Translations under genes and position numbers: made by a program
Shown here: piece after piece, positions 1 through 64,000 of the stretch
Position numbering within the stretch: the first letter of the stretch is position 1
Layout: each line of letters opens with the position of its first letter
NCBI GenBank assembly: GCA_016432365.1
Contig: CP066686.1
Location: 355 to 64,354, forward strand
Length of the DNA: 64,000 nucleotides
Source of the DNA: Candidatus Woesebacteria bacterium
Lineage (GTDB): Bacteria > Patescibacteriota > Microgenomatia > UBA8517
Direction: 5' to 3'
Notes under the pieces: generated by a model
The model's database searches: none
Told to the model about the DNA's origin: nothing
The model's input: the letters and a program-made list of their open reading frames with translations, nothing else

Positions 1-403
1 AGTTTACGACCCGAAGGCCTTCATCCTCCACGCGGCATTGCGACGTCAGACTTTCGTCCATTGCGTACGATTCCCTGTTGCTGCCATCCGTAGATGTAAG
101 GGCCGTGTCTCAGTCCCTTTCTGCCCGTTTCCCCTCTCAGGGCGGGTACCCGTCATAGGCTTGGTAGGCCATTACCCTACCAACTACCTGATGGGAGATA
201 GGCTCATCCATCGGCGCGCAGTGAAGCGCTTTTCCCTTGCGGGGTCATGCGGTATTAGCTCATCTTTCGATGAGGTATTCCACACCATTGGGGAGATTCC
301 TATCCATTACTCAGCCGTTCGCAACTCGTCCCTTGCGGGACTCGTTCTACTTGCATGCATAAGGCATGCCGCCAGCGTTAATCCTGGGCCAGGATCAAAC
401 CCT
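1..403 (-). rRNA. rrs: 16S ribosomal RNA, 5' ~400 nt; the gene continues beyond the left edge of the window
   Basis: The minus strand of 383-403 reads GAGGGTTTGATCCTGGCCCAG, matching the universal 16S 5' end AGAGTTTGATCMTGGCTCAG. The minus strand of ~330-382 reads AACGCTGGCGGCATGCCTTATGCATGCAAGT, matching the GAACGCTGGCGGC...CATGCAAGTCG block. There is no credible ORF (38..511 is spurious). The 338-region at 72-96 is diverged from ACTCCTACGGGAGGCAGCAG, as in many CPR lineages. Confidence 0.85.
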
Positions 404-890
404 CAAAAAGCGTCCTACATAGCCTTACGGCGACGTGGGACAATCCTGATTTCCCGATCACATACTGAATTCCAATACATTCATACAAATAATATGAAAG
501 CCCTTCCGTAGCCGTCCGAAGCTTTAAGCGTAGGATGGCGAAGGAGGGTCGAACTCAATACATATTCCAGCCTGCTAAGGACTGGTCGTCTCATCAATTT
601 CGCACAGAGATTGAGAGACAATTTTGATTAACCTAAAATCTTTGACTTTTAATGTGCCTAGTCAAAAGTAACAAAACTCAAGCTAAAACAAGGCAGAAAA
701 ACAATACTTAACTAAATAAACTGTGGCTTTTCTTTGTTTACAACTTGAGGTTTGGTACTTTTAATGAGCTTGCTCTGAAATCCTTCCGAAGCTCGTTAGA
801 GCGTAGGAAGATAAGGTTCTAAAATGGAGAGTTATCAATCCCTCGTAGCTTCATGCGGAGTGGGACGAGTCAACTTCATCGTGTAGGGGT

Positions 891-920
891 ATTATAACTT
901 AGACAGTAGGCATAAGTCAA
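891..920 (-). promoter_or_regulatory. Putative sigma70-type rRNA promoter (-35 TTGACT, 18-nt spacer, -10 TATAAT)
   Basis: The minus strand reads TTGACT (915-920) - 18 nt - TATAAT (891-896). It is oriented toward the 16S gene, about 480 nt upstream of the mature 5' end. Confidence 0.45.
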
Positions 921-961
921 TGCAGGCATTTTTCCGTTTTTAAGCCTAATTTTGCCAAAAT

Positions 962-1001
962 AAAACCCGGAGAGATTTTTGTGGATCTTCTCCGGGTTTT
1001 T
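962..1001. terminator. Bidirectional rho-independent terminator hairpin
   Basis: AAAA-CCCGGAGA-(15 nt loop)-TCTCCGGG-TTTTT gives an 8-bp GC-rich stem flanked by an A-run and a T-run. It sits between the end of the minus gene 1061..1426 and the rRNA promoter region. Confidence 0.6.
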
Positions 1002-1060
1002 CTTACTTTTCGTACATCTCGCCTGCCGCGCTATTCAGTTGTTTGATCCGGCAATCGGAT

Positions 1061-1426
1061 CTAATTGCTGATGAGCACGATGAGGCCGAGGCCAACCAGT
1101 TCGCCCAGGTCGGGCTGATAGTTCGGGTCAAAACCCGTGATCTCGGCCAGGCCGAAGTGCATCTTGCGCGCCGCGTCGATCGGGTTGATCATCGGGAACA
1201 CGTCGCCCACATGGACGAGCTTCTCGATACCCGTGCAGGCCCACTCAGCGTGGAGGATCTTGCCATTGGGCAGGACCACACCTTCGCTCTCGAGGAACAT
1301 CGTGGCCGGGGCCGCGTATTCCATTCCTTCGAAGTTGAAGGTGATCGTGTCAGCGCCTTTATCGAGGGCGTCGAAACCGAGAATGCCGCGCTTATCGAGC
1401 AAATCGTTGATCTTGGACTGGGACAT
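1061..1426 (-). CDS. Hypothetical protein, 121 aa, encoded in a sharp high-GC island of roughly 58% GC
   Basis: Clean ORF with an AGGAGA RBS 7 nt upstream of the ATG. Local GC is far above the flanks (~35%). The antisense ORF 1043..1471 is an artifact of the high GC. No family recognised. Confidence 0.6.
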   Translation of the reverse strand: MSQSKINDLLDKRGILGFDALDKGADTITFNFEGMEYAAPATMFLESEGVVLPNGKILHAEWACTGIEKLVHVGDVFPMINPIDAARKMHFGLAEITGFDPNYQPDLGELVGLGLIVLISN

Positions 1427-1555
1427 GGTGTTCTCCTTTCAAGGGAACGCGCAAAATATGGATGGATGTGAAATTGCTTGCCTACCTATGTAGACAATAC
1501 TATAGTATCATATCTTTTGCCAAATGTCAAGCTATAGGTCTAAATTGATGGGTAG

Positions 1556-1981
1556 TTACTTTAACTTAAGTGAAGATATCTCACTGGGCAAAAACGAGCC
1601 AATCGCTCCGCCAATTTTGTTTCTCAACTGAACCACATTTCCGAGATCTCTGTAATTTCTAACCGCCACCAACCTGTTTTTGTGTTTAGTATCCAGTCCT
1701 AAATATGATTTCTCCGAAGGTATCCGAAATGTAAAAATCCCGTCTTTGTACTCAGAACAATGTTCAATCGCTACAGTTATGTCCATCGGACGAGAATTTT
1801 TACCTTTCTCTTGTAGGTCTTCCATGCGTACCTCAAGTAACAATTCTATTCCATTGTCGTTGGCAAATTTGATTTGCTGCTCGAAACGGTCCGTGGCCTT
1901 ATTACTTAACGGGTCTTCTTTCCATTCTTTTAAGGCCCTATCAAGTCCCTCTTGTGTTGTTTTTGAGACTTCCATACCCAA
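1556..1981 (-). CDS. Hypothetical protein (141 aa)
   Basis: ORF with coding-like composition; no motif recognised. Confidence 0.5.
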   Translation of the reverse strand: MGMEVSKTTQEGLDRALKEWKEDPLSNKATDRFEQQIKFANDNGIELLLEVRMEDLQEKGKNSRPMDITVAIEHCSEYKDGIFTFRIPSEKSYLGLDTKHKNRLVAVRNYRDLGNVVQLRNKIGGAIGSFLPSEISSLKLK

Positions 1982-2014
1982 ATAATACTCCCTAGCTTTG
2001 CCAAAATCAAATTT

Positions 2015-2293
2015 TCATTCTCCCCCAAGTCCGGGAACATTGTAAGAAGCCTCAATGTATATATCTCCGATATTTTGTTTTTGTTCTTCTGAAAATTCCA
2101 CCTCATCGTCATATTTAACATAGCAACCAATCTCATTGAGGATTCTGGAAATTAGCTCCGGATCTGCTTCCCTACAAAAAATCACACGTGCCTGCACATC
2201 TCGGCCGGTAACCAATTCCGCCACCAAATAGGACTTCCCGGAAACTTCTGAAAATTCTTCATCGACAACTACTCCAACTTTATTCTCGACCAT
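2015..2293 (-). CDS. Small acidic hypothetical protein (92 aa) ending ...NVPGLGGE
   Basis: ORF first in a tight minus-strand run (2015-4310). The C-terminal G-L-G-G-E is reminiscent of Ubl precursors, which is speculative. Confidence 0.45.
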   Translation of the reverse strand: MVENKVGVVVDEEFSEVSGKSYLVAELVTGRDVQARVIFCREADPELISRILNEIGCYVKYDDEVEFSEEQKQNIGDIYIEASYNVPGLGGE

Positions 2294-2343
2294 AATTGTC
2301 AGAATTGTACCATACGTTCACTTTCTGAAGTTTAATAATATTT

Positions 2344-3060
2344 TTAATCCACTCTTTTGGATTCTTCGAATATTTCTCTAACCACCGGCATCTGGGCCAA
2401 CAAAACCTTGGCCGATTCATTTTCAAACTCTCTTAGTACTTTTTCAAGTTCGTCCGGACTTGTATAAGTGGCCATTTCAGATGCCAAATAGCCGGGAATA
2501 AAATAGTCCGGGTGTTTATCCATGGTTGTAAGAAGCCTCGGGAGAATTTTCTTTGCGTCCAGCGGATTGTAACTGATAAGGCCGATGCAAAACATGCCTC
2601 TGAATTTCCAATCGAAGGCATCGTCTTCATACCATCTGGTTACCGCCTCCCTTGCCTCCGGGGTAGCCGAACCTACAATACTGGAAACAATGATGGCAAA
2701 ATCCTGGTCATCCTCAGTAGTCTTACCCTGTACCACAAATTTTTCTTCAACAATTTTGATTAGGCCGGGTACAACCGCCTCATTTTGAATCAAGGCCGCT
2801 ATCATTGCCACATCTGCGAGGGCCGAAGTCTTATGAACCAGAGGATTCCACTCAGACACTGATTTTGCCAAGGCCAGAGAAACCTTCTTCTGTGTATTTT
2901 CATTTAAATTTCTGTAAGTACCGGCAAGCCTGACAACCCCAGACTCATCGTCGTTATACCAAACAGGAGATAAGCTTTCTCCGCGAAGAAGCCACTTTGC
3001 GAGTTCGTCGGCAGAAGTCATTTCCAAAAAACTTATGTTTTGTCGCTCGATGGGTAACAT
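2344..3060 (-). CDS. Hypothetical protein (238 aa)
   Basis: ORF separated by 1 nt from the next upstream gene. Confidence 0.55.
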   Translation of the reverse strand: MLPIERQNISFLEMTSADELAKWLLRGESLSPVWYNDDESGVVRLAGTYRNLNENTQKKVSLALAKSVSEWNPLVHKTSALADVAMIAALIQNEAVVPGLIKIVEEKFVVQGKTTEDDQDFAIIVSSIVGSATPEAREAVTRWYEDDAFDWKFRGMFCIGLISYNPLDAKKILPRLLTTMDKHPDYFIPGYLASEMATYTSPDELEKVLREFENESAKVLLAQMPVVREIFEESKRVD

Positions 3061-3061
3061 G

Positions 3062-3733
3062 TTATTTTTGTATCAACCCCTGCCAGTCATCTTCTTCAAG
3101 AAACCTAAGAGCATTATCCAGCTTTTCTTGCCTAAAATATTCACCCATTTCCTCTGCAAGTCCCGCCTTGGTGGCAGTTAAATCAATTCGACCATTTTCA
3201 TCTGAGGCCGAAACGAGATACTGAAGATAAGAAAGAAAAGACGCCCTGGATATTGTCGTAAAGTATTCTTTTGTGACAAAAAACCATTCTCTTTTGTGCC
3301 AGGCATCAAAAGCTTGATCAATAATTCCCAAATATTCCTGTTTCCTGGCCGGATCAATAAAAATTGATTTCTGCTCATGTTTTAGTTCCAAAAGAAAATT
3401 TTTAAGTTCGCGCCCGGTGAATGTTTTAAGAAGATTAAAGTCTCCCCACTTTACTCCACTGTCAGCCGACAACGAAACGATGATTGTGTCGGGAGAAAGT
3501 GTCCTTACTAAATTGGCTATTAGCACCCCGTCCCCTCGATCAAAAAAACTATTGTCGATGAAAGCAACTGTAGGTTTTAGTCCGTCTTCGAGCAGCTTCT
3601 CTACTTCGGGCAATGAGGAAGCCGAACCAATTATTTTCTGATCATCATCGTGGCCCCAAGCCTCAACAACTCTGGAAAAACCCTCACGGGCAATGCGCGT
3701 GTCATCAGCGTGAATAATTCTTTCACCTTTCAT
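3062..3733 (-). CDS. Hypothetical protein with an N-terminal CheY-like receiver-type region (weak)
   Basis: The N-terminus (RIIHADD...VAFIDNS...SLSADS...K) has a REC-like spacing of acidic/Ser/Lys residues. The C-terminal domain is unknown. Confidence 0.4.
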   Translation of the reverse strand: MKGERIIHADDTRIAREGFSRVVEAWGHDDDQKIIGSASSLPEVEKLLEDGLKPTVAFIDNSFFDRGDGVLIANLVRTLSPDTIIVSLSADSGVKWGDFNLLKTFTGRELKNFLLELKHEQKSIFIDPARKQEYLGIIDQAFDAWHKREWFFVTKEYFTTISRASFLSYLQYLVSASDENGRIDLTATKAGLAEEMGEYFRQEKLDNALRFLEEDDWQGLIQK

Positions 3734-3764
3734 GTCAGAAGAGTACTACGGCAAGACTTGAAAA

Positions 3765-4310
3765 TCAAATCAATTCGGGAAGAAATTCGAGTTCAGAATC
3801 ATTAAAATGCCCCATTTTTTCTTTGGTGATTATTTCTGGATTTAATTTTTCTTTAAAATATTCCATATTTGGCTGTAAGGGAACCCACGGATCATCATCA
3901 GAAAAAACCGCAGTGATCTTGCCCGATCTAGTCTTGATTTTTTCATAGTCGATGGGTGTATTTATCCAAGGTGCAACATCTTCTTTCAACTCCCCTTCAT
4001 CAAGGTTCAGATATTGCCAGGGTGCAATCAATATTACTTTTTCAACTTTCTGATCTTTCCCAAATGTCTCCAAAAATCTTAGAATCGCAAGAGTGCCAAT
4101 ACTGTGTCCCACCAAGATATCGTCCGGACGAACTTCACCAACCACGTCTTTCAATTTGAAAAGCCATGGCTCAATTTTGGGATGGTTTGTTTCCGGCATT
4201 TCGGGCACAAAAACTTCATATCCTTGTTTTTCCAATACTGCTTTTGCCCAAGAAAACCAGTCATTCTTAGGGCTCCCTCCCCAACCATGAATCAGAAAAA
4301 CTCTCTGCAT
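3765..4310 (-). CDS. Alpha/beta hydrolase, YdeN/RBBP9-like serine hydrolase family
   Basis: RVFLIHGWGGSP plus the GHSIGT nucleophile elbow plus a downstream Asp/His. Start set at the internal Met (MQRVFLIHGW), since the 33-aa extension in the raw ORF is hydrophobic read-through. Confidence 0.7.
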   Translation of the reverse strand: MQRVFLIHGWGGSPKNDWFSWAKAVLEKQGYEVFVPEMPETNHPKIEPWLFKLKDVVGEVRPDDILVGHSIGTLAILRFLETFGKDQKVEKVILIAPWQYLNLDEGELKEDVAPWINTPIDYEKIKTRSGKITAVFSDDDPWVPLQPNMEYFKEKLNPEIITKEKMGHFNDSELEFLPELI

Positions 4311-4659
4311 GATTAAAATTATACCAAATGTTAAAATACCCCAAATGGCAGATATTATTAAAGAGGTTGGCGGTGAAATTCCCTGGGATAAAGGACTACT
4401 TGAAGCCATGGAGGGGAAAGTCGCGGAGGAGATGGAAGGCCTCGATCATTCCTTTCGCTGGCTTACAGATCAGGAGAAAGATCAAATATTACAAGCGGGC
4501 GAAAGCCTGCCAAAGGACTTGCCCACAAGAAGATGGTTTGCAAGAACTGTCGTCATGGAGCTTAGAACAAAAAGTCCACTGAGTTCAGATAAATTTGACA
4601 GGCTGTTGGAAGAAAAATTGGCCGGCGCGCTTGCCGCAAAACAAAGATACTCAAGATAA
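4309..4659 (+). CDS. Hypothetical protein (start possibly at the internal Met, 4345)
   Basis: ORF divergent from the hydrolase gene; no obvious RBS at either start. Confidence 0.4.
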   Translation: MIKIIPNVKIPQMADIIKEVGGEIPWDKGLLEAMEGKVAEEMEGLDHSFRWLTDQEKDQILQAGESLPKDLPTRRWFARTVVMELRTKSPLSSDKFDRLLEEKLAGALAAKQRYSR

Positions 4660-5088
4660 CTATTTTTTTTGAGTAACCCATACCTCACCCATATCCCGAT
4701 CAAGTTTGTGGTTTTTAGGAACATCTTGATAAATTTTTATCGCAGTCAATTCTCCACCAATTGCAGGCTCAAATGGAACAATTAGATTATTTTCGAATAA
4801 TAATAATCCCCTCCAATACCCCCTCCTGATGTCAAGAAGTGTTAGTTCCTCCGTACTCCCTTGGTCGGTAACCATGAACATTCGTCTACCTACTTCAAAA
4901 TTACGACTACCGGAAATTATTCGTGAAGTCTTTTTTTTATCTGGAGAGAATTCACTGATCATGCTCGAAGCTACGTCTTCGATTTTTGCGTCATCACCCA
5001 ATAGCTCTCCAAGATCGCGGGCAAATTCTCGCAACGCAGGCTGGTCTGTTTCAGTCATATCGCCATTATAGGCAATCGCGTTCAACAA
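4660..5088 (-). CDS. Hypothetical protein (142 aa)
   Basis: ORF only. Confidence 0.45.
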   Translation of the reverse strand: MLNAIAYNGDMTETDQPALREFARDLGELLGDDAKIEDVASSMISEFSPDKKKTSRIISGSRNFEVGRRMFMVTDQGSTEELTLLDIRRGYWRGLLLFENNLIVPFEPAIGGELTAIKIYQDVPKNHKLDRDMGEVWVTQKK

Positions 5089-5120
5089 ATCAAAAATATC
5101 ACTTTCTGTTTCGAAGTACG

Positions 5121-5681
5121 CTACTTCTTATGACTGGAGCTCAAAAAACTTGGGGCGGCTGTGGGATTATTGGTATGTCTCAACATCCTTTCCTGTAAGG
5201 CTTTCTTGCTTACATTGATAATTTCCCCCTCTTTTGCCTCTAGACGTATAAAGCTGTCTATCGCCGTCGCCAGCTCATCAAGGCTTCCTATTTCAGAATG
5301 CTTTTTTGATTTATATATCATCTTATCCTCCATTGCGTTCTTGTTTACAAAATACACGGAAGTTATTCCCGGCCCCAACGTAAAAGCCACTTTTAACTCT
5401 CCACCGACCTTTGTAACAATATCGACCGCATCTACTGTAGAAATTGACTTTACCAATTCAAATTCGTGTTTTGACTCTGGGGGGAAACCTGCGTAATAAT
5501 TCAGGCGTTCACTGATTCCAGTATCGGCACCGCTATTGGCTCTGAAGACTATATCCTGAGCAATTTTTTCGATAAAATCCAAACTCGGAGCGAACTCTTT
5601 TTTTCTCTCGCCGATACCTCTTAGATGATCCGATAACCACTCCATTAACCCGAGAATACACACACTACCTGCCTTTGTCAA
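5121..5681 (-). CDS. Hypothetical protein (186 aa)
   Basis: ORF with a 4-nt overlap (ATGA-type) with the downstream gene. Confidence 0.5.
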   Translation of the reverse strand: MTKAGSVCILGLMEWLSDHLRGIGERKKEFAPSLDFIEKIAQDIVFRANSGADTGISERLNYYAGFPPESKHEFELVKSISTVDAVDIVTKVGGELKVAFTLGPGITSVYFVNKNAMEDKMIYKSKKHSEIGSLDELATAIDSFIRLEAKEGEIINVSKKALQERMLRHTNNPTAAPSFLSSSHKK

Positions 5682-6103
5682 GCTATCGGGTCTGAATTTG
5701 GGGCTTTGACCGGAGTATATTCAAGCTGGTAGTATTTGCCGTCGTCATCATCCAAAATATACAGATCCATGTTTGGAATCATTAGCCCCAAGTTTATGAC
5801 TTTTAGAGTCCATTTTCTTAAATCTTGATTCGGACCGACAAGTTCTTCGACATCTTTTTTTCTTACAACCAACTCTCCATATTTTTCCCCGGCATTAATT
5901 CTGGCTCTAGATTCATTAAATGGAGAAATGTCGTTAATGGATAGTTTTAGGTAGTCGTCTCCAACTTTCTGAAATACTTTCCCTTTATTCATGGCACCAA
6001 CTAAACTAATTTGGTCGGCAAACCAATCCTCAAATGAATATTCCGGTTTCTCAACCTCATTACTTATACTTGCCAAGATAAGAATTTTCGCTTCTTTTTC
6101 CAT
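5678..6103 (-). CDS. Hypothetical protein (141 aa)
   Basis: ORF abutting 6104..6337. Confidence 0.5.
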   Translation of the reverse strand: MEKEAKILILASISNEVEKPEYSFEDWFADQISLVGAMNKGKVFQKVGDDYLKLSINDISPFNESRARINAGEKYGELVVRKKDVEELVGPNQDLRKWTLKVINLGLMIPNMDLYILDDDDGKYYQLEYTPVKAPNSDPIA

Positions 6104-6337
6104 TCAGTTTGAATTTGGTCCGTCGTCAACACCTTTCAGTGCAACAATTTTTACCAATTTTTCATCGTCTTTACCAACTACGATTCCCCCATGTTCCTCT
6201 ATCTTCATTACTTCGTATCCCGCAGCTACTAAACGGCTAAAAACCTGTTCCGGTTCCAAGTGGTGCTTCTGGGCAACATCAACGCAAAAACTCCAAACTT
6301 TTTCGCTAAGCTTTATTATTGGACCCTGTCTCTCCAT
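6104..6337 (-). CDS. Hypothetical small protein (start moved to the internal Met MERQGPII...)
   Basis: The raw ORF (to 6418) would read through the terminator hairpin of the upstream cassette, so the internal Met is downstream of the terminator T-run. Confidence 0.4.
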   Translation of the reverse strand: MERQGPIIKLSEKVWSFCVDVAQKHHLEPEQVFSRLVAAGYEVMKIEEHGGIVVGKDDEKLVKIVALKGVDDGPNSN

Positions 6338-6377
6338 TAAGTTGAGGTTAAACCTCGAAAGTCTATTATTCAATCCC

Positions 6378-6436
6378 CAAAAAAATAGCGCCTGGTGGAC
6401 AATGATTGTATAAAACAAATCAATGCCGCCAGGCGC
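6378..6436 (-). terminator. Rho-independent terminator (cassette A), repeat copy 1
   Basis: On the minus strand: GCGCCTGGCGG - 27 nt loop - CCACCAGGCGC followed by TATTTTTTT, placed just 3' of 6443..6703. The hairpin sequence recurs at 7797-7853. Confidence 0.6.
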
Positions 6437-6442
6437 TTGAGA

Positions 6443-6703
6443 TCAACTACTATGCCGATTGGAACTGTTCAGTTCCTGCTCAAATACTGCGTAAAAACGC
6501 AGCCAGCCTTGCGGCATACCGGAACGCAGGTCAGGAAAGACCGAACAACTGACAAGTCGGTAACCCTGGGCTGACGTAGCAGCAAGAAAAACGCTCCAGG
6601 CCTTACCTTGATCTTTTTTGTCTCCATCAATGGTGTCTATCAACATCGGGCCGATCGGAGACTGGTGTCCCGAAACTTCCAAGTGCTCAAATTTCTTTGA
6701 CAT
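6443..6703 (-). CDS. Small hypothetical protein (86 aa), paralog of 7871..8113
   Basis: GGAGG RBS. It shares WSVFLAA..GYRLVSCSVFPD..GW.RFYAVF with WTQFLAK..VTMVGYSVIPAPD..GWYRMHATF in the paralog. GC is about 50%. Confidence 0.6.
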   Translation of the reverse strand: MSKKFEHLEVSGHQSPIGPMLIDTIDGDKKDQGKAWSVFLAATSAQGYRLVSCSVFPDLRSGMPQGWLRFYAVFEQELNSSNRHSS

Positions 6704-6734
6704 ACGTCCTCCAAATAGTTAAATGCTTGACCCT

Positions 6735-7685
6735 TTAAAGTCTTGGATCAGCCAGATAAACACTTACCGTGTCGCCGGCTTCAATCTGGGAGTTGCATGT
6801 AGAATGTGTCGCATCGTCATCTCCAATGGTCAACTTTAGTACTTCGGGAGGCCAAATATTATTATCAATCTTTCTCCCAAGCACAGTAAGCGCAAATGGA
6901 GTTAGAACTTCTGTTGCGCTTCGACCAATCAATGCTGCCGTTTGAAACGCATAGAGAAATTGACTGTAACCACGGCGGACAAAAATCTTTTCGCCCCTCA
7001 ACAGTCTATGGTCTGTACAATCTCCTTCTCCGCAACGCGGACAAATGACCACATCCGAAGGCCTGATTTTCAACGCTCGGGAGATTTGATCGTCAAGCCA
7101 TATTTGCCCGGGCAAATAGCCGACAATCCGTTCGTCTGTGTATGGGCCGAGCAGTTTTTCCTGGAATACCTCCAACCTAGCCATATCTTCAAAGGCATGT
7201 AGACTTCCTTGCCCATGTTCTTCGCCGTCCGACAGTGCAACAACTACGTCGCCGCTTCCCAACCTATCCCAAGGCGCAGAATCAGCCTCCTTACCGTTAA
7301 CAAACACCCGTGCCAGTGCCAGGTCATCTTCACCGGTAAGTTTCTCCAAAAAAGAACTGAGTGATTGACCAGAGTCGCTAAACACAATGTTTTCAACGTT
7401 AAGGTGGTTAAGTCCAATTGGAGCGGAATATTCTGTCCAAAGACCTTTTTGTGTTTTGGTTAACCCCAACACTCCGGTTTTGGACAACGTATGCGCACGG
7501 GCAATCCGCGAAATTTGTTCTTCCGTAAACTGTCCCTTTGTTCGGAAAAAATTTCCGCCGGGTGTTGACGGCTTCCTAACCAAATATATTCCTACAACAT
7601 CCGATGTGGCCCGTCTCGCAATTGAATCAACAAAAACAGCAATTTCAGGGAAATCCCGTTCAAGGTTCTTTCCTTTTGTAAACAT
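6735..7685 (-). CDS. Hypothetical protein (316 aa) with ThiS/MoaD-like beta-grasp segments and a CPRCG-x3-DC-x-DH motif; paralog of 13638..14954
   Basis: GGAGG RBS and elevated GC. The C-terminal ~100 aa align with the C-terminus of the 438-aa protein (VICPRCGEGDCTDH...FVRR...LYAFQ...GDTV). Confidence 0.6.
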   Translation of the reverse strand: MFTKGKNLERDFPEIAVFVDSIARRATSDVVGIYLVRKPSTPGGNFFRTKGQFTEEQISRIARAHTLSKTGVLGLTKTQKGLWTEYSAPIGLNHLNVENIVFSDSGQSLSSFLEKLTGEDDLALARVFVNGKEADSAPWDRLGSGDVVVALSDGEEHGQGSLHAFEDMARLEVFQEKLLGPYTDERIVGYLPGQIWLDDQISRALKIRPSDVVICPRCGEGDCTDHRLLRGEKIFVRRGYSQFLYAFQTAALIGRSATEVLTPFALTVLGRKIDNNIWPPEVLKLTIGDDDATHSTCNSQIEAGDTVSVYLADPRL

Positions 7686-7716
7686 TTGTTCCTCCGATCA
7701 GATTTTAAGCCGAAAT

Positions 7717-7763
7717 GTGCAAACTATGGGGATTATAGACTTTTTGACTATCCAATTCCAGTT
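7717..7763 (-). promoter_or_regulatory. Repeated promoter/5' leader element, copy A, carrying a perfect -10 TATAAT
   Basis: This 47-nt element is identical to 8141-8187. On the minus strand it reads ...TGGAAT-17nt-TATAAT... about 45 nt upstream of the ATG of 6735..7685. Confidence 0.5.
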
Positions 7764-7796
7764 CACCTAAGCCCGACAGCCCCGCCAAAAAAATAG

Positions 7797-7853
7797 CACC
7801 TGGGAGCAGTGATTGTATAAAACAAATCAATGCCGCCAGGCGCTTTTGTTGTT
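7797..7853 (-). terminator. Rho-independent terminator (cassette B), repeat copy 2
   Basis: Same hairpin and T-run as 6378-6436, placed just 3' of 7871..8113. Confidence 0.55.
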
Positions 7854-7870
7854 TGCGTGTCGTGTCGACC

Positions 7871-8113
7871 TTATCTGTATTCAGGCACCCTGAAAGTTGC
7901 GTGCATCCGATACCAGCCGGGTCCGGGGATCTGGATATCAGGAGCAGGAATAACGGAATACCCAACCATCGTCACATTATTTGCTTCCTGTTTTGCAAGA
8001 AACTGAGTCCATGTCTGGGCATTCGCCGCCTTTTCCTCTTTACCGTCAACCATTGTGACAACAAATTCTTTACCGGGCGCAGCAAGGCACCAAACTTCAA
8101 AATATCTACTCAT
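7871..8113 (-). CDS. Small hypothetical protein (80 aa), paralog of 6443..6703
   Basis: GGAGG RBS. It is flanked by the repeated promoter element on the 5' side and the repeated terminator on the 3' side. Confidence 0.6.
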   Translation of the reverse strand: MSRYFEVWCLAAPGKEFVVTMVDGKEEKAANAQTWTQFLAKQEANNVTMVGYSVIPAPDIQIPGPGWYRMHATFRVPEYR

Positions 8114-8140
8114 ATCTACCTCCGAGAATATAGGAATTGT

Positions 8141-8187
8141 TTGAAAACGTGCAAACTATGGGGATTATAGACTTTTTGACTATCCAA
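8141..8187 (-). promoter_or_regulatory. Repeated promoter/5' leader element, copy B
   Basis: Identical 47-mer to 7717-7763; the TATAAT lies about 47 nt upstream of the ATG of 7871..8113. Confidence 0.5.
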
Positions 8188-8540
8188 TTCCAGTTTTTTT
8201 CCTGCCCCCAAATCCCCATTGAATTTTCAGGTTCAACTTTGGCCTCCAAGAACACCGTGTTAAATTTCATTTTTGTTTTCTGTTTGTAAACAAGCGTTTG
8301 TGAGGAAACCGCGAGAAAGTTTCCACAAACCCCATCAAAACTGCACCTAGAAATTTTAGCTTTTTGAGCGAGGGATACACCAAACTGACCGAAGGGAATT
8401 TGGTGAGGGCGGAGGCTCCCCGGCAAAAAGCGTTAAGAAATTTCTGGATAAGTTTTGTAGGGGCACCCTTTCATCTCCATTCTTTGGGTGCGCAAAGAAT
8501 GGAAAAAGTGTGTTCTAGGAGGCAAGAAATTGGTAAAAAT

Positions 8541-8924
8541 TTACTTTGTTTTTAATTCCAAAATATCTTCAGGTCTAAAAAAACCAATTGTTTTTTCAGT
8601 TCTACTATCTAAAAATAAATAAGACCTTTCTCTTATCGCCCCTACCCGCATCGAAAGTTCGGGTGAAGACTCAAACACTATTGAATAACCATCAACACAT
8701 CCATGCCTGAAGGCAACTGTTCTAATTATAGGGAGCTCACTGGTTCCAAATTTATCCAGCACTTCCCTTTTGACCTTAAGTAACAAACCTTCCGTTGCCA
8801 AGGCCACCGTAATCGCCTCACTCACTCTTGCCAAATATTCCTTAGAATCAGGCATTTTCTGCCATGAAGAAAGGGCGTTTGTAAGTTCAAGATTTAAATG
8901 CGATTTGTTTTTGTCGCGTTCCAC
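8541..8924 (-). CDS. Hypothetical protein (127 aa), weak paralog of 9738..10142
   Basis: Both start MERD. and share the ..WQ..P(D/E).. and ..FRPE(D/H)I.. blocks. Confidence 0.5.
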   Translation of the reverse strand: MERDKNKSHLNLELTNALSSWQKMPDSKEYLARVSEAITVALATEGLLLKVKREVLDKFGTSELPIIRTVAFRHGCVDGYSIVFESSPELSMRVGAIRERSYLFLDSRTEKTIGFFRPEDILELKTK

Positions 8925-9037
8925 CGTTAAAGAGTGTAAAGGGGATAAGACAAATAATCAAACACCAATATCTGGTATAATCTCCCCGTTTGAACCAATT
9001 CGGGTTCAGGCACATTCACAATCGGAAGGAGGCTTGA

Positions 9038-9673
9038 GTGAAAGAAATACTCGCGTTCACGGGGATTTGGGTAGTACTGACCGTCGCAATGCTTGTCCAC
9101 GAGCTTGGACATGCCCTTGTCGCAGGCGCCCTTGGAGAAAAAGTCGAAGAAATTTCCCTGGGTTTACCAAGATTGTTTACTTTCAAACTGTTTGGGATAC
9201 CAGTCAGAGTTGGGCTACTTCCATTAATTGGAGGCACGAAACTCGACAGCCTACTCAAAATGCGTTGGCTCAAAAAAGCGGTGATTGCACTATCGGGCCC
9301 GGTTTTTAACTTTGCCTTCGCTCTGTGCTGCTACTACGCCGTCGGTGGATTTGACCAAATCGCAAGTCTTGCCGAAGACCAATTTTTGGTTATCCCAACT
9401 GTTAAGTCCTTTTTTGGCAACGAGAGTTTACCCACTCCGGGCCTCACAGCTTTGTTCGCGTCCATGACACCAAAGAATGTCATCTTCGCAATTGGAGACA
9501 TCAATCTACTGTTGGCCATTTTGAACATGCTGCCAATTCCTGTGCTTGACGGTGGCAGAATTCTGTTCGCGTTCTTGGAAGGTGTATTTGGAAAGGTTGT
9601 TAACAATATACAGGCCATTCTGATACCGATATCGTTCATCCTGCTCATACTGTGGCAAGTATTAATAAAATGA
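9038..9673 (+). CDS. Site-2 protease family (M50) intramembrane zinc metalloprotease
   Basis: HELGHAL (HExxH) sits in TM1 and a downstream LDGG motif is present; the protein is polytopic. Confidence 0.75.
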   Translation: MKEILAFTGIWVVLTVAMLVHELGHALVAGALGEKVEEISLGLPRLFTFKLFGIPVRVGLLPLIGGTKLDSLLKMRWLKKAVIALSGPVFNFAFALCCYYAVGGFDQIASLAEDQFLVIPTVKSFFGNESLPTPGLTALFASMTPKNVIFAIGDINLLLAILNMLPIPVLDGGRILFAFLEGVFGKVVNNIQAILIPISFILLILWQVLIK

Positions 9674-9679
9674 AGCGTT

Positions 9680-9728
9680 GTGGGTGATCACTGGTAGCGA
9701 AATCTACTCATATCACCCACAGTTTTTA
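9680..9728 (+). terminator. Rho-independent terminator after the M50 protease gene
   Basis: GTGGGTGAT - 23 nt - ATCACCCAC followed by AGTTTTTA. Confidence 0.5.
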
Positions 9729-9737
9729 TCACCAAAC

Positions 9738-10142
9738 TCACCTGACGATAAACGAATCGATCTCATGAGGTCTAAAAGCCGCCATCCATACACGTTCACC
9801 TTTGCGTCCCTCAAAGATTAAAAGATGGGGCTGATCCCCTACACTTCTGGCGAAAATGCGGTATTTGCCATTTTCAGTACTGGTCCTAAAACGAAAGGTG
9901 TAAAGGTCATCTTTCTTTTTTGCAAGCCTAGCAATGTCAGTTAGTTGCATTGCCCGTCTCCCTTCACTGTTTTCAAAAGTTTCTGCTTTTATATTCAAAT
10001 CTAAATTTAATCCCATTTGATTGGTTGTAGAAAACAAACTGTTTATTTTTGCCATTGCCACATTGTTTTCCGGAAAACTTTGCCAGTAAAAAAGTGATGC
10101 TCTGAAGTCCTTATTAACCGCGTTAATTCTATCTCTTTCCAT
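9738..10142 (-). CDS. Hypothetical protein (134 aa), weak paralog of 8541..8924
   Basis: See 8541..8924. Confidence 0.5.
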   Translation of the reverse strand: MERDRINAVNKDFRASLFYWQSFPENNVAMAKINSLFSTTNQMGLNLDLNIKAETFENSEGRRAMQLTDIARLAKKKDDLYTFRFRTSTENGKYRIFARSVGDQPHLLIFEGRKGERVWMAAFRPHEIDSFIVR

Positions 10143-10379
10143 CTATTTTCCTTCCGCCATTTCGTAATGATCAATGATCATTTCAATTTCATCGTCTGTC
10201 AGTAATTTTCTCAAATTTCTCTCGACCCCAATAAGTATGTCCGATCCGATGTCAACTTTATTGTGGAGAATAATTGTGTAGTAAATTCCTGCCGCAGTCC
10301 GCTTGGCCAAATTTTCGATAGATCCGCCATTGCCAAAAACGTCGGTGGCAAACTTACGAGAATTTTCAACTAGTGCCAT
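10143..10379 (-). CDS. Hypothetical small protein (78 aa)
   Basis: ORF abutting the neighbouring genes. Confidence 0.45.
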   Translation of the reverse strand: MALVENSRKFATDVFGNGGSIENLAKRTAAGIYYTIILHNKVDIGSDILIGVERNLRKLLTDDEIEMIIDHYEMAEGK

Positions 10380-10418
10380 TGTAGGTAGATTGTCCCAGGA
10401 AGTATTTCAGAAGTCAAA

Positions 10419-12230
10419 TTACCCGGCCCCACCACCTCCGCCGCCTCCACCACCACCACCGCCACCGGAAAAACCACCGGAACTTCCAACACCGCTAGCT
10501 CCGTACGAATTAAAGGATGAAGACAGGGTGGAAAATGCGCTTTCAAAATGCCCCAACCCCCCTAAATTCCCCGATGTCCCATGGCCGTAAAACGCCATAT
10601 ACATTCCGCTACCCCGCTGTGCCACTTCACTAAACTTTATTGGTAATTGAGACAGAGCCTTAACAGAAATTCCCAAAACAGTTCCATACACCAAATACTT
10701 TTCCCAAAGGATTACAGAATCGATTGCATAATTTTTTGTCACTGAATAATCCTTTAGCCATTTCTTAAACGCCAGCCAACCGGCCACCTCTTTCCCTCCC
10801 CACATGCTTTTTTTCCTCATTGAAGCAACCGAGAGAACCATAACAGAATCACACACGATAAATACCGGAATTAGCTGTGGAATTAAAATGAATCCCCCAA
10901 ACTGAAAATAAAGGTAAGTCAAAATTCCCCAACCCACAAGTTCTCCTATACCTTTCTTTTGTACATCCAAACTTTGTTGTTCATAAAATCCCAATTTCTT
11001 TAAGTCTGTTTTTGCATCTTCTTTCCAACTCATCCAAAAACTCTGAGTTTTGCTCGGGCGGGTTTTCCCAAAATTCTTAATTTCGTCAAAATTTAAACGG
11101 GTCTGACCCTCGTTAAACAAAAACTCCAACAAATCCCGTTCCATTTGGGAAACTAAATCCAAATACGATTCTTTCTTAAGAACTAAAATGTAAACGTCTT
11201 TGTTTCCCCAAAAAGATTTTTTTCGATTTTTTATGAAATCAATTGCCAGAATTTTCCTCCTCGTCAACTCGAGTATTGTTGCTACGATAGATTTTCCGGT
11301 AGCTCCACTGGAAAGCATAGTTTCCACATAGACAGGCGCCAAATCGCTTGGCGGTTCATGGAGCGTTCCCGCCAAATTAACTTTAGGCAAAGGGTCGTCT
11401 TTACCTACTTTGTACCAGCGGAGAATCCAAACCATAGTTCTCCAAATTAACAGAAAGCCAACTAGACCGATTAGACTAATTTGTCCAACTTGACTAATCC
11501 GTGTTTTGTTTTGAAACACTTTTTCCTCAGCAAGAATATTCTTTAAATCACTATCGCCTTTGCCTGAGTTAACAAAAGCCGGGTTTGTGGGAAACAGAAT
11601 TCTCACTTCAAAAAATTTATTTGCAGAAAGGTTTGAACCACTAAAACCAACTTCCTGGTTAGAAATAATATTTACTTTTCCGTTCAATGGCCCATGTCCA
11701 AAAGCCCACACGCTGTCATTTGGAACCGGGTAAGCCAAATGAACTTTTGCGGTGACAGTGCCAACACCCTTCGTCCATTTATCACCAATCAGTTGCCAAT
11801 AAAACTCAGAGATGTCCGAGTGGCTTGCGACAGCGTTTTGAATTGTATATTTGAGAGTGAAGGTTTTATTTTGATTGACTGCCGTGTAATACCACTTGAT
11901 ATAAATTTTATCCCCCTGGTCAGTAATAGAGAATGTCCCCGGTAGCGCTGTGTTATCTTCAACGTATTTATCTGTTCCTTCCGATAATTCTAAATTCTTA
12001 ATTCTTAATTCTAAATTCTTTTTAGAAATCCATTCATCCGCCCAACTAAAGCTTCCGTCAAAATTGTAGACTCTCGTTTCAGATATATCCGCCGACCCGT
12101 CTTTATTTATCTTTACATCAAAATCTGCGGACTCAATCGAATAATCTTTGGCGTGTGCAATAAGAGTAGAAGAGTAAAAGAGTGTAAGAGTAAAAGAAAT
12201 AAAAACAAAATGTAAAAAAAATTTCTTCAC
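10419..12230 (-). CDS. DUF2207-like membrane protein with an N-terminal signal, central TM segments and a C-terminal Gly-rich tail
   Basis: Signal peptide, an extracellular domain, multiple TM helices, then a Ser/Gly tail ending in poly-Gly. This architecture is typical of DUF2207. Confidence 0.55.
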   Translation of the reverse strand: MKKFFLHFVFISFTLTLFYSSTLIAHAKDYSIESADFDVKINKDGSADISETRVYNFDGSFSWADEWISKKNLELRIKNLELSEGTDKYVEDNTALPGTFSITDQGDKIYIKWYYTAVNQNKTFTLKYTIQNAVASHSDISEFYWQLIGDKWTKGVGTVTAKVHLAYPVPNDSVWAFGHGPLNGKVNIISNQEVGFSGSNLSANKFFEVRILFPTNPAFVNSGKGDSDLKNILAEEKVFQNKTRISQVGQISLIGLVGFLLIWRTMVWILRWYKVGKDDPLPKVNLAGTLHEPPSDLAPVYVETMLSSGATGKSIVATILELTRRKILAIDFIKNRKKSFWGNKDVYILVLKKESYLDLVSQMERDLLEFLFNEGQTRLNFDEIKNFGKTRPSKTQSFWMSWKEDAKTDLKKLGFYEQQSLDVQKKGIGELVGWGILTYLYFQFGGFILIPQLIPVFIVCDSVMVLSVASMRKKSMWGGKEVAGWLAFKKWLKDYSVTKNYAIDSVILWEKYLVYGTVLGISVKALSQLPIKFSEVAQRGSGMYMAFYGHGTSGNLGGLGHFESAFSTLSSSFNSYGASGVGSSGGFSGGGGGGGGGGGGGAG

Positions 12231-12292
12231 AATTAATTATATCTCCAATCCCACCAATCACCATAATCACCCCAATGTTATATAATTCACTA

Positions 12293-13105
12293 ATGAGAAA
12301 ACAAAATACATCCTGGCAAAAAGTTGCTCCTTGGTACAACAGAATAACCGACCAGGGCCGGGGGCATTATTACCATCAACACGTCGTTATCCCCGGTGTT
12401 TTGCGTCTTCTGGATCTTAATTCAAAAAACTTAAATCAAGAATCAAAAGTCTTAGACCTCGCTTGTGGGAACGGTGTATTGGCAAAATCACTTCCTAAAA
12501 GCGTTAAATATACAGGTATTGATATTGCCGAAGATTTGGTAAAAACTGCCAAAAATGAGGACAAAAATTACAATCACAGATATCTCGTTGGTGATGTAAC
12601 CAAACCCGAAGGACTTGCCCCTCGAAGCCTTGGCGAAGTGGGGTTCACCCATGCTACTATTATTCTCGCCCTCCAAAACATTTCCGACCCCAAATCCGTA
12701 ATAGAGAATGCCGCAAGACACTTAATTCCTTCGCCGGCCAAACCCTTGGCGGAGGCTGGTAAATTATTAATTGTCTTAAATCATCCGGCCTTTCGAATTC
12801 CCCGCCAATCTTCATGGGGAATAGATGAGGCAAGAAAGATTCAATATAGAAGAGTCGATAAATACATGTCCCCAATGGAAATACCGATTAACATGAACCC
12901 AAGCGATAAAAATAGCCAGGTGACAATGAGTTATCACTTCCCCCTAAGTGACTATTCCAAAATGCTAAAAGATGCAGGTTTTGTTATTAATTTAATTGAA
13001 GAATGGACAAGCGATAAAGAGTCCGAAGGACGCGCCCGCAGGATGGAAAATAGAAGTAGAGACGAGATCCCTCTTTTTATGACAATTCTGGCTACTAAGA
13101 AGTAG
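12293..13105 (+). CDS. Class I SAM-dependent methyltransferase
   Basis: VLDLACGNG (motif I) and acidic motif II (TGIDIAED). Start chosen at Met-7 of the raw ORF (12275). Confidence 0.65.
   Translation: MRKQNTSWQKVAPWYNRITDQGRGHYYHQHVVIPGVLRLLDLNSKNLNQESKVLDLACGNGVLAKSLPKSVKYTGIDIAEDLVKTAKNEDKNYNHRYLVGDVTKPEGLAPRSLGEVGFTHATIILALQNISDPKSVIENAARHLIPSPAKPLAEAGKLLIVLNHPAFRIPRQSSWGIDEARKIQYRRVDKYMSPMEIPINMNPSDKNSQVTMSYHFPLSDYSKMLKDAGFVINLIEEWTSDKESEGRARRMENRSRDEIPLFMTILATKK
12618..12644. repeat. Dispersed 27-nt GC-rich element, copy 1 (inside the methyltransferase CDS)
   Basis: cccctcgaagccttggcgaagtggggt. Confidence 0.6.
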
Positions 13106-13125
13106 TCCGATGTACGATGTACGAT

Positions 13126-13524
13126 TTACGATTTACCATTCTCTATTAGTTTTGTCTGTGCGAGCTTAGAGATTGTAATAATCCTAGGGTCATTATGGTC
13201 GGCCAAAAATTCGATTGGTTCGTCGTGATCCTCAACCCATGCTGCAAGCGCCTTAGGCGATACCTCAAAAAGAACATCAACAATGGCGCTACAAACCTCT
13301 ACCGTCTGAGTCTCTGTATTTCGACTGATTCCAAGATCGTCCAAATGGGATGCAAGAAGAATCTGGCTAATGGATCTTTTTTGGGCATCCTCTGTGCCAC
13401 GCGGTGGTAAATGAGAAGTAAACTGTGAGACTCGGTCGTCCTTTCTAAAAACTTTATACCAGTGAATATAAAGTGCTCTCACTGCTTCTGAAATGGGACT
13501 TAGTGCGGTTACATTTTCCTTCAT
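13126..13524 (-). CDS. Hypothetical protein (132 aa)
   Basis: ORF only. Confidence 0.45.
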   Translation of the reverse strand: MKENVTALSPISEAVRALYIHWYKVFRKDDRVSQFTSHLPPRGTEDAQKRSISQILLASHLDDLGISRNTETQTVEVCSAIVDVLFEVSPKALAAWVEDHDEPIEFLADHNDPRIITISKLAQTKLIENGKS

Positions 13525-13637
13525 GACTGATATTATATAGCCATCTTAAAGCAAAATAAAAAGCCCATCTCTCTCTTCAAATTGAAGAAAAAAATGGGCT
13601 TTACAGTCCTAACTACTTCTGAAGAAGCAACTGAGAC

Positions 13638-14954
13638 CTATTTGATCACGATCTTGACGGTGTCACCGCTGCGGATACTTTTCGAACAAAGAACCCGTTC
13701 GGTATCAACGCCGTTGATCTCAATTACAGCCACCTCATTCGGCCAATCCAGATTCCGAACCTTACGACCGATGACAGCGGGGGCTAGTGGAACCAGCTTG
13801 TCAGTCGCGTTGCCGCGCAGATCCGCCTGGAAAGCGTACAGGAACGAGTCCTGGCTATTGCGCCGAACGAAAACAAGACTTCCCTTGGACAGGTTGTGAT
13901 CGGAACAATCCGGTTTGCCACATCTCGGACAAATAACGTTGTCGTCAACGTCCAGATCAAGCGCAGCGCTCAAATCGTCGTCCATAAACAAACCGAGAGG
14001 TGTGTTGCCGGCAAAACCAGGGAGGGTGTACGGGCCGTCGAGAACCGCCTTGTAGACCATAACGGTCGGCATTTCGGAAAATTCGAGTCCGTCATCCACT
14101 GTTCCGCCGCGATCAGAAACCGCAACCGCCACATCACCGAGACTGAAACTGTCTTCACGGCTGATACGGAAATCGAACGTACTCTTGGGAACTTCCATAC
14201 CATTCACATAGTAGTGATTGGCATCAAAGAATCCGTTGACGATGGTTCGAACGATACTGTGGTTGACTGCAAAGTCGAACATGTGCTGATCGACAAGCTC
14301 AACGCTTCCGTCAGCAGTATCCGTGGTGTACTCGGTCCACTCACGGTTTGTTTTACCACGACTCCCAACTTTCACACCCGCGATACGCATAAGTTGCGCA
14401 ACCTGGGCGGAGGTCGGATTGCCGCGGTAGCGGAGGAGCTTCTTGCTCTTGGCCCGGCCATTGACGCGGAAAGACAGTCCCCAGACGGCTTTGTCCGAAA
14501 TGGATGTCTGAGCGTCGGCGGCTTTTGCAATCTCGGGATACATGCGATAGAGATCGGTCGGCTCCCCTTTCATGGTTTCCAGAGCCTGGACAAAATCTTC
14601 CACCTGTGGAGAGGTATCCCATTTGTCCGAAAACTCGAGACCGAAATCCCGCGAGTTGTGAGGTCGGCTGAATTCGATCTTGTTGCCACCCGCGCTAAAG
14701 GGCTGGAAAACGAAGTCCCCACCCCTGTTGAAGCGATCAGTCAAGCCGGCAAGATTCCGCTTCGAAAACTCGAACTCTTCGACGGTTCGGCCGTCATACA
14801 AAAGCGAGATGGTGATGCGGCCGGCATTTTGGCTGAGAACAATGGTCCCACGATCGATTCTCCCACTTGGCCTTGTCGCGCTCCTGGCGTAAACATTGTC
14901 AATTTGAACACGATTCGGTCCGTTGGTATTTTTGAACATGGCTGCCTCCTTCAA
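13638..14954 (-). CDS. Hypothetical protein (438 aa) with repeated ThiS/MoaD-like beta-grasp segments and a CPRCG-x3-DC-x-DH motif; paralog of 6735..7685
   Basis: High-GC island of about 55%, so the antisense ORF 13896..14975 is an artifact. The C-terminal ~100 aa align with the C-terminus of the 316-aa protein. VNG...GD.V.V..GG-like segments are present. Confidence 0.6.
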   Translation of the reverse strand: MKEAAMFKNTNGPNRVQIDNVYARSATRPSGRIDRGTIVLSQNAGRITISLLYDGRTVEEFEFSKRNLAGLTDRFNRGGDFVFQPFSAGGNKIEFSRPHNSRDFGLEFSDKWDTSPQVEDFVQALETMKGEPTDLYRMYPEIAKAADAQTSISDKAVWGLSFRVNGRAKSKKLLRYRGNPTSAQVAQLMRIAGVKVGSRGKTNREWTEYTTDTADGSVELVDQHMFDFAVNHSIVRTIVNGFFDANHYYVNGMEVPKSTFDFRISREDSFSLGDVAVAVSDRGGTVDDGLEFSEMPTVMVYKAVLDGPYTLPGFAGNTPLGLFMDDDLSAALDLDVDDNVICPRCGKPDCSDHNLSKGSLVFVRRNSQDSFLYAFQADLRGNATDKLVPLAPAVIGRKVRNLDWPNEVAVIEINGVDTERVLCSKSIRSGDTVKIVIK

Positions 14955-15109
14955 AGCAGAATTGCAAGAATCTGAATAGAAAAATAGGCTATGCTTCTTT
15001 ATCTTGTAACGAGCAAGCTCATTGAACCTGCGTAGTATACACCTTTCTAGTCAGGAGTCAACTTATAGTATTTATGAAGAGGCTTAAGAAGAGGTCAAAT
15101 TTTCTGTTT

Positions 15110-16330
15110 TCAGCCTACAAAAGTCAGGGCAATGCCTTTTTTGTCCGCCCTACCCGTTCTTCCGATTCTGTGAATATATGCCTCGTAAGATTCGGGTAAA
15201 TCATAGTTAATAACGTGGCTAACATTGGGAATATCCAGGCCTCGGGAGGCAACATCGGTTGCTATTAAAATCTGAATGTTGTTTTGTTTAAAAGAGGCCA
15301 GGGTTTTTATTCTTTGGCTTTGATTCTTATTTCCATGAATAGCATCGGACCTAAATCCACGTTTGACCAGATCGTCCGACAGCCGTTGTACTCCATGCTT
15401 AGTTCTGCCAAAAATCAGAACTTTTTCGAATTCTTTTTGAATAAGAAGTTGGTGTAACTGTTCGATTTTTTTGGCGGGGTCTCCTACTCTTATTGTCTTT
15501 TGTTCAACATTGGCAGCCGTGTCCCCTGTTTTTACAGAAACTGTTACTGGGTTATGTACAAAACTCTGCAATATTCCGCGCACAGCTTCGTCAATTGTCG
15601 CCGAGAAGAAAAGGGACAAACGTTTTGTTGGAAGAAGGGAAATCATATATTTGATGTCGTGAATGAATCCAATGTCCACCATATGATCTGCCTCGTCTAA
15701 AACTACCGCGGAAAAACGGGATAAATCTAAGTACCTGTTTTTGATCAAATCTGTAACCCTGCCTGGTGTACCTATTACAAAATTCGGGTTGCGACGTAAA
15801 CTGTCTATTTGTCTGCCCATGCTGGCTCCACCAATTAAAAGAGCTGCATAGATTCCAAGTCCGTCTGCAAAAACAAAAAGCTCATCTTTAATTTGCGATG
15901 CAAGCTCACGTGTTGGGGCCATAATGAGAACTCTAAAGTTCCTATCGGCCAACATTTTATTAACTAATGGAATCAAAAAGGCAGCAGTTTTACCCGTTCC
16001 GGTATTGGCAATTCCAATTAAATCGCGTCCTTCAAGGATTGCAGGTATAGCTTTATCTTGCACAGGAGTTGGGGTCTTGTAGCCATGCTTTAGAATGTTT
16101 GCTTTCAAACGTTCATCAATGTTAAAGTCGGCAAATGCATGAGTCGGAACATACTCTTCTTGGGTAACAGAAGTTACATTTTGAGGCAGGTTGTTAATAA
16201 CCTGGGAAGGATCGAATGTCTTGATTCTCCTAACCCCACGGGAAGATGCGCCACCACGGCTGGCTAAATTTCCACGAAGAAATCCCCTCTGCGGGCCTCT
16301 ACGATTTGGCTTAAATCTATTGTTATACAT
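15110..16330 (-). CDS. DEAD-box ATP-dependent RNA helicase
   Basis: Q-motif, GTGKTAAF (Walker A), LDEADHM (DEAD), SAT and HRIGRTGRA are all present. There is an N-terminal Arg/Gly-rich extension. Confidence 0.85.
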   Translation of the reverse strand: MYNNRFKPNRRGPQRGFLRGNLASRGGASSRGVRRIKTFDPSQVINNLPQNVTSVTQEEYVPTHAFADFNIDERLKANILKHGYKTPTPVQDKAIPAILEGRDLIGIANTGTGKTAAFLIPLVNKMLADRNFRVLIMAPTRELASQIKDELFVFADGLGIYAALLIGGASMGRQIDSLRRNPNFVIGTPGRVTDLIKNRYLDLSRFSAVVLDEADHMVDIGFIHDIKYMISLLPTKRLSLFFSATIDEAVRGILQSFVHNPVTVSVKTGDTAANVEQKTIRVGDPAKKIEQLHQLLIQKEFEKVLIFGRTKHGVQRLSDDLVKRGFRSDAIHGNKNQSQRIKTLASFKQNNIQILIATDVASRGLDIPNVSHVINYDLPESYEAYIHRIGRTGRADKKGIALTFVG

Positions 16331-16769
16331 GGGTAAAGGGAACAGAACTGCTTAAAGAAAAATTACATTTGGGCCTAGTGAAGAAAAAGATACAAATAAT
16401 ATATAAAAATACTTGGGGTACCTATTTTCTTAAAAACTAAACTTTAAATATTAACTAAATTTAAGCAGATCTATTACCTCTGACCTGCTAACAATGTGAA
16501 GTATACCACACCCAACCTGGGATGTCAAGTACTACAGGGTATTACCTCGATTCAGGCCAACGCCTTGATGATTGCTTCCCTTATATTTTTGCCTCCAAAC
16601 CAGCCTTTTAGGTATACCGTAGCATGCTTATTCCTATTCCAGTCATGAAGATAATACTTATCTATCCTGCCGCCTTTTTCTATAAGGATCTCAACTAGCC
16701 GTGCAAACGAAAGTGAATTGTTGATTTCTTATTATACCACAAAACAAGACCCAGAAGTTTATTGGCCAA

Positions 16770-17246
16770 CTACTGAAACACTATTTTTGCCAACTTTGCA
16801 TAAGTTGCGGCGATATCCAGTACGTGCGCGCTTACCATGTTTGTGTGAAGCCTCAACATGGCTATTGCTTTCCAGTCACTCAAACGTTTTAACTCAAAAT
16901 ACAAAGGATCGGATATTGAAACCCTGGACATGTATTTGAGTAATTCTTTTTCGTCTTTTGGTTCTTCAAGATCTTTTACCATTTGCGGATGCGCTTCCCT
17001 AAACGCCTCATAATCTTCGTGAGCCTTTAGGTATCTCGGAAACTCGGGGTCGTTTAATGCATCCTCAATACCTTCCCTCAGATTTTTATGATCAAAATAA
17101 TCCTCAGGATCGTGATTAATCAAATAATTTGCTGACACCTCCTTTACCGCAGCTGTCACTTTGTCCTTATCCAGTTCCCAATCCTGAAGTCGTGGTTCAG
17201 AATAAACAACAACACCCGACTCCGAACTGTTATTACGATCTGTCAT
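16770..17246 (-). CDS. Hypothetical acidic protein (158 aa)
   Basis: ORF only. Confidence 0.45.
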   Translation of the reverse strand: MTDRNNSSESGVVVYSEPRLQDWELDKDKVTAAVKEVSANYLINHDPEDYFDHKNLREGIEDALNDPEFPRYLKAHEDYEAFREAHPQMVKDLEEPKDEKELLKYMSRVSISDPLYFELKRLSDWKAIAMLRLHTNMVSAHVLDIAATYAKLAKIVFQ

Positions 17247-17280
17247 GCATAGATTATATCAAACGCATTTCCAAATTCTT

Positions 17281-18180
17281 TCATTGTTTTCCCACAAAAT
17301 ACCCACCTACATAACTCGTTACATTTTCAGATTCTTTTCCACTTATATCAAATGAGTTTAGATTAGAAACCAACTTAAAGTCGGTATTGGTATTTTTTAA
17401 ATAGCCAAAAAGAAAAGCTGTACACTGTTTGCAATCATTTGTGATTAATCCCACATCCTCCAATCTTTTACTTGGCAATAAATCAATACTTTTTTGATCG
17501 TTTAATTTAGCATTTTCTACCGATGTGTAATGAGAAAAATCGCTACTTATGATCAAGGCAGTTTGATTTAAATTGACCATTCTTGAAACTCTTTCTCCTA
17601 ATTCATAAAAATATTTATAATCATTATTTTGTCTCAAAACCAATGGAACAACTTTTGTTTGAGGTAGCGATTTTTTAGCAAAAGGAATTAAAGTATATAT
17701 TCCGTGTTCAGATCTAAAAGTATTCATATCTAAGACAACCCGCTTCTCCCCTAAAATTCTATCTATCAATTTTCCTTCACTTTCCATTTCACCAAAAGGG
17801 GTTTGCCACGTGTTATTTGTAGTTTGAACATTAACCCCTGTTCCGGTAATTTGTTTAAAATGATCCGGCGAAATAATTATCACAGTTTTTAACTGTGTTG
17901 GATCAATCCCTGAAAATGTCTGCGCAATCAAATCTTTTGCCAAAAAATGGTGACTTGTTATAGCCGCCAATACTTTACTTTTTGATACTTCTTTAGATTT
18001 TGCAAAAGAATCTTCGTAGTCATTAACATTAATAAAATAACTTTCAAGAAATTCACTTTGCGGTTTTGTGTTTTTTACAGTTGTTCTATTAAATAGAATT
18101 GCTACAAACAATATTATTGAGACAAAGGCGAAAAAGATTTTTGTTTTTGTGAAGTTCACTTGTAAAGAGATTGACTCCAA
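17281..18180 (-). CDS. MEMO1/AmmeMemoRadiSam-B-like protein with an N-terminal membrane anchor
   Basis: ITSHHF...IISPDHF...SSDFSHY His-motif spacing resembles the Memo-like (class III extradiol dioxygenase-like) family. N-terminal TM helix. Confidence 0.45.
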   Translation of the reverse strand: MESISLQVNFTKTKIFFAFVSIILFVAILFNRTTVKNTKPQSEFLESYFINVNDYEDSFAKSKEVSKSKVLAAITSHHFLAKDLIAQTFSGIDPTQLKTVIIISPDHFKQITGTGVNVQTTNNTWQTPFGEMESEGKLIDRILGEKRVVLDMNTFRSEHGIYTLIPFAKKSLPQTKVVPLVLRQNNDYKYFYELGERVSRMVNLNQTALIISSDFSHYTSVENAKLNDQKSIDLLPSKRLEDVGLITNDCKQCTAFLFGYLKNTNTDFKLVSNLNSFDISGKESENVTSYVGGYFVGKQ

Positions 18181-20618
18181 TCCGGTATCGCCGGTAACAA
18201 AGATTTATCTTGAGTGTAATTAACTGCCCACCAGTCCTGATCCGTCAATCTTTTTCCGATAGGGGTATTGAATTCATAATAGTTAAACACCAATCCTTTG
18301 GTTAATCTGGTCCCATTTGCATCTTTAACTGCTACGTAAATATAATTTGGAATTCCATCCGCTTCATACAAAATCTGGTTCTTTTTGATATCGGTCTGGA
18401 CATCTGCAATCAGAGCGCTTCTTGCGTCCTTTTCATGAGCTTCCTCGCCGGGCAGAGCGCTCAAGATAAAACTCATGTATCCCGCCTCTGTCCTAAGCTT
18501 CTCGAAATCGTCATCGGAAATGGTTTCATTTTGTAATTCTTTAACGGCCATCGCTTTAAAAAAGTTAAGTGATTTTATAAATGAGTTACTACGACTAACG
18601 AAGATTCCATTTATCAAATCACGACTTTTTAATCCGTCCTCGGTCATTTGCGCAAGCGCAATCAATCTGTCGAAAAAGGGAATGTTCGGTTCAACATATC
18701 CTTTCGGTACAGGTGGCGGGGTTGGTGGCTCGCCCCCCCCTCCCATTTCTGAATATGATTGTTTCGCATAAAGAAGTGTGTCGTGTTTAAGTTCCGTCCA
18801 AGACCCAAGTGATGCCTGTAAATTTTTTAAATTCCAGGAATCGTTTTTAACAAACATCGGGTAACCGGATTTATTTATATCTCCCGTATATAAAGATTTT
18901 ATTGTGTATAACCATCCCCAATAAATATTTTGGGTCCATATGTCTGTAGAGATTTTTGAAAATTTGTCTTTCAATGCGGCTAAATTGTTACCTAAAACTC
19001 TGTCGGACTCCGGCGCGTTAGCAGAAATCCAGTTAAGAACCATTGGGTCTGCAGTTTTGTTTCCCATCACAGACATCACCATTAATGCAGTTGTAGAACT
19101 AGGCAGTCTTTGCCCGGTTACAGGATCCGGTGCCTCATCCCCTTGAGTTAACGAAGTAAAAATAAAGGCATCGGGTGTAAATCTTTGACCCATAAACCTG
19201 AATCCCTTTGTTTTGTTTACCAACTCTCCTTTAGATGAACCAAAAACATCGTTACCTACCAAAACACTGGACATTATTTGCGGACCCTGATAATTTTTCA
19301 TATCTTCCTGAATCTTGGCAACAGTATTTTTATCAATAGATTTATCGCCCAATTTGCTCAAACTGGTGTTGTATTCATATATGCCCAAATCGTCTGATTT
19401 TCCAACTAAAAACGCCGTCGGTATATAAATACTTTCCCAATTTTTTAATTGTCCGGAATTTTTTGTAAGTAAACTGATATTTATGCCGTCCCGTGTCAGC
19501 TCTGTACTTTTCAGAGCAAAATTGCTTCTGCCGTACCACATCATGGCTCTAAAATAACTTCGCAAAATTGAATTTTTATTGTAATGGCTCCTAGGAGTAA
19601 ATTGGGTATAGTCCTGAGGATTGACTAACCCGGCAGCAGACAAAAATTCATCAAACAGAGGTGAAGGAGAAATGGTTGCTGAGGCGAGTATTAGGTTAAT
19701 TTCTGCTTTTGCTTTAGTGTAGGAATATGCAGGGATTCTCGATTTAAGATCGTCGAGATTCTTGAGAATATTTTCGTTGGTATCAACTTTTTGATCAACG
19801 GTTGTGTCTTGAGCCATCTCATCGAAAGCTGCATCAAGTATCGCTTTTGGAACAGCAAAAAAAGCAATTATTCTTTCATAACTCGCCTTATTCTCCGGAT
19901 TACTTTGATTTGAATAATCTTTAATTGCTTTATTTAACACACTGTCCGTAATCTCTTTTAAAGCAGGGTACAATTTTTTATTCTCTAAATATTCAAACTC
20001 TTTTTCCAAAAGTTTGTGATATACATGCAGCAAAAAGTCCGAAGTAATAAATACTGAATTTTCGGGAGCTCTCTCCCAAATTGCCCCACCGCCAATGCGG
20101 GCGTAGAGCGATGTCCAATCATCATTTCTTTGGGAGACGCTGTCCGGATCGTCATTCCAAAATTTGTCCAGGTTTTGAGTTATAAAAAAATTTTCACCCG
20201 CAATTGCCGCCTTTTGATTATCGGTAAATTGTTTTTTTAGACTTTGCTCAAAGTTGGTTATGTTATAAAGATCCGGAATGGAAATTTGATATTCTGGGAG
20301 TGAGGGCTTGAATGGGGTATTTATCAAATTGTATTTGGCAAAATCAAAATTTATTTTGTAGTTAACGTCCCCCACCCCATTCTCGGTTGTGTTGAGAGAT
20401 GTTGCATTTTGAAAAAAAAGCGCTTTGTTTTTGTTTCCTATAAACTTCAGATATAGCGAGGGGATAATCAAAAGTAGTGCCAGAACAATTAGACCCGGAA
20501 TAATTATGTTTTTCCTGTCCAAAAAGAAATTTGTTAGCGGGTTAGCCTTCTTACCCGGACCCACTCTAGGTTTGTCTACAACTTTTTCCGATTCCGTCAC
20601 TTTTGAAGTATCGTCCAT
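18156..20618 (-). CDS. Large hypothetical extracellular/membrane-anchored protein (820 aa)
   Basis: An N-terminal TM helix and then a long soluble domain. It overlaps the downstream Memo-like gene by 25 nt, so they look operonic. Confidence 0.55.
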   Translation of the reverse strand: MDDTSKVTESEKVVDKPRVGPGKKANPLTNFFLDRKNIIIPGLIVLALLLIIPSLYLKFIGNKNKALFFQNATSLNTTENGVGDVNYKINFDFAKYNLINTPFKPSLPEYQISIPDLYNITNFEQSLKKQFTDNQKAAIAGENFFITQNLDKFWNDDPDSVSQRNDDWTSLYARIGGGAIWERAPENSVFITSDFLLHVYHKLLEKEFEYLENKKLYPALKEITDSVLNKAIKDYSNQSNPENKASYERIIAFFAVPKAILDAAFDEMAQDTTVDQKVDTNENILKNLDDLKSRIPAYSYTKAKAEINLILASATISPSPLFDEFLSAAGLVNPQDYTQFTPRSHYNKNSILRSYFRAMMWYGRSNFALKSTELTRDGINISLLTKNSGQLKNWESIYIPTAFLVGKSDDLGIYEYNTSLSKLGDKSIDKNTVAKIQEDMKNYQGPQIMSSVLVGNDVFGSSKGELVNKTKGFRFMGQRFTPDAFIFTSLTQGDEAPDPVTGQRLPSSTTALMVMSVMGNKTADPMVLNWISANAPESDRVLGNNLAALKDKFSKISTDIWTQNIYWGWLYTIKSLYTGDINKSGYPMFVKNDSWNLKNLQASLGSWTELKHDTLLYAKQSYSEMGGGGEPPTPPPVPKGYVEPNIPFFDRLIALAQMTEDGLKSRDLINGIFVSRSNSFIKSLNFFKAMAVKELQNETISDDDFEKLRTEAGYMSFILSALPGEEAHEKDARSALIADVQTDIKKNQILYEADGIPNYIYVAVKDANGTRLTKGLVFNYYEFNTPIGKRLTDQDWWAVNYTQDKSLLPAIPDWSQSLYK

Positions 20619-20665
20619 CTAATAAATATTAACATATTTTGAAATTTTGATCTGGCCTTAACTAA

Positions 20666-21619
20666 ATGTATAATTCCCCCGTGACTACCGAAAACAAAGA
20701 CAAATTGGTTGGGAAGTCCGTAGAGACGGTCTTTTTTGGTGACACAAAATCCCAACTTGAGGCTTTCTGGAAGCTCGGCAGCCTTGGTGAACTGGGGTCT
20801 GCCACCCAAATTGAGCTCCCGGAAAAAGCTTTTGTTTATGTGCAAACGAAACGGGATGAATCTGACCTTACAGGTAAGGAATATGGGGCAATGCTAGGTT
20901 TTGATGCTAACGGTGTAAGTATTTATAACGAACGGGAAAGCCGAAAATCTATAAGGGACTTTGTCGGAAACAGCTTCGTCAACACCATGGAGCTGTCTGT
21001 GGAATACGGCAACATAGTCGAAACCAGTGTAGGAAGATTCTTTAAAAAGACAGACCCCATTCTTTTCCATACTCATGTGACATTGGGCGAAAATGACATC
21101 AAAAGCGCCCAAATCGGGCTTTCCGACGGAACCACGCTAAAAATTTCCCAAGAAGCCATTATCAAGTATGTAAGCTATCAGATAGAGGGGTTCTCATCCG
21201 CCGACCTGGATAATTTGTTTAGTAGGAACAGGGAAACCGCCTCATTACTTTTATCTACCCCTACTCGGACAATTTATGTTGCACCTCCGGAATTATTTGT
21301 CAACAAAGGATATACAAAATTTAGTAAATTTCTAAAGGAATATGAAGATCAGATGCTTACACTGGATTTGGCAGCCTCTATTTCCCTGCTGGGACTGGAG
21401 CCGGATTTTTATTTTGATTCGCTTAAAAAATCACAAAAAAGAATATTTTTGAAGATAATTGACGATGCCAAATATATGGCAAAAAGAAAACCAGGCCTTG
21501 CCAAACTTATGGATATGAAAGATGCAATCTTGGTTAAAATAATGAATTCTGCTGGTTTCCAAGTATTCGCCTCGGAAGGTGATGACAAAAAAGTTCTAAA
21601 AAGGCTAAAAAATAACTAA
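20666..21619 (+). CDS. Hypothetical protein (317 aa)
   Basis: ORF divergent from 18156..20618. Confidence 0.5.
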   Translation: MYNSPVTTENKDKLVGKSVETVFFGDTKSQLEAFWKLGSLGELGSATQIELPEKAFVYVQTKRDESDLTGKEYGAMLGFDANGVSIYNERESRKSIRDFVGNSFVNTMELSVEYGNIVETSVGRFFKKTDPILFHTHVTLGENDIKSAQIGLSDGTTLKISQEAIIKYVSYQIEGFSSADLDNLFSRNRETASLLLSTPTRTIYVAPPELFVNKGYTKFSKFLKEYEDQMLTLDLAASISLLGLEPDFYFDSLKKSQKRIFLKIIDDAKYMAKRKPGLAKLMDMKDAILVKIMNSAGFQVFASEGDDKKVLKRLKNN

Positions 21620-21711
21620 TTTTAGGTGCCAATTAAGGCCGATGCCCAGTTTTTGAGGGCAAGTTCCTTCATTCCGGTGATATTGACATAATCAGATAGA
21701 GTAGATAAATT

Positions 21712-22524
21712 TTAAAAACTAACCGAAATTGTAGAAAGAACAGCTTTAGTCATCTCGTGCAATTCCCTTCCAGAAAAAACACTCTCCTTAATATCTGTAC
21801 CTCTAAGAACTTTCAAAGCTTCTTGCATTCCTTGCCCATTAAACACATCCGACTTAAGTAAGGATTTTGGTCCATGGACCAAACGGCCTCGAGGAACTGC
21901 CAGGGTTACCTTGAGATCATGACCAATCTTTATACCACCATTTTCTTTTACAAAACCCAATCCATTTCGTTTGAGTTCTGGGTAGGGGATTTTTTTTGCA
22001 TCTTCTATGGCACCCTTTAGATTTGTAATGAAACTTGCAAGTTGGCGGACCTCCCGATTGCCTAAAAACCCTGCTTTTGCTTCCACAACTTTGGTAATAT
22101 AACCCGCCTGAGTAATACCCAAAAAATCAGGATTGGATAAACTTTCTCTTCCCTCATCAGTAAACCGAAACACCCCCGGATTGGCAAGCAAAGTCCTCAA
22201 CCTCTTCGCCTCTTCAGCCTCTTCAAAACAAATCTTAAAGTCGGACCGGACCAAAAGTTCAAATAGCGCGCCGGCTACTAAAACCTCAGGGTCAACCACA
22301 CCATCTCGTAAATAAGTATCCGCGCTCACGGCTCCTATAATTTCAGTCTCGGAATCAGAAGGTAATCTGGCAATTACAAGCTGTTGAGCGTTCCAAATTT
22401 CGTCACCAATTTTTTCCTCTCTATGGTACTCCAACAACGTTTCTTTTAACACAAATTTCAAGTCTGGTTTTTGTGTATGTTCTTTCTTAGAAGGTTCCAT
22501 AAGTAAGTTATACCATTTTTTCAA
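21712..22524 (-). CDS. Hypothetical protein (270 aa)
   Basis: ORF only. Confidence 0.5.
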   Translation of the reverse strand: MKKWYNLLMEPSKKEHTQKPDLKFVLKETLLEYHREEKIGDEIWNAQQLVIARLPSDSETEIIGAVSADTYLRDGVVDPEVLVAGALFELLVRSDFKICFEEAEEAKRLRTLLANPGVFRFTDEGRESLSNPDFLGITQAGYITKVVEAKAGFLGNREVRQLASFITNLKGAIEDAKKIPYPELKRNGLGFVKENGGIKIGHDLKVTLAVPRGRLVHGPKSLLKSDVFNGQGMQEALKVLRGTDIKESVFSGRELHEMTKAVLSTISVSF

Positions 22525-22773
22525 ATACTAAAAACCACCCAATTTTTATGAAAATCGCAAGATAAAGTTGCAGACATAAAATTGGATGGACACAGAATGG
22601 ACAAGTCCTTTCCGATAAAGGTGAACAAATAGGAGTCTATGATCGTATTTTGGAATGGGGAGGAGAATCGCAGAAAGAACAGCAAATGATTATCTTTATA
22701 TCAAAATCTGCTTCAAAATGAAGGGTTTTGTAAGGTTTCGTCGTTTGCAAGCAACTGTTTTTTGTAATACTAT

Positions 22774-23349
22774 ATGCATATGGATGTCGACAAGGCAACA
22801 AAAAGAGAGGAAATTTTAAGCCATTTCCCCAGCAGTGTGGATGTAAATGAACTATCAGCCCTGCTTTTGAAACACCACGACGAGCTTAAGGAGTATTGCG
22901 GCAAAAACGTATTGCCTGCTTTAAACAAATTTGCCAAGGAACAAGAGGCTCCGCAACAAGAACTTCATGACCAAGGTAAATATTTGACAATTCGGTTTTC
23001 AAAAGATGCCGTTAATTTAAAAGGGTTGCCTGGCTATGGTGACAAATTAGGGGTCGATCCAAGAGAAATTGTGAAATCGTTGTCAAAGGTTTGGGAAATT
23101 ATGAATGAAGGATGGGGAATGGACCCGTATTTCGATGGCTCAAACATTAAAGCTCTAACTCTCACCCGAGTAGAAAACATGACCTTAGATTTTGATGGTA
23201 AAGAAACTGTCGCCCCGGCATTCCGTTACAAAGTAGGTCCAGACGGACCAACAGCGGAGGATATTGAGAAAATTGTAAATGTAATAAAGAAAGGAAGAGA
23301 AATACTTCAAGGCTCTTCATCTACAACCGGCGGTTTAATTGAGGTCTAA
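22774..23349 (+). CDS. Hypothetical protein (191 aa)
   Basis: ORF only. Confidence 0.5.
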   Translation: MHMDVDKATKREEILSHFPSSVDVNELSALLLKHHDELKEYCGKNVLPALNKFAKEQEAPQQELHDQGKYLTIRFSKDAVNLKGLPGYGDKLGVDPREIVKSLSKVWEIMNEGWGMDPYFDGSNIKALTLTRVENMTLDFDGKETVAPAFRYKVGPDGPTAEDIEKIVNVIKKGREILQGSSSTTGGLIEV

Positions 23350-23457
23350 TCCGGTCTAACTTCAAAAATATTAGCCGGGGGACAAGGATTCGCCGTACAC
23401 AACATGGAATTCCTTAGCAGGTACTATCGAATCACTGGCAACCGGCGAACGAAGTGA

Positions 23458-23528
23458 GCTGGGGGACAGGGATTCGAACCCCGATAAACAACTCCAAAGG
23501 CTGCTGTCCTACCATTAGACGATCCCCC
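23458..23528 (-). tRNA. tRNA-Gln (anticodon UUG)
   Basis: The minus strand reads TGGGGGATCGTCTAATGGTAGGAC-A-GCAGC-CTTTGGA-GTTGT...GGGGTTCGAATCCC...TCCCCCAG. The acceptor stem pairs, T-loop is TTCGAAT, anticodon loop is CU-UUG-GA, and the ends resemble E. coli tRNA-Gln (TGGGG....CCCCAG). Confidence 0.65.
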
Positions 23529-23739
23529 ATTGTCGGAATGAGTATCGCTAACGGTTTATCGCTGACGCTTAAACCTTTTCGCTTTACTATTCCTCCTCTC
23601 AAAATTCTTACAGAATTTTGTCTTTTAGAACACAAAATTTGCATTCGCAAATTTTGAGAGGAGCGATCGACGAAAAGCTGAAGTTTCAAGCTTAAATTTA
23701 TTAAGCGAGAAACGAAAGCAGTCGTCGCATTCGCGACGA

Positions 23740-23811
23740 GTGACCTCACTGGGACTCGAACCCAGGTAATCAGGCTGAAAACCTGATGTCCTAACCGCTA
23801 GACGATGAGGC
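23740..23811 (-). tRNA. tRNA-Glu (anticodon UUC)
   Basis: The minus strand reads GGCCTCATCGTCTAGCGGTTAGGAC-A-TCAGG-TTTTCAG-CCTGA-...-GGGTTCGAGTCCC...TGAGGTCA. D-arm is GTCTAG.GG..AGGAC, as in tRNA-Glu. Confidence 0.7.
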
Positions 23812-23944
23812 CAAGTAAACTTGGCATATATCTTCAGTGTCCCCAGCAAAATTTGTAAAACAAATTTTGAGAGGAGGAGCCAACCGCAAATAGCGAAGTT
23901 TCTGAATTTTCAGAAACAAAGCGCTTAGGTTGTACTCCGACGAG

Positions 23945-24016
23945 TGAGCCCTCTGGGACTCGAACCCAGAACCGCTTCCTTAAAAGGGAATTGCTCTACC
24001 ATTGAGCTAAGGGCCC
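23945..24016 (-). tRNA. tRNA-Lys (anticodon UUU)
   Basis: The minus strand reads GGGCCCTTAGCTCAATGGTAGAGC-A-ATTCC-CTTTTAA-GGAAG...GGGTTCGAGTCCC...AGGGCTCA. TTAGCTCA.TGGTAGAGCA and CTTTTAA match tRNA-Lys(UUU). Confidence 0.7.
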
Positions 24017-24059
24017 TTGAACCTTGTGAGAGGACACTTAGTGAAATGGCAAACTTGTT

Positions 24060-24079
24060 TACCATTGAGCTAAGGGCCC
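24060..24079 (-). repeat. Exact 20-nt duplicate of the tRNA-Lys 5' end (orphan tRNA fragment)
   Basis: taccattgagctaagggccc at 23997-24016 (inside the tRNA) is repeated identically at 24060-24079. Confidence 0.6.
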
Positions 24080-24180
24080 TAAAACTCACGAAAGGTATTC
24101 TCACAAACTCGAGGCTAATTATAGCGTATTTTGTTGGACTACTCCACTTTATTTGAAATCGAACTCAGTTTTGAAGGACT

Positions 24181-24438
24181 TTATGCGTTTTTGCGCGCAG
24201 CGAAGGTGGCTTTTCTTAGAAGTTCTCTTTTTTCCTGCTCATCTTTAATAACCAATCTCTTCCTTTTTTCTTCTTTGAGAACCTGGTCTACCTTTTTCTG
24301 ACATTCAGAATCGGAGCAGGCTGTAATTGTATACATCACGACCGAAGTTTCCACCTTTTCCTCGTATGTCTCCACAACAACTCTGGGCTTTCCGCACCTG
24401 GTACACACGCTTCCTGTTAGATTTTTTGATGCTGTCAT
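24181..24438 (-). CDS. Small zinc-ribbon protein with a Lys/Glu-rich C-terminus
   Basis: CTRCG...CSDSEC forms a CxxC...CxxxC pair; abuts the RRM gene. Confidence 0.5.
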   Translation of the reverse strand: MTASKNLTGSVCTRCGKPRVVVETYEEKVETSVVMYTITACSDSECQKKVDQVLKEEKRKRLVIKDEQEKRELLRKATFAARKNA

Positions 24439-24702
24439 TTAATTATGTTCCCTCTTTTCCTGAGGTTTAGCCTCGGCAACAACTAACTTTCTGCCCCCAA
24501 AATCAGTATCATTCAGCATTTGAATAGCCTTGGCAGCTTCCTCCTCTGTCTCCATCTCGATAAAGCCAAAACCCTTGGATTTACCTGTAAATTTGTCGAT
24601 TATGATTGTGGAAGAAACCACAACCCCAGCCTGAGAGAAAAGAGTCGCCAGCTCTTCTTGGGTGGTTGCAAAAGGAATCCCTGCTACGAATAGTTTCTTC
24701 AT
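24439..24702 (-). CDS. RNA-binding protein with an RRM (RNP-1/RNP-2) domain
   Basis: LFVAGIP (RNP-2) and KGFGFIEM (RNP-1) are both present. Confidence 0.8.
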   Translation of the reverse strand: MKKLFVAGIPFATTQEELATLFSQAGVVVSSTIIIDKFTGKSKGFGFIEMETEEEAAKAIQMLNDTDFGGRKLVVAEAKPQEKREHN

Positions 24703-24859
24703 TAATTGGTGACTGGGCTCATTATACCATATTTTTGGGATAAATGTTGCTTAATCCCTATAGTTTTGACTATCCCCAAACAATAAGGTAGAATTTCATC
24801 TTCTTAGATTGCGCACGTTAATACAAAAAATAACTAACCCAAACTGAAAGGAGGTTAGA

Positions 24860-25579
24860 TTGAAAAAGTTCTTTTACGGTCTGGTGGAAGCTATTTTTAG
24901 CATCCGCCATTACATAGCAATTGGTGTGATGCGGCTTATACCTGCACAACCCCACCCCACGCCATATACTATTTTTACATGGCAAATATTCTTCCGCGAT
25001 CTAAAGTGGAGGCATATCATATTGGGGACAATAGGAGTCGGGTGTACGATGGGGTTATTAAACCTCTTTTGGGACCACATGCCATTGGGCCAATACTCGT
25101 TACTATCGTCTATCACCACGTTTGTTGACTTCGTGGTTCTAAAGATAACAGGGCACAAGGCTCAACCCATCCTGTCCTATATCATCATTGCGATACTTGT
25201 GGCTGGCAAAGCTCCCAGATTATTTCCTGGAAATGTAGTCGGCAAAGGTGTTCCTTTTTGGGCAATGAGAGAAGAGATGGTCTTTAGATTCGGAGCAGAA
25301 AGATGGAATCCTGTACAAAAGTTCCGCTCCGCCTTGGCATTTGGGCTTATTCACTTTGACAACATCATCTACCCGCTAGCCGCCTGTTTTGCGTTTTTGT
25401 TTAGTGGTTTGTACCTTACAGCCATCTATGTGCACACATACAAGAAAACCGGGTCAACCTATTTGGCGCTAAAAGAATCGGCAATTGTGCACGCCGTTCA
25501 CAATATCATAGCGTTCATTATAGTTGGTTGTATTCTGACCTACTTTCTCGCACAAGTTGTTGTGATCCTGCTAAATTAG
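24860..25579 (+). CDS. CPBP family intramembrane glutamic endopeptidase (CAAX protease/Abi-like)
   Basis: EEMVFRFG (EExxxR), FGLIHF (FxxxH) and HAVHN (HxxxN) lie in TM helices. Confidence 0.75.
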   Translation: MKKFFYGLVEAIFSIRHYIAIGVMRLIPAQPHPTPYTIFTWQIFFRDLKWRHIILGTIGVGCTMGLLNLFWDHMPLGQYSLLSSITTFVDFVVLKITGHKAQPILSYIIIAILVAGKAPRLFPGNVVGKGVPFWAMREEMVFRFGAERWNPVQKFRSALAFGLIHFDNIIYPLAACFAFLFSGLYLTAIYVHTYKKTGSTYLALKESAIVHAVHNIIAFIIVGCILTYFLAQVVVILLN

Positions 25580-25602
25580 CACTCTAAGAAAAATACCGCC
25601 TT

Positions 25603-26283
25603 GTGGCTTTCAAACCATCAGGCGGTTTTTTGTGGCTAAATTTCGGCCCTTTTGATATAATTTCATTTGTGGATAAACTGTTTAGTTTCCTTGGAGCAAG
25701 AAAAGACAGAGAAACAAGTATCGAAATCTCTCTAACCCCAGGTGCTTCAGACCATCTGAAACGTATGATATTGCGTCCAAACCCCGAATTAGCTGAGTTT
25801 GGTTTCTTTGGACTCGGGCAGAATGGAACGATCGATCAAATATTAGACTTGGACGAAAAAGATCTATCGTATAAAAATGGGCTCACCCACAGTCTTGGTG
25901 GTTTCAGCTCAAATGTTGGTGGCAATGAGTGGAATGGGTTAGTTCAAAAATTAATACAATCAGGCAGAAGAGGAGATTTCCTTGTTTTTGGACATTTCCA
26001 CCCAAGTGGAACGAAAAGAATTGCTGGGGCAACTTATCACATTGATCCAGGCGAGGCCCTTCTAGTTCCATCCGGGGGTAGCTTAAGAGATCCAACCACG
26101 GGTGGAGATATTGGATTTTTCAAAGCATTAACGGAACTTAATCCAAATTTAGTCCCATATATGGGTATTGCAGCCAACACCAAATCTGGTCCAAAACTTA
26201 GAATTTATGAAATCGATAAGTTAATTAAAATTAGACGTTACAACGATATTGACCATGTCCCCCAAACCACAATCGACCTGTAA
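25603..26283 (+). CDS. Hypothetical protein with a weak JAB/MPN-like H-x-H-P-S-G signature
   Basis: GDFLVFGHFHPSG resembles the JAMM/RadC core (E..H.HP.SG) but the downstream S..D is not evident. The start may be an internal Met. Confidence 0.35.
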   Translation: MAFKPSGGFLWLNFGPFDIISFVDKLFSFLGARKDRETSIEISLTPGASDHLKRMILRPNPELAEFGFFGLGQNGTIDQILDLDEKDLSYKNGLTHSLGGFSSNVGGNEWNGLVQKLIQSGRRGDFLVFGHFHPSGTKRIAGATYHIDPGEALLVPSGGSLRDPTTGGDIGFFKALTELNPNLVPYMGIAANTKSGPKLRIYEIDKLIKIRRYNDIDHVPQTTIDL

Positions 26284-26583
26284 CCGGTCAATCTTGGGTG
26301 TCTAAAGATCTTCGTCCTCAAACTCACTACATCAAATCCCATTTTGATATTTCAGTTTAATCCCAATTGAATTTTGAGATTCATTTTTAGTCCTCAAAAC
26401 CCACATCAACTTTTTAGCCTGAAACGAAAGGAGAGAATTCAATTAAGAAGCAAAAGCAGCCCTCGCTTGACGAAGGAGCAATCTTTTGCATAACAATGAA
26501 CGACTGGGGTGACTGGCTAAAAATGTTGCGGTGGCGTCTTTCTTTCTCACATTTCTTGGACGAGTAAGAAATGGGAAAGAAAT

Positions 26584-27459
26584 ATGGCCATTTTTCGGCC
26601 AAAAATGTATAATACGACTATGAGCGACAGAATAGTGACAGATTTGCAATCTAGGTTTATAGAAAAAATTGCCCGAGATGAACGTAGCTTAACTGAAACG
26701 CTATCGTTGATTTTAACCCCATCTGAGTTGGAAGAACGCAAAAAGTTTAGAAGACTAATGTCCGACAGTGTCTATAATTTTAGTCCATACCGTTTGTTAC
26801 CTGAGAAGGGTCATAAATTATCCAATTTTTTATTTGGCAAACCAGTATCTTCGTCAAACATGAACCAAGCGGAACTAAGAATCAATTTAGAACTTGCAAA
26901 ACAACAACCCTGGGACATTTTTTCGCGATATAAACAAATCAAAGGCTCTTCCGAATTCAGATCCGAGTCATATCAACTCGAGTCTATCCGATTTGGTTCT
27001 AATAGAGGAAATTATCTTCATTTTGAACCATATAATATAGATAACGACACAGATCCACTGGAATTCAGAAAGCATTTACTTGAAGTTCAGGCCCCCATCA
27101 CCCATCCCATGTATATATGGATGCTGGGCACCAAAAAATTAATTTACGCCGTCGAAAACAAATTATTAAAATTGACAGCTCCAGGCATTATCACCGCAAA
27201 AACTAATACGATTCATGCCACTTTTCTTAAAAATTTTGGTTTTGAAGATATGGGCGAAGGAGTTGCAATTGAATATCCAAAGCTCAGAGATAAATTTCAA
27301 GATGTGTTAGCTAACGACGAAAGAGTTAAACGCATTGTATCTTCAGGCGAATCTGTTTATCAAAGAGCGCACGCATTCGTACCAGAATATCTTGACCTCC
27401 CGCGAGAAGTTGCAGATTCAACTGATTTTTGGAAATGGTATTTCAAATACAAACAATGA
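26584..27459 (+). CDS. Hypothetical protein (291 aa)
   Basis: The ORF's TGA overlaps the ATG of the downstream methyltransferase gene (ATGA coupling). Confidence 0.5.
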   Translation: MAIFRPKMYNTTMSDRIVTDLQSRFIEKIARDERSLTETLSLILTPSELEERKKFRRLMSDSVYNFSPYRLLPEKGHKLSNFLFGKPVSSSNMNQAELRINLELAKQQPWDIFSRYKQIKGSSEFRSESYQLESIRFGSNRGNYLHFEPYNIDNDTDPLEFRKHLLEVQAPITHPMYIWMLGTKKLIYAVENKLLKLTAPGIITAKTNTIHATFLKNFGFEDMGEGVAIEYPKLRDKFQDVLANDERVKRIVSSGESVYQRAHAFVPEYLDLPREVADSTDFWKWYFKYKQ

Positions 27460-36839: not shown

Positions 36840-37655
36840 TTAAGAAGTATATTCCTTGTAGAGTCTCTCTTTTCCATTCTCCATGATGTAGGCGGTAATA
36901 GTTATGTATTTTTCTATGTTGCTTCCTTTAAGTTTTTCGGTCATTATGTCGTCGACTTGAAATACGCCTGCGGGGTTTGTCATATGGATTCTTATTTCGA
37001 TTGGCCGTTCCTTTCCATCCAAAATTTCCACACCAGAAATTGCCAAGTCTGACTCAGAAAATATGTTTTTCTCACCTCTTGTATAGGTAATTCGACTTCT
37101 CCCCTTGCCCATGTCTATTGCATCAGCAATACGCATGGCGCCCGCCTCAACAGTACTCGGTTTCCCGGAAGCCCTGTGGGAAATAATTGCGTGGGAAACT
37201 TCGGAAATTACCACCATTCTCTCTTCGATAGGGAGAAAAGAAAGAATTTCTTTCATTAAATCCCGCGCTATAAAAAGACTAAACTCCTCATGTCCCTGCC
37301 GGTGAATTGAAATCCCCAAGTCATGCATAATACTGGCCAAAAAGATCACAACCTCCGCATGGTCATATGTTAGGCCAAAATCGGAAACTATCGACATGGT
37401 CACATTATTCTTTTTGAGAATTCTGGCAATTTTCATCCCGTTATTGGCCACAATCCCAAAATGAGTAGGTCCGTGGTCACTCATTGCCAAGCGGTCGATC
37501 GCCATAACGTTCATAATTTTCCATAAAGTTTTAATTTCGTCGTTATTGTTAACTCTATTTAAAACTTCTTCCAACATTTTATTACCTTCGGTTGGAACCT
37601 GTATTTTGATTGAATCCAGCGAAGATTTGGTTATTTTTGTATGTGATTTGTCCAT
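36840..37655 (-). CDS. HD-domain metal-dependent phosphohydrolase
   Basis: HGPTHF...IMHDLG (H...HD) signature; a member of the pilus operon. Confidence 0.55.
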   Translation of the reverse strand: MDKSHTKITKSSLDSIKIQVPTEGNKMLEEVLNRVNNNDEIKTLWKIMNVMAIDRLAMSDHGPTHFGIVANNGMKIARILKKNNVTMSIVSDFGLTYDHAEVVIFLASIMHDLGISIHRQGHEEFSLFIARDLMKEILSFLPIEERMVVISEVSHAIISHRASGKPSTVEAGAMRIADAIDMGKGRSRITYTRGEKNIFSESDLAISGVEILDGKERPIEIRIHMTNPAGVFQVDDIMTEKLKGSNIEKYITITAYIMENGKERLYKEYTS

Positions 37656-37770
37656 ATATTTATCAGGGAGTCAGATAAATCGGATATTTCTGATGGATCT
37701 GGCAATCAGGCATTGAATTTTCCGAGTATTTTGACTGTCCGAATTTTTAAAGTCTACGAAGTATTATACC

Positions 37771-38580
37771 CTATTTTAAGGCAGCATCTACGGTCGATTT
37801 CATATCTGTCCAGCTGTATGCTCCTGCATAACTGGTGGCGTTAATAAAAAATCCCGGGGTTCCACTTATCCCAATTGACCTGGCAATATCCGTCTCTTCA
37901 GTTAACCTGGAATCATACTTGCCGCTATCTAGACACTTCTTCATCTCAGCCGGATCTGTAGCACTTTTAAGAAAACTTGCAACCTCTTCCGATTTGGTCT
38001 TATCATTCTTTACAGTTGTATTCATGAAATCATACCCGGCATTTGTATAGAGTAGATCGTGGACTTCCCAAAATTTGCCGACATCTTGAGCACAATAAAG
38101 TGCCTTTGATCCCATTTCTCCGTTTCCGTGTCCAGGGGTATAAATCCAAACGTAAGAAGCTTTGCCGGAATCAACCAGCTTTCTCATTTCAGCAACCGGT
38201 GCAATATACTTACCTCCGTCTTTAACCAACTTGAACTGGCCTCCCATTTGATTATTTAATGCTGAATTAAGCCCTGTCGCGACGTGACAATATGGACAAG
38301 ATGGATCTGCAACTTCTACAAACAACACTTTCCTGTCTTTACCACCGAATTTTACAAGATTTTTATCAAAAAGACCTTTAATTGTGTCCAAACTCACAGC
38401 AGGTTGGTTGGGCTGACCTTCTGTGTTTGTTGCGGCTGTTGTGCCACCCTTTTCCAAATTGTTAACCTTTTGCCACAAAACACCAACCATAAACGCAAGA
38501 CCGATGCTGAGAACCACAAGTATCGGAGCTATCTTTTCAAAAATTCCTGGTCTTGGAGTTGCTTCTTCGTTTACTGACAT
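37771..38580 (-). CDS. DsbA-like thiol:disulfide oxidoreductase, membrane-anchored
   Basis: N-terminal TM helix, CPYCH active site and a thioredoxin-fold length. First gene of the pilus operon. Confidence 0.7.
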   Translation of the reverse strand: MSVNEEATPRPGIFEKIAPILVVLSIGLAFMVGVLWQKVNNLEKGGTTAATNTEGQPNQPAVSLDTIKGLFDKNLVKFGGKDRKVLFVEVADPSCPYCHVATGLNSALNNQMGGQFKLVKDGGKYIAPVAEMRKLVDSGKASYVWIYTPGHGNGEMGSKALYCAQDVGKFWEVHDLLYTNAGYDFMNTTVKNDKTKSEEVASFLKSATDPAEMKKCLDSGKYDSRLTEETDIARSIGISGTPGFFINATSYAGAYSWTDMKSTVDAALK

Positions 38581-38637
38581 TTGTACATTCTGCCCGAAAA
38601 ATTATTGAAAGTCAATGCCAATAATAGCTACTAGCAT

Positions 38638-39597
38638 CTAGCGACTAGTTCCTAGGTATTTTAACGCATCCATCGCGGCCATACATCCAAAACCCGCGGC
38701 AGTTATTGCCTGCTTGTAACGCGCATCGTGAACGTCCCCCGCAACAAAAATTCCCGGAACATTTGTTTTTGATCCTTCAGATAGCTTTATGAATCCACGT
38801 TCATCTGTTTCAACCACGTCTTTAAACACTGCGCTACCAGGTTTGTGTCCTATTGCTATAAATAGTCCGTCGATAGGAAGTTCTGAAACTTCATTAGTTT
38901 TATTATTTTTTAACTTTACACGCTCCAATTTTTCTTCTCCGCCCACCTCAGTTACTTCTGTATCCCAAACTATTTTAATTTTTGGATTGTCCTTCACTTC
39001 TTTCTGCATCGCGGCAGAGGCGCGGAATATATCGCGTCTATGAATTATTGTTACTTCCGAAGCATATTTTGTTAGAACAAGAGCCTCCTCCATTGCGCTA
39101 TCTCCCCCACCAACCACAGCAACCTTTTTACCTTTAAAAAACGGAGCATCACAAGGGGCGCACGAAGAAACTCCACGTCCAATTAATTTTTGAACCCCAG
39201 GAACATCAAGCCACAAAGTTTCGGCGCCGGTCGCAATAATAATACTGCGGGCTGAGTACTGTTGACTGTTTACTGTTAACTGAAACGGCTGCTTAGTTAC
39301 GTCAATTGAAGTGACGTTTTGTCCGACAAACTCTGCTCCAAATCTCTCAGCCTGAGCTCGCATCTCTCCTATTAATTTTGGTCCCAATATTCCTTGCGGG
39401 AAACCCGGGAAATTATCAACTTCCGTCGTCAGCATGAGCTGACCTCCCCAGACTTCTCCGCCAAGAATCAGAGTTGAAGCCGCACCGCGGGTTGTATAGA
39501 TCGCGGCGGTTAAACCGGAGGGGCCCGATCCAACAATCGCAACGTCCCATGGCCCTTTTGGATCTGACGGTTTGGATGAGAATATTTGTTGATCCAT
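38638..39597 (-). CDS. trxB: Thioredoxin-disulfide reductase
   Basis: GSGPSG FAD motif, CAPCD redox-active disulfide and GGGDSAMEEA NADPH motif. Confidence 0.85.
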   Translation of the reverse strand: MDQQIFSSKPSDPKGPWDVAIVGSGPSGLTAAIYTTRGAASTLILGGEVWGGQLMLTTEVDNFPGFPQGILGPKLIGEMRAQAERFGAEFVGQNVTSIDVTKQPFQLTVNSQQYSARSIIIATGAETLWLDVPGVQKLIGRGVSSCAPCDAPFFKGKKVAVVGGGDSAMEEALVLTKYASEVTIIHRRDIFRASAAMQKEVKDNPKIKIVWDTEVTEVGGEEKLERVKLKNNKTNEVSELPIDGLFIAIGHKPGSAVFKDVVETDERGFIKLSEGSKTNVPGIFVAGDVHDARYKQAITAAGFGCMAAMDALKYLGTSR

Positions 39598-39745
39598 TTT
39601 AATGAATGAAGTAAGACGTTTGAGATTTGAAGCTTGAAGACGAATTCTGAAGTACGAAAACCGAAGCCAGAAAAATCAGGCCTCAAAATTCGAACATCAC
39701 ACCTTCACTTCAAACTTCAAACCTCTGACTTCCAACTTCAAATAC

Positions 39746-39985
39746 TTAAACTGCTGGAGGTGTTTGCGGGGGCATTCCTGCTCCTGCGTCTCCCGTTCCT
39801 TCAGTTGGTGTAGGTGTCGGCATTACCGGAGCTTCTGGCTCTGGCATTACTGGCTCAACAGGAGCTGGTGTTCCCACCGGCATTGTTGGTTGTTCTACAA
39901 CTGGCGTTGCAGGTGCCTGAACAGGAGCGTTCGGGTCTGCCGCTGGAACTGTTGGACTAACCGGATTTTGTGCGTTTGGATCCAT
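39746..39985 (-). CDS. Proline/alanine-rich low-complexity protein (79 aa)
   Basis: ORF starting 3 nt after the trxA stop, with a GGTGG RBS-like sequence. The antisense ORF 39764..40048 is an artifact. Confidence 0.35.
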   Translation of the reverse strand: MDPNAQNPVSPTVPAADPNAPVQAPATPVVEQPTMPVGTPAPVEPVMPEPEAPVMPTPTPTEGTGDAGAGMPPQTPPAV

Positions 39986-39987
39986 AA

Positions 39988-40311
39988 TTATTCACCACCC
40001 TTCTTCATTAACTCTTCAAAACCTTGTTTTCCTGCAAAACCAACATGACGTCCTATTTCTTTTCCGTCTTTGAAAAGAACCGTCGTGGGGATAGACATTA
40101 TTCCATACTTTTGTGAATTGGCGGGATTGGCATCAACATCCAACTTCATTACCAACACCTTGTCTTTGTAAGCCTCCGAAAGCTCTTCTAAAATTGGAGC
40201 CGCCATCAAACAAGGCCCACACCACGTTGCCCAAAAATCAACTAGCACCGGAAGTTTATTCTTAAGAACCTGTTCTTCAAAATTTGCGTCAGTGATATTT
40301 TGCGATGCCAT
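39988..40311 (-). CDS. trxA: Thioredoxin
   Basis: WCGPC active site; 107 aa. Confidence 0.9.
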   Translation of the reverse strand: MASQNITDANFEEQVLKNKLPVLVDFWATWCGPCLMAAPILEELSEAYKDKVLVMKLDVDANPANSQKYGIMSIPTTVLFKDGKEIGRHVGFAGKQGFEELMKKGGE

Positions 40312-40414
40312 ACGAAATTCAATATACCTTTCGATAAAAATTTAATCAAGAACTAAAAGTTCTTGCCGTGTACAATTTTGGAGAAATTGCAAGTCTCTAG
40401 AACCAAATTATATT

Positions 40415-42508
40415 TTATACTTTAATTCCATTAAGTCTCAACGAATTTACTACAACTGAAATCGAAGAAAGAGCCATTGCTCCAGCCGCAATCATCGGAT
40501 TAAGTAATCCTATTGCGGCCACAGGAATCAAAATAACGTTATAACCAAAGGCCCAAAATAGGTTCTGTTTAATTACCCCCAACGTCGCACGACTTAAATT
40601 AAATGCCGTTAATACACTTCTGATATCTTTATTTAATAAAGTTACACCGGCAGATTCAATTGCCACGTCTGTTCCTGTTCCCATTGCAATTCCAACATCG
40701 GCCGCGGCCAATGCCGGCGCATCGTTTACCCCGTCTCCAACGAAGGCGACGTTTACAGCACGTCCGTCACTTCCCACTTTCAAATCCTTTACTTTATCTG
40801 CTTTATGGTGCGGCATTACTTCACTCATTATATTTTTAATGTTAGCTTTATCCGCGATATCTTTTGCGACACTCTTTTTATCCCCTGTAATCATCCAAAC
40901 ACCTATTCCCTTAGCTTCCAGTCCTTCGGTCACTTCGCGAACCCCATCTTTAATTTCATCGCCGACTTCAAAGGTCGCCAATATTTTTCCTCCGCTCGTA
41001 AGAGATATCGATCCAGCTTTCGATCTCCCCAAAAAGTATTTTTTATCATCAATCTCTCCTTCTATCCCAATTCCTTCAAGTGCCTTAAAGTGTTCCACCC
41101 TCTTCGTTTTTAGCTCTTCACTTTTCGCTTTGTCGACAATCGCTTTCGCGATCGGGTGTTCTGAATTTTGTTCCAAACTTGCTGCAATTTGGAGATATTT
41201 ATCTCCTACTTTATTAGTTAAAAACATTTCCCCCTTTGTTAGAGTCCCCGTTTTATCAAAAACGATTGCCTTAATCCTCCCAAGGGTCTCCAAACTTGCG
41301 GCATCTTTAATTAAAACGCCTTTCGCGGCTCCCTTGCCTGTTCCAACCATAATCGCAGTTGGGGTAGCAAGTCCCATGGCACACGGACAGGCTATTATGA
41401 GTACCGCGACAAGGTTTACAAAAGCACTAACTGGAGATCCAAAAATAAACCAGACAACAAAGGTCGCAACCGAAAGCATTAAAACGATCGGAACAAAATA
41501 AGAAGAAACCGTGTCTGCAAGACGTTGAATGGGGGCCCTACTCCCCTGCGCCTCGGAAACCATTTTTACAATTTGCGAAAGCATGGTATCTCGACCCACC
41601 TTTGACGCCTTGAAAATGAATGTTCCCGACTTGTTTATAGTGGCACCAATCACGTTGGCACCTACGGTTTTATCTACAGGGAGACTTTCTCCGGTAACCA
41701 TTGATTCGTCAATCGCACTTTCTCCTTCCAGGATAATTCCATCGACAGGAATTTTTTCTCCCGGGCGAACTCTGATTCTATCTCCCACCACCACCTCTTC
41801 TATTGGAATATCTATTTCCTTCCATGATTTACCATTAACCTGCCGGAGGACTCGGGCCGTCTTAGCTTGAAGTCCAAGGAGCTTCTTAATTGCATCATTT
41901 GTGTGTGATTTGGCCCTGGCTTCCAAAAACCTCCCCAAAAGTATGAGGGCTATGATAACAGTTGAAGTATCAAAATAGGTAGGACCTCCGAATACTATTG
42001 AATAAAGTGAGTATCCAAAAGCAGCTGTTGTACCAATGGCAATTAACGTGTCCATGCTCGCCGCACGGTTTTTAAGTCCCGACCATGTGGCCAGATAGAA
42101 TTCTTTACCGGCCCAAAATTGGACGGGAATAGCAAGAACAAGAAGAATCCAGTTGGGAAACATCACAAAACTTCCTACCATAACAACCGCCGACAATATC
42201 CCCGATACAATAACCTTTGTCTTTAATTTTTTGATTTCTTCTTTTTTAATTTCGTCCTTTTGCTCTTCGGCCGATTTGCCTTCCGAATTGTTTGTATCAG
42301 TAAACACCGCTTTATAACCGGCGTCGTAAACTGCTTGAGCCAAATCTTGATCGCGAACGTCATCCCCAACCTCAACAGTAGCTATTTCGCTTGCATAATT
42401 TACCATTGCGGAGGCAACACCGGGAGTTTTTCCGAGTTTTCGCTCGATTAACTTTGCACAACTTGCGCAATGCATACCTACGATTGGAAATGATTTTTTA
42501 ATGGTCAT
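40415..42508 (-). CDS. copA: Copper-translocating P1B-type ATPase
   Basis: N-terminal HMA (GMHCASCA), the CPC motif (ACPCAMG), [15 protein letters not shown] and HP. Start set at the Met (MTIKKSF) overlapping the stop of the upstream small ORF; the raw ORF extends to 42535. Confidence 0.85.
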
Positions 42509-42602
42509 GTTTATCCCCTGTCTCTTTTTTGCCACCGAAAAAGAACCAATAAATAAACCATATTAGTCCTACTCCGCCAATTGTAACCAAAATCTTATCC
42601 AT
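42498..42602 (-). CDS. Small (35 aa) single-TM peptide with a His/Asp-rich tail, translationally coupled to copA
   Basis: [34 protein letters not shown]. Its TAA overlaps the copA ATG (ATGACCATTAA) and it starts 5 nt after the csoR stop. Confidence 0.45.
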
Positions 42603-42606
42603 ATAA

Positions 42607-42882
42607 TTATTTCTTCTGTAAAACAGACATAACTTCTTCGATTGCCTCTTTACTATTTCCGCTTTTAATTGAAGCGGCAACACAGGTATTAAGATGGCTC
42701 TCCAAAATTACTTCGTCCACTTTTTTTAATGCAGCCTGAACTGCGATCGACTGATGGACAACATCTATACAATAGGCATCCCCGTCTACCATAGATATAA
42801 TCTTATCTAAATGCCCTCTGGCAATTTGAAGGCGATGCAAAATTTGTTTTTTGCCATTTGACATATCCGTTTTGTGTGTCAT
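42607..42882 (-). CDS. csoR: CsoR/RcnR-family metal-sensing repressor
   Basis: L.RLQIARGHLDKI..M......CIDVVHQSIAVQAAL matches the CsoR Cys-His-Cys sensor positions. Confidence 0.75.
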   Translation of the reverse strand: MTHKTDMSNGKKQILHRLQIARGHLDKIISMVDGDAYCIDVVHQSIAVQAALKKVDEVILESHLNTCVAASIKSGNSKEAIEEVMSVLQKK

Positions 42883-42892
42883 AATTCATTGT

Positions 42893-42913
42893 ATATCCCC
42901 CTGGGGGGGATTG
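42893..42913. promoter_or_regulatory. CsoR-type operator: GC-tract palindrome ATCCCCC-TGG-GGGGGAT
   Basis: A perfect 7-bp inverted repeat with C5/G5 tracts sits 11 nt upstream of the csoR ATG and abuts a TTGTCA -35-like hexamer for the divergent plus-strand operon. Confidence 0.55.
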
Positions 42914-42947
42914 TCAAACACCATTATTTATATAAATAATGTGCAGA

Positions 42948-42974
42948 CCCCTCGAAGCCTCGGCGAAGTGGGGT
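42948..42974. repeat. Dispersed 27-nt GC-rich element cccctcgaagcctcggcgaagtggggt, copy 2
   Basis: Matches 12618-12644 at 26 of 27 positions and 57251-57275 more loosely. Has the form ACCCC-N18-GGGGT. Confidence 0.6.
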
Positions 42975-42988
42975 CAATTCTACTATTC

Positions 42989-44005
42989 ATGAATCAATTC
43001 TGGTTAGCACTAATTACAGGTTTAACAACTGGCGGTCTGTCTTGTTTTGCCGTCCAAGGTGGGCTTTTGACATCTGCCCTAGCCCAGGAAGGAATTGGAA
43101 ACCAACCCGGCAAACAAAACATTAAATATTTGAAGGAAAAAAGCATTTTAATGTTTCTGGCAGCAAAACTCATCGCCTATACCCTCCTGGGTTTCCTTTT
43201 GGGCGCATTGGGGTCAGTTATTGTGATTTCTATAAAATTTCAAGCCTTTTTACAAATACTTGTTGGGTTTTACATGTTGGCCACAGCCGCAAGACTTTTG
43301 AATCTCCATCCCGTTTTTAAATATTTTGTCATTCAACCTCCAACATCACTTTTAAAATTGGTAAGAAAAAGTTCACAGGTCAAATCATTTTTTGCCCCAG
43401 CTCTGCTTGGATTTTTAACAATTCTTATCCCCTGTGGGGTAACACAAGCAATGATGCTTTTGGCAATTGCTTCCGGCGGTGCCATATGGGGAGCCGGAAT
43501 AATGTTTTTCTTTGTTTTAGGAACCAGCCCTGTATTTTTTCTTATTGGCCTCGCCGCAACAGAACTTCTTAAAAACAAATCATTCGCCATTGTTGCCGCT
43601 ATATTTATAACAATTCTGGGTATAACTTCAATTAACAGCGGGCAGATTATCAGAGGTTCAGCTCACACTTTGCAGAATTATTGGAAAGTTATATCCGGAT
43701 CGGATATCATTCAAGGGTCGGCATCGATAAAAGATGGCAAACAAGAAGTGACAATCGAAGTGACCAGCCGAGGCTACAAATCGAATACTAATACTTTAAA
43801 ACTTGGAGTGCCCGTAAAACTAACCCTTATAACAAACAATATTTTTAGTTGCGCAAGAGCATTCGTCATTCCCTCTCTGGATTATTCTAAAGTACTTCCC
43901 CAGACCGGGAAAACGGTGGTTGAATTTACACCAAAAACTCTGGGCCAGTTAACTTATACTTGCAGTATGGGAATGTATTCTGGTTCGTTTAACGTAGTAG
44001 AATGA
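42989..44005 (+). CDS. Polytopic membrane protein with a C-terminal cupredoxin-like domain (copper-handling candidate)
   Basis: Start at MNQFWLAL, since the raw ORF upstream reads through the operator and repeat. At least 6 TM helices, then a beta-rich C-domain with C...C.MGMY. Confidence 0.55.
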   Translation: MNQFWLALITGLTTGGLSCFAVQGGLLTSALAQEGIGNQPGKQNIKYLKEKSILMFLAAKLIAYTLLGFLLGALGSVIVISIKFQAFLQILVGFYMLATAARLLNLHPVFKYFVIQPPTSLLKLVRKSSQVKSFFAPALLGFLTILIPCGVTQAMMLLAIASGGAIWGAGIMFFFVLGTSPVFFLIGLAATELLKNKSFAIVAAIFITILGITSINSGQIIRGSAHTLQNYWKVISGSDIIQGSASIKDGKQEVTIEVTSRGYKSNTNTLKLGVPVKLTLITNNIFSCARAFVIPSLDYSKVLPQTGKTVVEFTPKTLGQLTYTCSMGMYSGSFNVVE

Positions 44006-44211
44006 CTAATCTAACAAATATGCCTAACAAAATCTATAAAATCACCGGTCTTGATTGCCCAAGCTGTGCGGGACTGGTCGAAATGGACCTTGAGGACGCC
44101 GGCATCAAAGCTACTTGTTCCTATGCGAAAGGTGTTTTAGAAGTAGAAGGCAAACACGACAAGAAAAAAGTTGATGAAGTAGTTAAAAAATCAGGCTATT
44201 CCGTTTCCTAA
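44002..44211 (+). CDS. copZ: Heavy-metal-associated (HMA) copper chaperone, CopZ-like
   Basis: ITGLDCPSCAG (GMxCxxC) in a ferredoxin-like ~65 aa protein; ATGA overlap with the upstream gene. Confidence 0.75.
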   Translation: MTNLTNMPNKIYKITGLDCPSCAGLVEMDLEDAGIKATCSYAKGVLEVEGKHDKKKVDEVVKKSGYSVS

Positions 44212-44279
44212 TTGTAAGCAGAGTTTGATGCTTGGTTTCGCTAATTGTAAATTGTAAATTTTAAATTAATAATTATTAT

Positions 44280-44690
44280 ATGTGTCCCGTATGCACAGTC
44301 ACTGTTGTTGCCGGCCTTGGAATCTCAAGACTTCTTGGGATTGATGACCTATTAACCTCGATTTGGATCGGCGGATTTATACTTTCATTTTCGTTTGTCA
44401 CTGTTAACTGGATCATTAAAAAATGGCCAAACTGGAATGCCAAAAAGTGGCAGTGGACAATTTTTGTTTCAATGTATATTTTAGCCTTGGCACCGCTTTA
44501 TAATGCCCCTACTATCACGAGAATTCTTTATGGAACGCTGGTCGGATCAGTATTTTTTTTAATCGGAGTATATGCAGATAAATTCCAGAGGAAAAAGTAT
44601 GATAAAATTTTCTTCCCGTTTCAGAAGGTTGCATTTCCTGTTTTAAGTCTTATACTTGCCTCACTTGTCTCATATTTTCTAATTAAATGA
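44280..44690 (+). CDS. Hypothetical membrane protein (136 aa)
   Basis: Four predicted TM helices. Confidence 0.5.
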   Translation: MCPVCTVTVVAGLGISRLLGIDDLLTSIWIGGFILSFSFVTVNWIIKKWPNWNAKKWQWTIFVSMYILALAPLYNAPTITRILYGTLVGSVFFLIGVYADKFQRKKYDKIFFPFQKVAFPVLSLILASLVSYFLIK

Positions 44691-45220
44691 ATGTAATTAA
44701 AACATACAAAGATTTGGTTGATAAGGTTAGTAGTTTCAAAATTGATCAGAATATTGATCTCTCTTCCGGAGAGGATCTGTCAATTGGGATCATGAACCTG
44801 ATTTCAATCGAAGAACATTTGTTTTTTACATACAACAAAACCAAATCTCCCAAATACCTGGAGTTACTAAATGAAATTCGGAAAATGAGGACAGAACTGA
44901 TGCGCGAAATCATTAAAGATTATGAAGGTGAAGTTTGGTGCATTAGCAAACATTTATTGGCAGCTTCAATGAGGATCATGGAAGTGGGAACAAAGGAATT
45001 AAAGAAGGGCGAGAACAAAAAAGCGCAAGTGCTTTTCCAAAAATCATATCAACTCTATTCCCTGTTCTGGGGCTTAAATTTATCTAAATTCCCTAAATCC
45101 CCCAGCCTTTCTGACAAACTCTCCTTTATCGACGAAAAAGGAAAATCAAAAGGAACAGAGTCTGTTTTCTCCAAACTTGGACAAGTAGTCCAAAAGGCCA
45201 TAGACTGTTGTAGAGAATAA
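44687..45220 (+). CDS. Hypothetical protein (177 aa)
   Basis: ORF overlapping its neighbours by 4 nt. Confidence 0.5.
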   Translation: MNVIKTYKDLVDKVSSFKIDQNIDLSSGEDLSIGIMNLISIEEHLFFTYNKTKSPKYLELLNEIRKMRTELMREIIKDYEGEVWCISKHLLAASMRIMEVGTKELKKGENKKAQVLFQKSYQLYSLFWGLNLSKFPKSPSLSDKLSFIDEKGKSKGTESVFSKLGQVVQKAIDCCRE

Positions 45221-45726
45221 TGACAACTTTCTATATCTTCCGTCATGGAAATACTATTGATTCCGACAGCCTACTGACCAAATTTTTTGGGCATAAGCAC
45301 GATTCTCACGATTTAGTAATTCTACCAAAAGCACTTCCAGCTTTAAAAAAAATCGGAGCCTTTTTGGAAAAAGTAGACACCGACGCCAATTTTTCTTCTC
45401 CTTACCTGCGTTGCCGTCAATCGACACAAATAGTCAGCCATATCGCCAACAAAAAATATACGGTTGACGAGAGGTTGCGCGAATATGAAAAAAATGGTGA
45501 AAAATTTTCGTCACTACGTAAAAGAGTCCGCTCTTTTTTAGACTATGTCGCCAAAAAAAATTATTCATCAATATCAATTTGCACACACGGAGGAATAATA
45601 GCAGCCATTAAACACCTGGCCACAGGAGGTAATTTCTATTTTTTTCAACTCTGGGATTTTCCCGCCCCCGGTAACCTGATTGTAATGAAGGACGGAGAAG
45701 TAAAAACAATCAATTTTAACAAGTAG
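45220..45726 (+). CDS. Histidine phosphatase superfamily protein (SixA/PGM-like)
   Basis: IFRHGNT (the RHG catalytic motif) at the N-terminus and a conserved His near the C-terminus (CTHGG). Confidence 0.6.
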   Translation: MTTFYIFRHGNTIDSDSLLTKFFGHKHDSHDLVILPKALPALKKIGAFLEKVDTDANFSSPYLRCRQSTQIVSHIANKKYTVDERLREYEKNGEKFSSLRKRVRSFLDYVAKKNYSSISICTHGGIIAAIKHLATGGNFYFFQLWDFPAPGNLIVMKDGEVKTINFNK

Positions 45727-45850
45727 TCTAGATTTACCAACTCCGTGTATATACTCCTCTTACTCGAGTTTGCAACTCTCGTTAGAGATTATATACTCGA
45801 AATTTTCGTTTGCGTATGCAAACTCAAGTTTCTTGAGTATAATCAACTCT

Positions 45851-46981
45851 ATGGACACCAGTAAAGTGTTTGATTACCACACCAAACATAAAGGCAAAAT
45901 AAAAATTGAGGTTTCCTCGAACATCCAAAACAAAGAGGACCTCTCACTTGCCTATACCCCGGGTGTGGCTGAAGTCAGTAGAGCCATTGCTGAAAACCCC
46001 GAAAATGTTTTTAATTACACAATAAAGTCTCATACAGTTGCTGTTGTCTCCGACGGGTCAGCAGTTTTGGGTCTTGGAAATATCGGGGCGGCAGCTGCAA
46101 TTCCCGTAATGGAAGGCAAGGCGGCACTCTTTAAAACATTCGCCGGACTTGATGCATTCCCAATCTGTCTTAATACCCAAGACTCAAAAGAAATTATAAA
46201 TATTGTTAAAAATATATCCCCCGTTTTTGGTGGTATTAATTTGGAAGATATATCAGCCCCCAGGTGCTTTGAAATCGAAGAGGCTTTACAAGACTTAGGA
46301 ATTCCGGTTATGCACGACGATCAACACGGAACGGCGGTCGTGGTTCTGGCGGGGCTCATCAACGCAGCCAAGGTTGTTGGAAAAAAATTGGAAAATTTAA
46401 CGGTTGTGGTCAACGGGGCCGGGGCTGCAGGCAATGCGATTTCAAGATTGCTGTCCGAGAAAGTAAAAAATATAATAGTTGTAGATAGCCGGGGAATAGT
46501 TTCTGAAAGCAGGACAGACCTTGACCCTTACAAAAAATTATTACTTAAAGTTACAAATAAAAATAACTTATCGGGAAGTTTAAAAGACGCGATGAAAAAC
46601 TCCGATGTTTTTGTTGGTGTTTCAAAAGCAAATTTACTGACCAGTGACGACATCAAATTAATGAATAAGGGCGCGATTGTCTTTGCCATGGCAAACCCTA
46701 TTCCGGAAATAATGCCGGAAGAAGCAAAAAAAGGCGGGGCCATTGTGGTTGCAACCGGCAGAAGCGACATGCCGAACCAAGTAAATAATTCTCTGGCCTT
46801 CCCGGGAATTTTCAAGGGGGCTTTGGAGATTCGCGCAAAAAAAATTACTAAAGAGATGAAAATTGCTGCAGCTGTTGCGTTAGCGGGGCTCGTCAAAAAC
46901 CCGACGACGGAGAAAATTGTTCCTGGTCCATTTGACACTGGAGTTGCCAATACTGTCTGTGAAGCAGTCAAGAACGTATAA
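45851..46981 (+). CDS. NAD(P)-dependent malic enzyme (small bacterial type)
   Basis: LSLAYTPGVA, VAVVSDGSAVLGLGNIG, the NAD-binding VVNGAGAAG and NPIPEI. Start at the Met (MDTSKV) after a leader palindrome. Confidence 0.8.
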   Translation: MDTSKVFDYHTKHKGKIKIEVSSNIQNKEDLSLAYTPGVAEVSRAIAENPENVFNYTIKSHTVAVVSDGSAVLGLGNIGAAAAIPVMEGKAALFKTFAGLDAFPICLNTQDSKEIINIVKNISPVFGGINLEDISAPRCFEIEEALQDLGIPVMHDDQHGTAVVVLAGLINAAKVVGKKLENLTVVVNGAGAAGNAISRLLSEKVKNIIVVDSRGIVSESRTDLDPYKKLLLKVTNKNNLSGSLKDAMKNSDVFVGVSKANLLTSDDIKLMNKGAIVFAMANPIPEIMPEEAKKGGAIVVATGRSDMPNQVNNSLAFPGIFKGALEIRAKKITKEMKIAAAVALAGLVKNPTTEKIVPGPFDTGVANTVCEAVKNV

Positions 46982-46985
46982 CAAC

Positions 46986-47480
46986 ATGGATGAAAACAAC
47001 GCTACAGGCGAACGATGGGGCAGAATCGTCGAAGAGGGTCCGGACAAAAGACCAATTCAAGAGTTGGCGCTAGACACTGAATTTGCATTCCCAAACAACA
47101 AAAACGGAACTGTTTATATCTTTGGTCGTTCCCCGGGTTCTGATGATCCCAAATTCAAACAATATCAAAATGAAAGTCTGGTAATACTAACTCCAAATGA
47201 TAGAAAAATGAGCAGAAAAGCTTGCGGGTTAATGCTCTGGCCGGACGGGGGTATAACAATTGTAAATCCAACAAACAGAAATCTTGGGTTCGGACTCAAC
47301 GAAAGAGATACGAGAAGAAGTGTAAAGCCGTATAAATCCTTATATCTTCCTAAAGGAACAGATTTAAGAAATCTTCGAATCGATGTCGGCAACTATGAAA
47401 TTCATGCAAAAAAAGTCAGTGGTAATAGTGACCATTTGGAATCTGTTTCATTCACAAAAAAGGTGACCAAACCTAGATAA
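46986..47480 (+). CDS. Hypothetical protein, possibly FHA-like
   Basis: The IFGRSPGSD...SRKACGL....DGGITIVN pattern loosely resembles an FHA domain. Confidence 0.35.
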   Translation: MDENNATGERWGRIVEEGPDKRPIQELALDTEFAFPNNKNGTVYIFGRSPGSDDPKFKQYQNESLVILTPNDRKMSRKACGLMLWPDGGITIVNPTNRNLGFGLNERDTRRSVKPYKSLYLPKGTDLRNLRIDVGNYEIHAKKVSGNSDHLESVSFTKKVTKPR

Positions 47481-48006
47481 ATAAACCCATCAGTAGAACC
47501 AATCCCAACATCACCACCCAATAGGTTTTAGACTGGATTAGATCAAGTTTGATCGGTGAAAGTTTGAGCCAATTATCAAGATTCCCCGTTTCGGTTAAAT
47601 CAACTATCTGGTCCACCACCAAATGCATCGCAAAAGAAAGAGCAAGTCCCTTCCCAAAAATGGAGCCCGATGATGTCACCATCCAAAAAGTAAGAACAAG
47701 AAATATAAGTTGGAAAAGGACGGTGTGGAAAATGAGTCCCCTTCTCTCACTTCTGGTTTCGTAAAGAACTTCAACTGCCCGCCATGTTTCTTTCTTACCT
47801 AATAAGAAAGCAAAACGTTGGGAAGTAAACTCCTCCGGCCTTAATAGTAAAACATAGAGTATGTGATCAATGTCCGGCAAAAACATTCCGACAACTCCAC
47901 CTAGCCAAATTGGCCAATAAAGAAAATCAAAATAATGCCGGGCTATCGTCACAAAAATAAAGAAGGAAAACCAGAAAGAAAAATGGATAAAAAGTTCACG
48001 GCGCAT
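47473..48006 (-). CDS. Hypothetical polytopic membrane protein (177 aa)
   Basis: Multiple TM helices; no motif recognised. Confidence 0.5.
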   Translation of the reverse strand: MRRELFIHFSFWFSFFIFVTIARHYFDFLYWPIWLGGVVGMFLPDIDHILYVLLLRPEEFTSQRFAFLLGKKETWRAVEVLYETRSERRGLIFHTVLFQLIFLVLTFWMVTSSGSIFGKGLALSFAMHLVVDQIVDLTETGNLDNWLKLSPIKLDLIQSKTYWVVMLGLVLLMGLFI

Positions 48007-48014
48007 ACCAATAA

Positions 48015-48344
48015 TTATTGTAGCATGGAGCGGGACAGATCTACATGATCCTCATCGATAAATTTGACCTCCTCACTTAAGAGTCTGCTCTTTTGCTCGT
48101 TTGGGCCACCAAAGGTATAGCCGGGTGCTAACCGCCCATCCTTGTTGACCACACGATGACAGGGAACATCTGATGAATTTTTGTTGGCATGCAACGCCTG
48201 CCCCACTCTTCTTGCGTCACGTGTCCCAATTGCATCTGCAATTTGACCGTATGTCATAACACGCCCGGCAGGAATTTTTCTTACAACTTGATATACCCGT
48301 TCAAAAAAGTTGTCACCTTTAGTCTGTATTTTTAACTTTTGCAT
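48015..48344 (-). CDS. ogt: Methylated-DNA-protein-cysteine methyltransferase (MGMT) DNA-binding/catalytic domain
   Basis: VMTYGQIADAIG...PCHRVVN (PCHRV active-site Cys). Confidence 0.75.
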   Translation of the reverse strand: MQKLKIQTKGDNFFERVYQVVRKIPAGRVMTYGQIADAIGTRDARRVGQALHANKNSSDVPCHRVVNKDGRLAPGYTFGGPNEQKSRLLSEEVKFIDEDHVDLSRSMLQ

Positions 48345-48348
48345 AATT

Positions 48349-48642
48349 TCATGGCCGTTGGCCGTGATTTTTAAGTTCTTTCAATTTCCACATGAAGAGC
48401 CTTCCTTTACTCCTAGCATTTGTAGCATCTTTTACAAAAGATCTTGCCGCCTCCATTAATCCCCTTGGATTATTTTTTGCAAGACGCATATACAGGGATT
48501 TATGTTCAAGGTCATTTAATTCAACAGCTAAATCGTAGGCATAAAGTTGAAATTCACGAGAGACTGTCTTGTTTTTGTCATCAAGTTTATATTTGCCCAA
48601 TATATCCCCTACTGAAGTTAAAGATTTTTTAGTTGGTGACAT
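48349..48642 (-). CDS. Hypothetical protein (97 aa)
   Basis: ORF overlapping the start of pth. Confidence 0.4.
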   Translation of the reverse strand: MSPTKKSLTSVGDILGKYKLDDKNKTVSREFQLYAYDLAVELNDLEHKSLYMRLAKNNPRGLMEAARSFVKDATNARSKGRLFMWKLKELKNHGQRP

Positions 48643-49109
48643 ACCTCTTTAATAACTTTATCTAAAATAATACGTTCTTCATTTGTAAAATTCTGAAGTA
48701 CATACTCGATGCCCAATGGTTTATTGTCCAACGGCCTATTATCAACCCCCACTTTTACATGCCAGTATTGATCCGTTCCCAATGCCTCGTCGATCGATCT
48801 AATGCCGTTGTGGTCTTTGGGACCATGACCTAATTGTATTTTGTATTCTCCAAGTTTGATATCCAGATCGTCGTGAACAATATACAAATCAGTAGTTGGT
48901 AGATTGTAGTTAGAAGATAGCTTCTTTACAAAGATTCCAGATTCGTTCATAAATTTATCTGACTTGGCTATTTTGAATTGTTTCCCACTTGCTACAAGCT
49001 TCTTGCTACCTGCTACTTTTTGAAGTTCATCAGCCACCATAAACCCCACATTGTGGCGAGTATTTATATATTCGGCTCCGGGGTTTCCTAGTCCAATGAT
49101 GAGTTTCAT
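48618..49109 (-). CDS. pth: Peptidyl-tRNA hydrolase
   Basis: MKLIIGLGNPGAEYINTRHNVGFM and HNG. Confidence 0.85.
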   Translation of the reverse strand: MKLIIGLGNPGAEYINTRHNVGFMVADELQKVAGSKKLVASGKQFKIAKSDKFMNESGIFVKKLSSNYNLPTTDLYIVHDDLDIKLGEYKIQLGHGPKDHNGIRSIDEALGTDQYWHVKVGVDNRPLDNKPLGIEYVLQNFTNEERIILDKVIKEVCHQLKNL

Positions 49110-49216
49110 ATCAGTAGATATACCAAATTTCTTAATTTGCTATTTTTTGATTTTAACACAAAACATCCCCGGTCTCCCGAGGATGTTTCTTTTAAATTCT
49201 GGATCCAGAATTTAAA

Positions 49217-49552
49217 TCACGCCTTCTTCATTAAATTTCCTGCAAGCTTTCCAATAAATGGAACTTCCCATTTATCTCCTTGCCATGCTTTGTAAGTCAT
49301 AACCAACCAAAGCACCACTCCCAATATAAAAACCAATGGAGTAAGGAATATTAAGAATATTGTAAGTACCAAAACCCAGTTAAGTATAAATAGGGCCAAG
49401 TAAACCACTATTGATTGAAATGCCCAAAACTTAACAAATTCATCTTTTTCCAAAAGAATAAAAAGTACGGGGACAACCAACGTAGGTCCCAAAAGCGTAC
49501 AAAGTGCTGCTGCTGTCTCTTTTTTAAGTCCCGTTCCTGATGTAGTCGCCAT
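49217..49552 (-). CDS. DUF4870-family small membrane protein
   Basis: LLEKDEFVKFWAFQS, which is the DUF4870 signature; three TM helices. Confidence 0.55.
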   Translation of the reverse strand: MATTSGTGLKKETAAALCTLLGPTLVVPVLFILLEKDEFVKFWAFQSIVVYLALFILNWVLVLTIFLIFLTPLVFILGVVLWLVMTYKAWQGDKWEVPFIGKLAGNLMKKA

Positions 49553-49624
49553 AAATAATCACCTTCTTTCCTACCATATTCATCTTTTCACAAAACCTGG
49601 CACGGGGTCAATATGCAAGTGATT

Positions 49625-49999
49625 TTATTCTGTGGGACCAGACAGTTCAGCCAGGGCCAATCCAAAAACGTATTTGCGGATGTGCCCCAATCTTCTCTGA
49701 AAAGCTTCAGGTCCGTCAATGCCGTAAGAAAATGCCACCTGGGCCGCAAAACGTAAGTACCTCTCCCTTGTATCGTATTCGCCTGTATATTTCTCTCTTG
49801 AGGCATTGTTTATATCTATGGTCATGTCTATAAGTACGTCCTTACCGCGCTCGGCTGAATTTAGAAGTGCTACCTGAACATCAGCGGGAATTAAACGGTT
49901 TTGGGAGGCTAAATAAATCGCCTGTATTTGGCACTCTCTTGGAGTTTCTGTATCACTTTTTACCGGCCGTTCGTACAAATAATCTCTTTCCTCATTCAT
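49625..49999 (-). CDS. Hypothetical protein (124 aa)
   Basis: ORF only. Confidence 0.45.
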   Translation of the reverse strand: MNEERDYLYERPVKSDTETPRECQIQAIYLASQNRLIPADVQVALLNSAERGKDVLIDMTIDINNASREKYTGEYDTRERYLRFAAQVAFSYGIDGPEAFQRRLGHIRKYVFGLALAELSGPTE

Positions 50000-50031
50000 T
50001 TGCGCGATAATACCAATAAATGTCAGTTAAA

Positions 50032-51417
50032 TCAAATATATTGCAGAATTGTTCTGACAGTAAAATACCCAAAAAACAAAAACGAAAAAATCATAACTAA
50101 AATTCTTGGCAGTGACGTTCGTACCTCCCTCTCCAGACTTGTTAGGTTTAGATACAAGGTAGCGCCAATGTGAATAAACATCGCCCCTGCATTAATCACC
50201 GCTTCAAGAGTTAGAAGCAAAAAAGGCTCCCTGAAACTCGTTAGAAAAATTAAAATTCCAAAAGCTATCTGCGCCCACAGAAACGAGTAATAAATCGCAG
50301 GAAGTTTCCTTGTTTCCCATTTGTGTTTGTTCAAGATCAAAAGATTTTCAGACATAATCCTGCTGGTTGCGTCCATCACAGTCATTTGGGTTGAAAACAA
50401 CATTATTCCTCCAATTATGAGAAATAGCATCCCGACTAGTGGGATAGATGACCGGGCGATTGAGGCAGCTTCGTAAATAATAAAATCAAAGCCCGATCCT
50501 GGAGTAATGCTTCCAAAAACTGTCGAATAAGAAAGGAGGGCCAATAGACTTATTGTGAACGCTCCGGTTGCCAAAAAAACCACAAAGTGTTCCTTATTAA
50601 TTAAATCCCACCATCTTTCAAATTTTCTCAGGTTATCTTTACTCATTTCAAATCTGGTTCCCTCCAGTTTGATGTTTTCCACCTCTCCGGTAAGGATACT
50701 TGTGATGCGCCCCCCAAACTTTCCCATACCATACCCCTTTTCTTTTATATAAAAAGATTGTGCCAAGTTGAGATTCCCTCCCGCTCCGGAAAAGGCAAAT
50801 GCGGCCAAAAATGAAGCAATAGGAATACCCGCGGGTAAAAAATTATACCCTTCTCCAATACCAACTACCCCCCTGAACAAACTGGCCCAATCGTTCGTCC
50901 CTGTCAAATAAGCAGTCAGAATAAAAATTGCAGGCACTCCAAGGCCAATAAGTATTATTGAAAACCTTTCCATTGTTTTGTATAAGACCGGACCCAAAGT
51001 CAGAATTAAACCCATTAAAATCAACATTCCAATTGCAATAAAATGTGTTTGAGTTATCCCAAATGCAGCCCCGATCATTTTTGCCGATACTGCTGCAATT
51101 CCTGGCCACACAAACCCAGCGAGGGTGGAAAAAATAAACCAAATTGGGGCATATTTGAACTTCCTGGTAAATCCTACAAAAATACTTTCACCGCGGACTA
51201 AAGAATACCTTTCTATTTCCATGTTGATAAAGAATTGGAGTGTGATTCCAAGTATTGCGGCCCAAATTATTCCCATTCCGAAGTTTGCAGTAAGATAAGG
51301 CCAAAGAATCAGCTCTCCACTACCCAATCCAAGTCCTAAAAGAATGAAGGATGGGCCAAGAAGTTTTTTGAAAGCAGGTGCCTCGGGCATCTCGTTAATT
51401 TCGTGTTCGGAAAGCAT
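50032..51417 (-). CDS. Polytopic transporter, Nramp-like divalent metal transporter candidate
   Basis: About 11-12 TM helices. The N-terminal GPSFILLGLGLGSGELILWP loosely resembles Nramp TM1. The family call is tentative. Confidence 0.4.
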   Translation of the reverse strand: MLSEHEINEMPEAPAFKKLLGPSFILLGLGLGSGELILWPYLTANFGMGIIWAAILGITLQFFINMEIERYSLVRGESIFVGFTRKFKYAPIWFIFSTLAGFVWPGIAAVSAKMIGAAFGITQTHFIAIGMLILMGLILTLGPVLYKTMERFSIILIGLGVPAIFILTAYLTGTNDWASLFRGVVGIGEGYNFLPAGIPIASFLAAFAFSGAGGNLNLAQSFYIKEKGYGMGKFGGRITSILTGEVENIKLEGTRFEMSKDNLRKFERWWDLINKEHFVVFLATGAFTISLLALLSYSTVFGSITPGSGFDFIIYEAASIARSSIPLVGMLFLIIGGIMLFSTQMTVMDATSRIMSENLLILNKHKWETRKLPAIYYSFLWAQIAFGILIFLTSFREPFLLLTLEAVINAGAMFIHIGATLYLNLTSLEREVRTSLPRILVMIFSFLFFGYFTVRTILQYI

Positions 51418-51437
51418 TAAACAATGCTAACAAAAAA

Positions 51438-53138
51438 CTAACCCTTCTGCATCCTGAACATCTCCCGGAGTTCTTTGAGGGTAGTTGCCTGGTCCGGACC
51501 TTTGTCATCTCTAAAATTAACAAGTCGTGGGAACCGAAGGGCTAAGCCCGAAGTGTGCTTTGGGCTTTTGGTGATCTCATCCGCCGCAAGCTCAACAACC
51601 ACTTTCGGGGTTACCCAAAAATCCGGGAAAAGATCTTTTGCTACTTCATATTCTTTTGGCTGTTCCCTTGTTTTTAAATCCTTGAGTTTTATATTAAGTT
51701 CTCTGAATTGTTCATCTGTAAGTCCCGTACCAACTTTAGTTACGGTCTTAATAACTTCTCCGTCTTTGACACCAACCAAAAATTGACCTATTCCGAAACC
51801 GGATCTTTTCCCCTTCCCTACTGAATAACCCATTACAACACAGTCAACCGTATCCGACAGTCTTCCCGATTGACCTTCAACTTCCTTCATCTTTACCCAA
51901 TTCCATCCCGTCCTGCCGGAGACATACTTGCCATTAGCCCTCTTAACAACAACACCTTCAAGGCCCATTTTTAAATATTTTTCATGATATTTTTTAATTA
52001 CTTCGGGATCGGATGTTATAGTGCTCTCATCAACTCTGAGAAGTCCTCCATTAACAACGACCTTTTCCAACTCTTTTCGCCTGACAATATATGGCACATC
52101 GATAAAACTTTTTCCGTTGACGAGAAGTATATCGAACACCTGAAATTGGAGTGGAATTTCAGAAGCATTTTTTGCGATGTCGTGTTTGCGCCTTCGTTGA
52201 ATTGTTTTTTGGAAATCGAGAAACCCTTCGCGCTCAGGATCAAGGCCAATTGCCTCTGTATCAAGAATGGCTTCGTCTGCTTTAATATATCCACCGACTG
52301 AAAGAAGTTCAGGAAAGGTATTTATATCAATCGCATTCATATTTCTTGTAAAGATCTTGATGAAATTATTTTTTCGTTTGAAATGAATAAAAATTCGAAG
52401 GCCATCGAATTTTGGTTCAACCGAAACCTCTCCCATCTTTTTTATCATTTCGGTTGTAGAATTTAAACGCGCCGCAAGCATCGGGACCACAGGAACTCCA
52501 ACTTCAGGTTTTGTTTCTTTTAACTTATCGCTTTTTACTAACCGAGCGATATAACCAATATCGGGGCGGATATTGTAAGCATCCTCAATTTCTTTCGATG
52601 AAAACTTACCTAACGAAGAGAGGGCTTCGATTATGGTTTTTTCAGAAAAACCCAACCTTAATTTTCCGACCGGAATTCTGGCCAGATATCTCGCAGATAG
52701 CGGATCCACCTTTGCAAGAAGATCGGCCATCTTTTCAATCTTTCTATCCTGAGACCCTTCTCCGTTATCCTTGGCAATTTCTAAAAGTTTTTCGTAAACT
52801 TCTGTTACTGATAATTCATTGCCCGCTCTTCGCTTTTCACTTTTCGCAAATTCTTGTGCAACTGTTCCGATATCTCCCACTTTTTTATATAAAATATTTA
52901 CTTTTTCAGCTTCTTGATGGAACGCCAAAACAAGTGAGCGCATAACCATTTTTTCTGCAAGATTAAGAAGCACGCCATCATAGTTTGGAGCCAAAATCCC
53001 AAGCGATAAATATACGGTTTTTTGGATTTCGTTGGAATTCGTTTTCTTAAATACATCCACGAGAATCTTTGTTATTTCCAGCCTGGACGAGGTCTTTTCC
53101 AACTTCTCGAGGTAGACCGCAAGTTCTTTAAATCGCAT
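51438..53138 (-). CDS. lig: ATP-dependent DNA ligase
   Basis: Motif I EPKFDGLR (KxDG); adenylation and OB-domain lengths consistent with the archaeal/eukaryotic-type ligases common in CPR. Confidence 0.75.
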   Translation of the reverse strand: MRFKELAVYLEKLEKTSSRLEITKILVDVFKKTNSNEIQKTVYLSLGILAPNYDGVLLNLAEKMVMRSLVLAFHQEAEKVNILYKKVGDIGTVAQEFAKSEKRRAGNELSVTEVYEKLLEIAKDNGEGSQDRKIEKMADLLAKVDPLSARYLARIPVGKLRLGFSEKTIIEALSSLGKFSSKEIEDAYNIRPDIGYIARLVKSDKLKETKPEVGVPVVPMLAARLNSTTEMIKKMGEVSVEPKFDGLRIFIHFKRKNNFIKIFTRNMNAIDINTFPELLSVGGYIKADEAILDTEAIGLDPEREGFLDFQKTIQRRRKHDIAKNASEIPLQFQVFDILLVNGKSFIDVPYIVRRKELEKVVVNGGLLRVDESTITSDPEVIKKYHEKYLKMGLEGVVVKRANGKYVSGRTGWNWVKMKEVEGQSGRLSDTVDCVVMGYSVGKGKRSGFGIGQFLVGVKDGEVIKTVTKVGTGLTDEQFRELNIKLKDLKTREQPKEYEVAKDLFPDFWVTPKVVVELAADEITKSPKHTSGLALRFPRLVNFRDDKGPDQATTLKELREMFRMQKG

Positions 53139-53198
53139 AGCGTATTATAGCATCAGCTTGTTGACATTTTCTTCCATTAAGAGTTAAACTCGCGACAC

Positions 53199-53495
53199 AT
53201 GACCGAAAGATTTAGATTAAAAGTGGGCGTAACTAGACAAAAAACTTGCCAGAGTTGTCCAATGTCTGAGTTACATTTTAAAAATAAAACGGACGAGGGT
53301 TCTACTATATACGATGCAGGAACGTTGGTTTGCAGAATCGCCGCTCTGGAAAGAAAACTCCAACGAGTTCCGATATATTCAGAGGTTGAAGACTCGCTGC
53401 GGGTTTTGGGTCGTTATCATTTTGAAATTCCAAACGATTGCCCCAATGAATATTTAAACTATTCGAATCTGCCTACCTCCAAAAGAAAAAAATAA
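53199..53495 (+). CDS. Hypothetical Cys-containing small protein (98 aa)
   Basis: CQSC...C...C; ORF only. Confidence 0.4.
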   Translation: MTERFRLKVGVTRQKTCQSCPMSELHFKNKTDEGSTIYDAGTLVCRIAALERKLQRVPIYSEVEDSLRVLGRYHFEIPNDCPNEYLNYSNLPTSKRKK

Positions 53496-53507
53496 ACAAC
53501 GACCAAT

Positions 53508-53720
53508 TTATATTCCTCTATGAGTTACCAAATAAGTTGAGAAGAACAGGTAGGCAAAAACAACTGCCCCCAAAAACATCAGCCCGAAAATTACCGAAAG
53601 AACTCCGCCACCCCATTCCTCATGAACAATCTTATTTAGCCCTTCACCCAAAAGAGTTAAACCGAATAAACTCGGTAATACCAAAATCATGTATAAGAAT
53701 TGAGGGTCGGATGTTGACAT
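53508..53720 (-). CDS. Small membrane protein (70 aa)
   Basis: Two TM helices. Confidence 0.4.
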   Translation of the reverse strand: MSTSDPQFLYMILVLPSLFGLTLLGEGLNKIVHEEWGGGVLSVIFGLMFLGAVVFAYLFFSTYLVTHRGI

Positions 53721-53725
53721 AAAAT

Positions 53726-54790
53726 TTATTTGCTTGCTATCACATACTTACTCGCCTTTGTGCTACCAGTTTTCTTCAAGATCCCCTTTTCCAAGAGGTC
53801 TCTTAATTCTCTCAAAATTGTATCCTCGGAAACCATAGGTAAAACTTTTTTGAGCTCTCCCATCCCACCACTGCCCTGATCGGAAACATATTCGATAAGT
53901 CTCATCTGGCGCTCGGAGAGAGCTATCTGTTCACCGAATTTTACCTTCAGACGCGAGTCTACTGAAAGTTTCCTTACTTTATCTTTAACTTTAGCCAATT
54001 CGATTGCAACAACGCCGGTAAAATATTCCAGCCATGGAGAAATGTCACGGTTTCCAAGATTTGGAGATTGTCTATCAACAACCGAGATTGCTTCGTAATA
54101 AGCAGCCGGATCCTGATCAAAATGTTCTTCCAGTGAAAAAAACTTTTTAATATTGTAATTTTCCCTAATAAGTATAAGTGTTGAAAACGCACGCACAGTT
54201 CTTCCGTTACCCTCCACAAAAGGGTGAATCGCAACCAATATATAGTGAGCTATGCCCGCACGAAGGATTGGATGTATTTCTTTTCCGGCATCATCATTTA
54301 ACCATTCAAAAAAATCTTCAACAAGATATGGAACTTCGTTAGCCGGAGGCGGAGAAAAAATAACTCTCCCAGTACCTTCTTCTTTAATTACCACTTCTGT
54401 AGTTCTAAAAACTCCAATTTTATCCGGCACAATGATTCTGTCCACGGTCGACTTATGAATATCTTTAAGCATATCGGGGTCGTACCCCCCGCGCTTCACA
54501 GCCAGTTCATCGAGCAGTTGAGTTACATTCCGATAATTCACAACCTCCTGTATATCACGTGCCCGGGCATAAACTTCTTCACCCTCAAGAATTCTTTTTG
54601 TTTGATAAAGAGTTAAATCATTCCCTTCGATGTGTGTACCGTGGTGAATCGTCCGGATCATTGCATCTGACTGAAACTGCTTTTCGAATGAAGGCACCAG
54701 TGGGGCATTCTCAATTACTTCCTTGCTTGCCTCAATGGAACCAATGTTTTTGAGGATTTTATTGGAAATCAAATATTTAGGAGAATACAT
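53726..54790 (-). CDS. Fic/DOC family protein with a C-terminal winged-helix domain
   Basis: HPFVEGNGRTVRA (the Fic motif HPFx[D/E]GNGR). Confidence 0.85.
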   Translation of the reverse strand: MYSPKYLISNKILKNIGSIEASKEVIENAPLVPSFEKQFQSDAMIRTIHHGTHIEGNDLTLYQTKRILEGEEVYARARDIQEVVNYRNVTQLLDELAVKRGGYDPDMLKDIHKSTVDRIIVPDKIGVFRTTEVVIKEEGTGRVIFSPPPANEVPYLVEDFFEWLNDDAGKEIHPILRAGIAHYILVAIHPFVEGNGRTVRAFSTLILIRENYNIKKFFSLEEHFDQDPAAYYEAISVVDRQSPNLGNRDISPWLEYFTGVVAIELAKVKDKVRKLSVDSRLKVKFGEQIALSERQMRLIEYVSDQGSGGMGELKKVLPMVSEDTILRELRDLLEKGILKKTGSTKASKYVIASK

Positions 54791-54828
54791 TAACTAAATA
54801 TACCGCAATACATGCGGGAAAAACAAGA

Positions 54829-55659
54829 TCATTTTTGTTCTTGAAGCCTGCCTAATACCTGGGGAACTTGTTGGGCCAAATCATCCGCATTAAAATTAGT
54901 TCTTACTTTTCCGTACAATTCGTCCCCTGCGGTCTTGGTTATATATGATGCGCACGAAGCCGCAAGCGATGCTTCATTTTTGGCATATAGAGCAACTGTA
55001 AGCCCCGCTAAAGTATCCCCAGTTCCCCCCTTGGCCATTCCTGCGTTACCTCCAGCAACTTCAACACACTCTCCATTTGAGCAAACTTTATCGACAACTC
55101 CCTTTAGAACTATTGTGCAATTAAATTTTTTAGAGGCCTCAACCGGGTCAATATCACCAAAAAGCATTGAATACTCCCTCTTGTTAGGTGTTAATATTGC
55201 TCCCGTGGGTATCCAGTCTTTTTCCAACACTTGCAAAGACCCTGCATCAATCACCCATTTTTTGTCTTTATATTTTTCCAAAAAACCTTGGGTAACTTTT
55301 CTGGTATGTAGCCAAGCATCGTCCTGAACATTTTGTCCCTCCCGCCTATACCTCATAAAGCCGGGGCCCATTAAAATGGCATCCGACTTTTCGATATATT
55401 TATCAACATCTTCCCAAGGAACCCATATAAACGAAAATAGTTTTGACTTAATATTGTTGGCCACCTCTCCCACTGACGTGTCAGGAGAGGAAAAATAAAC
55501 CATATCAACTATTTTTGAAGCAACTGTTAATGACAAAAGCGGTGCGCCATGGAAAAGTTCAGAACCTCCGATAATTGTAATCTGTCCGTTTTTTGATTCC
55601 CCCTCAGGTCTAAACAGCTTGCCAACTTCCGCCGGATTGAATAATGGTGCCCTTTCCAT
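54829..55659 (-). CDS. YjeF C-terminal domain protein (ADP-dependent NAD(P)H-hydrate dehydratase-like carbohydrate kinase)
   Basis: GPGF, GGNAGMAKGGTGDTLAGL. Confidence 0.6.
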   Translation of the reverse strand: MERAPLFNPAEVGKLFRPEGESKNGQITIIGGSELFHGAPLLSLTVASKIVDMVYFSSPDTSVGEVANNIKSKLFSFIWVPWEDVDKYIEKSDAILMGPGFMRYRREGQNVQDDAWLHTRKVTQGFLEKYKDKKWVIDAGSLQVLEKDWIPTGAILTPNKREYSMLFGDIDPVEASKKFNCTIVLKGVVDKVCSNGECVEVAGGNAGMAKGGTGDTLAGLTVALYAKNEASLAASCASYITKTAGDELYGKVRTNFNADDLAQQVPQVLGRLQEQK

Positions 55660-55719
55660 GATTGTATTATACAGGAAGAGGATCTGAAATTTGATATACT
55701 ACACCCACTGAATCAGAAT

Positions 55720-56163
55720 ATGACAACGGTTGAATTTGATGGAATTATGGCTCCATATGAATTTGAAGATCGCGGCCATCTCTTCATGGCAGAAGTAATC
55801 GAACTTTCGAAAAATTTTCCCAAACTTTTTGTGGAAGCAGAAAATAAAACAATCTCAGATTTAGAAGCAAATTCTTGGGCCATAGAAAAAAGCGCCACAT
55901 TGAAAAAGGGAAAACTAAACCAACGCGCCTTTTTGCGGGGATATGAAATGGACATCAAATCAGCCGATGAAACCGTCATAATTGTCACTATTCATGGCAC
56001 TCTAAAAAAACACATTAGAACTTTTATTGACGAAGCGGACAAAATAGCAAAAGCATTCAGGGGTGTAAAAATGAAAGACAACGATTCTTCCATCCCCGAT
56101 ATCCCCGAAGACGAATTCAGATATTTTACCTACGTAACTTATATTTTCAGTGAAGCTTCTTAA
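55720..56163 (+). CDS. Hypothetical protein (147 aa)
   Basis: ORF only. Confidence 0.45.
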   Translation: MTTVEFDGIMAPYEFEDRGHLFMAEVIELSKNFPKLFVEAENKTISDLEANSWAIEKSATLKKGKLNQRAFLRGYEMDIKSADETVIIVTIHGTLKKHIRTFIDEADKIAKAFRGVKMKDNDSSIPDIPEDEFRYFTYVTYIFSEAS

Positions 56164-56450
56164 TCGTCTTGGGCACCCCCTAAAGGAGGCCTGCCGTTTG
56201 CACTTGCCCTTTCCCAATCATCTGCCATCTTTTCGGGGTCGGCGTGACCAAACTGAGCAATTTGACGAGCTCTATCCAAAAGTTTTTCTCTTTCTTCTAA
56301 AGAGATTGTAACCGAAGCTCCCTTATTACTTTTAGCGCCTTTAAGTTGAGCCTTTAATAAAAGCGTTCGGTATTCATCACGGATCAAATCGCTGGCGTTG
56401 GCCAGATCCAACTCAAACGCTTTTTGTTCCGGTAACTTTTCTCTATCCAT
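56160..56450 (-). CDS. Hypothetical charged protein downstream of recF
   Basis: ORF only; occupies the position often held by DUF721/DciA-like genes. Confidence 0.4.
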   Translation of the reverse strand: MDREKLPEQKAFELDLANASDLIRDEYRTLLLKAQLKGAKSNKGASVTISLEEREKLLDRARQIAQFGHADPEKMADDWERASANGRPPLGGAQDD

Positions 56451-56459
56451 ATTGTGATT

Positions 56460-57488
56460 TTACCCCCCAAGATCTATCTTTTCCAGTTTTGAAACTCCCT
56501 CCAAAAAATGTTCGTCCGCGGTTGTAATAATTGTCTGTTGATTCTTTGCCAGCTCCATTACAACGTCCCTGTGCTCGTGGTCCAGTTCAGAAAAAATGTC
56601 GTCAAGTAACAGGGTCGGTTTCTCACCTGTCACATTTTCAATAAAAGACAACTCAGCCAACTTCAACCACAAAACTCCCATTCTTTGTTCCCCTCTGGAA
56701 CCGTAGGCAGATAATTCCCTTTCTTTGTCAAAAAAAATAAAATCATCACGGTGGGGACCAACCAAAGTTGTAGCAGACGCAACTTCCTCCTCGGCATATT
56801 GTTCGAGTCTGCCCTCACTTATAATTGATTTGTCGTACTCCAAACGAATTTTGTTTAAATTGTTTACAAATATAATGAATTCCGTTCTCTTTTTAGTAAT
56901 ATAATCTCCATTCTTAATTAACAACTGGTTCCAGAAAAGAAGTTGGCTACGTGAGACTCCTTCTTCACGGATTCGCCACAAAAGTTTATTTCGTTGTCTT
57001 AATCCCTTTTCGTAAGAAAGGATGGAGCGACGATACTCACGATCAGTCTGCGACAAAACATTGTCCAAAAATTTTCTACGGATTGATGGAGATTCCGTCA
57101 CCAGGTCCATATCCCATGGCCCAAAAAGGACAGTTTTAAAATTTCCCGCGAAATCGACCATGCGGCGCGGGACCCCGTTTACCAAGAGTCTTTTCTTCGG
57201 CCACGCATTTCGACCCTCCGTAATCATAACCCCTAAAGATAGTGGGTCGTCCCTCAAAGCTTCAGCGAAGTGGGATCCTGTTATTTTGGCAATCTCCTGA
57301 CCATAGTTGATCATTTCCGATTCAGTTCGTGCTTTAAAACTTTTTCCTGTAGAAAGTAAAAACAACGCCTCAAGAATGTTTGTTTTCCCGGAAGCGTTTG
57401 GACCCACAATCGCTGTGATTCCACCGGAAAATTCCAGATACTTAGATTTGTAATTTCTGAAATTAGAAAGTTTTATACTGAATACCAT
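56460..57488 (-). CDS. recF: DNA replication and repair protein RecF
   Basis: VGPNASGKTNILEA (Walker A), an SMC-like signature and LLLDDIFSELD (Walker B/D-loop). Confidence 0.85.
   Translation of the reverse strand: MVFSIKLSNFRNYKSKYLEFSGGITAIVGPNASGKTNILEALFLLSTGKSFKARTESEMINYGQEIAKITGSHFAEALRDDPLSLGVMITEGRNAWPKKRLLVNGVPRRMVDFAGNFKTVLFGPWDMDLVTESPSIRRKFLDNVLSQTDREYRRSILSYEKGLRQRNKLLWRIREEGVSRSQLLFWNQLLIKNGDYITKKRTEFIIFVNNLNKIRLEYDKSIISEGRLEQYAEEEVASATTLVGPHRDDFIFFDKERELSAYGSRGEQRMGVLWLKLAELSFIENVTGEKPTLLLDDIFSELDHEHRDVVMELAKNQQTIITTADEHFLEGVSKLEKIDLGG
57251..57275. repeat. Dispersed GC-rich element, degenerate copy 3 (inside recF)
   Basis: ccctcaaagcttcagcgaagtggga matches about 21 of 25 positions. 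Confidence 0.35.
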
Positions 57489-57500
57489 TGAGACGTAAGT

Positions 57501-57932
57501 TTAAATGTGGATTACACCCCTTGCAACCCCAAGCCAAAGCGCGGACCCCAGAGCCGAAGAAAAACTTATCACCAAATACTTGTATTTAAACCTTGGTAAT
57601 AAAAATCTTACGGCCAAAGCCCCAATTAAAGGCCCTGTGGCGACTCCGATCAAAAAAGATGTGACTAATTTTCCATGATGTAAAAGTTTACGTTCCCACT
57701 GTTTTTCTTTTTTTACATTTTTGTTTTCGATTTCTTTTGCAAATTTAAAGAAATCTTCATGGCTAAAAAAATATAAAAACATCCACCCAAAAAAAATGCT
57801 TAAAATGATATTTAGCAAATAAGAGATTAAAATTCCCCCCGACCTCAAAGAACCTGTCAGGAATGATCCTTTTGTAATGATTGAGTAGACCAACCATACA
57901 AACATGGCCTTGATATGAACCGATTTAAACAT
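57501..57932 (-). CDS. Small 4-TM membrane protein, paralog of 62558..63028
   Basis: Shares FLY.FSH(Q/E)DFF.F.K......KKEK and G.LG.(A/G)TGPL(I/F).AL.V.FL.PR.K.KYL. Confidence 0.55.
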   Translation of the reverse strand: MFKSVHIKAMFVWLVYSIITKGSFLTGSLRSGGILISYLLNIILSIFFGWMFLYFFSHEDFFKFAKEIENKNVKKEKQWERKLLHHGKLVTSFLIGVATGPLIGALAVRFLLPRFKYKYLVISFSSALGSALWLGVARGVIHI

Positions 57933-59481
57933 TGTTGTAAAATTTCAAAATCTTTTCTTTAGTTAAGTTGTCCATCTTTGCAACACTGTCCCCAAACCAC
58001 AGTGACATGTTATTGTCCTTGGCCATTTTTTTGTGCTGGTTAATCACAGATTCATCAATCCCCGTTCCATCTCTAAAAACCAGTACATCGGGGTCGGCGT
58101 TCCACACAATCCCATTTAGAAACAGTCTCTCCTGACTTTCTCTAATATTTTTCTCAAGCATGAAATCATTTACCATCCTGTTTACCCCCGGAATGGCACA
58201 AACAAAAGGATTTAATGTATCAATTCCGGTTCTTACATAATCTATTAGTCCTACCATTGGAGAAAGTTGGGTTATGCACGATTTTAATTTAAGGGGTCCC
58301 ACCGTATCTCTAATAAACTGTACCCCCTCCCGCAATGCTTGAGCCCTCGTGACAGGTTTTGAATATTTTTCAGCCAAACATACAGGATACATAAAATCGG
58401 TATTAAAAAGTTCAAATCCCAAGTCCATAAAGTGAGTTAAAACGCCCTTGAGATATTTTTTAACTTCATCGTTAGTCGGATCCAAAACCTCAAGGTCTAT
58501 ATCGTTAGACAGATTATCAACCGGGCTTGTCCACCGTCCTTCGAAATGCTTTTTGTGATCGCCTTTCAAAAGCCAACTTGCGTGGTGATCATGGAGTTTG
58601 GTAGCGGGACTTATTGCGAAAGGAGAAATCCATAAGGCGGGTTTGTAACCGAGAGATTTAATGCGTTTGATAATTGGCTCAAAACCCATTGGAAACCTGT
58701 CTTTATAATCTAACCAATCGCCAAAATATCTTGTATAACCTGCGTCAAGCTCAAAGTAATCAAGATTGAGACGTTCCGGCATCCTCTCAATTGCATTAAG
58801 TTCGTTATTAATTATTTCGTCGCTTATTTTATTCGCATTCCAATAATATGAATTGCACATTGCACGAATTGGCGGTGCCACTTTTTTTACATTCATATGT
58901 TTCGCCAGGCTTTCAGCAAAATCTTTTTTAATTTTGCTCTCCTCCCCAATCGCAAAAAATATTTTCTCACTCTTTACCACTTGTCCCGGGTTTAAAATTA
59001 ATCCGTCATATTGGCACGTGACCTTAATCCTTGTTCCACCACCTTCACTTTTAACAAAAATCTGAGTAAACTGGTCGGCGGTCGTGACTGCTCCGATAAA
59101 GAGGTCCTCTCCATACATTTTTACCAATGTAAACCACTCGCTAACAATTGAGTTTTCTACATATCCATATTCCTTCTTAAACGAATAATGATTCTGGTCA
59201 CGCTGCAAAAACATTCTGATTTCTTGCGTAGGCTCGTCCAAGGTCTTCCAAGAAACCTCGCTGCACTGAAGCCATCCATGTTCCAAAACTTTTTCTATTT
59301 TATTTGGGATAACAAACTCTGCTACAACAAACGAAAAGATTCTAATCGACTTATTCGAAGTGTTTCGAACCCTAAGTTGAAAAATTAAATTCTTTTTTTC
59401 TCTTGATTCAATCCTGTCCACCTCAGCCCCCACCCCTTCTTCCAAAATTTCATATGTAGATTTTTTAACCTCAGGTAACAT
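57925..59481 (-). CDS. Glycoside hydrolase, alpha-galactosidase-like (clan GH-D, GH36/GH27-type TIM barrel)
   Basis: LDYFELDAGY..W, PALWISPF and LEVLDPTNDEV resemble the GH36 catalytic blocks. The family call is tentative. Confidence 0.45.
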   Translation of the reverse strand: MLPEVKKSTYEILEEGVGAEVDRIESREKKNLIFQLRVRNTSNKSIRIFSFVVAEFVIPNKIEKVLEHGWLQCSEVSWKTLDEPTQEIRMFLQRDQNHYSFKKEYGYVENSIVSEWFTLVKMYGEDLFIGAVTTADQFTQIFVKSEGGGTRIKVTCQYDGLILNPGQVVKSEKIFFAIGEESKIKKDFAESLAKHMNVKKVAPPIRAMCNSYYWNANKISDEIINNELNAIERMPERLNLDYFELDAGYTRYFGDWLDYKDRFPMGFEPIIKRIKSLGYKPALWISPFAISPATKLHDHHASWLLKGDHKKHFEGRWTSPVDNLSNDIDLEVLDPTNDEVKKYLKGVLTHFMDLGFELFNTDFMYPVCLAEKYSKPVTRAQALREGVQFIRDTVGPLKLKSCITQLSPMVGLIDYVRTGIDTLNPFVCAIPGVNRMVNDFMLEKNIRESQERLFLNGIVWNADPDVLVFRDGTGIDESVINQHKKMAKDNNMSLWFGDSVAKMDNLTKEKILKFYNNV

Positions 59482-59562
59482 TATTTTATATTATCCTATT
59501 TGCCTTTTTTAATACATCGTTCGTCTTGCCAAAAACACCCGCGTCTGCCAGAATATTTACAC

Positions 59563-60186
59563 ATGCCTTCTTCAATATTAACAAGTCCGGATTTCTTGCG
59601 CTTGTTTAATCTAATCCAATTATATGGGTATCTTGTTATCTTTCCTCTGGTTGTCATCGAAGGACCGATCACGATATTTATTTCGGGCTTTTTTGTATCT
59701 TTGGGGTTTCTTAATCCGTCATCAACTTTTATAACGGTGGTTTTAGCCGATTTGACCAGCGATATAATTTACTATGCGGCCGGAAGGTGGTGGTTCCACT
59801 CTCCCACTAATAAAATCTTGGGGTTCTTCAAACTTACATCTAATGGTTTTGTCAAATTTAAATCCAAATTTATTAGACATAAGGGAAAGATAATGTTTTT
59901 TGGCAAACTTTCAAGTTTTGTCGGAGGGGTAGTCATGTATGTCGCGGGGCTCGTAGAAATTCCATTCCCCGAATTCATTACATTTAACATATTTAACGCG
60001 CTCTTTAAATCCGTCGTTCTGCTTCTCGCCGGCTACTTTTTAGGTAGCGCCGTTGCCAAACTCGGAACCTCACTTGATTGGGTAACCGGTATCGGGTTGT
60101 TGATAACTTCGGTAACTTTGTTCACCATCTACTGGAGTGTGACTGCGTTTGCAAACAAATATATTAAACGAGCAGAAAACGGTTAG
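59563..60186 (+). CDS. DedA/VTT-family membrane protein
   Basis: LVIFPLVVIEGPITIFISGF is the DedA signature; start at the internal Met MPSSIL. Confidence 0.6.
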   Translation: MPSSILTSPDFLRLFNLIQLYGYLVIFPLVVIEGPITIFISGFFVSLGFLNPSSTFITVVLADLTSDIIYYAAGRWWFHSPTNKILGFFKLTSNGFVKFKSKFIRHKGKIMFFGKLSSFVGGVVMYVAGLVEIPFPEFITFNIFNALFKSVVLLLAGYFLGSAVAKLGTSLDWVTGIGLLITSVTLFTIYWSVTAFANKYIKRAENG

Positions 60187-61703
60187 TAATAGGCGGGTTT
60201 GTTAAGTAACGTATCAAGGGTAACAAACCGATACCCGTCCGCCTGAAGCAAATCTATAATCTCTTCTGTTGCTTTGATTGTCTGGTCTTTCGCCTGAAGA
60301 TCTATTATGTCCCCCGGTTTGGCGTCCTTTATAATATCGACTGCAATTTTCTTGGATGTCTCTTTTCCCAACCAACTGTCTGTTGAATTATTCCACGTAA
60401 CAATGTCATATCCGTGTTTATCCAAAGAAAGTGCTCCCCAAATCGAACGGTACCCATGCGGTGGTCTAAAAAACTTTGGCTTTACCCCTATATCATTGTA
60501 AATAAGCTCGTTTGCTAAATTTATGTCTTTAATTATGGCAGACGGAGATTTTAACATCGTAAGCGTTTTGTCGGTTAAAGAATAATTTCCGATCACATTC
60601 CCTGCCAGATATATCGCCCTTACAATTTCAGGATGACTTTTAGCCGATTCTCCTGTTACAAAAAAGGTGGCTTTAACATTTTTCTGCCTCAAAACACCCA
60701 ACAACTCTGTCGTATATTGACCACTTGGAACATCGTCAAAAGTGAGGGCGATCACTTTTTCTTGAGTCTTAACAGAAGATACCGACCAGAGGTTAACCGT
60801 CGGAATTGCTCCCGCAAGAAAAACCAAAGCCGCTAGGCTTGAAACAACAAGTGTTAAAAAGAAAGGTTTGTCGTTTACAACATCATATGACTCATATGGT
60901 TTTTGTCTGATTATTTGAAAGGAACCCGGAATAGCCCTTTTATTTAATAAAATGAAAAGATAGTTTACAAAAACATACTTTATTGTTTTGACAAATCCGA
61001 CAAATCTTCTTGCGGAAGTTTTTACTTTCAATCGATACAAAACTTTGACTTTGCCAATTTTTCTGAGACGTTTACCCAAATCCCTATCCTCTCCAATATC
61101 TCCAGGTTTCAGGGTAATGTCAAACCCACCTGCTTTCATAAAAGCATCTTTTTTTACTCCGAAATTCCAACCTTGTGTTGTTCCGGGATAATCCAAAATC
61201 TTATCCAAAATAAATATTAAGGGCATTAGAGAACTCGAAATAAGTTTTAATGGAGTATTAACACCTATTAAATCGCAGTATCCGCCCACCGCAACAATCT
61301 CGTCACTTTTAGTTATTTCTCTTACCATTCTTTCTATCCAATCTGGCGGAAGTATGGTATCAGCATCGGTTGATAAAATAATCTTTCCTTTAGCTTTTAA
61401 AAAACCTGCTTGTCTCGCGCATGCGACCCCCCTCTTTTTTTCTTTGATAACTGTAACCCCATATACACGCGCCAGTTGAGGTGTTAGATCATCGGACATG
61501 TTGTCAACGACTATGATTTCGTATTTTCCATCGTACTTCTGCTCTACTAATGATTGCAGACACGTCGGAAGCATAAGTTCCTCGTTATAGGCAGGAACAA
61601 CCACAGAAACGAACGGTAAATTTTTAGCCATATCCTGCATTATATTATGCAACAGGTCATTTTTCCTAGAAGGCACACCTTTTACTTCTGACAGACGGGA
61701 CAA
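60183..61703 (-). CDS. Bifunctional family-2 glycosyltransferase / polysaccharide deacetylase (NodB homology domain)
   Basis: N-terminal VSVVVPAYNEE...DADT (GT2). C-terminal ALTFDDVPS...H..H (carbohydrate esterase family 4). Confidence 0.7.
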   Translation of the reverse strand: MSRLSEVKGVPSRKNDLLHNIMQDMAKNLPFVSVVVPAYNEELMLPTCLQSLVEQKYDGKYEIIVVDNMSDDLTPQLARVYGVTVIKEKKRGVACARQAGFLKAKGKIILSTDADTILPPDWIERMVREITKSDEIVAVGGYCDLIGVNTPLKLISSSLMPLIFILDKILDYPGTTQGWNFGVKKDAFMKAGGFDITLKPGDIGEDRDLGKRLRKIGKVKVLYRLKVKTSARRFVGFVKTIKYVFVNYLFILLNKRAIPGSFQIIRQKPYESYDVVNDKPFFLTLVVSSLAALVFLAGAIPTVNLWSVSSVKTQEKVIALTFDDVPSGQYTTELLGVLRQKNVKATFFVTGESAKSHPEIVRAIYLAGNVIGNYSLTDKTLTMLKSPSAIIKDINLANELIYNDIGVKPKFFRPPHGYRSIWGALSLDKHGYDIVTWNNSTDSWLGKETSKKIAVDIIKDAKPGDIIDLQAKDQTIKATEEIIDLLQADGYRFVTLDTLLNKPAYY

Positions 61704-62551
61704 ACGTAAGTTCCCCGTCCTCCCAAAAAGTATTTCTCAAATTTAGCCTTTTTACATCGACTACAAAGCTCTCCTTCATGCCCATATGCAAGTGTGTGGT
61801 TTTGATATTCCCCCTCTTCTCCGTCCGGTGTAACGAATGCAAGTTCTGATGCCCCTCCGTATTTAAGTCCTGCCTTAAGAACTGTAAGGACTGCTTTATA
61901 AAGTTCTTCAGCCGCTTTTCCCTCTATACTTTTCGCTTTTCGTCTTGGATCTATTCCGGCCAACCACAGTGCATCATTTGCATAAATGTTTCCAACTCCC
62001 CCCATCTTTTCCTGATCCATCAGAACAATTTTGATTGGACGGGATGTTTTGGAAAGTATTTGCTTGAATAATTCTAAAGTGAGTTTTTGACCGGTGAAAT
62101 CTTGGACTACCGGTGGCTCCGGTCCCAGTTTTCCGATAAAACTATTCGTTTTTACTTCTTCGCTTTTCGTTATTTTTATCCAACCGAATCGACGAACATC
62201 GTTGTAATACAAAATGCCTTTGTTATCTAATTTGAAAATTACCAATGTGTGGGGGCCGGGAATTCCACCGGTGACTTTTGGTGATAGAGATCTAGGATTC
62301 GGAAGATTTGCACCCCTATAGATATATTGCCCGGTGAGTTTTACGTGGGTAAGGATCGAATAACCATTATCTAGATCTATCACAGAAACTTTTCCAAATC
62401 TTCTTGTTCCGATAACTTTTCCTCCGATAATGTTTTTCTCATCACCCTGAAATGTTGTTCTATTATTGACAACAACAGATGTAATTTTATGTCCTTTGAG
62501 AAATTTAGCGAGTTGAAGTTTCATCGACTCGACCTCTGGTAATTCCGGCAT
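61682..62551 (-). CDS. mutM: Formamidopyrimidine-DNA glycosylase / endonuclease VIII family
   Basis: N-terminal MPELPEVE, an H2TH and the C-terminal zinc finger CSRCK...CPVCQ. Confidence 0.8.
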   Translation of the reverse strand: MPELPEVESMKLQLAKFLKGHKITSVVVNNRTTFQGDEKNIIGGKVIGTRRFGKVSVIDLDNGYSILTHVKLTGQYIYRGANLPNPRSLSPKVTGGIPGPHTLVIFKLDNKGILYYNDVRRFGWIKITKSEEVKTNSFIGKLGPEPPVVQDFTGQKLTLELFKQILSKTSRPIKIVLMDQEKMGGVGNIYANDALWLAGIDPRRKAKSIEGKAAEELYKAVLTVLKAGLKYGGASELAFVTPDGEEGEYQNHTLAYGHEGELCSRCKKAKFEKYFLGGRGTYVCPVCQK

Positions 62552-62557
62552 TGTTAT

Positions 62558-63028
62558 TTAAAATTCAAATCTAATTAACCCCAAGATGCTCTTTCCAAAA
62601 GATATTACTATTACTGTAGATACGAAAGTTGACACAAAAGCTATTAAATATTTATTCTTTGACCGCGGGAACAAAAACCCGACTGTTAGTGCCATGAAAA
62701 TAGGACCTCCCAATATTCCAACAATTACGCAAGCAATGAATTTTCCGTATTTTATATAGCTTTTTAAATACTTTTTTTCCTTTTTGTCTTGACTGCCCCG
62801 CAAGTGCTTAAAAAATGGAAAAAAATCCTGATGAGAAAAAAGGTATAAAAAAGCAAAAACAGACACTGTACCAAAAACCAATGAACAAAGAAAAGAAAAA
62901 TAAATATTCGGATTAGTAATAAATTTAACTACAATCAGATTAGAGATAAAAAAATAAATAACTATAAAAACAAGCGCCTGGAGATGGACTAGTTTAAGAA
63001 GACTTTTCTTGTTCTTGTGTGTGGACAT
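62558..63028 (-). CDS. Small 4-TM membrane protein, paralog of 57501..57932
   Basis: See the paralog; it overlaps the upstream GT4 gene by 35 nt. Confidence 0.55.
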   Translation of the reverse strand: MSTHKNKKSLLKLVHLQALVFIVIYFFISNLIVVKFITNPNIYFSFLCSLVFGTVSVFAFLYLFSHQDFFPFFKHLRGSQDKKEKKYLKSYIKYGKFIACVIVGILGGPIFMALTVGFLFPRSKNKYLIAFVSTFVSTVIVISFGKSILGLIRFEF

Positions 63029-63956
63029 TTACAAATTGTAACATTTCTCTCTTAAATCTTTCTTTGCTAAATTTCTTCGCCTGATTAATACAATCTTCAG
63101 ATTTAAATTTCATCTTTTCAAACTTTTTGACTGCCTCAATCAACGAATCAGGAGTCCTGTCTTTAAAAAACAATCCGGTTTTGCCGTCAATTATGGTTTC
63201 GAGTGGCCCACCCTGCGCTAAAGCAATCACCGGTGTTCCTGCCGCCATCGCTTCGACTGGAACTATTCCAAAATCTTCATGTTCTGATGGGTATATAAGT
63301 GCTGTCGCGTTTTTCATTAAATCTAACTTTTTTTCTTCTGTTACCTCTCCCAAAAATTCTATATTCGGCCCAGCGTCTTTTTTAAATTGACTTAAACCGT
63401 ACGAGGCAAAAGTTCCGCCGAAAACTTTTAGAGTATAACCCAATTTTGTAAAAGCTTTTATTGCGATATCGTGCCCTTTATGCCTTGAAACTCTGCTACC
63501 AACTAGATAATAGTTCTTATTTCTAAGTGAGTTGTCAGCTTTGGGAATTTCGACAGGAGGATAAATTACAATCGCTTCCCTTTTATAAAATCGTCTAATC
63601 CTCCCCGCCACCTCGTTTGAATTGGCGATTACATAATCAGGAATTTGGGCGGCCCGCTTATCTAAAATTCTTAAAAAAAACATTGGGATCTGACCCAATA
63701 TCAATAACGTCCTGCGGAAAATATTATTTCTCCAATCATTTGCAACAGGATAGCCGTACAGATATCTAGGAGGTGTGTGGTAATAACACACTAGAGTACT
63801 TTTTTTATCCATTTTGATAAAATTCGGGCTTGTATATGTGCCAGCTGAGGATATAATTACGACATCGTAATTCGTTAAATCCATCGTCGAAAATACAAAC
63901 GGAGCTATGAATCTAAACATACTTATAAGCTTTGCGTTAAATGGGATTTTCTGCAA
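62994..63956 (-). CDS. Family-1 (GT4-type) glycosyltransferase
   Basis: EHEDFGIVPVEAMAAGTPVIA (E-x7-E motif region). An apparent TTG start at 63956, with an in-frame stop 12 nt upstream. Confidence 0.7.
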   Translation of the reverse strand: MQKIPFNAKLISMFRFIAPFVFSTMDLTNYDVVIISSAGTYTSPNFIKMDKKSTLVCYYHTPPRYLYGYPVANDWRNNIFRRTLLILGQIPMFFLRILDKRAAQIPDYVIANSNEVAGRIRRFYKREAIVIYPPVEIPKADNSLRNKNYYLVGSRVSRHKGHDIAIKAFTKLGYTLKVFGGTFASYGLSQFKKDAGPNIEFLGEVTEEKKLDLMKNATALIYPSEHEDFGIVPVEAMAAGTPVIALAQGGPLETIIDGKTGLFFKDRTPDSLIEAVKKFEKMKFKSEDCINQAKKFSKERFKREMLQFVNVHTQEQEKSS

Positions 63957-64000
63957 AAAAGAAGTTCTTATATCCCATTTCTCGACACGGGTCCTGTGCG

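What the first reader, a model, noticed from the sequence alone, without database searches (positions are those of the whole stretch)
6378..8187. Two duplicated promoter-gene-terminator cassettes carrying paralogous ~80-aa proteins
Two minus-strand transcription units are bounded by the same DNA elements. A 47-nt block (7717-7763 and 8141-8187, identical) contains a perfect TATAAT about 45 nt upstream of each start codon. A GC-rich hairpin followed by a T-run (6378-6436 and 7797-7853) follows each small gene. The small genes 6443..6703 and 7871..8113 are clear protein paralogs of unknown function with strong GGAGG RBSs. Cassette A additionally carries the 316-aa beta-grasp/zinc-motif protein. 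The whole block is about 50% GC against a ~38% background. This architecture suggests a recently duplicated, horizontally acquired module of unknown function.
Basis: seen in the sequence. Interest (0 to 1): 0.75.

Follow-up and report, generated by a model that had tools for sequence, protein, structure and literature searches.

The report
Duplicated promoter/terminator around orphan Woesebacteria genes
In this Candidatus Woesebacteria genome, two neighbouring transcription units use copies of the same promoter and the same long terminator hairpin to express two old, diverged small paralogues (DUF4177-like fold) and a 316-aa orphan protein. The feature is real and specific to this locus, but it is an ordinary piece of local genome evolution and its function is unknown.

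Summary
The second promoter copy lies at 8149-8195, not 8141-8187. GC is 46% against 41%, not 50% against 38%.

**Layout (minus strand):** P2, gene B (80 aa), T_B, P1, 316-aa gene, gene A (86 aa), T_A.

**P and T are specific to this locus.**
- Each occurs twice in the window and once per related locus.
- T occurs once in a relative's whole MAG. Neither element was found in viral contigs.

**The large+small operon is conserved.** Two other Woesebacteria lineages carry it at the same syntenic site. A fourth lineage carries only promoter, small gene and terminator. Two population variants have a broken large gene.

**A and B are not recent duplicates.** They share 30% aa identity and synonymous sites are saturated. 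Yet the two promoter copies are identical even in the spacer, which differs in every other lineage. This points to gene conversion or re-copying of the regulatory elements only.

**Recent horizontal acquisition is not supported.** The site is syntenic, and the GC excess is the same in all lineages.

**Proteins:**
- The small proteins fold confidently (pLDDT 87) into a beta-beta-alpha-beta-beta domain. It resembles DUF4177 and, more weakly, the GFRP/KCTD C-terminal fold.
- The 316-aa protein has no known domain, an invariant CxxCx4CxxH motif, and a 433-aa paralogue at 13638-14939.

Function is inferred only: a small partner binding a large protein. Interest is low to moderate.

The parts
8145..8195 (-). 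Promoter block copy P2. The -35-like TGGAAT is at 8187-8192, followed by a 17-nt spacer. The -10 TATAAT is at 8164-8169, followed by the conserved CCCCATAGTTTGCAC.
   Evidence: It matches P1 at 50/51. In five sequences from four lineages, TGGAA, TATAAT and GTTTGCAC are invariant. The spacer varies between lineages but is identical between the two window copies.
8114..8144 (-). S-type leader of gene B, with GGAGG at 8119-8123
   Evidence: Read. It is homologous to the leader of the lone small gene in L019. It is unstructured, z = +1.4.
7871..8113 (-). Gene B, 80 aa, a small DUF4177-like paralogue (HYV90_00070)
   Evidence: It aligns to A at 30% identity, E = 6e-9. The exhaustive profile search hits it at E = 2.6e-40. 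It is unique to this genome. Its N-terminal half is closest to P0005 of L019, at 53%.
7786..7844 (-). Terminator T_B: a long hairpin (7795-7844) followed by a U-run (7786-7794)
   Evidence: The tested stretch folds at -33.6 kcal/mol, z = -4.4. The covariance model scores it at 85 bits. Its 5' arm and loop are identical to T_A. Its 3' arm differs but still pairs.
7764..7785 (-). Unique junction between T_B and P1
   Evidence: It has no counterpart in T_A's downstream flank or in P2's upstream flank. This argues against an assembly chimera.
7713..7763 (-). Promoter block copy P1. TGGAAT is at 7755-7760 and TATAAT at 7732-7737.
   Evidence: From TATAAT to the ATG (55 nt) it is 100% identical to L021, although the proteins are only 60% identical.
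7686..7712 (-). L-type leader of the 316-aa gene, with GGAGG
   Evidence: It is conserved in L021 (identical) and in L001. It is unstructured, z = +0.7.
6735..7685 (-). 316-aa orphan protein (HYV90_00065) with an invariant CxxCx4CxxH motif (C215, C218, C223, H226)
   Evidence: Homologues are known only in Woesebacteria: 76% to P0002 and 60% to the L021 320-aa protein. There are no Pfam, PHROG, PADLOC, NCBIfam or PDB hits. dN/dS is 0.2-0.37.
6443..6703 (-). Gene A, 86 aa, a small DUF4177-like protein (HYV90_00060). It lies 31 nt downstream of the 316-aa gene, with no promoter or terminator between them.
   Evidence: The AF2 model has pLDDT 87 with a b1-b2-a-b3-b4 topology. Orthologues follow the large gene in L001 and L021. 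Against L001, dS is saturated and dN is 0.51, while the adjacent 316-aa gene has dS 0.39.
6378..6437 (-). Terminator T_A: a long hairpin (6387-6437) followed by a U-run (6378-6386)
   Evidence: The tested stretch folds at -31 kcal/mol, z = -5.8. The covariance model scores it at 98 bits. It is 94-96% identical to L001 and L021, while its flanks are 25-62% identical.
13638..14939 (-). 433-aa paralogue of the 316-aa protein (HYV90_00115). It stands alone, with its own promoter-like site and terminator hairpin.
   Evidence: tblastn and BLASTP give 33% identity over 313 aa, E = 1e-40, and the CCCH motif is conserved. It has no Pfam hit. No orthologue was found in the fetched relatives.
8196..8540 (-). 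Non-coding spacer upstream of P2. It begins with the terminator hairpin of the 127-aa gene and contains a conserved block at 8280-8304.
   Evidence: It aligns to the equivalent spacers of L001 and L019. The same spacer precedes the single promoter in those lineages.

Best explanation
This is a chromosomal locus specific to one Woesebacteria clade. It is not a freshly acquired duplicated module.

**Shown**
- The conserved core is a sigma-70-type promoter (TGGAAT, 17 nt, TATAAT), an unstructured leader, a bicistronic operon (316-aa CCCH-motif protein, then a small DUF4177-like protein), and a long-stem intrinsic terminator.
- The window's genome also carries, directly upstream, a monocistronic unit. 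It has the same promoter, a different (S-type) leader, the old paralogue B, and a variant of the same terminator.
- Both units therefore read the same regulatory signals and should be switched on together.

**Inferred: evolution**
- The S unit and the L operon are both old forms of this locus.
- The direct repeats P and T allow loss or gain by recombination. This gives L-only (L001, L021), S-only (L019) and S+L (window) haplotypes.
- Small-gene alleles are replaced by recombination, using the conserved flanks.
- The two promoter copies in the window have been homogenised by gene conversion or re-copying.

**Inferred: function (low confidence, about 0.2)**
- The small proteins are oligomerising protein-binding domains that bind or regulate the large-family proteins.
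- A would pair with the 316-aa protein.
- B would be a second specificity, possibly for the stand-alone 433-aa paralogue.
For: **Architecture**
- Repeats, RBSs and hairpins are as described.
- Promoter footprint: the -35-like and -10 hexamers are invariant in 5 sequences from 4 lineages, while the spacer varies.
- The leaders are unstructured.
- Terminator consensus fold: 20 pairs, all kept.

**Locus specificity**
-.

**Conserved operon and alternative forms**
- L001 and L021 carry large+small between the same P and T.
- L019 carries P, S-leader, small gene and T with no large gene. Its downstream flank equals the window's T_A flank.

**Old paralogy**
- A and B share 30% identity, with dS about 2.2.
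- The family has only 4 clusters among 1.84 billion representatives.

**Homogenised promoters**
- P1 and P2 match at 50/51, including the lineage-variable spacer.

**Allele replacement**
- Between the window and L001, dS is 0.09-0.24 for M50 and the 127-aa gene, 0.39 for the 316-aa gene, and saturated for gene A.
- The identity profile shows T as a 94-96% island.

**Mosaic small gene in L019**
- Its N-terminal half is B-like (53%) and its C-terminal half A-like (48-62%). Fisher p is about 1e-4 at the best cut.

**Fold**
- AF2 pLDDT is 87.
- DUF4177 gives sub-threshold hits for 3 of 5 members, best 20.7 bits against a cutoff of 25.
- DUF4177 phage proteins appear among the BFVD hits, with TM 0.46-0.53 (normalised to the query).

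**Family counts**
- The genome has two large and two small family members.
Against: - No transcript data exist. The promoter and terminator are sequence predictions, and the -35 matches the consensus at only 3 of 6 positions.
- Nothing shows physical interaction between the small and large proteins.
- B and the 433-aa gene are 5.5 kb apart and use different promoters.
- The DUF4177 score is below Pfam's threshold, and A and B themselves give no hit.
- Fold matches are weak: no Foldseek hit at E<=0.001.
- The mosaic signal in P0005 is seen at the protein level only. At the nucleotide level the N-terminal part is equally similar to B and to P0006, 61% each.
- A 51-nt gene-conversion tract is short for RecA-type recombination.
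- The whole 1.08-Mb genome could not be scanned for further P or T copies. It is not in genome contigs.
Confidence: 0.5

Rival explanations
1. A module of unknown function was recently acquired horizontally and then recently duplicated in tandem. One copy subsequently lost the large gene.
For: - The 51-nt promoter copies are near-identical.
- Cassette B is absent from the closest relative, L001. There the promoter is separated from the 127-aa gene by 292 nt, against 773 nt in the window.
- GC is modestly raised.
Against: - A and B share 30% identity with saturated synonymous sites.
- B's leader and N-terminal half match the lone cassette of L019, so the S form is old.
- The repeated DNA stops exactly at the edges of the promoter and of the terminator. 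It is not one contiguous duplicated segment.
- The operon is syntenic in three lineages and shows the same GC excess in each.
- No mobile-element or phage signal was found.
Confidence: 0.08
2. A conflict module of the toxin-antidote or toxin-immunity type. The large CCCH protein would be harmful, and the co-transcribed small protein would neutralise it. B would be an orphan or spare antidote, and rapid allele turnover would reflect an arms race.
For: - The large and small genes are tightly coupled.
- The large gene is repeatedly lost or broken while the small gene stays. It is deleted in L019, carries a 1-nt frameshift in L022, and a 128-nt deletion in L024.
- The small gene diverges far more than its neighbours: 47% against 77% and 96% aa identity.
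- An extra promoter-driven small paralogue is present.
- The region is indel-rich. In L021, the slot that holds the 433-aa paralogue in the window carries a RHH/CcdA-like plus YafQ/RelE-like pair, with sub-threshold scores.
Against: - No match to any toxin, antitoxin or defence model.
- The small-protein fold is not a known antitoxin fold.
- The large gene is under purifying selection, dN/dS 0.2-0.37, like an ordinary gene.
- The frameshift and deletion come from metagenome assemblies and could be errors.
- In L022 and L024 the small protein is identical to that of intact loci, so nothing can be said about selection on it.
- The 433-aa paralogue has no adjacent small gene.
Confidence: 0.17
3. 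Assembly artefact. Two co-existing strain haplotypes, one S-form and one L-form, were stitched in tandem at the shared promoter and terminator repeats when the MAG was closed.
For: - The tandem is seen in one genome only.
- An independent Logan assembly of SRR12113421 breaks exactly inside P1 and T_A. Its 1338-nt contig starts 61 nt before the ATG and ends 34 nt after gene A. This shows the repeats are graph branch points.
- S-only and L-only haplotypes do exist in relatives.
Against: - The T_B-to-P1 junction (7764-7785) is unique sequence that neither haplotype alone would supply.
- T_B differs from T_A in its 3' arm and flank.
- Contig breaks at repeats longer than k are equally expected for a true two-copy arrangement.
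- The mosaic small gene of L019 is most simply derived from a tandem ancestor.
Confidence: 0.05
4. The hairpin and promoter block are parts of a mobile or site-specific cassette system (integron attC-like, MITE or REP-like), rather than plain regulatory signals.
For: - The hairpin sequence, including its loop, is 94-96% conserved while its flanks are 25-62% identical, and no compensatory changes are seen.
- Variable genes lie between the conserved P and T.
Against: - There is one copy per relative locus and none elsewhere in a relative's MAG, in metagenome contigs or in viral contigs.
- Each unit has its own promoter, unlike integron cassettes.
- No recombinase was detected among the nine neighbouring proteins.
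- The hairpin is followed by a U-run directly after a stop codon, as a terminator should be.
Confidence: 0.03

Closest known systems
DUF4177 (Pfam PF13783), small alpha+beta proteins of unknown function
   Same: - About 60-90 aa, with the motif helix ... (K/E)GW(E/R)L(V/A)S ... hairpin ... F(K/E)(R/Q).
- Sub-threshold HMM hits for three of five family members: 20.7, 18.6 and 14 bits.
- Predicted DUF4177 phage proteins are among the best BFVD structural matches.
   Different: - Scores fall below the gathering cutoff of 25 bits, and the window's own A and B give no hit.
- There is an extra N-terminal beta-hairpin.
- The family is confined to one Woesebacteria clade, with 4 clusters in 1.84 billion representatives.
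- DUF4177 has no established function. One report calls a 66-aa clostridial member bacteriocin-like (PMC11322243).
GFRP and the KCTD C-terminal (H1) domain fold
   Different: The match is at fold level only, with 10-18% identity. The best Foldseek E-value is 0.05. No oligomer was tested here.
Phage 'morons' (an autonomous promoter-gene-terminator unit inserted between genes)
   Same: Cassette B is a single small gene with its own promoter and terminator. It is present in one genome and absent at the same site in close relatives.
   Different: It is not in a prophage. There are no PHROG hits and no relatives in viral contigs or phage records. The unit also shares its signals with the neighbouring resident operon.
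Toxin-antitoxin loci, or toxin-immunity loci with orphan immunity genes
   Same: A large gene is followed by a tightly coupled small gene. There is an extra stand-alone small paralogue. The large gene is lost or broken in some lineages, and the setting is variable.
   Different: No sequence or model match to any known component. Toxicity is untested.
Replacement islands or 'minimal mobile elements' exchanged by homologous recombination through conserved flanks (as known in Neisseria and streptococci; cited from general knowledge)
   Same: Conserved flanks (P plus leader, and T) bracket highly divergent alleles. dS is heterogeneous between adjacent genes.
   Different: The flanks here are 50-65 nt regulatory elements, not conserved genes. 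Exchange is inferred, not observed.

Membership tests
Intrinsic (Rho-independent) terminator | A stable G+C-rich stem-loop immediately followed by a U-run, downstream of a stop codon | tested here: met
   The tested stretches fold at -31 and -33.6 kcal/mol, z = -5.8 and -4.4. A run of 7 U follows the stem. The hairpins start 5 and 26 nt after the stop codons. All 20 consensus pairs are kept in 5 sequences.
Intrinsic (Rho-independent) terminator | Transcripts end at the U-run | not testable with these tools
   No RNA data are available.
Sigma-70-type promoter | -35 and -10 hexamers at 16-18 nt spacing | tested here: met
   TATAAT is perfect. TGGAAT matches the -35 consensus at 3 of 6 positions, 17 nt upstream. 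Both hexamers are invariant across 4 lineages while the spacer varies. The generic scan did not list the site because of the weak -35.
Sigma-70-type promoter | Mapped transcription start | not testable with these tools
   No RNA data are available.
DUF4177 (PF13783) | Score at or above Pfam's gathering cutoff (25 bits) | tested here: not met
   A and B give no hit. P0006 scores 20.7 bits, the L001 orthologue 18.6 and P0005 14.0.
DUF4177 (PF13783) | Shared fold | tested here: inconclusive
   The model has pLDDT 87. Three annotated DUF4177 phage proteins are among the BFVD hits, with prob 0.82-1.0 and TMq 0.46-0.53 but E = 0.16-0.57. The afdb50 library was unavailable.
GFRP / KCTD C-terminal domain | Homology beyond fold resemblance, and a pentameric assembly | tested here: inconclusive
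Type II toxin-antitoxin or toxin-immunity pair | Two adjacent co-transcribed genes | tested here: met
   The gap is 31 nt with its own RBS, and there is one promoter and one terminator. The same arrangement occurs in L001 and L021.
Type II toxin-antitoxin or toxin-immunity pair | A recognisable toxin or antitoxin domain | tested here: not met
   No hits in Pfam, NCBIfam, PADLOC or PHROGs.
Type II toxin-antitoxin or toxin-immunity pair | Toxicity that the partner neutralises | not testable with these tools
   This needs an experiment.
Integron gene cassette | A promoterless ORF ending in an attC hairpin, next to an IntI integrase | tested here: not met
   Each unit has its own promoter. No integrase is present among the 9 neighbouring proteins. 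The hairpin carries a U-run. The rest of the 64-kb window was not screened for integrases.
Dispersed repeat (REP, MITE or generic regulatory element) | Many copies across a genome | tested here: not met
   There are two copies in 64 kb and one per related locus. A 19-mer of T occurs once in the relative's MAG. The window's own complete genome could not be scanned.
Beta-grasp (ThiS/MoaD/ubiquitin-like) domain in the 316-aa protein | A sequence or fold match to a beta-grasp family | tested here: inconclusive
   No Pfam hit at E<=10. The AF2 model has pLDDT 33. Only a visual VNG...GDxVxV motif exists, invariant in 4 homologues.

The most novel reading that the evidence does not exclude
The locus encodes a previously unrecognised two-component conflict system restricted to CPR bacteria.
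- DUF4177-like small proteins would neutralise CCCH-zinc large proteins, pairing A with the 316-aa protein and B with the 433-aa protein.
- The unusually conserved promoter/leader and terminator hairpin would do double duty. They would be operator or binding sites for autoregulation, and homology anchors that let populations swap small-gene alleles.
- If so, this would give DUF4177 its first mechanistic role.
Probability: 0.12. Interest if true: 0.55.

Novelty: new member of a known kind. Interest (0 to 1): 0.27.

Why it matters
If the partner-binding or antidote reading were right, it would assign a role to the widespread but uncharacterised DUF4177 fold. It would also add a conflict or regulatory module specific to CPR bacteria, whose genomes are full of orphan genes.

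As it stands, the locus is mainly a clean small example of three things:
- Regulatory elements kept or homogenised while the genes between them diverge or are swapped.
- Direct repeats of about 50 nt that generate presence/absence haplotypes in an ultra-small genome.
- A terminator hairpin whose loop sequence is conserved far beyond what termination needs. This is worth a note for anyone studying regulation in Woesebacteria.

Tried and rejected
**No result**
- AF2 of the 316-aa protein with a 2-sequence alignment gave pLDDT 33, unusable, so no fold search was run on it.
- The afdb50 fold library was not available.
- Rfam at E<=1 over 5-10 kb gave only spurious miRNA, snoRNA and carA hits far below their thresholds.
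- PHROGs, PADLOC and NCBIfam gave nothing for nine neighbourhood proteins.
- PDB sequence searches with three profiles gave nothing meaningful.
- Phage and plasmid tblastn searches and four viral-contig scans found no relatives and no elements.

**Searches that missed known relatives**
- Word-indexed homologue searches missed the 320-aa L021 protein. Its cluster representative is a 152-aa fragment.
- They also missed the 433-aa paralogue, which a local tblastn found.

**Ideas rejected**
- I thought the 127-aa and 134-aa neighbours looked like paralogues. BLASTP shows no similarity.
- Internal duplication within the 316-aa protein: none found.
- A structured 5' leader or riboswitch: the leaders are less structured than shuffles.
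- Nucleotide-level support for the B/A chimera in L019: not discriminating.
- The hairpin as a genome-wide repeat: rejected for the relative's MAG and for all held sequence.
Full report
**Source of the window.** The window comes from a Candidatus Woesebacteria MAG closed into one 1,078,985-bp contig. The three genes of the finding carry locus tags HYV90_00060, 00065 and 00070, and all are annotated as hypothetical proteins.

**Observation.** Read on the minus strand, the region runs as follows:
- P2 at 8195-8145
- leader with GGAGG
- gene B at 8113-7871 (80 aa)
- hairpin plus U-run T_B at 7844-7786
- a unique 22-nt junction
- P1 at 7763-7713
- leader with GGAGG
- the 316-aa gene at 7685-6735
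- a 31-nt gap with GGAGG
- gene A at 6703-6443 (86 aa)
- hairpin plus U-run T_A at 6437-6378

The 47-nt block is exactly repeated, at 7717-7763 and 8149-8195. No such repeat is expected by chance, and the repeat extends to 51 nt at 50/51. The hairpins share an identical 5' arm and loop. They fold far better than shuffles, with z = -5.8 and -4.4. A and B are paralogues at 30% identity over 71 aa, E = 6e-9. GC is 46.2% against 40.9% for the window, a smaller contrast than reported, and 13-15 kb is richer.

**Are P and T generic?** No.
- In the window, each occurs only twice, even allowing 3 mismatches.
- A covariance model of T built from five sequences finds two strong hits in the window (98 and 85 bits) and one per related locus. 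Everything else scores 31 bits or less.
- A 19-mer of T occurs once in the relative's MAG in the species-representative genome collection. The other 11 hits are chance matches in unrelated phyla, and one of them (L011) was checked and does not contain the hairpin.
- The inner hairpin occurs on one metagenome contig, the same contig as L021.
- Neither element occurs in viral contigs.
- The window's own genome is not in the genome collection, so a true genome-wide scan was not possible.

**Relatives.**
- The 316-aa protein has a 76%-identical homologue (P0002) on groundwater contigs L001-L006.
- It has a 60%-identical 320-aa homologue in Rifle Woesebacteria, L020/L021/L025.
- An exhaustive profile search with A+B against 1.84 billion representatives returned only four proteins: A, B, P0005 (88 aa) and P0006 (82 aa).
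- In L001 and L021 the locus is P, L-type leader, large gene, small gene, T, in the same chromosomal synteny as the window: DEAD helicase ... methyltransferase ... 600-aa protein ... 134-aa ... 127-aa.
- L001 lacks cassette B. It has 292 nt between the 127-aa gene and the promoter, against 773 nt in the window.
- In L019 the same spacer and promoter are followed by an S-type leader like B's, a single small gene (P0005), T, and the window's T_A downstream flank. There is no large gene.
- In L022 the large gene has a 1-nt insertion. In L024 it has a 128-nt deletion.
- So the large and small genes do co-occur as a module. However, the large gene is dispensable, and the locus exists in L-only, S-only and S+L forms.

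**Age of the duplication.**
- A against B gives dN 0.82 and dS about 2.2.
- B lies outside the A orthologues, at 29-37% identity, while the orthologues share 38-54%.
- B's N-terminal half is closest to P0005 (53%). P0005's C-terminal half is A-type (48-62%, against 22% to B).
- The informative sites switch at about column 40, with Fisher p about 1e-4 at the best cut. The nucleotide level does not discriminate.
- This fits L019 having arisen from a tandem S+L ancestor by recombination between the two small genes. That event would delete the large gene.
- By contrast, P1 and P2 are identical in the -35/-10 spacer, which differs in every other lineage. The shared DNA also stops exactly at the functional edges of the promoter and the terminator. 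So the regulatory copies are recent or homogenised while the genes are old.

**Conservation pattern.**
- Between the window and L001, dS is 0.09 for M50, 0.24 for the 127-aa gene, 0.39 for the 316-aa gene, about 1.0 for the 134-aa and 104-aa genes, and saturated for gene A. This is a recombination mosaic in which the small-gene allele has been replaced.
- T is a 94-96% island between flanks of 25-62% identity. It shows no compensatory changes.
- The 55 nt from TATAAT to the ATG of the large gene are identical between the window and L021, although the proteins are 60% identical.
- The leaders are unstructured.
- By comparison, the terminator after the 127-aa gene is not conserved in sequence.
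- Why T and the leader are so conserved remains unexplained. Protein binding, or a role as recombination anchors, are candidates.

**Horizontal origin.** The operon has 46-47% GC against 40-42% flanks in all lineages. The site is syntenic, and nothing phage-, plasmid- or defence-like was found. Recent acquisition is therefore not supported.

**Proteins.**
- The small protein A, modelled with a 4-sequence alignment, gives pLDDT 87 and a b1-b2-a-b3-b4 topology.
- Pfam DUF4177 matches three of the five family members below threshold, best at 20.7 bits against a cutoff of 25.
- BFVD hits include three annotated DUF4177 phage proteins.
- DUF4177 has no established function. One paper calls a clostridial member bacteriocin-like (PMC11322243), and another notes synteny with whiB-type regulators in Streptomyces (PMC13118837).
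- The 316-aa protein matches no family, structure or defence model, and its AF2 model failed.
- A local tblastn found a 433-aa paralogue at 13638-14939: 33% identity over 313 aa, E = 1e-40, with about 120 extra N-terminal residues.
- With that paralogue in the alignment, the invariant residues are WTEY, VNG, GDV, SDG, GPY, ICPxCGxxDCxxH, FVxR, LYAFQ, GRK, WP, C297 and DTV.
- The paralogue stands alone after the DEAD helicase gene. In L021 that slot holds a sub-threshold RHH/CcdA-like plus YafQ/RelE-like pair, and in L001 a 223-aa orphan.
- This genome therefore has two large and two small family members.

**Assembly check.** An independent Logan assembly of SRR12113421 yields a 1338-nt contig. 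It starts inside P1 and ends inside T_A, as expected when P and T are repeats in the read graph. The unique T_B-to-P1 junction argues against a stitched chimera, but spanning reads were not examined.

**Verdict.**
- The feature is real. The interpretation as a co-occurring module with locus-specific signals is right.
- 'Recent duplication' applies at most to the promoter copies, and 'horizontally acquired' is unsupported.
- Most likely, this is a clade-specific operon plus an old stand-alone paralogue cassette. Both are driven by the same promoter and closed by the same terminator, in a recombination-prone stretch of the chromosome.
- The mechanistic guess is that the small oligomerising partner proteins bind the large CCCH proteins, possibly in a conflict-type relationship. 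This is inference only.

Noticed in passing
window 13638-14939 (minus): A 433-aa paralogue of the 316-aa protein: 33% identity, E = 1e-40, CCCH motif conserved, with about 120 extra N-terminal residues. It lies in the GC-richest part of the window (about 50%). It has its own promoter-like site (TTGACT ... TATACT) and its own terminator hairpin, and no small gene beside it.
   Followed up: partly
L001 5089-7739 (equivalent to window position ~10417): The relative carries a 2.65-kb block that the window lacks at the same junction. It encodes 298-aa, 181-aa, ThiF/E1-like 220-aa and 79-aa proteins.
   Followed up: no
window 4655-6377: A 1.7-kb segment directly after T_A (ORFs 4660-5088, 5121-5681, 5678-6103, 6104-6337) is absent from L001. 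Its 141-aa and 186-aa genes follow T in L019 and L021. The 77-aa ORF at 6104-6337 is missing from L019.
   Followed up: partly
L021 4086-4592: Adjacent 78-aa and 86-aa genes give sub-threshold matches to RHH/CcdA antitoxins (E = 1e-4) and YafQ/HigB/ParE toxins (E = 4e-5). They occupy the slot that holds the 433-aa paralogue in the window.
   Followed up: no
window 8280-8304 (minus) and L001, L019, L021: The intergenic block CTCACAAACGCTTGTTTACAAACAG is conserved upstream of the promoter in L001 (core repeated twice, 93 nt apart) and in L019. In L021 it sits at a different place, upstream of a 132-aa gene.
   Followed up: partly
window 8479-8533: The terminator-like hairpin after the 127-aa gene matches, at 93%, a stretch after the DEAD-box helicase gene in L001 (781-835). 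So it is a second short element shared between the two variable slots.
   Followed up: no
window 1685-1945 (ORF 1556-1981, minus): tblastn shows a 32%-identical paralogue of the 127-aa protein (8541-8924), E = 5e-5.
   Followed up: no
L022 9019-9982; L024 5890-6724: In two Rifle population variants the 320-aa gene is interrupted, by a 1-nt insertion at position 478 and a 128-nt deletion at position 358. The downstream small protein is unchanged. These may be real pseudogenes or assembly errors.
   Followed up: partly
window 8541-10379 compared with L001: Synonymous divergence between adjacent genes of the two genomes ranges from 0.09 to about 1.0. This points to frequent recombination among diverged Woesebacteria lineages.
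   Followed up: partly
window 10420-10480: A run of GGN codons (CCN on the plus strand) encodes a poly-Gly C-terminal tail on the 603-aa protein. Similar repeats occur at about 28.2, 28.8 and 32.1 kb.
   Followed up: no
window 23458-24016: A cluster of tRNA-Gln, tRNA-Glu and tRNA-Lys genes on the minus strand. tRNA-Arg(TCT) at 39798-39890 is unusually long, at 93 nt.
   Followed up: no

Follow-up and report, generated by a model that had tools for sequence, protein, structure and literature searches.

A lineage-restricted Candidatus Woesebacteria protein family with predicted tandem ThiS-like beta-grasp modules and a putative four-cysteine metal site

The beta-grasp (ubiquitin) fold itself is well known, and proteins that carry several ThiS/ubiquitin-like beta-grasps on one polypeptide, with an optional unrelated N-terminal domain, have been described as Bil/Bub ubiquitin-like proteins (Ubls; BilA/BubA, 'Ubl2/Ubl3'; PMC11601603) and as triple-Ubl proteins of the mlr6139 type (PMC1779556). 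Their genes share operons with those for E1, E2 and a peptidase, and their C-terminus is a Gly, either as encoded or after processing (PMC11601603, PMC1779556). Proteins of the TM_0779 type, composed of a Ubl, a Mut7-C RNase and a zinc ribbon, are non-conjugated prokaryotic proteins in which a beta-grasp occurs together with a Cys-rich element for metal binding (PMC1779556). Furthermore, the beta-grasp fold serves as a scaffold for iron-sulfur clusters (PMC1949818).

The orphan family described here resembles the Bil/Bub and mlr6139-type proteins in its several beta-grasps and its optional N-terminal domain; in contrast to them, its long gene stands alone, a terminal Gly is lacking and a Cys-rich knuckle lies between the beta-grasps. 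Compared with ThiS, MoaD, Urm1 and SAMP, it has neither a PF02597 match nor a GG tail nor an adjacent ThiF/MoeB gene, and its modules are embedded in a protein of 316-433 aa. The TM_0779 type shares the combination of beta-grasp and Cys-rich element, whereas its Mut7-C/PIN domain is absent from our family and its zinc ribbon is replaced by a 12-residue knuckle and a distal Cys. What appears to be new is the architecture, that is an optional Whirly-like domain, a ThiS-like beta-grasp, a four-Cys knuckle and a second beta-grasp with no Gly tail or partner enzymes, which is absent from the profile libraries searched. We favour, at somewhat less than an even chance, a tandem beta-grasp protein that is restricted to its lineage, is not conjugated and carries a Cys4(His) metal staple; it would serve as a binding scaffold, and its long copy would have been horizontally acquired. 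Such a protein would add a case of ubiquitin-fold modules outside conjugation.

The window, i.e. the whole 64-kb stretch of DNA that was analysed, is cellular and non-viral and belongs to a 1.08-Mb genome (1,078,985-bp Candidatus Woesebacteria contig). The 5' portion of a bacterial 16S rRNA gene lies at its beginning (1..410, minus strand); it also contains tRNA genes and encodes a DUF2207 protein, an M50 peptidase, a DEAD-box helicase, a Memo-like protein, a DUF3160 protein and a class I methyltransferase. A phage origin of the window was rejected, as megablast gave no match and the neighbours (DUF2207, M50 peptidase, DEAD-box helicase, Memo-like protein, DUF3160, 16S rRNA and tRNAs) are cellular genes.

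Both open reading frames named in the first-pass annotation were found, on the minus strand (Table 1). The longer one had been given as a 438-aa frame at 13638..14954; the frame exists, but its likely start is the ATG at 14939 (433 aa) and not the TTG at 14954, since the database proteins P0001/P0021 begin at this ATG and the N-terminus of the homolog P0002 fits it as well. The 433-aa protein shares a 90% cluster with QQG41710.1, and an entry identical to the 316-aa protein is QQG41700.1; NCBI labels both entries as hypothetical protein of Candidatus Woesebacteria. BLASTP aligned the two proteins over 313 positions with 33% identity (E 7e-41), so that the homology takes in all of the 316-aa protein and, in the long one, residues ~133-436. 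The kinship had been placed in a shared C-terminal module of ~100 aa, and while the paralogy holds, the homologous part is wider (~305 aa). A 359-aa antisense frame at 13896..14975 was dismissed as a by-product of high GC, conservation being 52-57% in the sense frame versus 24-36% in the antisense frame. Judging from a promoter-like site and a terminator-like hairpin, the 433-aa gene is a putative monocistronic promoter-gene-terminator unit.

Table 1 Features of the two family genes and of the long protein, in window coordinates.
Feature	Position	Strand	Remarks
Long-form gene, 433 aa	13638..14939	minus	QQG41710.1, HYV90_00115; ATG start 14939, stop codon 13638..13640
Short-form paralog gene, 316 aa	6735..7685	minus	QQG41700.1, HYV90_00065; core alone; knuckle at 7008..7043
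N-terminal domain, residues 1-125	14565..14939	minus	(beta4-alpha)x2, Whirly/PUR/SsgA-like fold; long subfamily only
Conserved-core start, residues 126-198	14346..14564	minus	two helices then beta-beta-alpha; motifs DL.R.YP.IA, GN.FR.KG (AF2)
Middle ThiS-like beta-grasp, residues 199-277	14109..14345	minus	WTEY ... VNG ... GDVAVAVSD; AF2 order beta-beta-alpha-beta-beta-beta; hhalign
Linker region, residues 278-332	13944..14108	minus	acidic/Gly flexible linker, beta-hairpin F.EMP...VY...L.GPY, two short helices
Metal-binding knuckle (putative), residues 333-350	13890..13943	minus	D.VICPRCGKPDCSDH; C337, C340, C345, H348
C-terminal ThiS-like beta-grasp, residues 351-433	13641..13889	minus	VFVRR, LYAFQ, helix, IEING, C418, GDTVKIVIK; no terminal Gly
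Sigma-70-like promoter match	15034..15061	minus	TTGACT-16-TATACT, 10/12, upstream of 433-aa gene; consensus match only
Terminator-like hairpin	13560..13602	minus	20-bp stem then T run, 36 nt past the stop codon of the 433-aa gene

The two window proteins are paralogs that have diverged within a very small orphan family. When 1.84 billion representatives were searched exhaustively with an HMMER profile, 18 clusters had E <= 1e-3 (15 of them E <= 1e-30); a word-indexed search of 5.8 billion proteins gave four to five relatives only, and its repetition brought up no others. A typical member has ~315-325 aa and consists of the core only, while an N-terminal extension of ~120 aa is carried by six. 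With the 5-sequence alignment as query, only two GTDB species representatives and no viral contig turned up as carriers. All named records with the family are labelled Candidatus Woesebacteria (Patescibacteria/CPR), a lineage in which most genes are without known function. Apart from the Zn_ribbon and zf-AN1 matches mentioned below, none of the 19 members gave a Pfam match, even at E <= 10, neither window paralog matched PHROGs, PADLOC or NCBIfam, and the PDB sequences yielded no match with the long protein, the whole-family profile or the separated-domain profiles.

An AF2 model of the long protein calculated with the 19-sequence alignment reached a pLDDT of 84.6 and a pTM of 0.48, the latter being consistent with a multidomain protein, whereas the model with 5 sequences (pLDDT 43.8) was unusable. 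In the flexible linker, the pLDDT falls below 50 at residues 280-283. The signature of the middle domain consists of a WTEY hairpin, a helix, YYVNG and GDVAVAV, and both this beta-grasp and the C-terminal one were assigned from the order of their secondary-structure elements. In hhalign this domain aligned with a ThiS-family Ubl of a sister genome over 55 columns (probability 52%, E 1.5e-4, score 26.9), compared with a maximum score of 19.5 among 100 column-shuffled control alignments. The C-terminal domain aligned with the middle domain (probability 44%, E 2.4e-4) and gave no signal against the same sister-genome Ubl; internal-repeat comparisons of the N-terminal domain or of segment A with the other segments likewise gave no signal. 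At the level of the fold, the beta-beta-alpha-beta-beta(-beta) order and the structural similarity agree with a ubiquitin-like beta-grasp of the ThiS/MoaD/Urm1 superfamily. Membership of the ThiS family PF02597 is not seen at the sequence level, as Pfam gave no match and the separated-domain profiles found neither ThiS nor MoaD among the PDB sequences. The ThiS/MoaD-like beta-grasp segments, which had been proposed from the letters, are supported by the pLDDT of the model and by an hhalign result above all 100 shuffles, and the corresponding 'VNG ... GD.V.V' segments were confirmed. Consequently, the modelled assignment of tandem ThiS-like beta-grasp modules to the paralogs appears largely right, with modest sequence support.

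The N-terminal domain of the long form shows the (beta4-alpha)x2 topology and the structural similarity of a Whirly/PUR-like fold, although it differs from the Whirly, PUR, MRP1-2 and SsgA-like proteins in its identity of only 7-12%, in the lack of family-specific motifs and in its fusion to beta-grasps. The Foldseek matches were weak throughout (E >= 5.7e-4), with PH-like, SsgB and OspE from PDB and an SsgA-like fold from BFVD, and no phage structural protein, a kind of homolog that would have spoken against the assignment, appeared in PDB and BFVD. Binding of single-stranded nucleic acid is common among Whirly/PUR folds. The net charge of the N-terminal domain varies among the members between -4 and +5. 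The family proteins as a whole are mostly acidic to neutral, which speaks little for nucleic-acid binding.

Between the two beta-grasps lies the cysteine motif. The proposed CPRCG-x3-DC-x-DH motif was confirmed in both paralogs, as CPRCGKPDCSDH in the long protein (residues 337-348, window 13896..13931) and as CPRCGEGDCTDH in the short protein (residues 215-226, window 7008..7043), and in a six-frame translation of the window the pattern CP.CG...C..H occurs at these two sites only. C-x2-C-x4-C-x2-H and one further Cys in a loop of the C-terminal beta-grasp, 70-73 residues downstream of C-x2-H, are conserved throughout the family with minor spacing variants; the knuckle is kept in nearly all members that retain the region, and in one member the His is replaced by Glu. 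The three knuckle Cys and the distal Cys are the sole cysteines of both window proteins. This conservation and the lack of any other Cys in both paralogs argue for a metal site, and the residue pattern suggests that a Cys4 or Cys3His site would tie the knuckle to the C-terminal module. The zinc ribbon of the first-pass annotation survives only in part: a Cys-rich metal-binding element is plausible, but the two beta-hairpin knuckles of a classical zinc ribbon, with CxxC/CxxH pairs 10-30 residues apart, are not present, there being one CPxCG knuckle followed by C-x2-H. AF2 predicted a single short strand at the knuckle, and Pfam Zn_ribbon and zf-AN1 matches were confined to one or two members at E 0.04-0.3.

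Exactly four conserved cysteines in a 3+1 arrangement (C-x2-C-x4-C ... C) beside or within a beta-grasp also recall the beta-grasp ferredoxins, and the fold is a known iron-sulfur cluster scaffold (PMC1949818). The family might hence be a redox or iron-sulfur protein, in which the 3+1 cysteines on the beta-grasp bind a [2Fe-2S]-type cluster or a rubredoxin-like iron. We regard this as very unlikely. The three Cys precede strand 1 of the C-terminal beta-grasp and so lie outside the cluster loop of the ferredoxins; the C-x4-C-x2-C-x~29-C pattern of a plant-type [2Fe-2S] ferredoxin, located in the loop after beta-grasp helix 1, was not found, and the spacing is unlike C-x4-C-x2-C-x29-C. Moreover, the neighbourhood holds no redox partners. 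The CPxCG element is typical of zinc or rubredoxin knuckles.

The family shares a core of ~310 aa in which, according to the model, a small alpha/beta segment is followed by a ThiS-like beta-grasp, a hairpin linker and a CxxC-x4-C-x2-H knuckle that leads into the second ThiS-like beta-grasp. The latter provides the fourth cysteine, and the long form adds the Whirly/PUR/SsgA-like domain at its N-terminus. In the scaffold reading favoured above, the four Cys, possibly with the conserved His, may bind one metal ion, most likely zinc, which would act as a staple between the knuckle and the C-terminal beta-grasp. We infer that such a protein would act as a non-covalent scaffold or adaptor for a partner, protein or nucleic acid, rather than as a conjugatable tag or a sulfur carrier; in the loci compared, neither a characterised homolog nor a consistently conserved functional neighbour points to the bound partner.

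A role in Ubl conjugation was suggested by the beta-grasp modules, which are of the ThiS/Urm1/MoaD kind, and by the triple-Ubl proteins known from earlier work (PMC1779556). Accordingly, an E1 could activate the family protein as a poly-Ubl-type modifier or precursor, perhaps once a JAB peptidase has cut the linker that follows the middle beta-grasp (..SDRGG for the long clade), where disorder is predicted. In sister genomes, a cassette encoding E2-like, JAB, ThiF and Ubl-GG proteins lies upstream of the short-form ortholog, at a distance of 2.7 kb (L001-L004) or 6.5 kb (L014). The four genes of this cassette are inserted between that for DUF2207 and a 78-aa gene. They encode a 298-300-aa protein with an HPH...C string (E2-like by reading, no profile match), a JAMM protein of 181 aa that matches RPN11 (E 0.006), a ThiF of 220 aa (E 1.5e-15) and a ThiS-family protein of 79 aa whose tail is GG (GGQK in L014); judging from these sequences the cassette is a Bil-like indel (PMC11601603).

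Nevertheless, we consider a conjugation component quite unlikely. A C-terminal Gly or Gly-Gly, exposed or before a short propeptide, as expected of a conjugatable Ubl or sulfur carrier, is absent from every C-terminus of the family, the tails being of the type ..KIVIK, ..ADPRL and ..VVLRR. The GG-like spacing noted earlier is real insofar as '..GG' follows the middle GD.V.V in the window protein and in P0002, but it occurs only there (as ..SDRGG), in an internal and not a C-terminal position, and is not conserved: P0003 has 'GR' at this spot and the short subfamily is unconserved, with GG nearby in P0004 and P0010. The sister-genome cassette has its own single-domain Ubl. With the cassette proteins as tblastn queries, no E1, E2 or JAB partner was detectable in the 64 kb of the 1.08-Mb genome that were covered, including the syntenic junction at 10380..10418, and the cassette is likewise absent within +/-10 kb of the family genes in L008, L012, L015, L021, L022 and L023. 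Unlike in Bil/Bub-type operons, the neighbours contain no co-operonic ThiF, E2, JAB or DUF6527 peptidase domain, and the 433-aa gene is monocistronic by prediction; shared synteny accounts for the two genomes in which cassette and short form lie close together.

Two further window genes had been brought forward as parts of a Ubl system, and neither could be upheld as such. The small GG-containing protein at 2015..2293 has 92 aa and ends in ..GLGGE, its ortholog in ..GLGEE, and the JAB-like motif at 25603..26283 corresponds to an HFHPSG...PSGGSLRD string in a 226-aa ORF with no match in Pfam, PHROG, NCBIfam or PDB. With no terminal Gly, a predicted monocistronic 433-aa gene and no E1, E2 or JAB in 64 kb, a Ubl-type system in the window is unsupported. 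In a highly improbable variant, the family would be a Ubl precursor or partner in CPR, such that a JAB cut in the linker frees an N-terminal 'Whirly-Ubl', which is conjugated by E1/E2 encoded elsewhere (e.g. in the sister-genome Bil-like cassette), or that the intact protein acts as a non-cleavable Ubl decoy regulating the cassette. If a link to the cassette were shown, bacterial ubiquitin-like signalling would extend to ultra-small symbiotic bacteria.

The two copies differ in base composition. Both genes had been placed in sharp high-GC islands, which applies to the 433-aa gene (GC 0.53, GC3 0.60 versus a window median GC3 of 0.37) but not to the 316-aa gene (GC 0.47, GC3 0.41), which is near background and whose GC excess at codon positions 1-2 reflects its amino-acid composition; the high-GC donor suggested for both hence fits the long paralog only. 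The closest long-form relatives have a GC3 of 0.50-0.52 versus 0.33-0.37, while that of more distant long forms is not clearly raised. In the sister genome L002, the place of segment 13476..15113 of the window is taken by an unrelated 247-aa gene, whose protein shows no homology to the 433-aa protein, and L006 has a long-form ortholog at this site, split in two. The long gene thus sits in a gene-replacement hot spot beside the DEAD-box helicase gene. These observations point to horizontal movement of the long form. In terms of the scaffold reading, the long copy would have been acquired horizontally at this hot spot and may be transcribed alone.

The foreign GC3 of the long clade, seen in three genomes, and the gene replacement at the hot spot would also suit cargo of a conjugative or phage-related mobile element, whose role would lie with the element, e.g. 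in DNA handling via the Whirly-like domain and the knuckle or in anti-defence, rather than in host physiology. Among the more distant long forms, the gene of P0013 adjoins genes for an HTH_17 excisionase-like protein, an S49-like protease, a VirD4/TraG-like ATPase and an SLT lytic transglycosylase, and P0018 lies near an HTH_17 gene that is 65% identical; Peptidase_U49 (Lit-like) genes adjoin family members in L006 and L019. The nucleic-acid binding frequent among Whirly/PUR folds would fit such a role, but the overall charge of the proteins is not basic. A family homolog is absent from 50,697 phage records, 72,556 plasmids and IMG/VR, there is no PHROG match, and BFVD gave weak SsgA-like domain matches only. 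Moreover, the 433-aa gene in the window is flanked by no integrase, repeats or att-like direct repeats, and the short subfamily shows synteny and a native composition. Taken together, we judge mobile-element cargo to be unlikely.

In every locus with enough flanking DNA, the family genes are located 0.5-13 kb upstream of an rRNA locus, as recognised by 16S-like sequence (window, L008, L012, L014, L015) or by downstream LAGLIDADG intron genes (L023). In line with the scaffold reading, the short copy looks resident in this region, which is syntenic, rich in orphan genes and situated upstream of the 16S rRNA gene. A conserved operon partner of the long form was sought in the upstream genes for a 373-385-aa membrane protein and a 124-129-aa protein; these were discarded, as they recur in two closely related contigs only and are absent from the window. 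An ~80-86-aa protein adjoins the short-form genes, and small orphan genes abound in the region, among them a multi-copy family of 127-150 aa and its 72-79-aa partner. As a side observation, the stretch upstream of the Woesebacteria rRNA locus is variable and rich in orphan genes, and in sister genomes it hosts the Bil-like E1/JAB/Ubl cassette.

The 433-aa long-form gene occupies a hot spot of gene replacement, flanked by the DEAD-box helicase gene on one side and the 132-aa gene on the other (window 13476..15113, compared with L002:768-1961). At this site the sister genome L002 carries a 247-aa gene, which is unrelated to the window's occupant and distantly paralogous to window 21712..22524. 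The 359-aa antisense ORF (see table) is most likely an artefact that arises from the elevated GC of this stretch, because its conservation is far below that of the sense frame.

Features in the window and in the compared loci (unprefixed coordinates refer to the window).
Feature	Location	Strand	Remark
16S rRNA gene, 5' part	1..410	-	cut by window and contig start
Multi-copy orphan family, 127-150-aa proteins, three window copies	1556..1981, 8541..8924, 9738..10142	all -	
72-79-aa partner gene	10143..10379	-	directly upstream of one 127-150-aa copy
Two paralogous ~80-86-aa proteins	6443..6703 and 7871..8113	both -	flanking 316-aa gene
359-aa antisense ORF	13896..14975	+	inside 433-aa gene
226-aa ORF	25603..26283	+	
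Tandem array of three paralogous ORFs (139, 179, 112 aa)	28035..29420	-	
tRNA-Arg(TCT), 93 nt	39798..39890	+	ARAGORN call
Gene groups around long-form P0013	L008:6615-9702 and 13651-17876 (also L009)		
Bil-like four-gene cassette	L002:5222-7616 (also L001, L003, L004) and L014:1153-3557		

Small orphan genes accompany both forms of the family. The pair of 127-150-aa and 72-79-aa proteins, for which no Pfam match was obtained, is also present directly downstream of the L005 long-form homolog and in the vicinity of family genes in L002, L012 and L014; in L006 only the larger member is present. The two ~80-86-aa paralogs share the pattern W..FL....GW.L....P...GW.R..A.F, and their homologs lie after the short-form gene in L002 and about 0.8 kb downstream in L019. 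Furthermore, genes of similar size, possibly related, follow the short-form gene in L014 and L015, and the ~80-86-aa protein may be an operon partner of the short form.

In other loci with enough flank the rRNA locus likewise lies 0.5-10 kb downstream of the family genes, and LAGLIDADG intron genes occur there in sister loci. Peptidase_U49 (Lit-like) genes adjoin family members in two unrelated contigs (L006:3702-4085, L019:2-109). The long-form member P0013 is placed between two gene groups, one a cluster of S49-like protease, SLT, HTH_17 and small genes, the other a 715-aa, 311-aa and VirD4/TraG-like (DUF87, TrwB) cluster; a 16S-like stretch separates P0013 from the second group. These surroundings may represent a conjugative or secretion-related island.

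In sister Woesebacteria genomes the DUF2207 gene and the 78-aa gene are separated by an inserted Bil-like cassette, which encodes a JAMM/JAB peptidase, a ThiF E1, a 79-80-aa ThiS-family Ubl ending in GG or GGQK and a 298-aa protein bearing an HPH...C string. This set of genes resembles a CPR-bacterial cassette for ubiquitin-like conjugation or defence. The cassette is absent from the window, where 10380..10418 is the corresponding junction.

Elsewhere in the window, the 226-aa ORF holds HFHPSG ... PSGGSLRD, which recalls RadC/JAB-type motifs, and had no match in Pfam, PHROG, NCBIfam or PDB sequences. The tRNA-Arg(TCT) was not reported by the Rfam tRNA model at the gathering threshold; possible readings are an atypical tRNA, one with an intron, or a false-positive call. 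The three tandem ORFs are 31-51% identical to one another, and their GC content at codon position 2 is unusually high (0.49-0.58).

Follow-up and report, generated by a model that had tools for sequence, protein, structure and literature searches.

The window, a 64,000-nt stretch of Candidatus Woesebacteria DNA, carries a divergent copper locus in which csoR is linked to a copper efflux ATPase gene (copA) and to a gene for an HMA-domain chaperone (copZ) (Table 1). On the minus strand, csoR is followed by a gene for a 34-aa membrane peptide and by copA. On the plus strand, a membrane-cupredoxin gene is followed by copZ. The copA product matched TIGR01511 (ATPase-IB1_Cu) with 601.8 bits (cut-off, 397), contained HMA, E1-E2_ATPase and Hydrolase domains, and had a CPC motif in its translation. 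For the 34-aa peptide, tblastn gave matches at the corresponding position in 19 of the 76 tabulated loci, and its match to the SA1362 family was only sub-threshold.

CsoR matched PF02583 (Trns_repr_metal, a four-helix bundle) over residues 11-90 with 83.7 bits (cut-off, 22.8). Its closest solved relative was CsoR of Mycobacterium tuberculosis (ungapped alignment of 80 residues, E = 7.5e-19). C38, H63 and C67, together with Y37 and E83, were invariant across 40 homologues and aligned without gaps to Cys36/His61/Cys65, Tyr35 and Glu81 of the M. tuberculosis protein (PDB 2HH7). The x-C-H-C ligand fingerprint and the second-shell Tyr/Glu pair of a Cu(I) sensor are thus both present, and the two proteins also share the RLxxxRGHL motif in the N-terminal helix. 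In M. tuberculosis CsoR, the second-shell residues Tyr35 and Glu81 couple Cu(I) binding to DNA release.

Table 1. Features of the copper locus and copies of the hairpin repeat in the window.
Feature	Position	Strand	Remark
Second window copy of hairpin repeat	12616..12645	+	within class I SAM-methyltransferase gene; encodes APRSLGEVG
copA, Cu(I)-exporting P1B-type ATPase	40415..42508	-	TIGR01511; ORF extendable to GTG 42535
34-aa membrane peptide, between csoR and copA	42498..42602	-	overlaps copA start by 11 nt
csoR, 91 aa (85 aa if start is ATG 42864)	42607..42882	-	PF02583
-35 TTGACA of P_div1 (candidate divergent promoter)	42858..42863	+	11/12 matches; overlaps csoR codons ATG-TCA-A (Met7-Ser8)
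Extended -10 TGt-CATAAT of P_div1	42877..42885	+	16-nt spacer from -35
-10 TACAAT of P_csoR (candidate csoR promoter)	42888..42893	-	18-nt spacer from -35
23-bp motif footprint of predicted CsoR operator	42892-42914		
Core palindrome, predicted CsoR operator	42895..42911	none	motif match and position upstream of csoR
P_div2 (earlier candidate promoter): TTGTCA 42911-16, 18-nt spacer, AATAAT 42935-40	42911..42940	+	10/12 matches
-35 TTGACA of P_csoR	42912..42917	-	consensus scan 11/12; adjoins palindrome; plus strand reads TTGTCA (42911-42916)
Perfect 20-bp AT-rich palindrome CATTATTTAT/ATAAATAATG	42922..42941	none	contains P_div2 -10
Hairpin GACCCC-N18-GGGGTC	42946..42975	+	copy of dispersed CTTG-tagged hairpin repeat
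Divergent membrane protein, DsbD_2 transmembrane region and C-terminal cupredoxin-like domain	42989..44005	+	PF13386 89.6 bits, PF13473 35.7 bits
CopZ-like HMA metallochaperone, CPSC motif	44002..44211	+	PF00403 27.8 bits
Third window copy of hairpin repeat	57248..57277	+	antisense within recF

Upstream of csoR, positions 42895-42911 read ATCCCCCTGGGGGGGAT (ATCCCCC-TGG-GGGGGAT), a perfect 7+3+7 inverted repeat. This agrees with the sequence given in an earlier note on this DNA, and the exact palindrome occurs once in the window. The distance to the first in-frame csoR ATG (42882), given in that note as 11 nt, is 12 nt (42883-42894), and most csoR homologues start six codons further in, at ATG 42864. 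Inverted repeats with 7-nt arms were not rare by themselves, several occurring within 500 nt, and CCCCC-N3-GGGGG with at most one mismatch was weakly enriched (3 in the window versus 1.1 expected from shuffles). The generic clade motif described below, ATCCC-N7-GGGAT, was found twice in the window versus 0.04 expected per window.

We compared 86 related Microgenomates csoR loci with 48-84% CsoR protein identity. A motif of the form tATAT-[13-nt C-tract/G-tract core]-ATAta, with the clade consensus TATATCCCCCCTGGGGGGATATA, was detected upstream of csoR by weight matrix in 83 of them. A strict pattern (AT-C3-8...G3-8-AT with a 13-nt core, at most 200 nt upstream of csoR) was present in 76. Within 19.7 kb of csoR-upstream sequence this pattern matched 76 times, compared with 41 times in 473 kb from other parts of these loci, an enrichment of about 45-fold. 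The AT flanks, which were not required by the search pattern behind these flank counts, were near-invariant (A in 74/76 and T in 75/76 on one side, A in 76/76 and T in 69/76 on the other), and the dyad ATC-N11-GAT was seen in the window and in 74-76 of the 76 clade sites. In 48 of the 76 loci, copA lay downstream of the operator at a distance of at most 900 nt. Because the loci were chosen by csoR homology, the link between motif and csoR was tested mostly in one direction, with one reciprocal case: 660 kb of unrelated CPR-rich contigs gave five motif matches, and the single strong one (L096:10499) adjoins a csoR homologue.

Against the clade weight matrix, the window palindrome scored 30.8-32.5 bits, exceeding the median of the training sites, and was the only match of at least 10 bits in the window. 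Two weaker candidates were attributed to chance: ATCCCGACTAGTGGGAT at 50429 (8.5 bits) fell under all training sites and lies deep within a gene for a 461-aa membrane protein, and a site at 43424 (7.3 bits) lies within the membrane-cupredoxin gene. These comparisons support the proposal that the palindrome is the operator of a divergent copper locus; judged from motif, conservation and position, it is very probably the CsoR operator.

The description of this operator as "textbook" and "exactly" of the characterised kind was overstated. CsoR operators take the form of G/C-tract pseudo-palindromes and lie across -35/-10 elements (PMC3902906, PMC10318464). The predicted operator, ATATCCCCC-T-GGGGGGGAT, has the inverted tracts of at least four C and four G with AT-rich inverted-repeat flanks. 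Type 2 sites, found in Streptomyces lividans, Bacillus subtilis, Staphylococcus aureus and Listeria monocytogenes, are defined by a TAC-N9-GTA dyad, and mutation of TAC/GTA abolishes binding of S. lividans CsoR (PMC3902906). That dyad is missing at 42895-42911. The site resembles type 2 operators (ATATACCCCTNAGGGGTATAT) in its AT-rich inverted flanks around C and G tracts, its 2-fold symmetry and its place in a cop/csoR promoter (PMC3902906), but ATC/GAT replaces TAC/GTA, the G/C core is 13 nt instead of 11 nt, and the protein carries RLQIARGH where type 2 CsoRs have RLxR(I/L)EGQ. The cso operator of M. tuberculosis, GTAGCCCACCCCCAGTGGGGTGGATAC, is likewise a C-tract/G-tract pseudo-palindrome over the promoter of an autoregulated csoR-copper ATPase operon (PMC10318464). 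It differs in length (about 28 bp versus 17-23 bp here) and in its outer dyad (GTA...TAC versus ATC-N11-GAT), and the Woesebacteria site, unlike it, also faces a divergent operon.

The promoters discussed here are candidates recognised by their match to the consensus, no promoter of this organism ever having been mapped, and the transcription start sites (TSSs) are deduced from them. On the minus strand, the palindrome occupies the 18-nt spacer between the TTGACA and TACAAT of P_csoR, so that the predicted operator lies inside csoR's own promoter. The predicted TSS at about 42880-42883 is at or beside ATG 42882; therefore, the csoR mRNA may be leaderless. This layout of -35, operator in the spacer and -10 was kept in the five closest loci aligned (L081, L082, L087-L089) and in other type-A loci, with TAAAAT, TATAAT, TAGAAT or TATTAT in relatives at the place matching the -10. 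The arrangement TTGACA-AT-operator was kept in the same five loci and in L002, L005, L009, L013, L016, L017 and L028. Measured from the predicted csoR-strand TSS, the operator centre fell at -22/-20, 0/+2 or +7/+9 in nearly every locus, and all three classes overlap the core promoter. The TTGTCA hexamer abutting the palindrome, previously taken as the -35 of the opposing promoter, is indeed present but is best read on the minus strand, as the perfect TTGACA -35 of csoR itself.

For the plus arm, a promoter downstream of the operator had been assumed. The conserved one, TTGACA-16-tgtCATAAT (P_div1), lies instead upstream of the operator, in the 5′ end of csoR (42858-42885). It was conserved in 5/5 of the closest aligned loci. 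Its predicted TSS is at about 42892, with the operator then at about +4 to +20; the centre of the operator falls at +11 in the window as in each of the five loci. A second subclade of eight loci had TTGCAT-16-TAnnnT with the same geometry and unrelated spacer sequence, so that the geometry of the plus-strand promoter was conserved in 6 + 8 loci despite divergent spacers. As the hexamers of P_div1 overlap csoR codons and the start codon, this conservation may partly reflect coding constraint. In the second subclade, the corresponding stretch is the csoR 5′ leader with unrelated spacers, which speaks against this explanation. A divergent membrane gene stood opposite csoR in 35 of the 76 loci, and in many of these its ATG was 15-29 nt from the operator centre, leaving no room for a promoter there and placing the operator in the leader of that gene.

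Could the palindrome act as something other than a CsoR site? In the P_div1 transcript, the leader could fold into a G-C-rich stem of 7 bp capped by a 3-nt loop, and the palindrome might then be an RNA or DNA hairpin, that is, a leader stem-loop, an attenuator or a stabiliser of the plus-arm mRNA. Over the 76 sites, however, the C run and the G run differed in length in 63, and the core was fully complementary in only 12, while the 13-nt core length, the C-left/G-right polarity and the AT flanks were constant; a protein site is expected from such a pattern rather than a hairpin. Depending on the locus, the site also lies at varying transcript positions or outside the csoR transcript, and Rfam searches (permissive thresholds on 42400-43400, gathering thresholds on the whole window) matched no family at the palindrome or at the nearby hairpin. 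We regard a hairpin function as very improbable. Slightly more improbable still is a site for another regulator, such as a MerR/CueR-type activator binding a dyad in the spacer. The dyad does lie between -35 and -10 in the window, as at MerR-type sites, but the spacer is 18 nt and not the over-long 19-20 nt typical of such promoters, and no MerR-family gene was found in a Pfam scan of 10 neighbouring genes or an NCBIfam scan of seven of the cop-locus genes. In most other loci, the motif stands at +2 or +9, and it tracks csoR.

Two other readings depend on a 67-nt block beside the operator that is specific to this genome and is not in the five closest loci aligned. The block holds the ACCCC-N18-GGGGT hairpin and a perfect 20-bp AT-rich palindrome; such 20-bp palindromes occur twice in the window against 0.1 expected, and this one was found in no related locus. 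In the earlier note, the plus arm was driven by TTGTCA followed by TATAAATAAT (42931-42940). Both sequences exist, and as P_div2 they would start transcription at about 42947, with CsoR just upstream of and touching the -35, the centre of the operator at -44, and the hairpin as the 5′ end of the mRNA. In favour of P_div2 are its 10 of 12 consensus matches, a geometry matching that of the type B divergent promoter in at least 12 loci (TTGACA-17-TATCCT, operator centre at -43), and the fact that TTGWCAA is readable as a -35 in both directions. Against it, its -35 matches at five of six positions and its -10, which has no T at position 1, needs the 67-nt block. In the five loci lacking that block, the ATG of the membrane gene starts 2-11 nt past the TTGTCA hexamer, and what is conserved instead is TTGACA-16-CATAAT, beyond the operator. 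Transcription of the plus arm from P_div2 is therefore unlikely, and P_div2 may be an additional promoter in this genome. The hairpin itself had been offered as a second, lower-affinity CsoR site, and it does have inverted C and G tracts close to the operator. Its ACCCC..GGGGT element, which was given as 27 nt (42948-42974), measures 28 nt (42947-42974) and extends to GACCCC/GGGGTC. It misfits the clade motif of a 13-nt core with AT flanks, it is lacking in the five closest cop loci aligned, and its 23-27-mer also occurs in a methyltransferase gene, in recF and, with unrelated flanks, in at least 120 metagenome contigs. The chance that it serves as a CsoR operator is very small; its sequence marks it as one of the dispersed copies of a CTTG-tagged hairpin repeat about 30 nt long.

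The reading that we prefer is a CsoR repressor switch in which the operator at 42895-42911 could shut both the csoR-peptide-copA arm and the membrane-cupredoxin/copZ arm, the hairpin and the AT palindrome lying outside the conserved switch. We give this a probability of roughly 0.8. We read directly the motif and its conservation, where it lies with respect to conserved promoter-like hexamers, the copper ligand set and the gene content, and from these we infer CsoR binding, the TSSs, the direction of regulation and the response to copper. In the absence of copper, CsoR would occupy the 13-bp C-tract/G-tract core together with the AT flanks, and the analogy of CsoRs already studied suggests that it probably binds as one tetramer or two. 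It would fill the spacer between the -35 (42917-42912) and the -10 (42893-42888) of the csoR-peptide-copA promoter, and would also cover positions from about +4 to +20 of the face-to-face promoter P_div1 on the plus strand, predicted to drive the membrane-cupredoxin/copZ operon. With CsoR over both promoters, RNA polymerase should be blocked at both, which makes plausible the suggestion that a single repressor site controls the two arms. Binding of Cu(I) to Cys38/His63/Cys67 would release the repressor, and both arms would be expressed. P_div2, created by the 67-nt block, might be less well repressed by bound CsoR.

A comparable layout is known from merR/merT of Tn21/Tn501, where one dyad in a short intergenic region controls both a regulator gene and a divergent resistance operon by way of overlapping promoters. 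Such a shared operator is what we predict for the Woesebacteria locus too. In merR/merT, the regulator is a MerR-type activator/repressor acting by DNA distortion in a 19-bp spacer, whereas simple occlusion by a CsoR-type repressor is proposed here.

The hairpin repeat was analyzed further. Chance predicts 0.74 occurrences of ACCCC-N(4-24)-GGGGT per window, but the inner 23-mer of the hairpin had three copies in the 64 kb versus 0.00 expected. Searching with the 30-mer (at most three mismatches) gave one copy only, while blastn-short and the inner 23-mer gave three; the 30-mer had missed the others owing to differences in their outer stem. In the copy within the methyltransferase gene, 26 of 27 bases were identical to the cop copy. 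The methyltransferase is six residues longer at the repeat site than most homologues, and several homologues have other inserts in that loop. In the recF copy, the stem CCCC/GGGG is changed to TCCC/GGGA with pairing preserved. The repeat-coded segment of RecF aligned to solved RecF structures without gaps or change in length, so that an insertion cannot be shown at recF, whereas the methyltransferase alignment does show extra residues.

The repeat has the consensus cTTGC-CCCTCGAAGC-YTYR-GCGAAGTGGGG, with a GAA/GAA internal loop and a tetraloop. Among 115 copies, the outermost base pair covaried (C-G in 75, T-A in 25, A-T in 3, G-C in 1), and the 5′ flank C-T-T-G was conserved at its four positions in 78, 75, 90 and 92 copies, while the 3′ flank was variable. 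The cop copy itself has TGCAGA where the CTTG tag stands. An open frame of at least 120 codons spanned 65 of 95 copies (68%), with all six frames used; the repeat is thus not extragenic. The tagged strand was preferentially the C-rich one (48:26, p = 0.014), a bias compatible with mobilisation via single-stranded DNA. A tblastn search with a Woesebacteria Y1_Tnp sequence (L212) for a Y1 (IS200/RAYT-like) transposase gave no match in the window, which spans about 6% of the genome, nor in contigs L091-L210, which bear the repeat, and the viral contigs searched contained no copy of the repeat. A terminator function for the hairpin at 42946-42975 was rejected: no U-tract follows on the plus strand, and a terminator scan found none there.

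REP elements are palindromes tagged with GTAG or CGTC (PMC3733652). The hairpin repeat shares with them a short imperfect palindrome (20-40 nt), an asymmetric conserved 5′ tag and many dispersed copies with unrelated flanks, but its tag is CTTG and it is not extragenic. With the Rickettsia palindromic elements, it shares copies inside protein-coding genes with the frame intact, at a length of about 30 nt instead of 100-150 nt. Our literature search found no paper with the repeat core, and none that treated CsoR operators of Patescibacteria or, for CPR bacteria, in-frame palindromic elements. We tentatively propose, at somewhat below even odds, an apparently undescribed family of 5′-CTTG-tagged hairpins that has spread through Patescibacteria, mostly in genes (in six frames) as small loop insertions, and whose copy in the cop leader may have rewired the promoter of that operon.

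The copper switch proposed here is ordinary, CsoR derepression of copA/copZ by Cu(I) being standard biology. Since hardly any CPR/Patescibacteria have been cultured, their regulatory sites are almost unknown; here a repressor, its predicted operator motif and promoter hexamers could be read from comparative data over about 85 genomes. What results is a CsoR-box model that can be used for the Microgenomates (tATAT-13 nt C/G core-ATAta), together with evidence at the sequence level for sigma-70-like TTGACA/TAnnnT promoters in these bacteria, and an example of two face-to-face promoters with one common operator, in intergenic regions down to 30-50 nt. The hairpin repeat colonising coding sequence could matter more, for genome evolution and for the odd protein insertions in CPR bacteria.

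The perfect inverted repeat described in the earlier note occurs once in the window, 12 nt from the first in-frame ATG of csoR rather than 11 nt. The window, from a Candidatus Woesebacteria genome, has a low GC content (about 40%); C5-N3-G5 with at most one mismatch was found 3 times in it (1.1 expected) and the clade pattern ATCCC-N7-GGGAT twice (0.04 expected). These statistics from the window alone are modest.

For comparison, 80 genome loci were collected via the CsoR profile and nine via exact-protein look-ups, giving 86 csoR loci after removal of duplicates of the same contig. In 81 of the 86, the 200 nt upstream of csoR held a site matching C3+...G3+ with a 10-15-nt core, and this core was exactly 13 nt in 74 of them. 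With the 13-nt rule, there were 76 sites in 19.7 kb of csoR-upstream zone versus 41 in 473 kb elsewhere, an enrichment of about 45-fold. The A-T dinucleotides at the flanks were nearly invariant, though the search pattern did not impose them; the clade consensus was TATAT-CCCCCCTGGGGGG-ATATA. A symmetrised weight matrix added most of the remaining loci (83 of 86 with a site), which upholds the main idea of the earlier note, a CsoR operator of a divergent copper locus. By this matrix the window operator scored 30.8-32.5 bits, exceeding the training-set median, and no second site of at least 10 bits was found elsewhere in the window. Unrelated CPR-rich contigs (660 kb) gave five matches of at least 14 bits; the only strong one (29.5 bits, contig L096) was 8 nt from a csoR homologue. 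The sequence ATCCCGACTAGTGGGAT at 50429-50445 fits the generic operator skeleton with only 8.5 bits, within a gene for a 461-aa multi-pass membrane protein, and was dismissed as a chance match.

A hairpin reading of the palindrome is very unlikely: the C and G runs differed in length at 63 of 76 sites, and full self-complementarity was limited to 12 cores. Selection thus seems to keep the core length, the polarity of the tracts and the AT flanks, a pattern typical of a protein site with G-tract shape read-out (PMC3902906) rather than of a hairpin. CsoR operators are G/C-tract pseudo-palindromes that overlap promoter elements (PMC3902906, PMC10318464), and the palindrome is a predicted site of this class. 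The word "textbook" in the earlier note was too strong: the best-studied 'type 2' sites carry a TAC-N9-GTA dyad, whereas the window site has ATC-N11-GAT. This box appears to go with an N-terminal DNA-contact motif like that of M. tuberculosis and Thermus, not that of Bacillus and Streptomyces.

All sequence-level tests point to a Cu(I)-sensing CsoR. In 40 homologues, the residues of the Cu(I) fingerprint (C38, H63 and C67, plus Y37 and E83) were invariant; against M. tuberculosis CsoR (2HH7, E = 7.5e-19) they aligned without gaps to Cys36/His61/Cys65 and Tyr35/Glu81. The N-terminal helix motif, RLQIARGHL, resembles those of M. tuberculosis (RLKTVRGHL) and Thermus (RLLSAKGHL) CsoR, unlike those of the Geobacillus (RLKRIEGQ) and Streptomyces (RLRRIEGQ) structures. 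The window CsoR and an NCBI MAG protein share 100% identity.

Features of the copper locus and of the hairpin repeat in the window (promoter hexamers as predicted by consensus match)
Feature	Position	Strand	Remarks
Palindrome ATCCCCC-TGG-GGGGGAT	42895-42911	plus-strand reading	perfect 7+3+7 inverted repeat
csoR -35 TTGACA	42917-42912	minus	perfect hexamer adjoining palindrome (consensus scan)
csoR -10 TACAAT	42893-42888	minus	after 18-nt spacer filled by palindrome
Divergent -35 TTGACA	42858-42863	plus	formed by csoR codons ATG-TCA-A; also in the five closest relatives
Divergent extended -10 TGt-CATAAT	42877-42885	plus	16 nt after TTGACA; also in the five closest relatives
csoR	42607-42882	minus	91-aa ORF from first in-frame ATG; PF02583, 84 bits
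copA	minus arm	minus	HMA, E1-E2, HAD domains; TIGR01511 Cu-ATPase, 602 bits
Divergent membrane protein	plus arm	plus	DsbD_2 region; cupredoxin-like domain at C-terminus
CopZ	plus arm	plus	HMA domain
Post-copZ gene 1	within 44280-45726	plus	136-aa membrane protein starting MCPVC; possible metal-binding CxxC
Post-copZ gene 2	within 44280-45726	plus	177-aa protein, CC at its end
Post-copZ gene 3	within 44280-45726	plus	His_Phos_1-like phosphatase
AT palindrome	42922-42941		perfect 20 bp, within 67-nt block; 0.1 expected per window
Hairpin GACCCC/GGGGTC, cop copy	42946-42975		within 67-nt block
Repeat copy 2	12616-12645		inside SAM-methyltransferase gene; 26/27 bases identical to cop copy
Repeat copy 3	57248-57277	antisense to recF	inside recF; CCCC/GGGG to TCCC/GGGA keeps pairing
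Repeat look-alike	410-441		nhmmer E = 1.6
Repeat look-alike	517-550		nhmmer E = 6.6
Repeat look-alike	837-866		nhmmer E = 0.13

The hexamer adjoining the palindrome, which the earlier note had given to the opposing promoter, reads on the csoR strand as a perfect TTGACA, the predicted csoR -35. The order TTGACA-(A)T-operator-AT followed by a TAnAAT or TATTAT hexamer was kept in the five closest aligned loci (L081, L082, L087-L089), with TAAAAT, TATAAT, TAGAAT and TATTAT as -10 variants, the expected -10 substitution pattern. Measured from the best consensus match to a promoter on the csoR strand, the operator centre was at -22/-20, 0/+2 or +7/+9 in nearly every locus, and the operator overlapped the core promoter in all three classes. 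Because the predicted start site is on or beside ATG 42882, csoR may have a leaderless mRNA. Where its translation begins is ambiguous (42864-42882): the predicted start site coincides with the upstream ATG, and most homologues are annotated from MSN, six codons later (ATG 42864), whose DNA would also provide the opposing promoter with its -35 (consensus match).

In the five relatives, the membrane gene ATG was just 15-29 nt from the operator centre and the start-to-start distance about 30-50 nt; no promoter fits on the membrane-gene side of the operator there. A predicted promoter, TTGACA-16-TGt-CATAAT, at the csoR 5' end was present in the window and all of them, placing the operator around +4 to +20, and eight loci of a second subclade had TTGCAT-16-TAnnnT in identical geometry with unrelated spacers. 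Together with the csoR promoter, this geometry suggests two promoters pointing towards one another, their -10 boxes separated by a few bases and one operator common to both. The sequences of the candidate promoter in the earlier note, TTGTCA-18-AATAAT, are present, with TTGTCA at 42911-42916 and TATAAATAAT at 42931-42940, and score 10/12; its -10, however, falls in a block absent from the five relatives, and the conserved promoter is elsewhere. As its geometry (operator at -44) matches that of at least 12 'type B' csoR loci, which have TTGACA-17-TATCCT with the operator at -43, it may work as an additional promoter in this genome. In the merR/merT layout, a regulator gene likewise shares one operator with a divergent resistance operon; the cop-locus regulator, by contrast, would be a simple repressor.

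The minus arm has the order csoR, a 34-aa single-helix membrane peptide (42498-42602) and copA, whose start the peptide gene overlaps by 11 nt. The peptide has a His-rich tail, has counterparts at this position in 19 of 76 related loci, and had SA1362 as its sole, sub-threshold family match. Directly downstream of copA are thioredoxin, thioredoxin-reductase-like and DsbA-like genes (37771-40311, minus); in L081, copA is likewise followed by thioredoxin and reductase genes, suggesting a linked thiol-redox module. On the plus arm, the three genes after copZ, whose order is shared by relatives L082 and L083/L211, may belong to the divergent copper operon. The first two had no family match in Pfam or NCBIfam.

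Relative to L081, L087, L088 and L089, this genome has 67 extra nt (about 42918-42988) separating the -35 from the membrane gene ATG, a block that holds a perfect 20-bp AT palindrome (42922-42941). The window has just one further perfect palindrome of 20 bp (AAATTCTGGA/TCCAGAATTT, 49194-49213), in a gap between two minus-strand genes, adjoining a hairpin, ACATCC...GGATGT (49163-49187). The block also carries ACCCC-N18-GGGGT (42947-42974, extendable by one pair), which the earlier note placed at 42948-42974, one base too short, and proposed as a possible second CsoR site or RNA structure. Its inner 23-27 nt recur twice elsewhere in the window, and a degenerate 24-mer was found in at least 120 metagenome contigs (L091-L210) with unrelated flanks and in no viral contigs. 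This recurrence shows the element to be a dispersed repeat, one copy of which came by chance to lie in the cop leader, and not a CsoR site.

The repeat consensus is about 30 nt, cTTGC-CCCTCGAAGC-YTYR-GCGAAGTGGGG, with a common 5' tag, CTTG, mostly on the C-rich strand (48:26, p = 0.014). In the predicted fold, a short G-C stem leads via a GAA/GAA internal loop to two G-C pairs capped by a tetraloop (CUUG, UUUA, UUCA, CUCG or UUCG). The outermost pair covaries (C-G 75, T-A 25, A-T 3 and G-C 1 of 115 copies). Open frames of at least 120 codons contained 65 of 95 copies, in all six frames. The methyltransferase is 6 residues longer than usual in its family at the repeat site, and several homologues have other inserts in the same loop; RecF shows no visible length change. 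A different G-C hairpin-like 24-nt stretch in the methyltransferase gene (CCTTCGCC...GGCGGAGG, 12727-12760) codes for an 8-residue insert, SPAKPLAE, absent from all 20 aligned homologues and unique to this genome; similar, non-identical hairpins flank the repeat in three contigs (L104, L195 and L197). Weak, diverged look-alikes occur at 410-870, upstream of the 16S rRNA gene, whose 5' part (1-410, minus) runs off the window start.

We found no matching Rfam family, no Y1 transposase near the repeat and no published description of a CTTG-tagged hairpin repeat. Beside the cop locus of a related Woesebacteria strain (L212 6113-10131, same region in L213) lies an IS200-like Y1 transposase with hairpin ends (…CCAGCGTAAGCTGG…). 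Bro-N, RNase_H_2 and PDDEXK genes come after it, so this region, which the window lacks, may be a small mobile island.

The locus thus reads as an ordinary copper switch, with a well-supported predicted operator of a known class and a clade-specific box. Less expected is the hairpin repeat, which merits separate follow-up.
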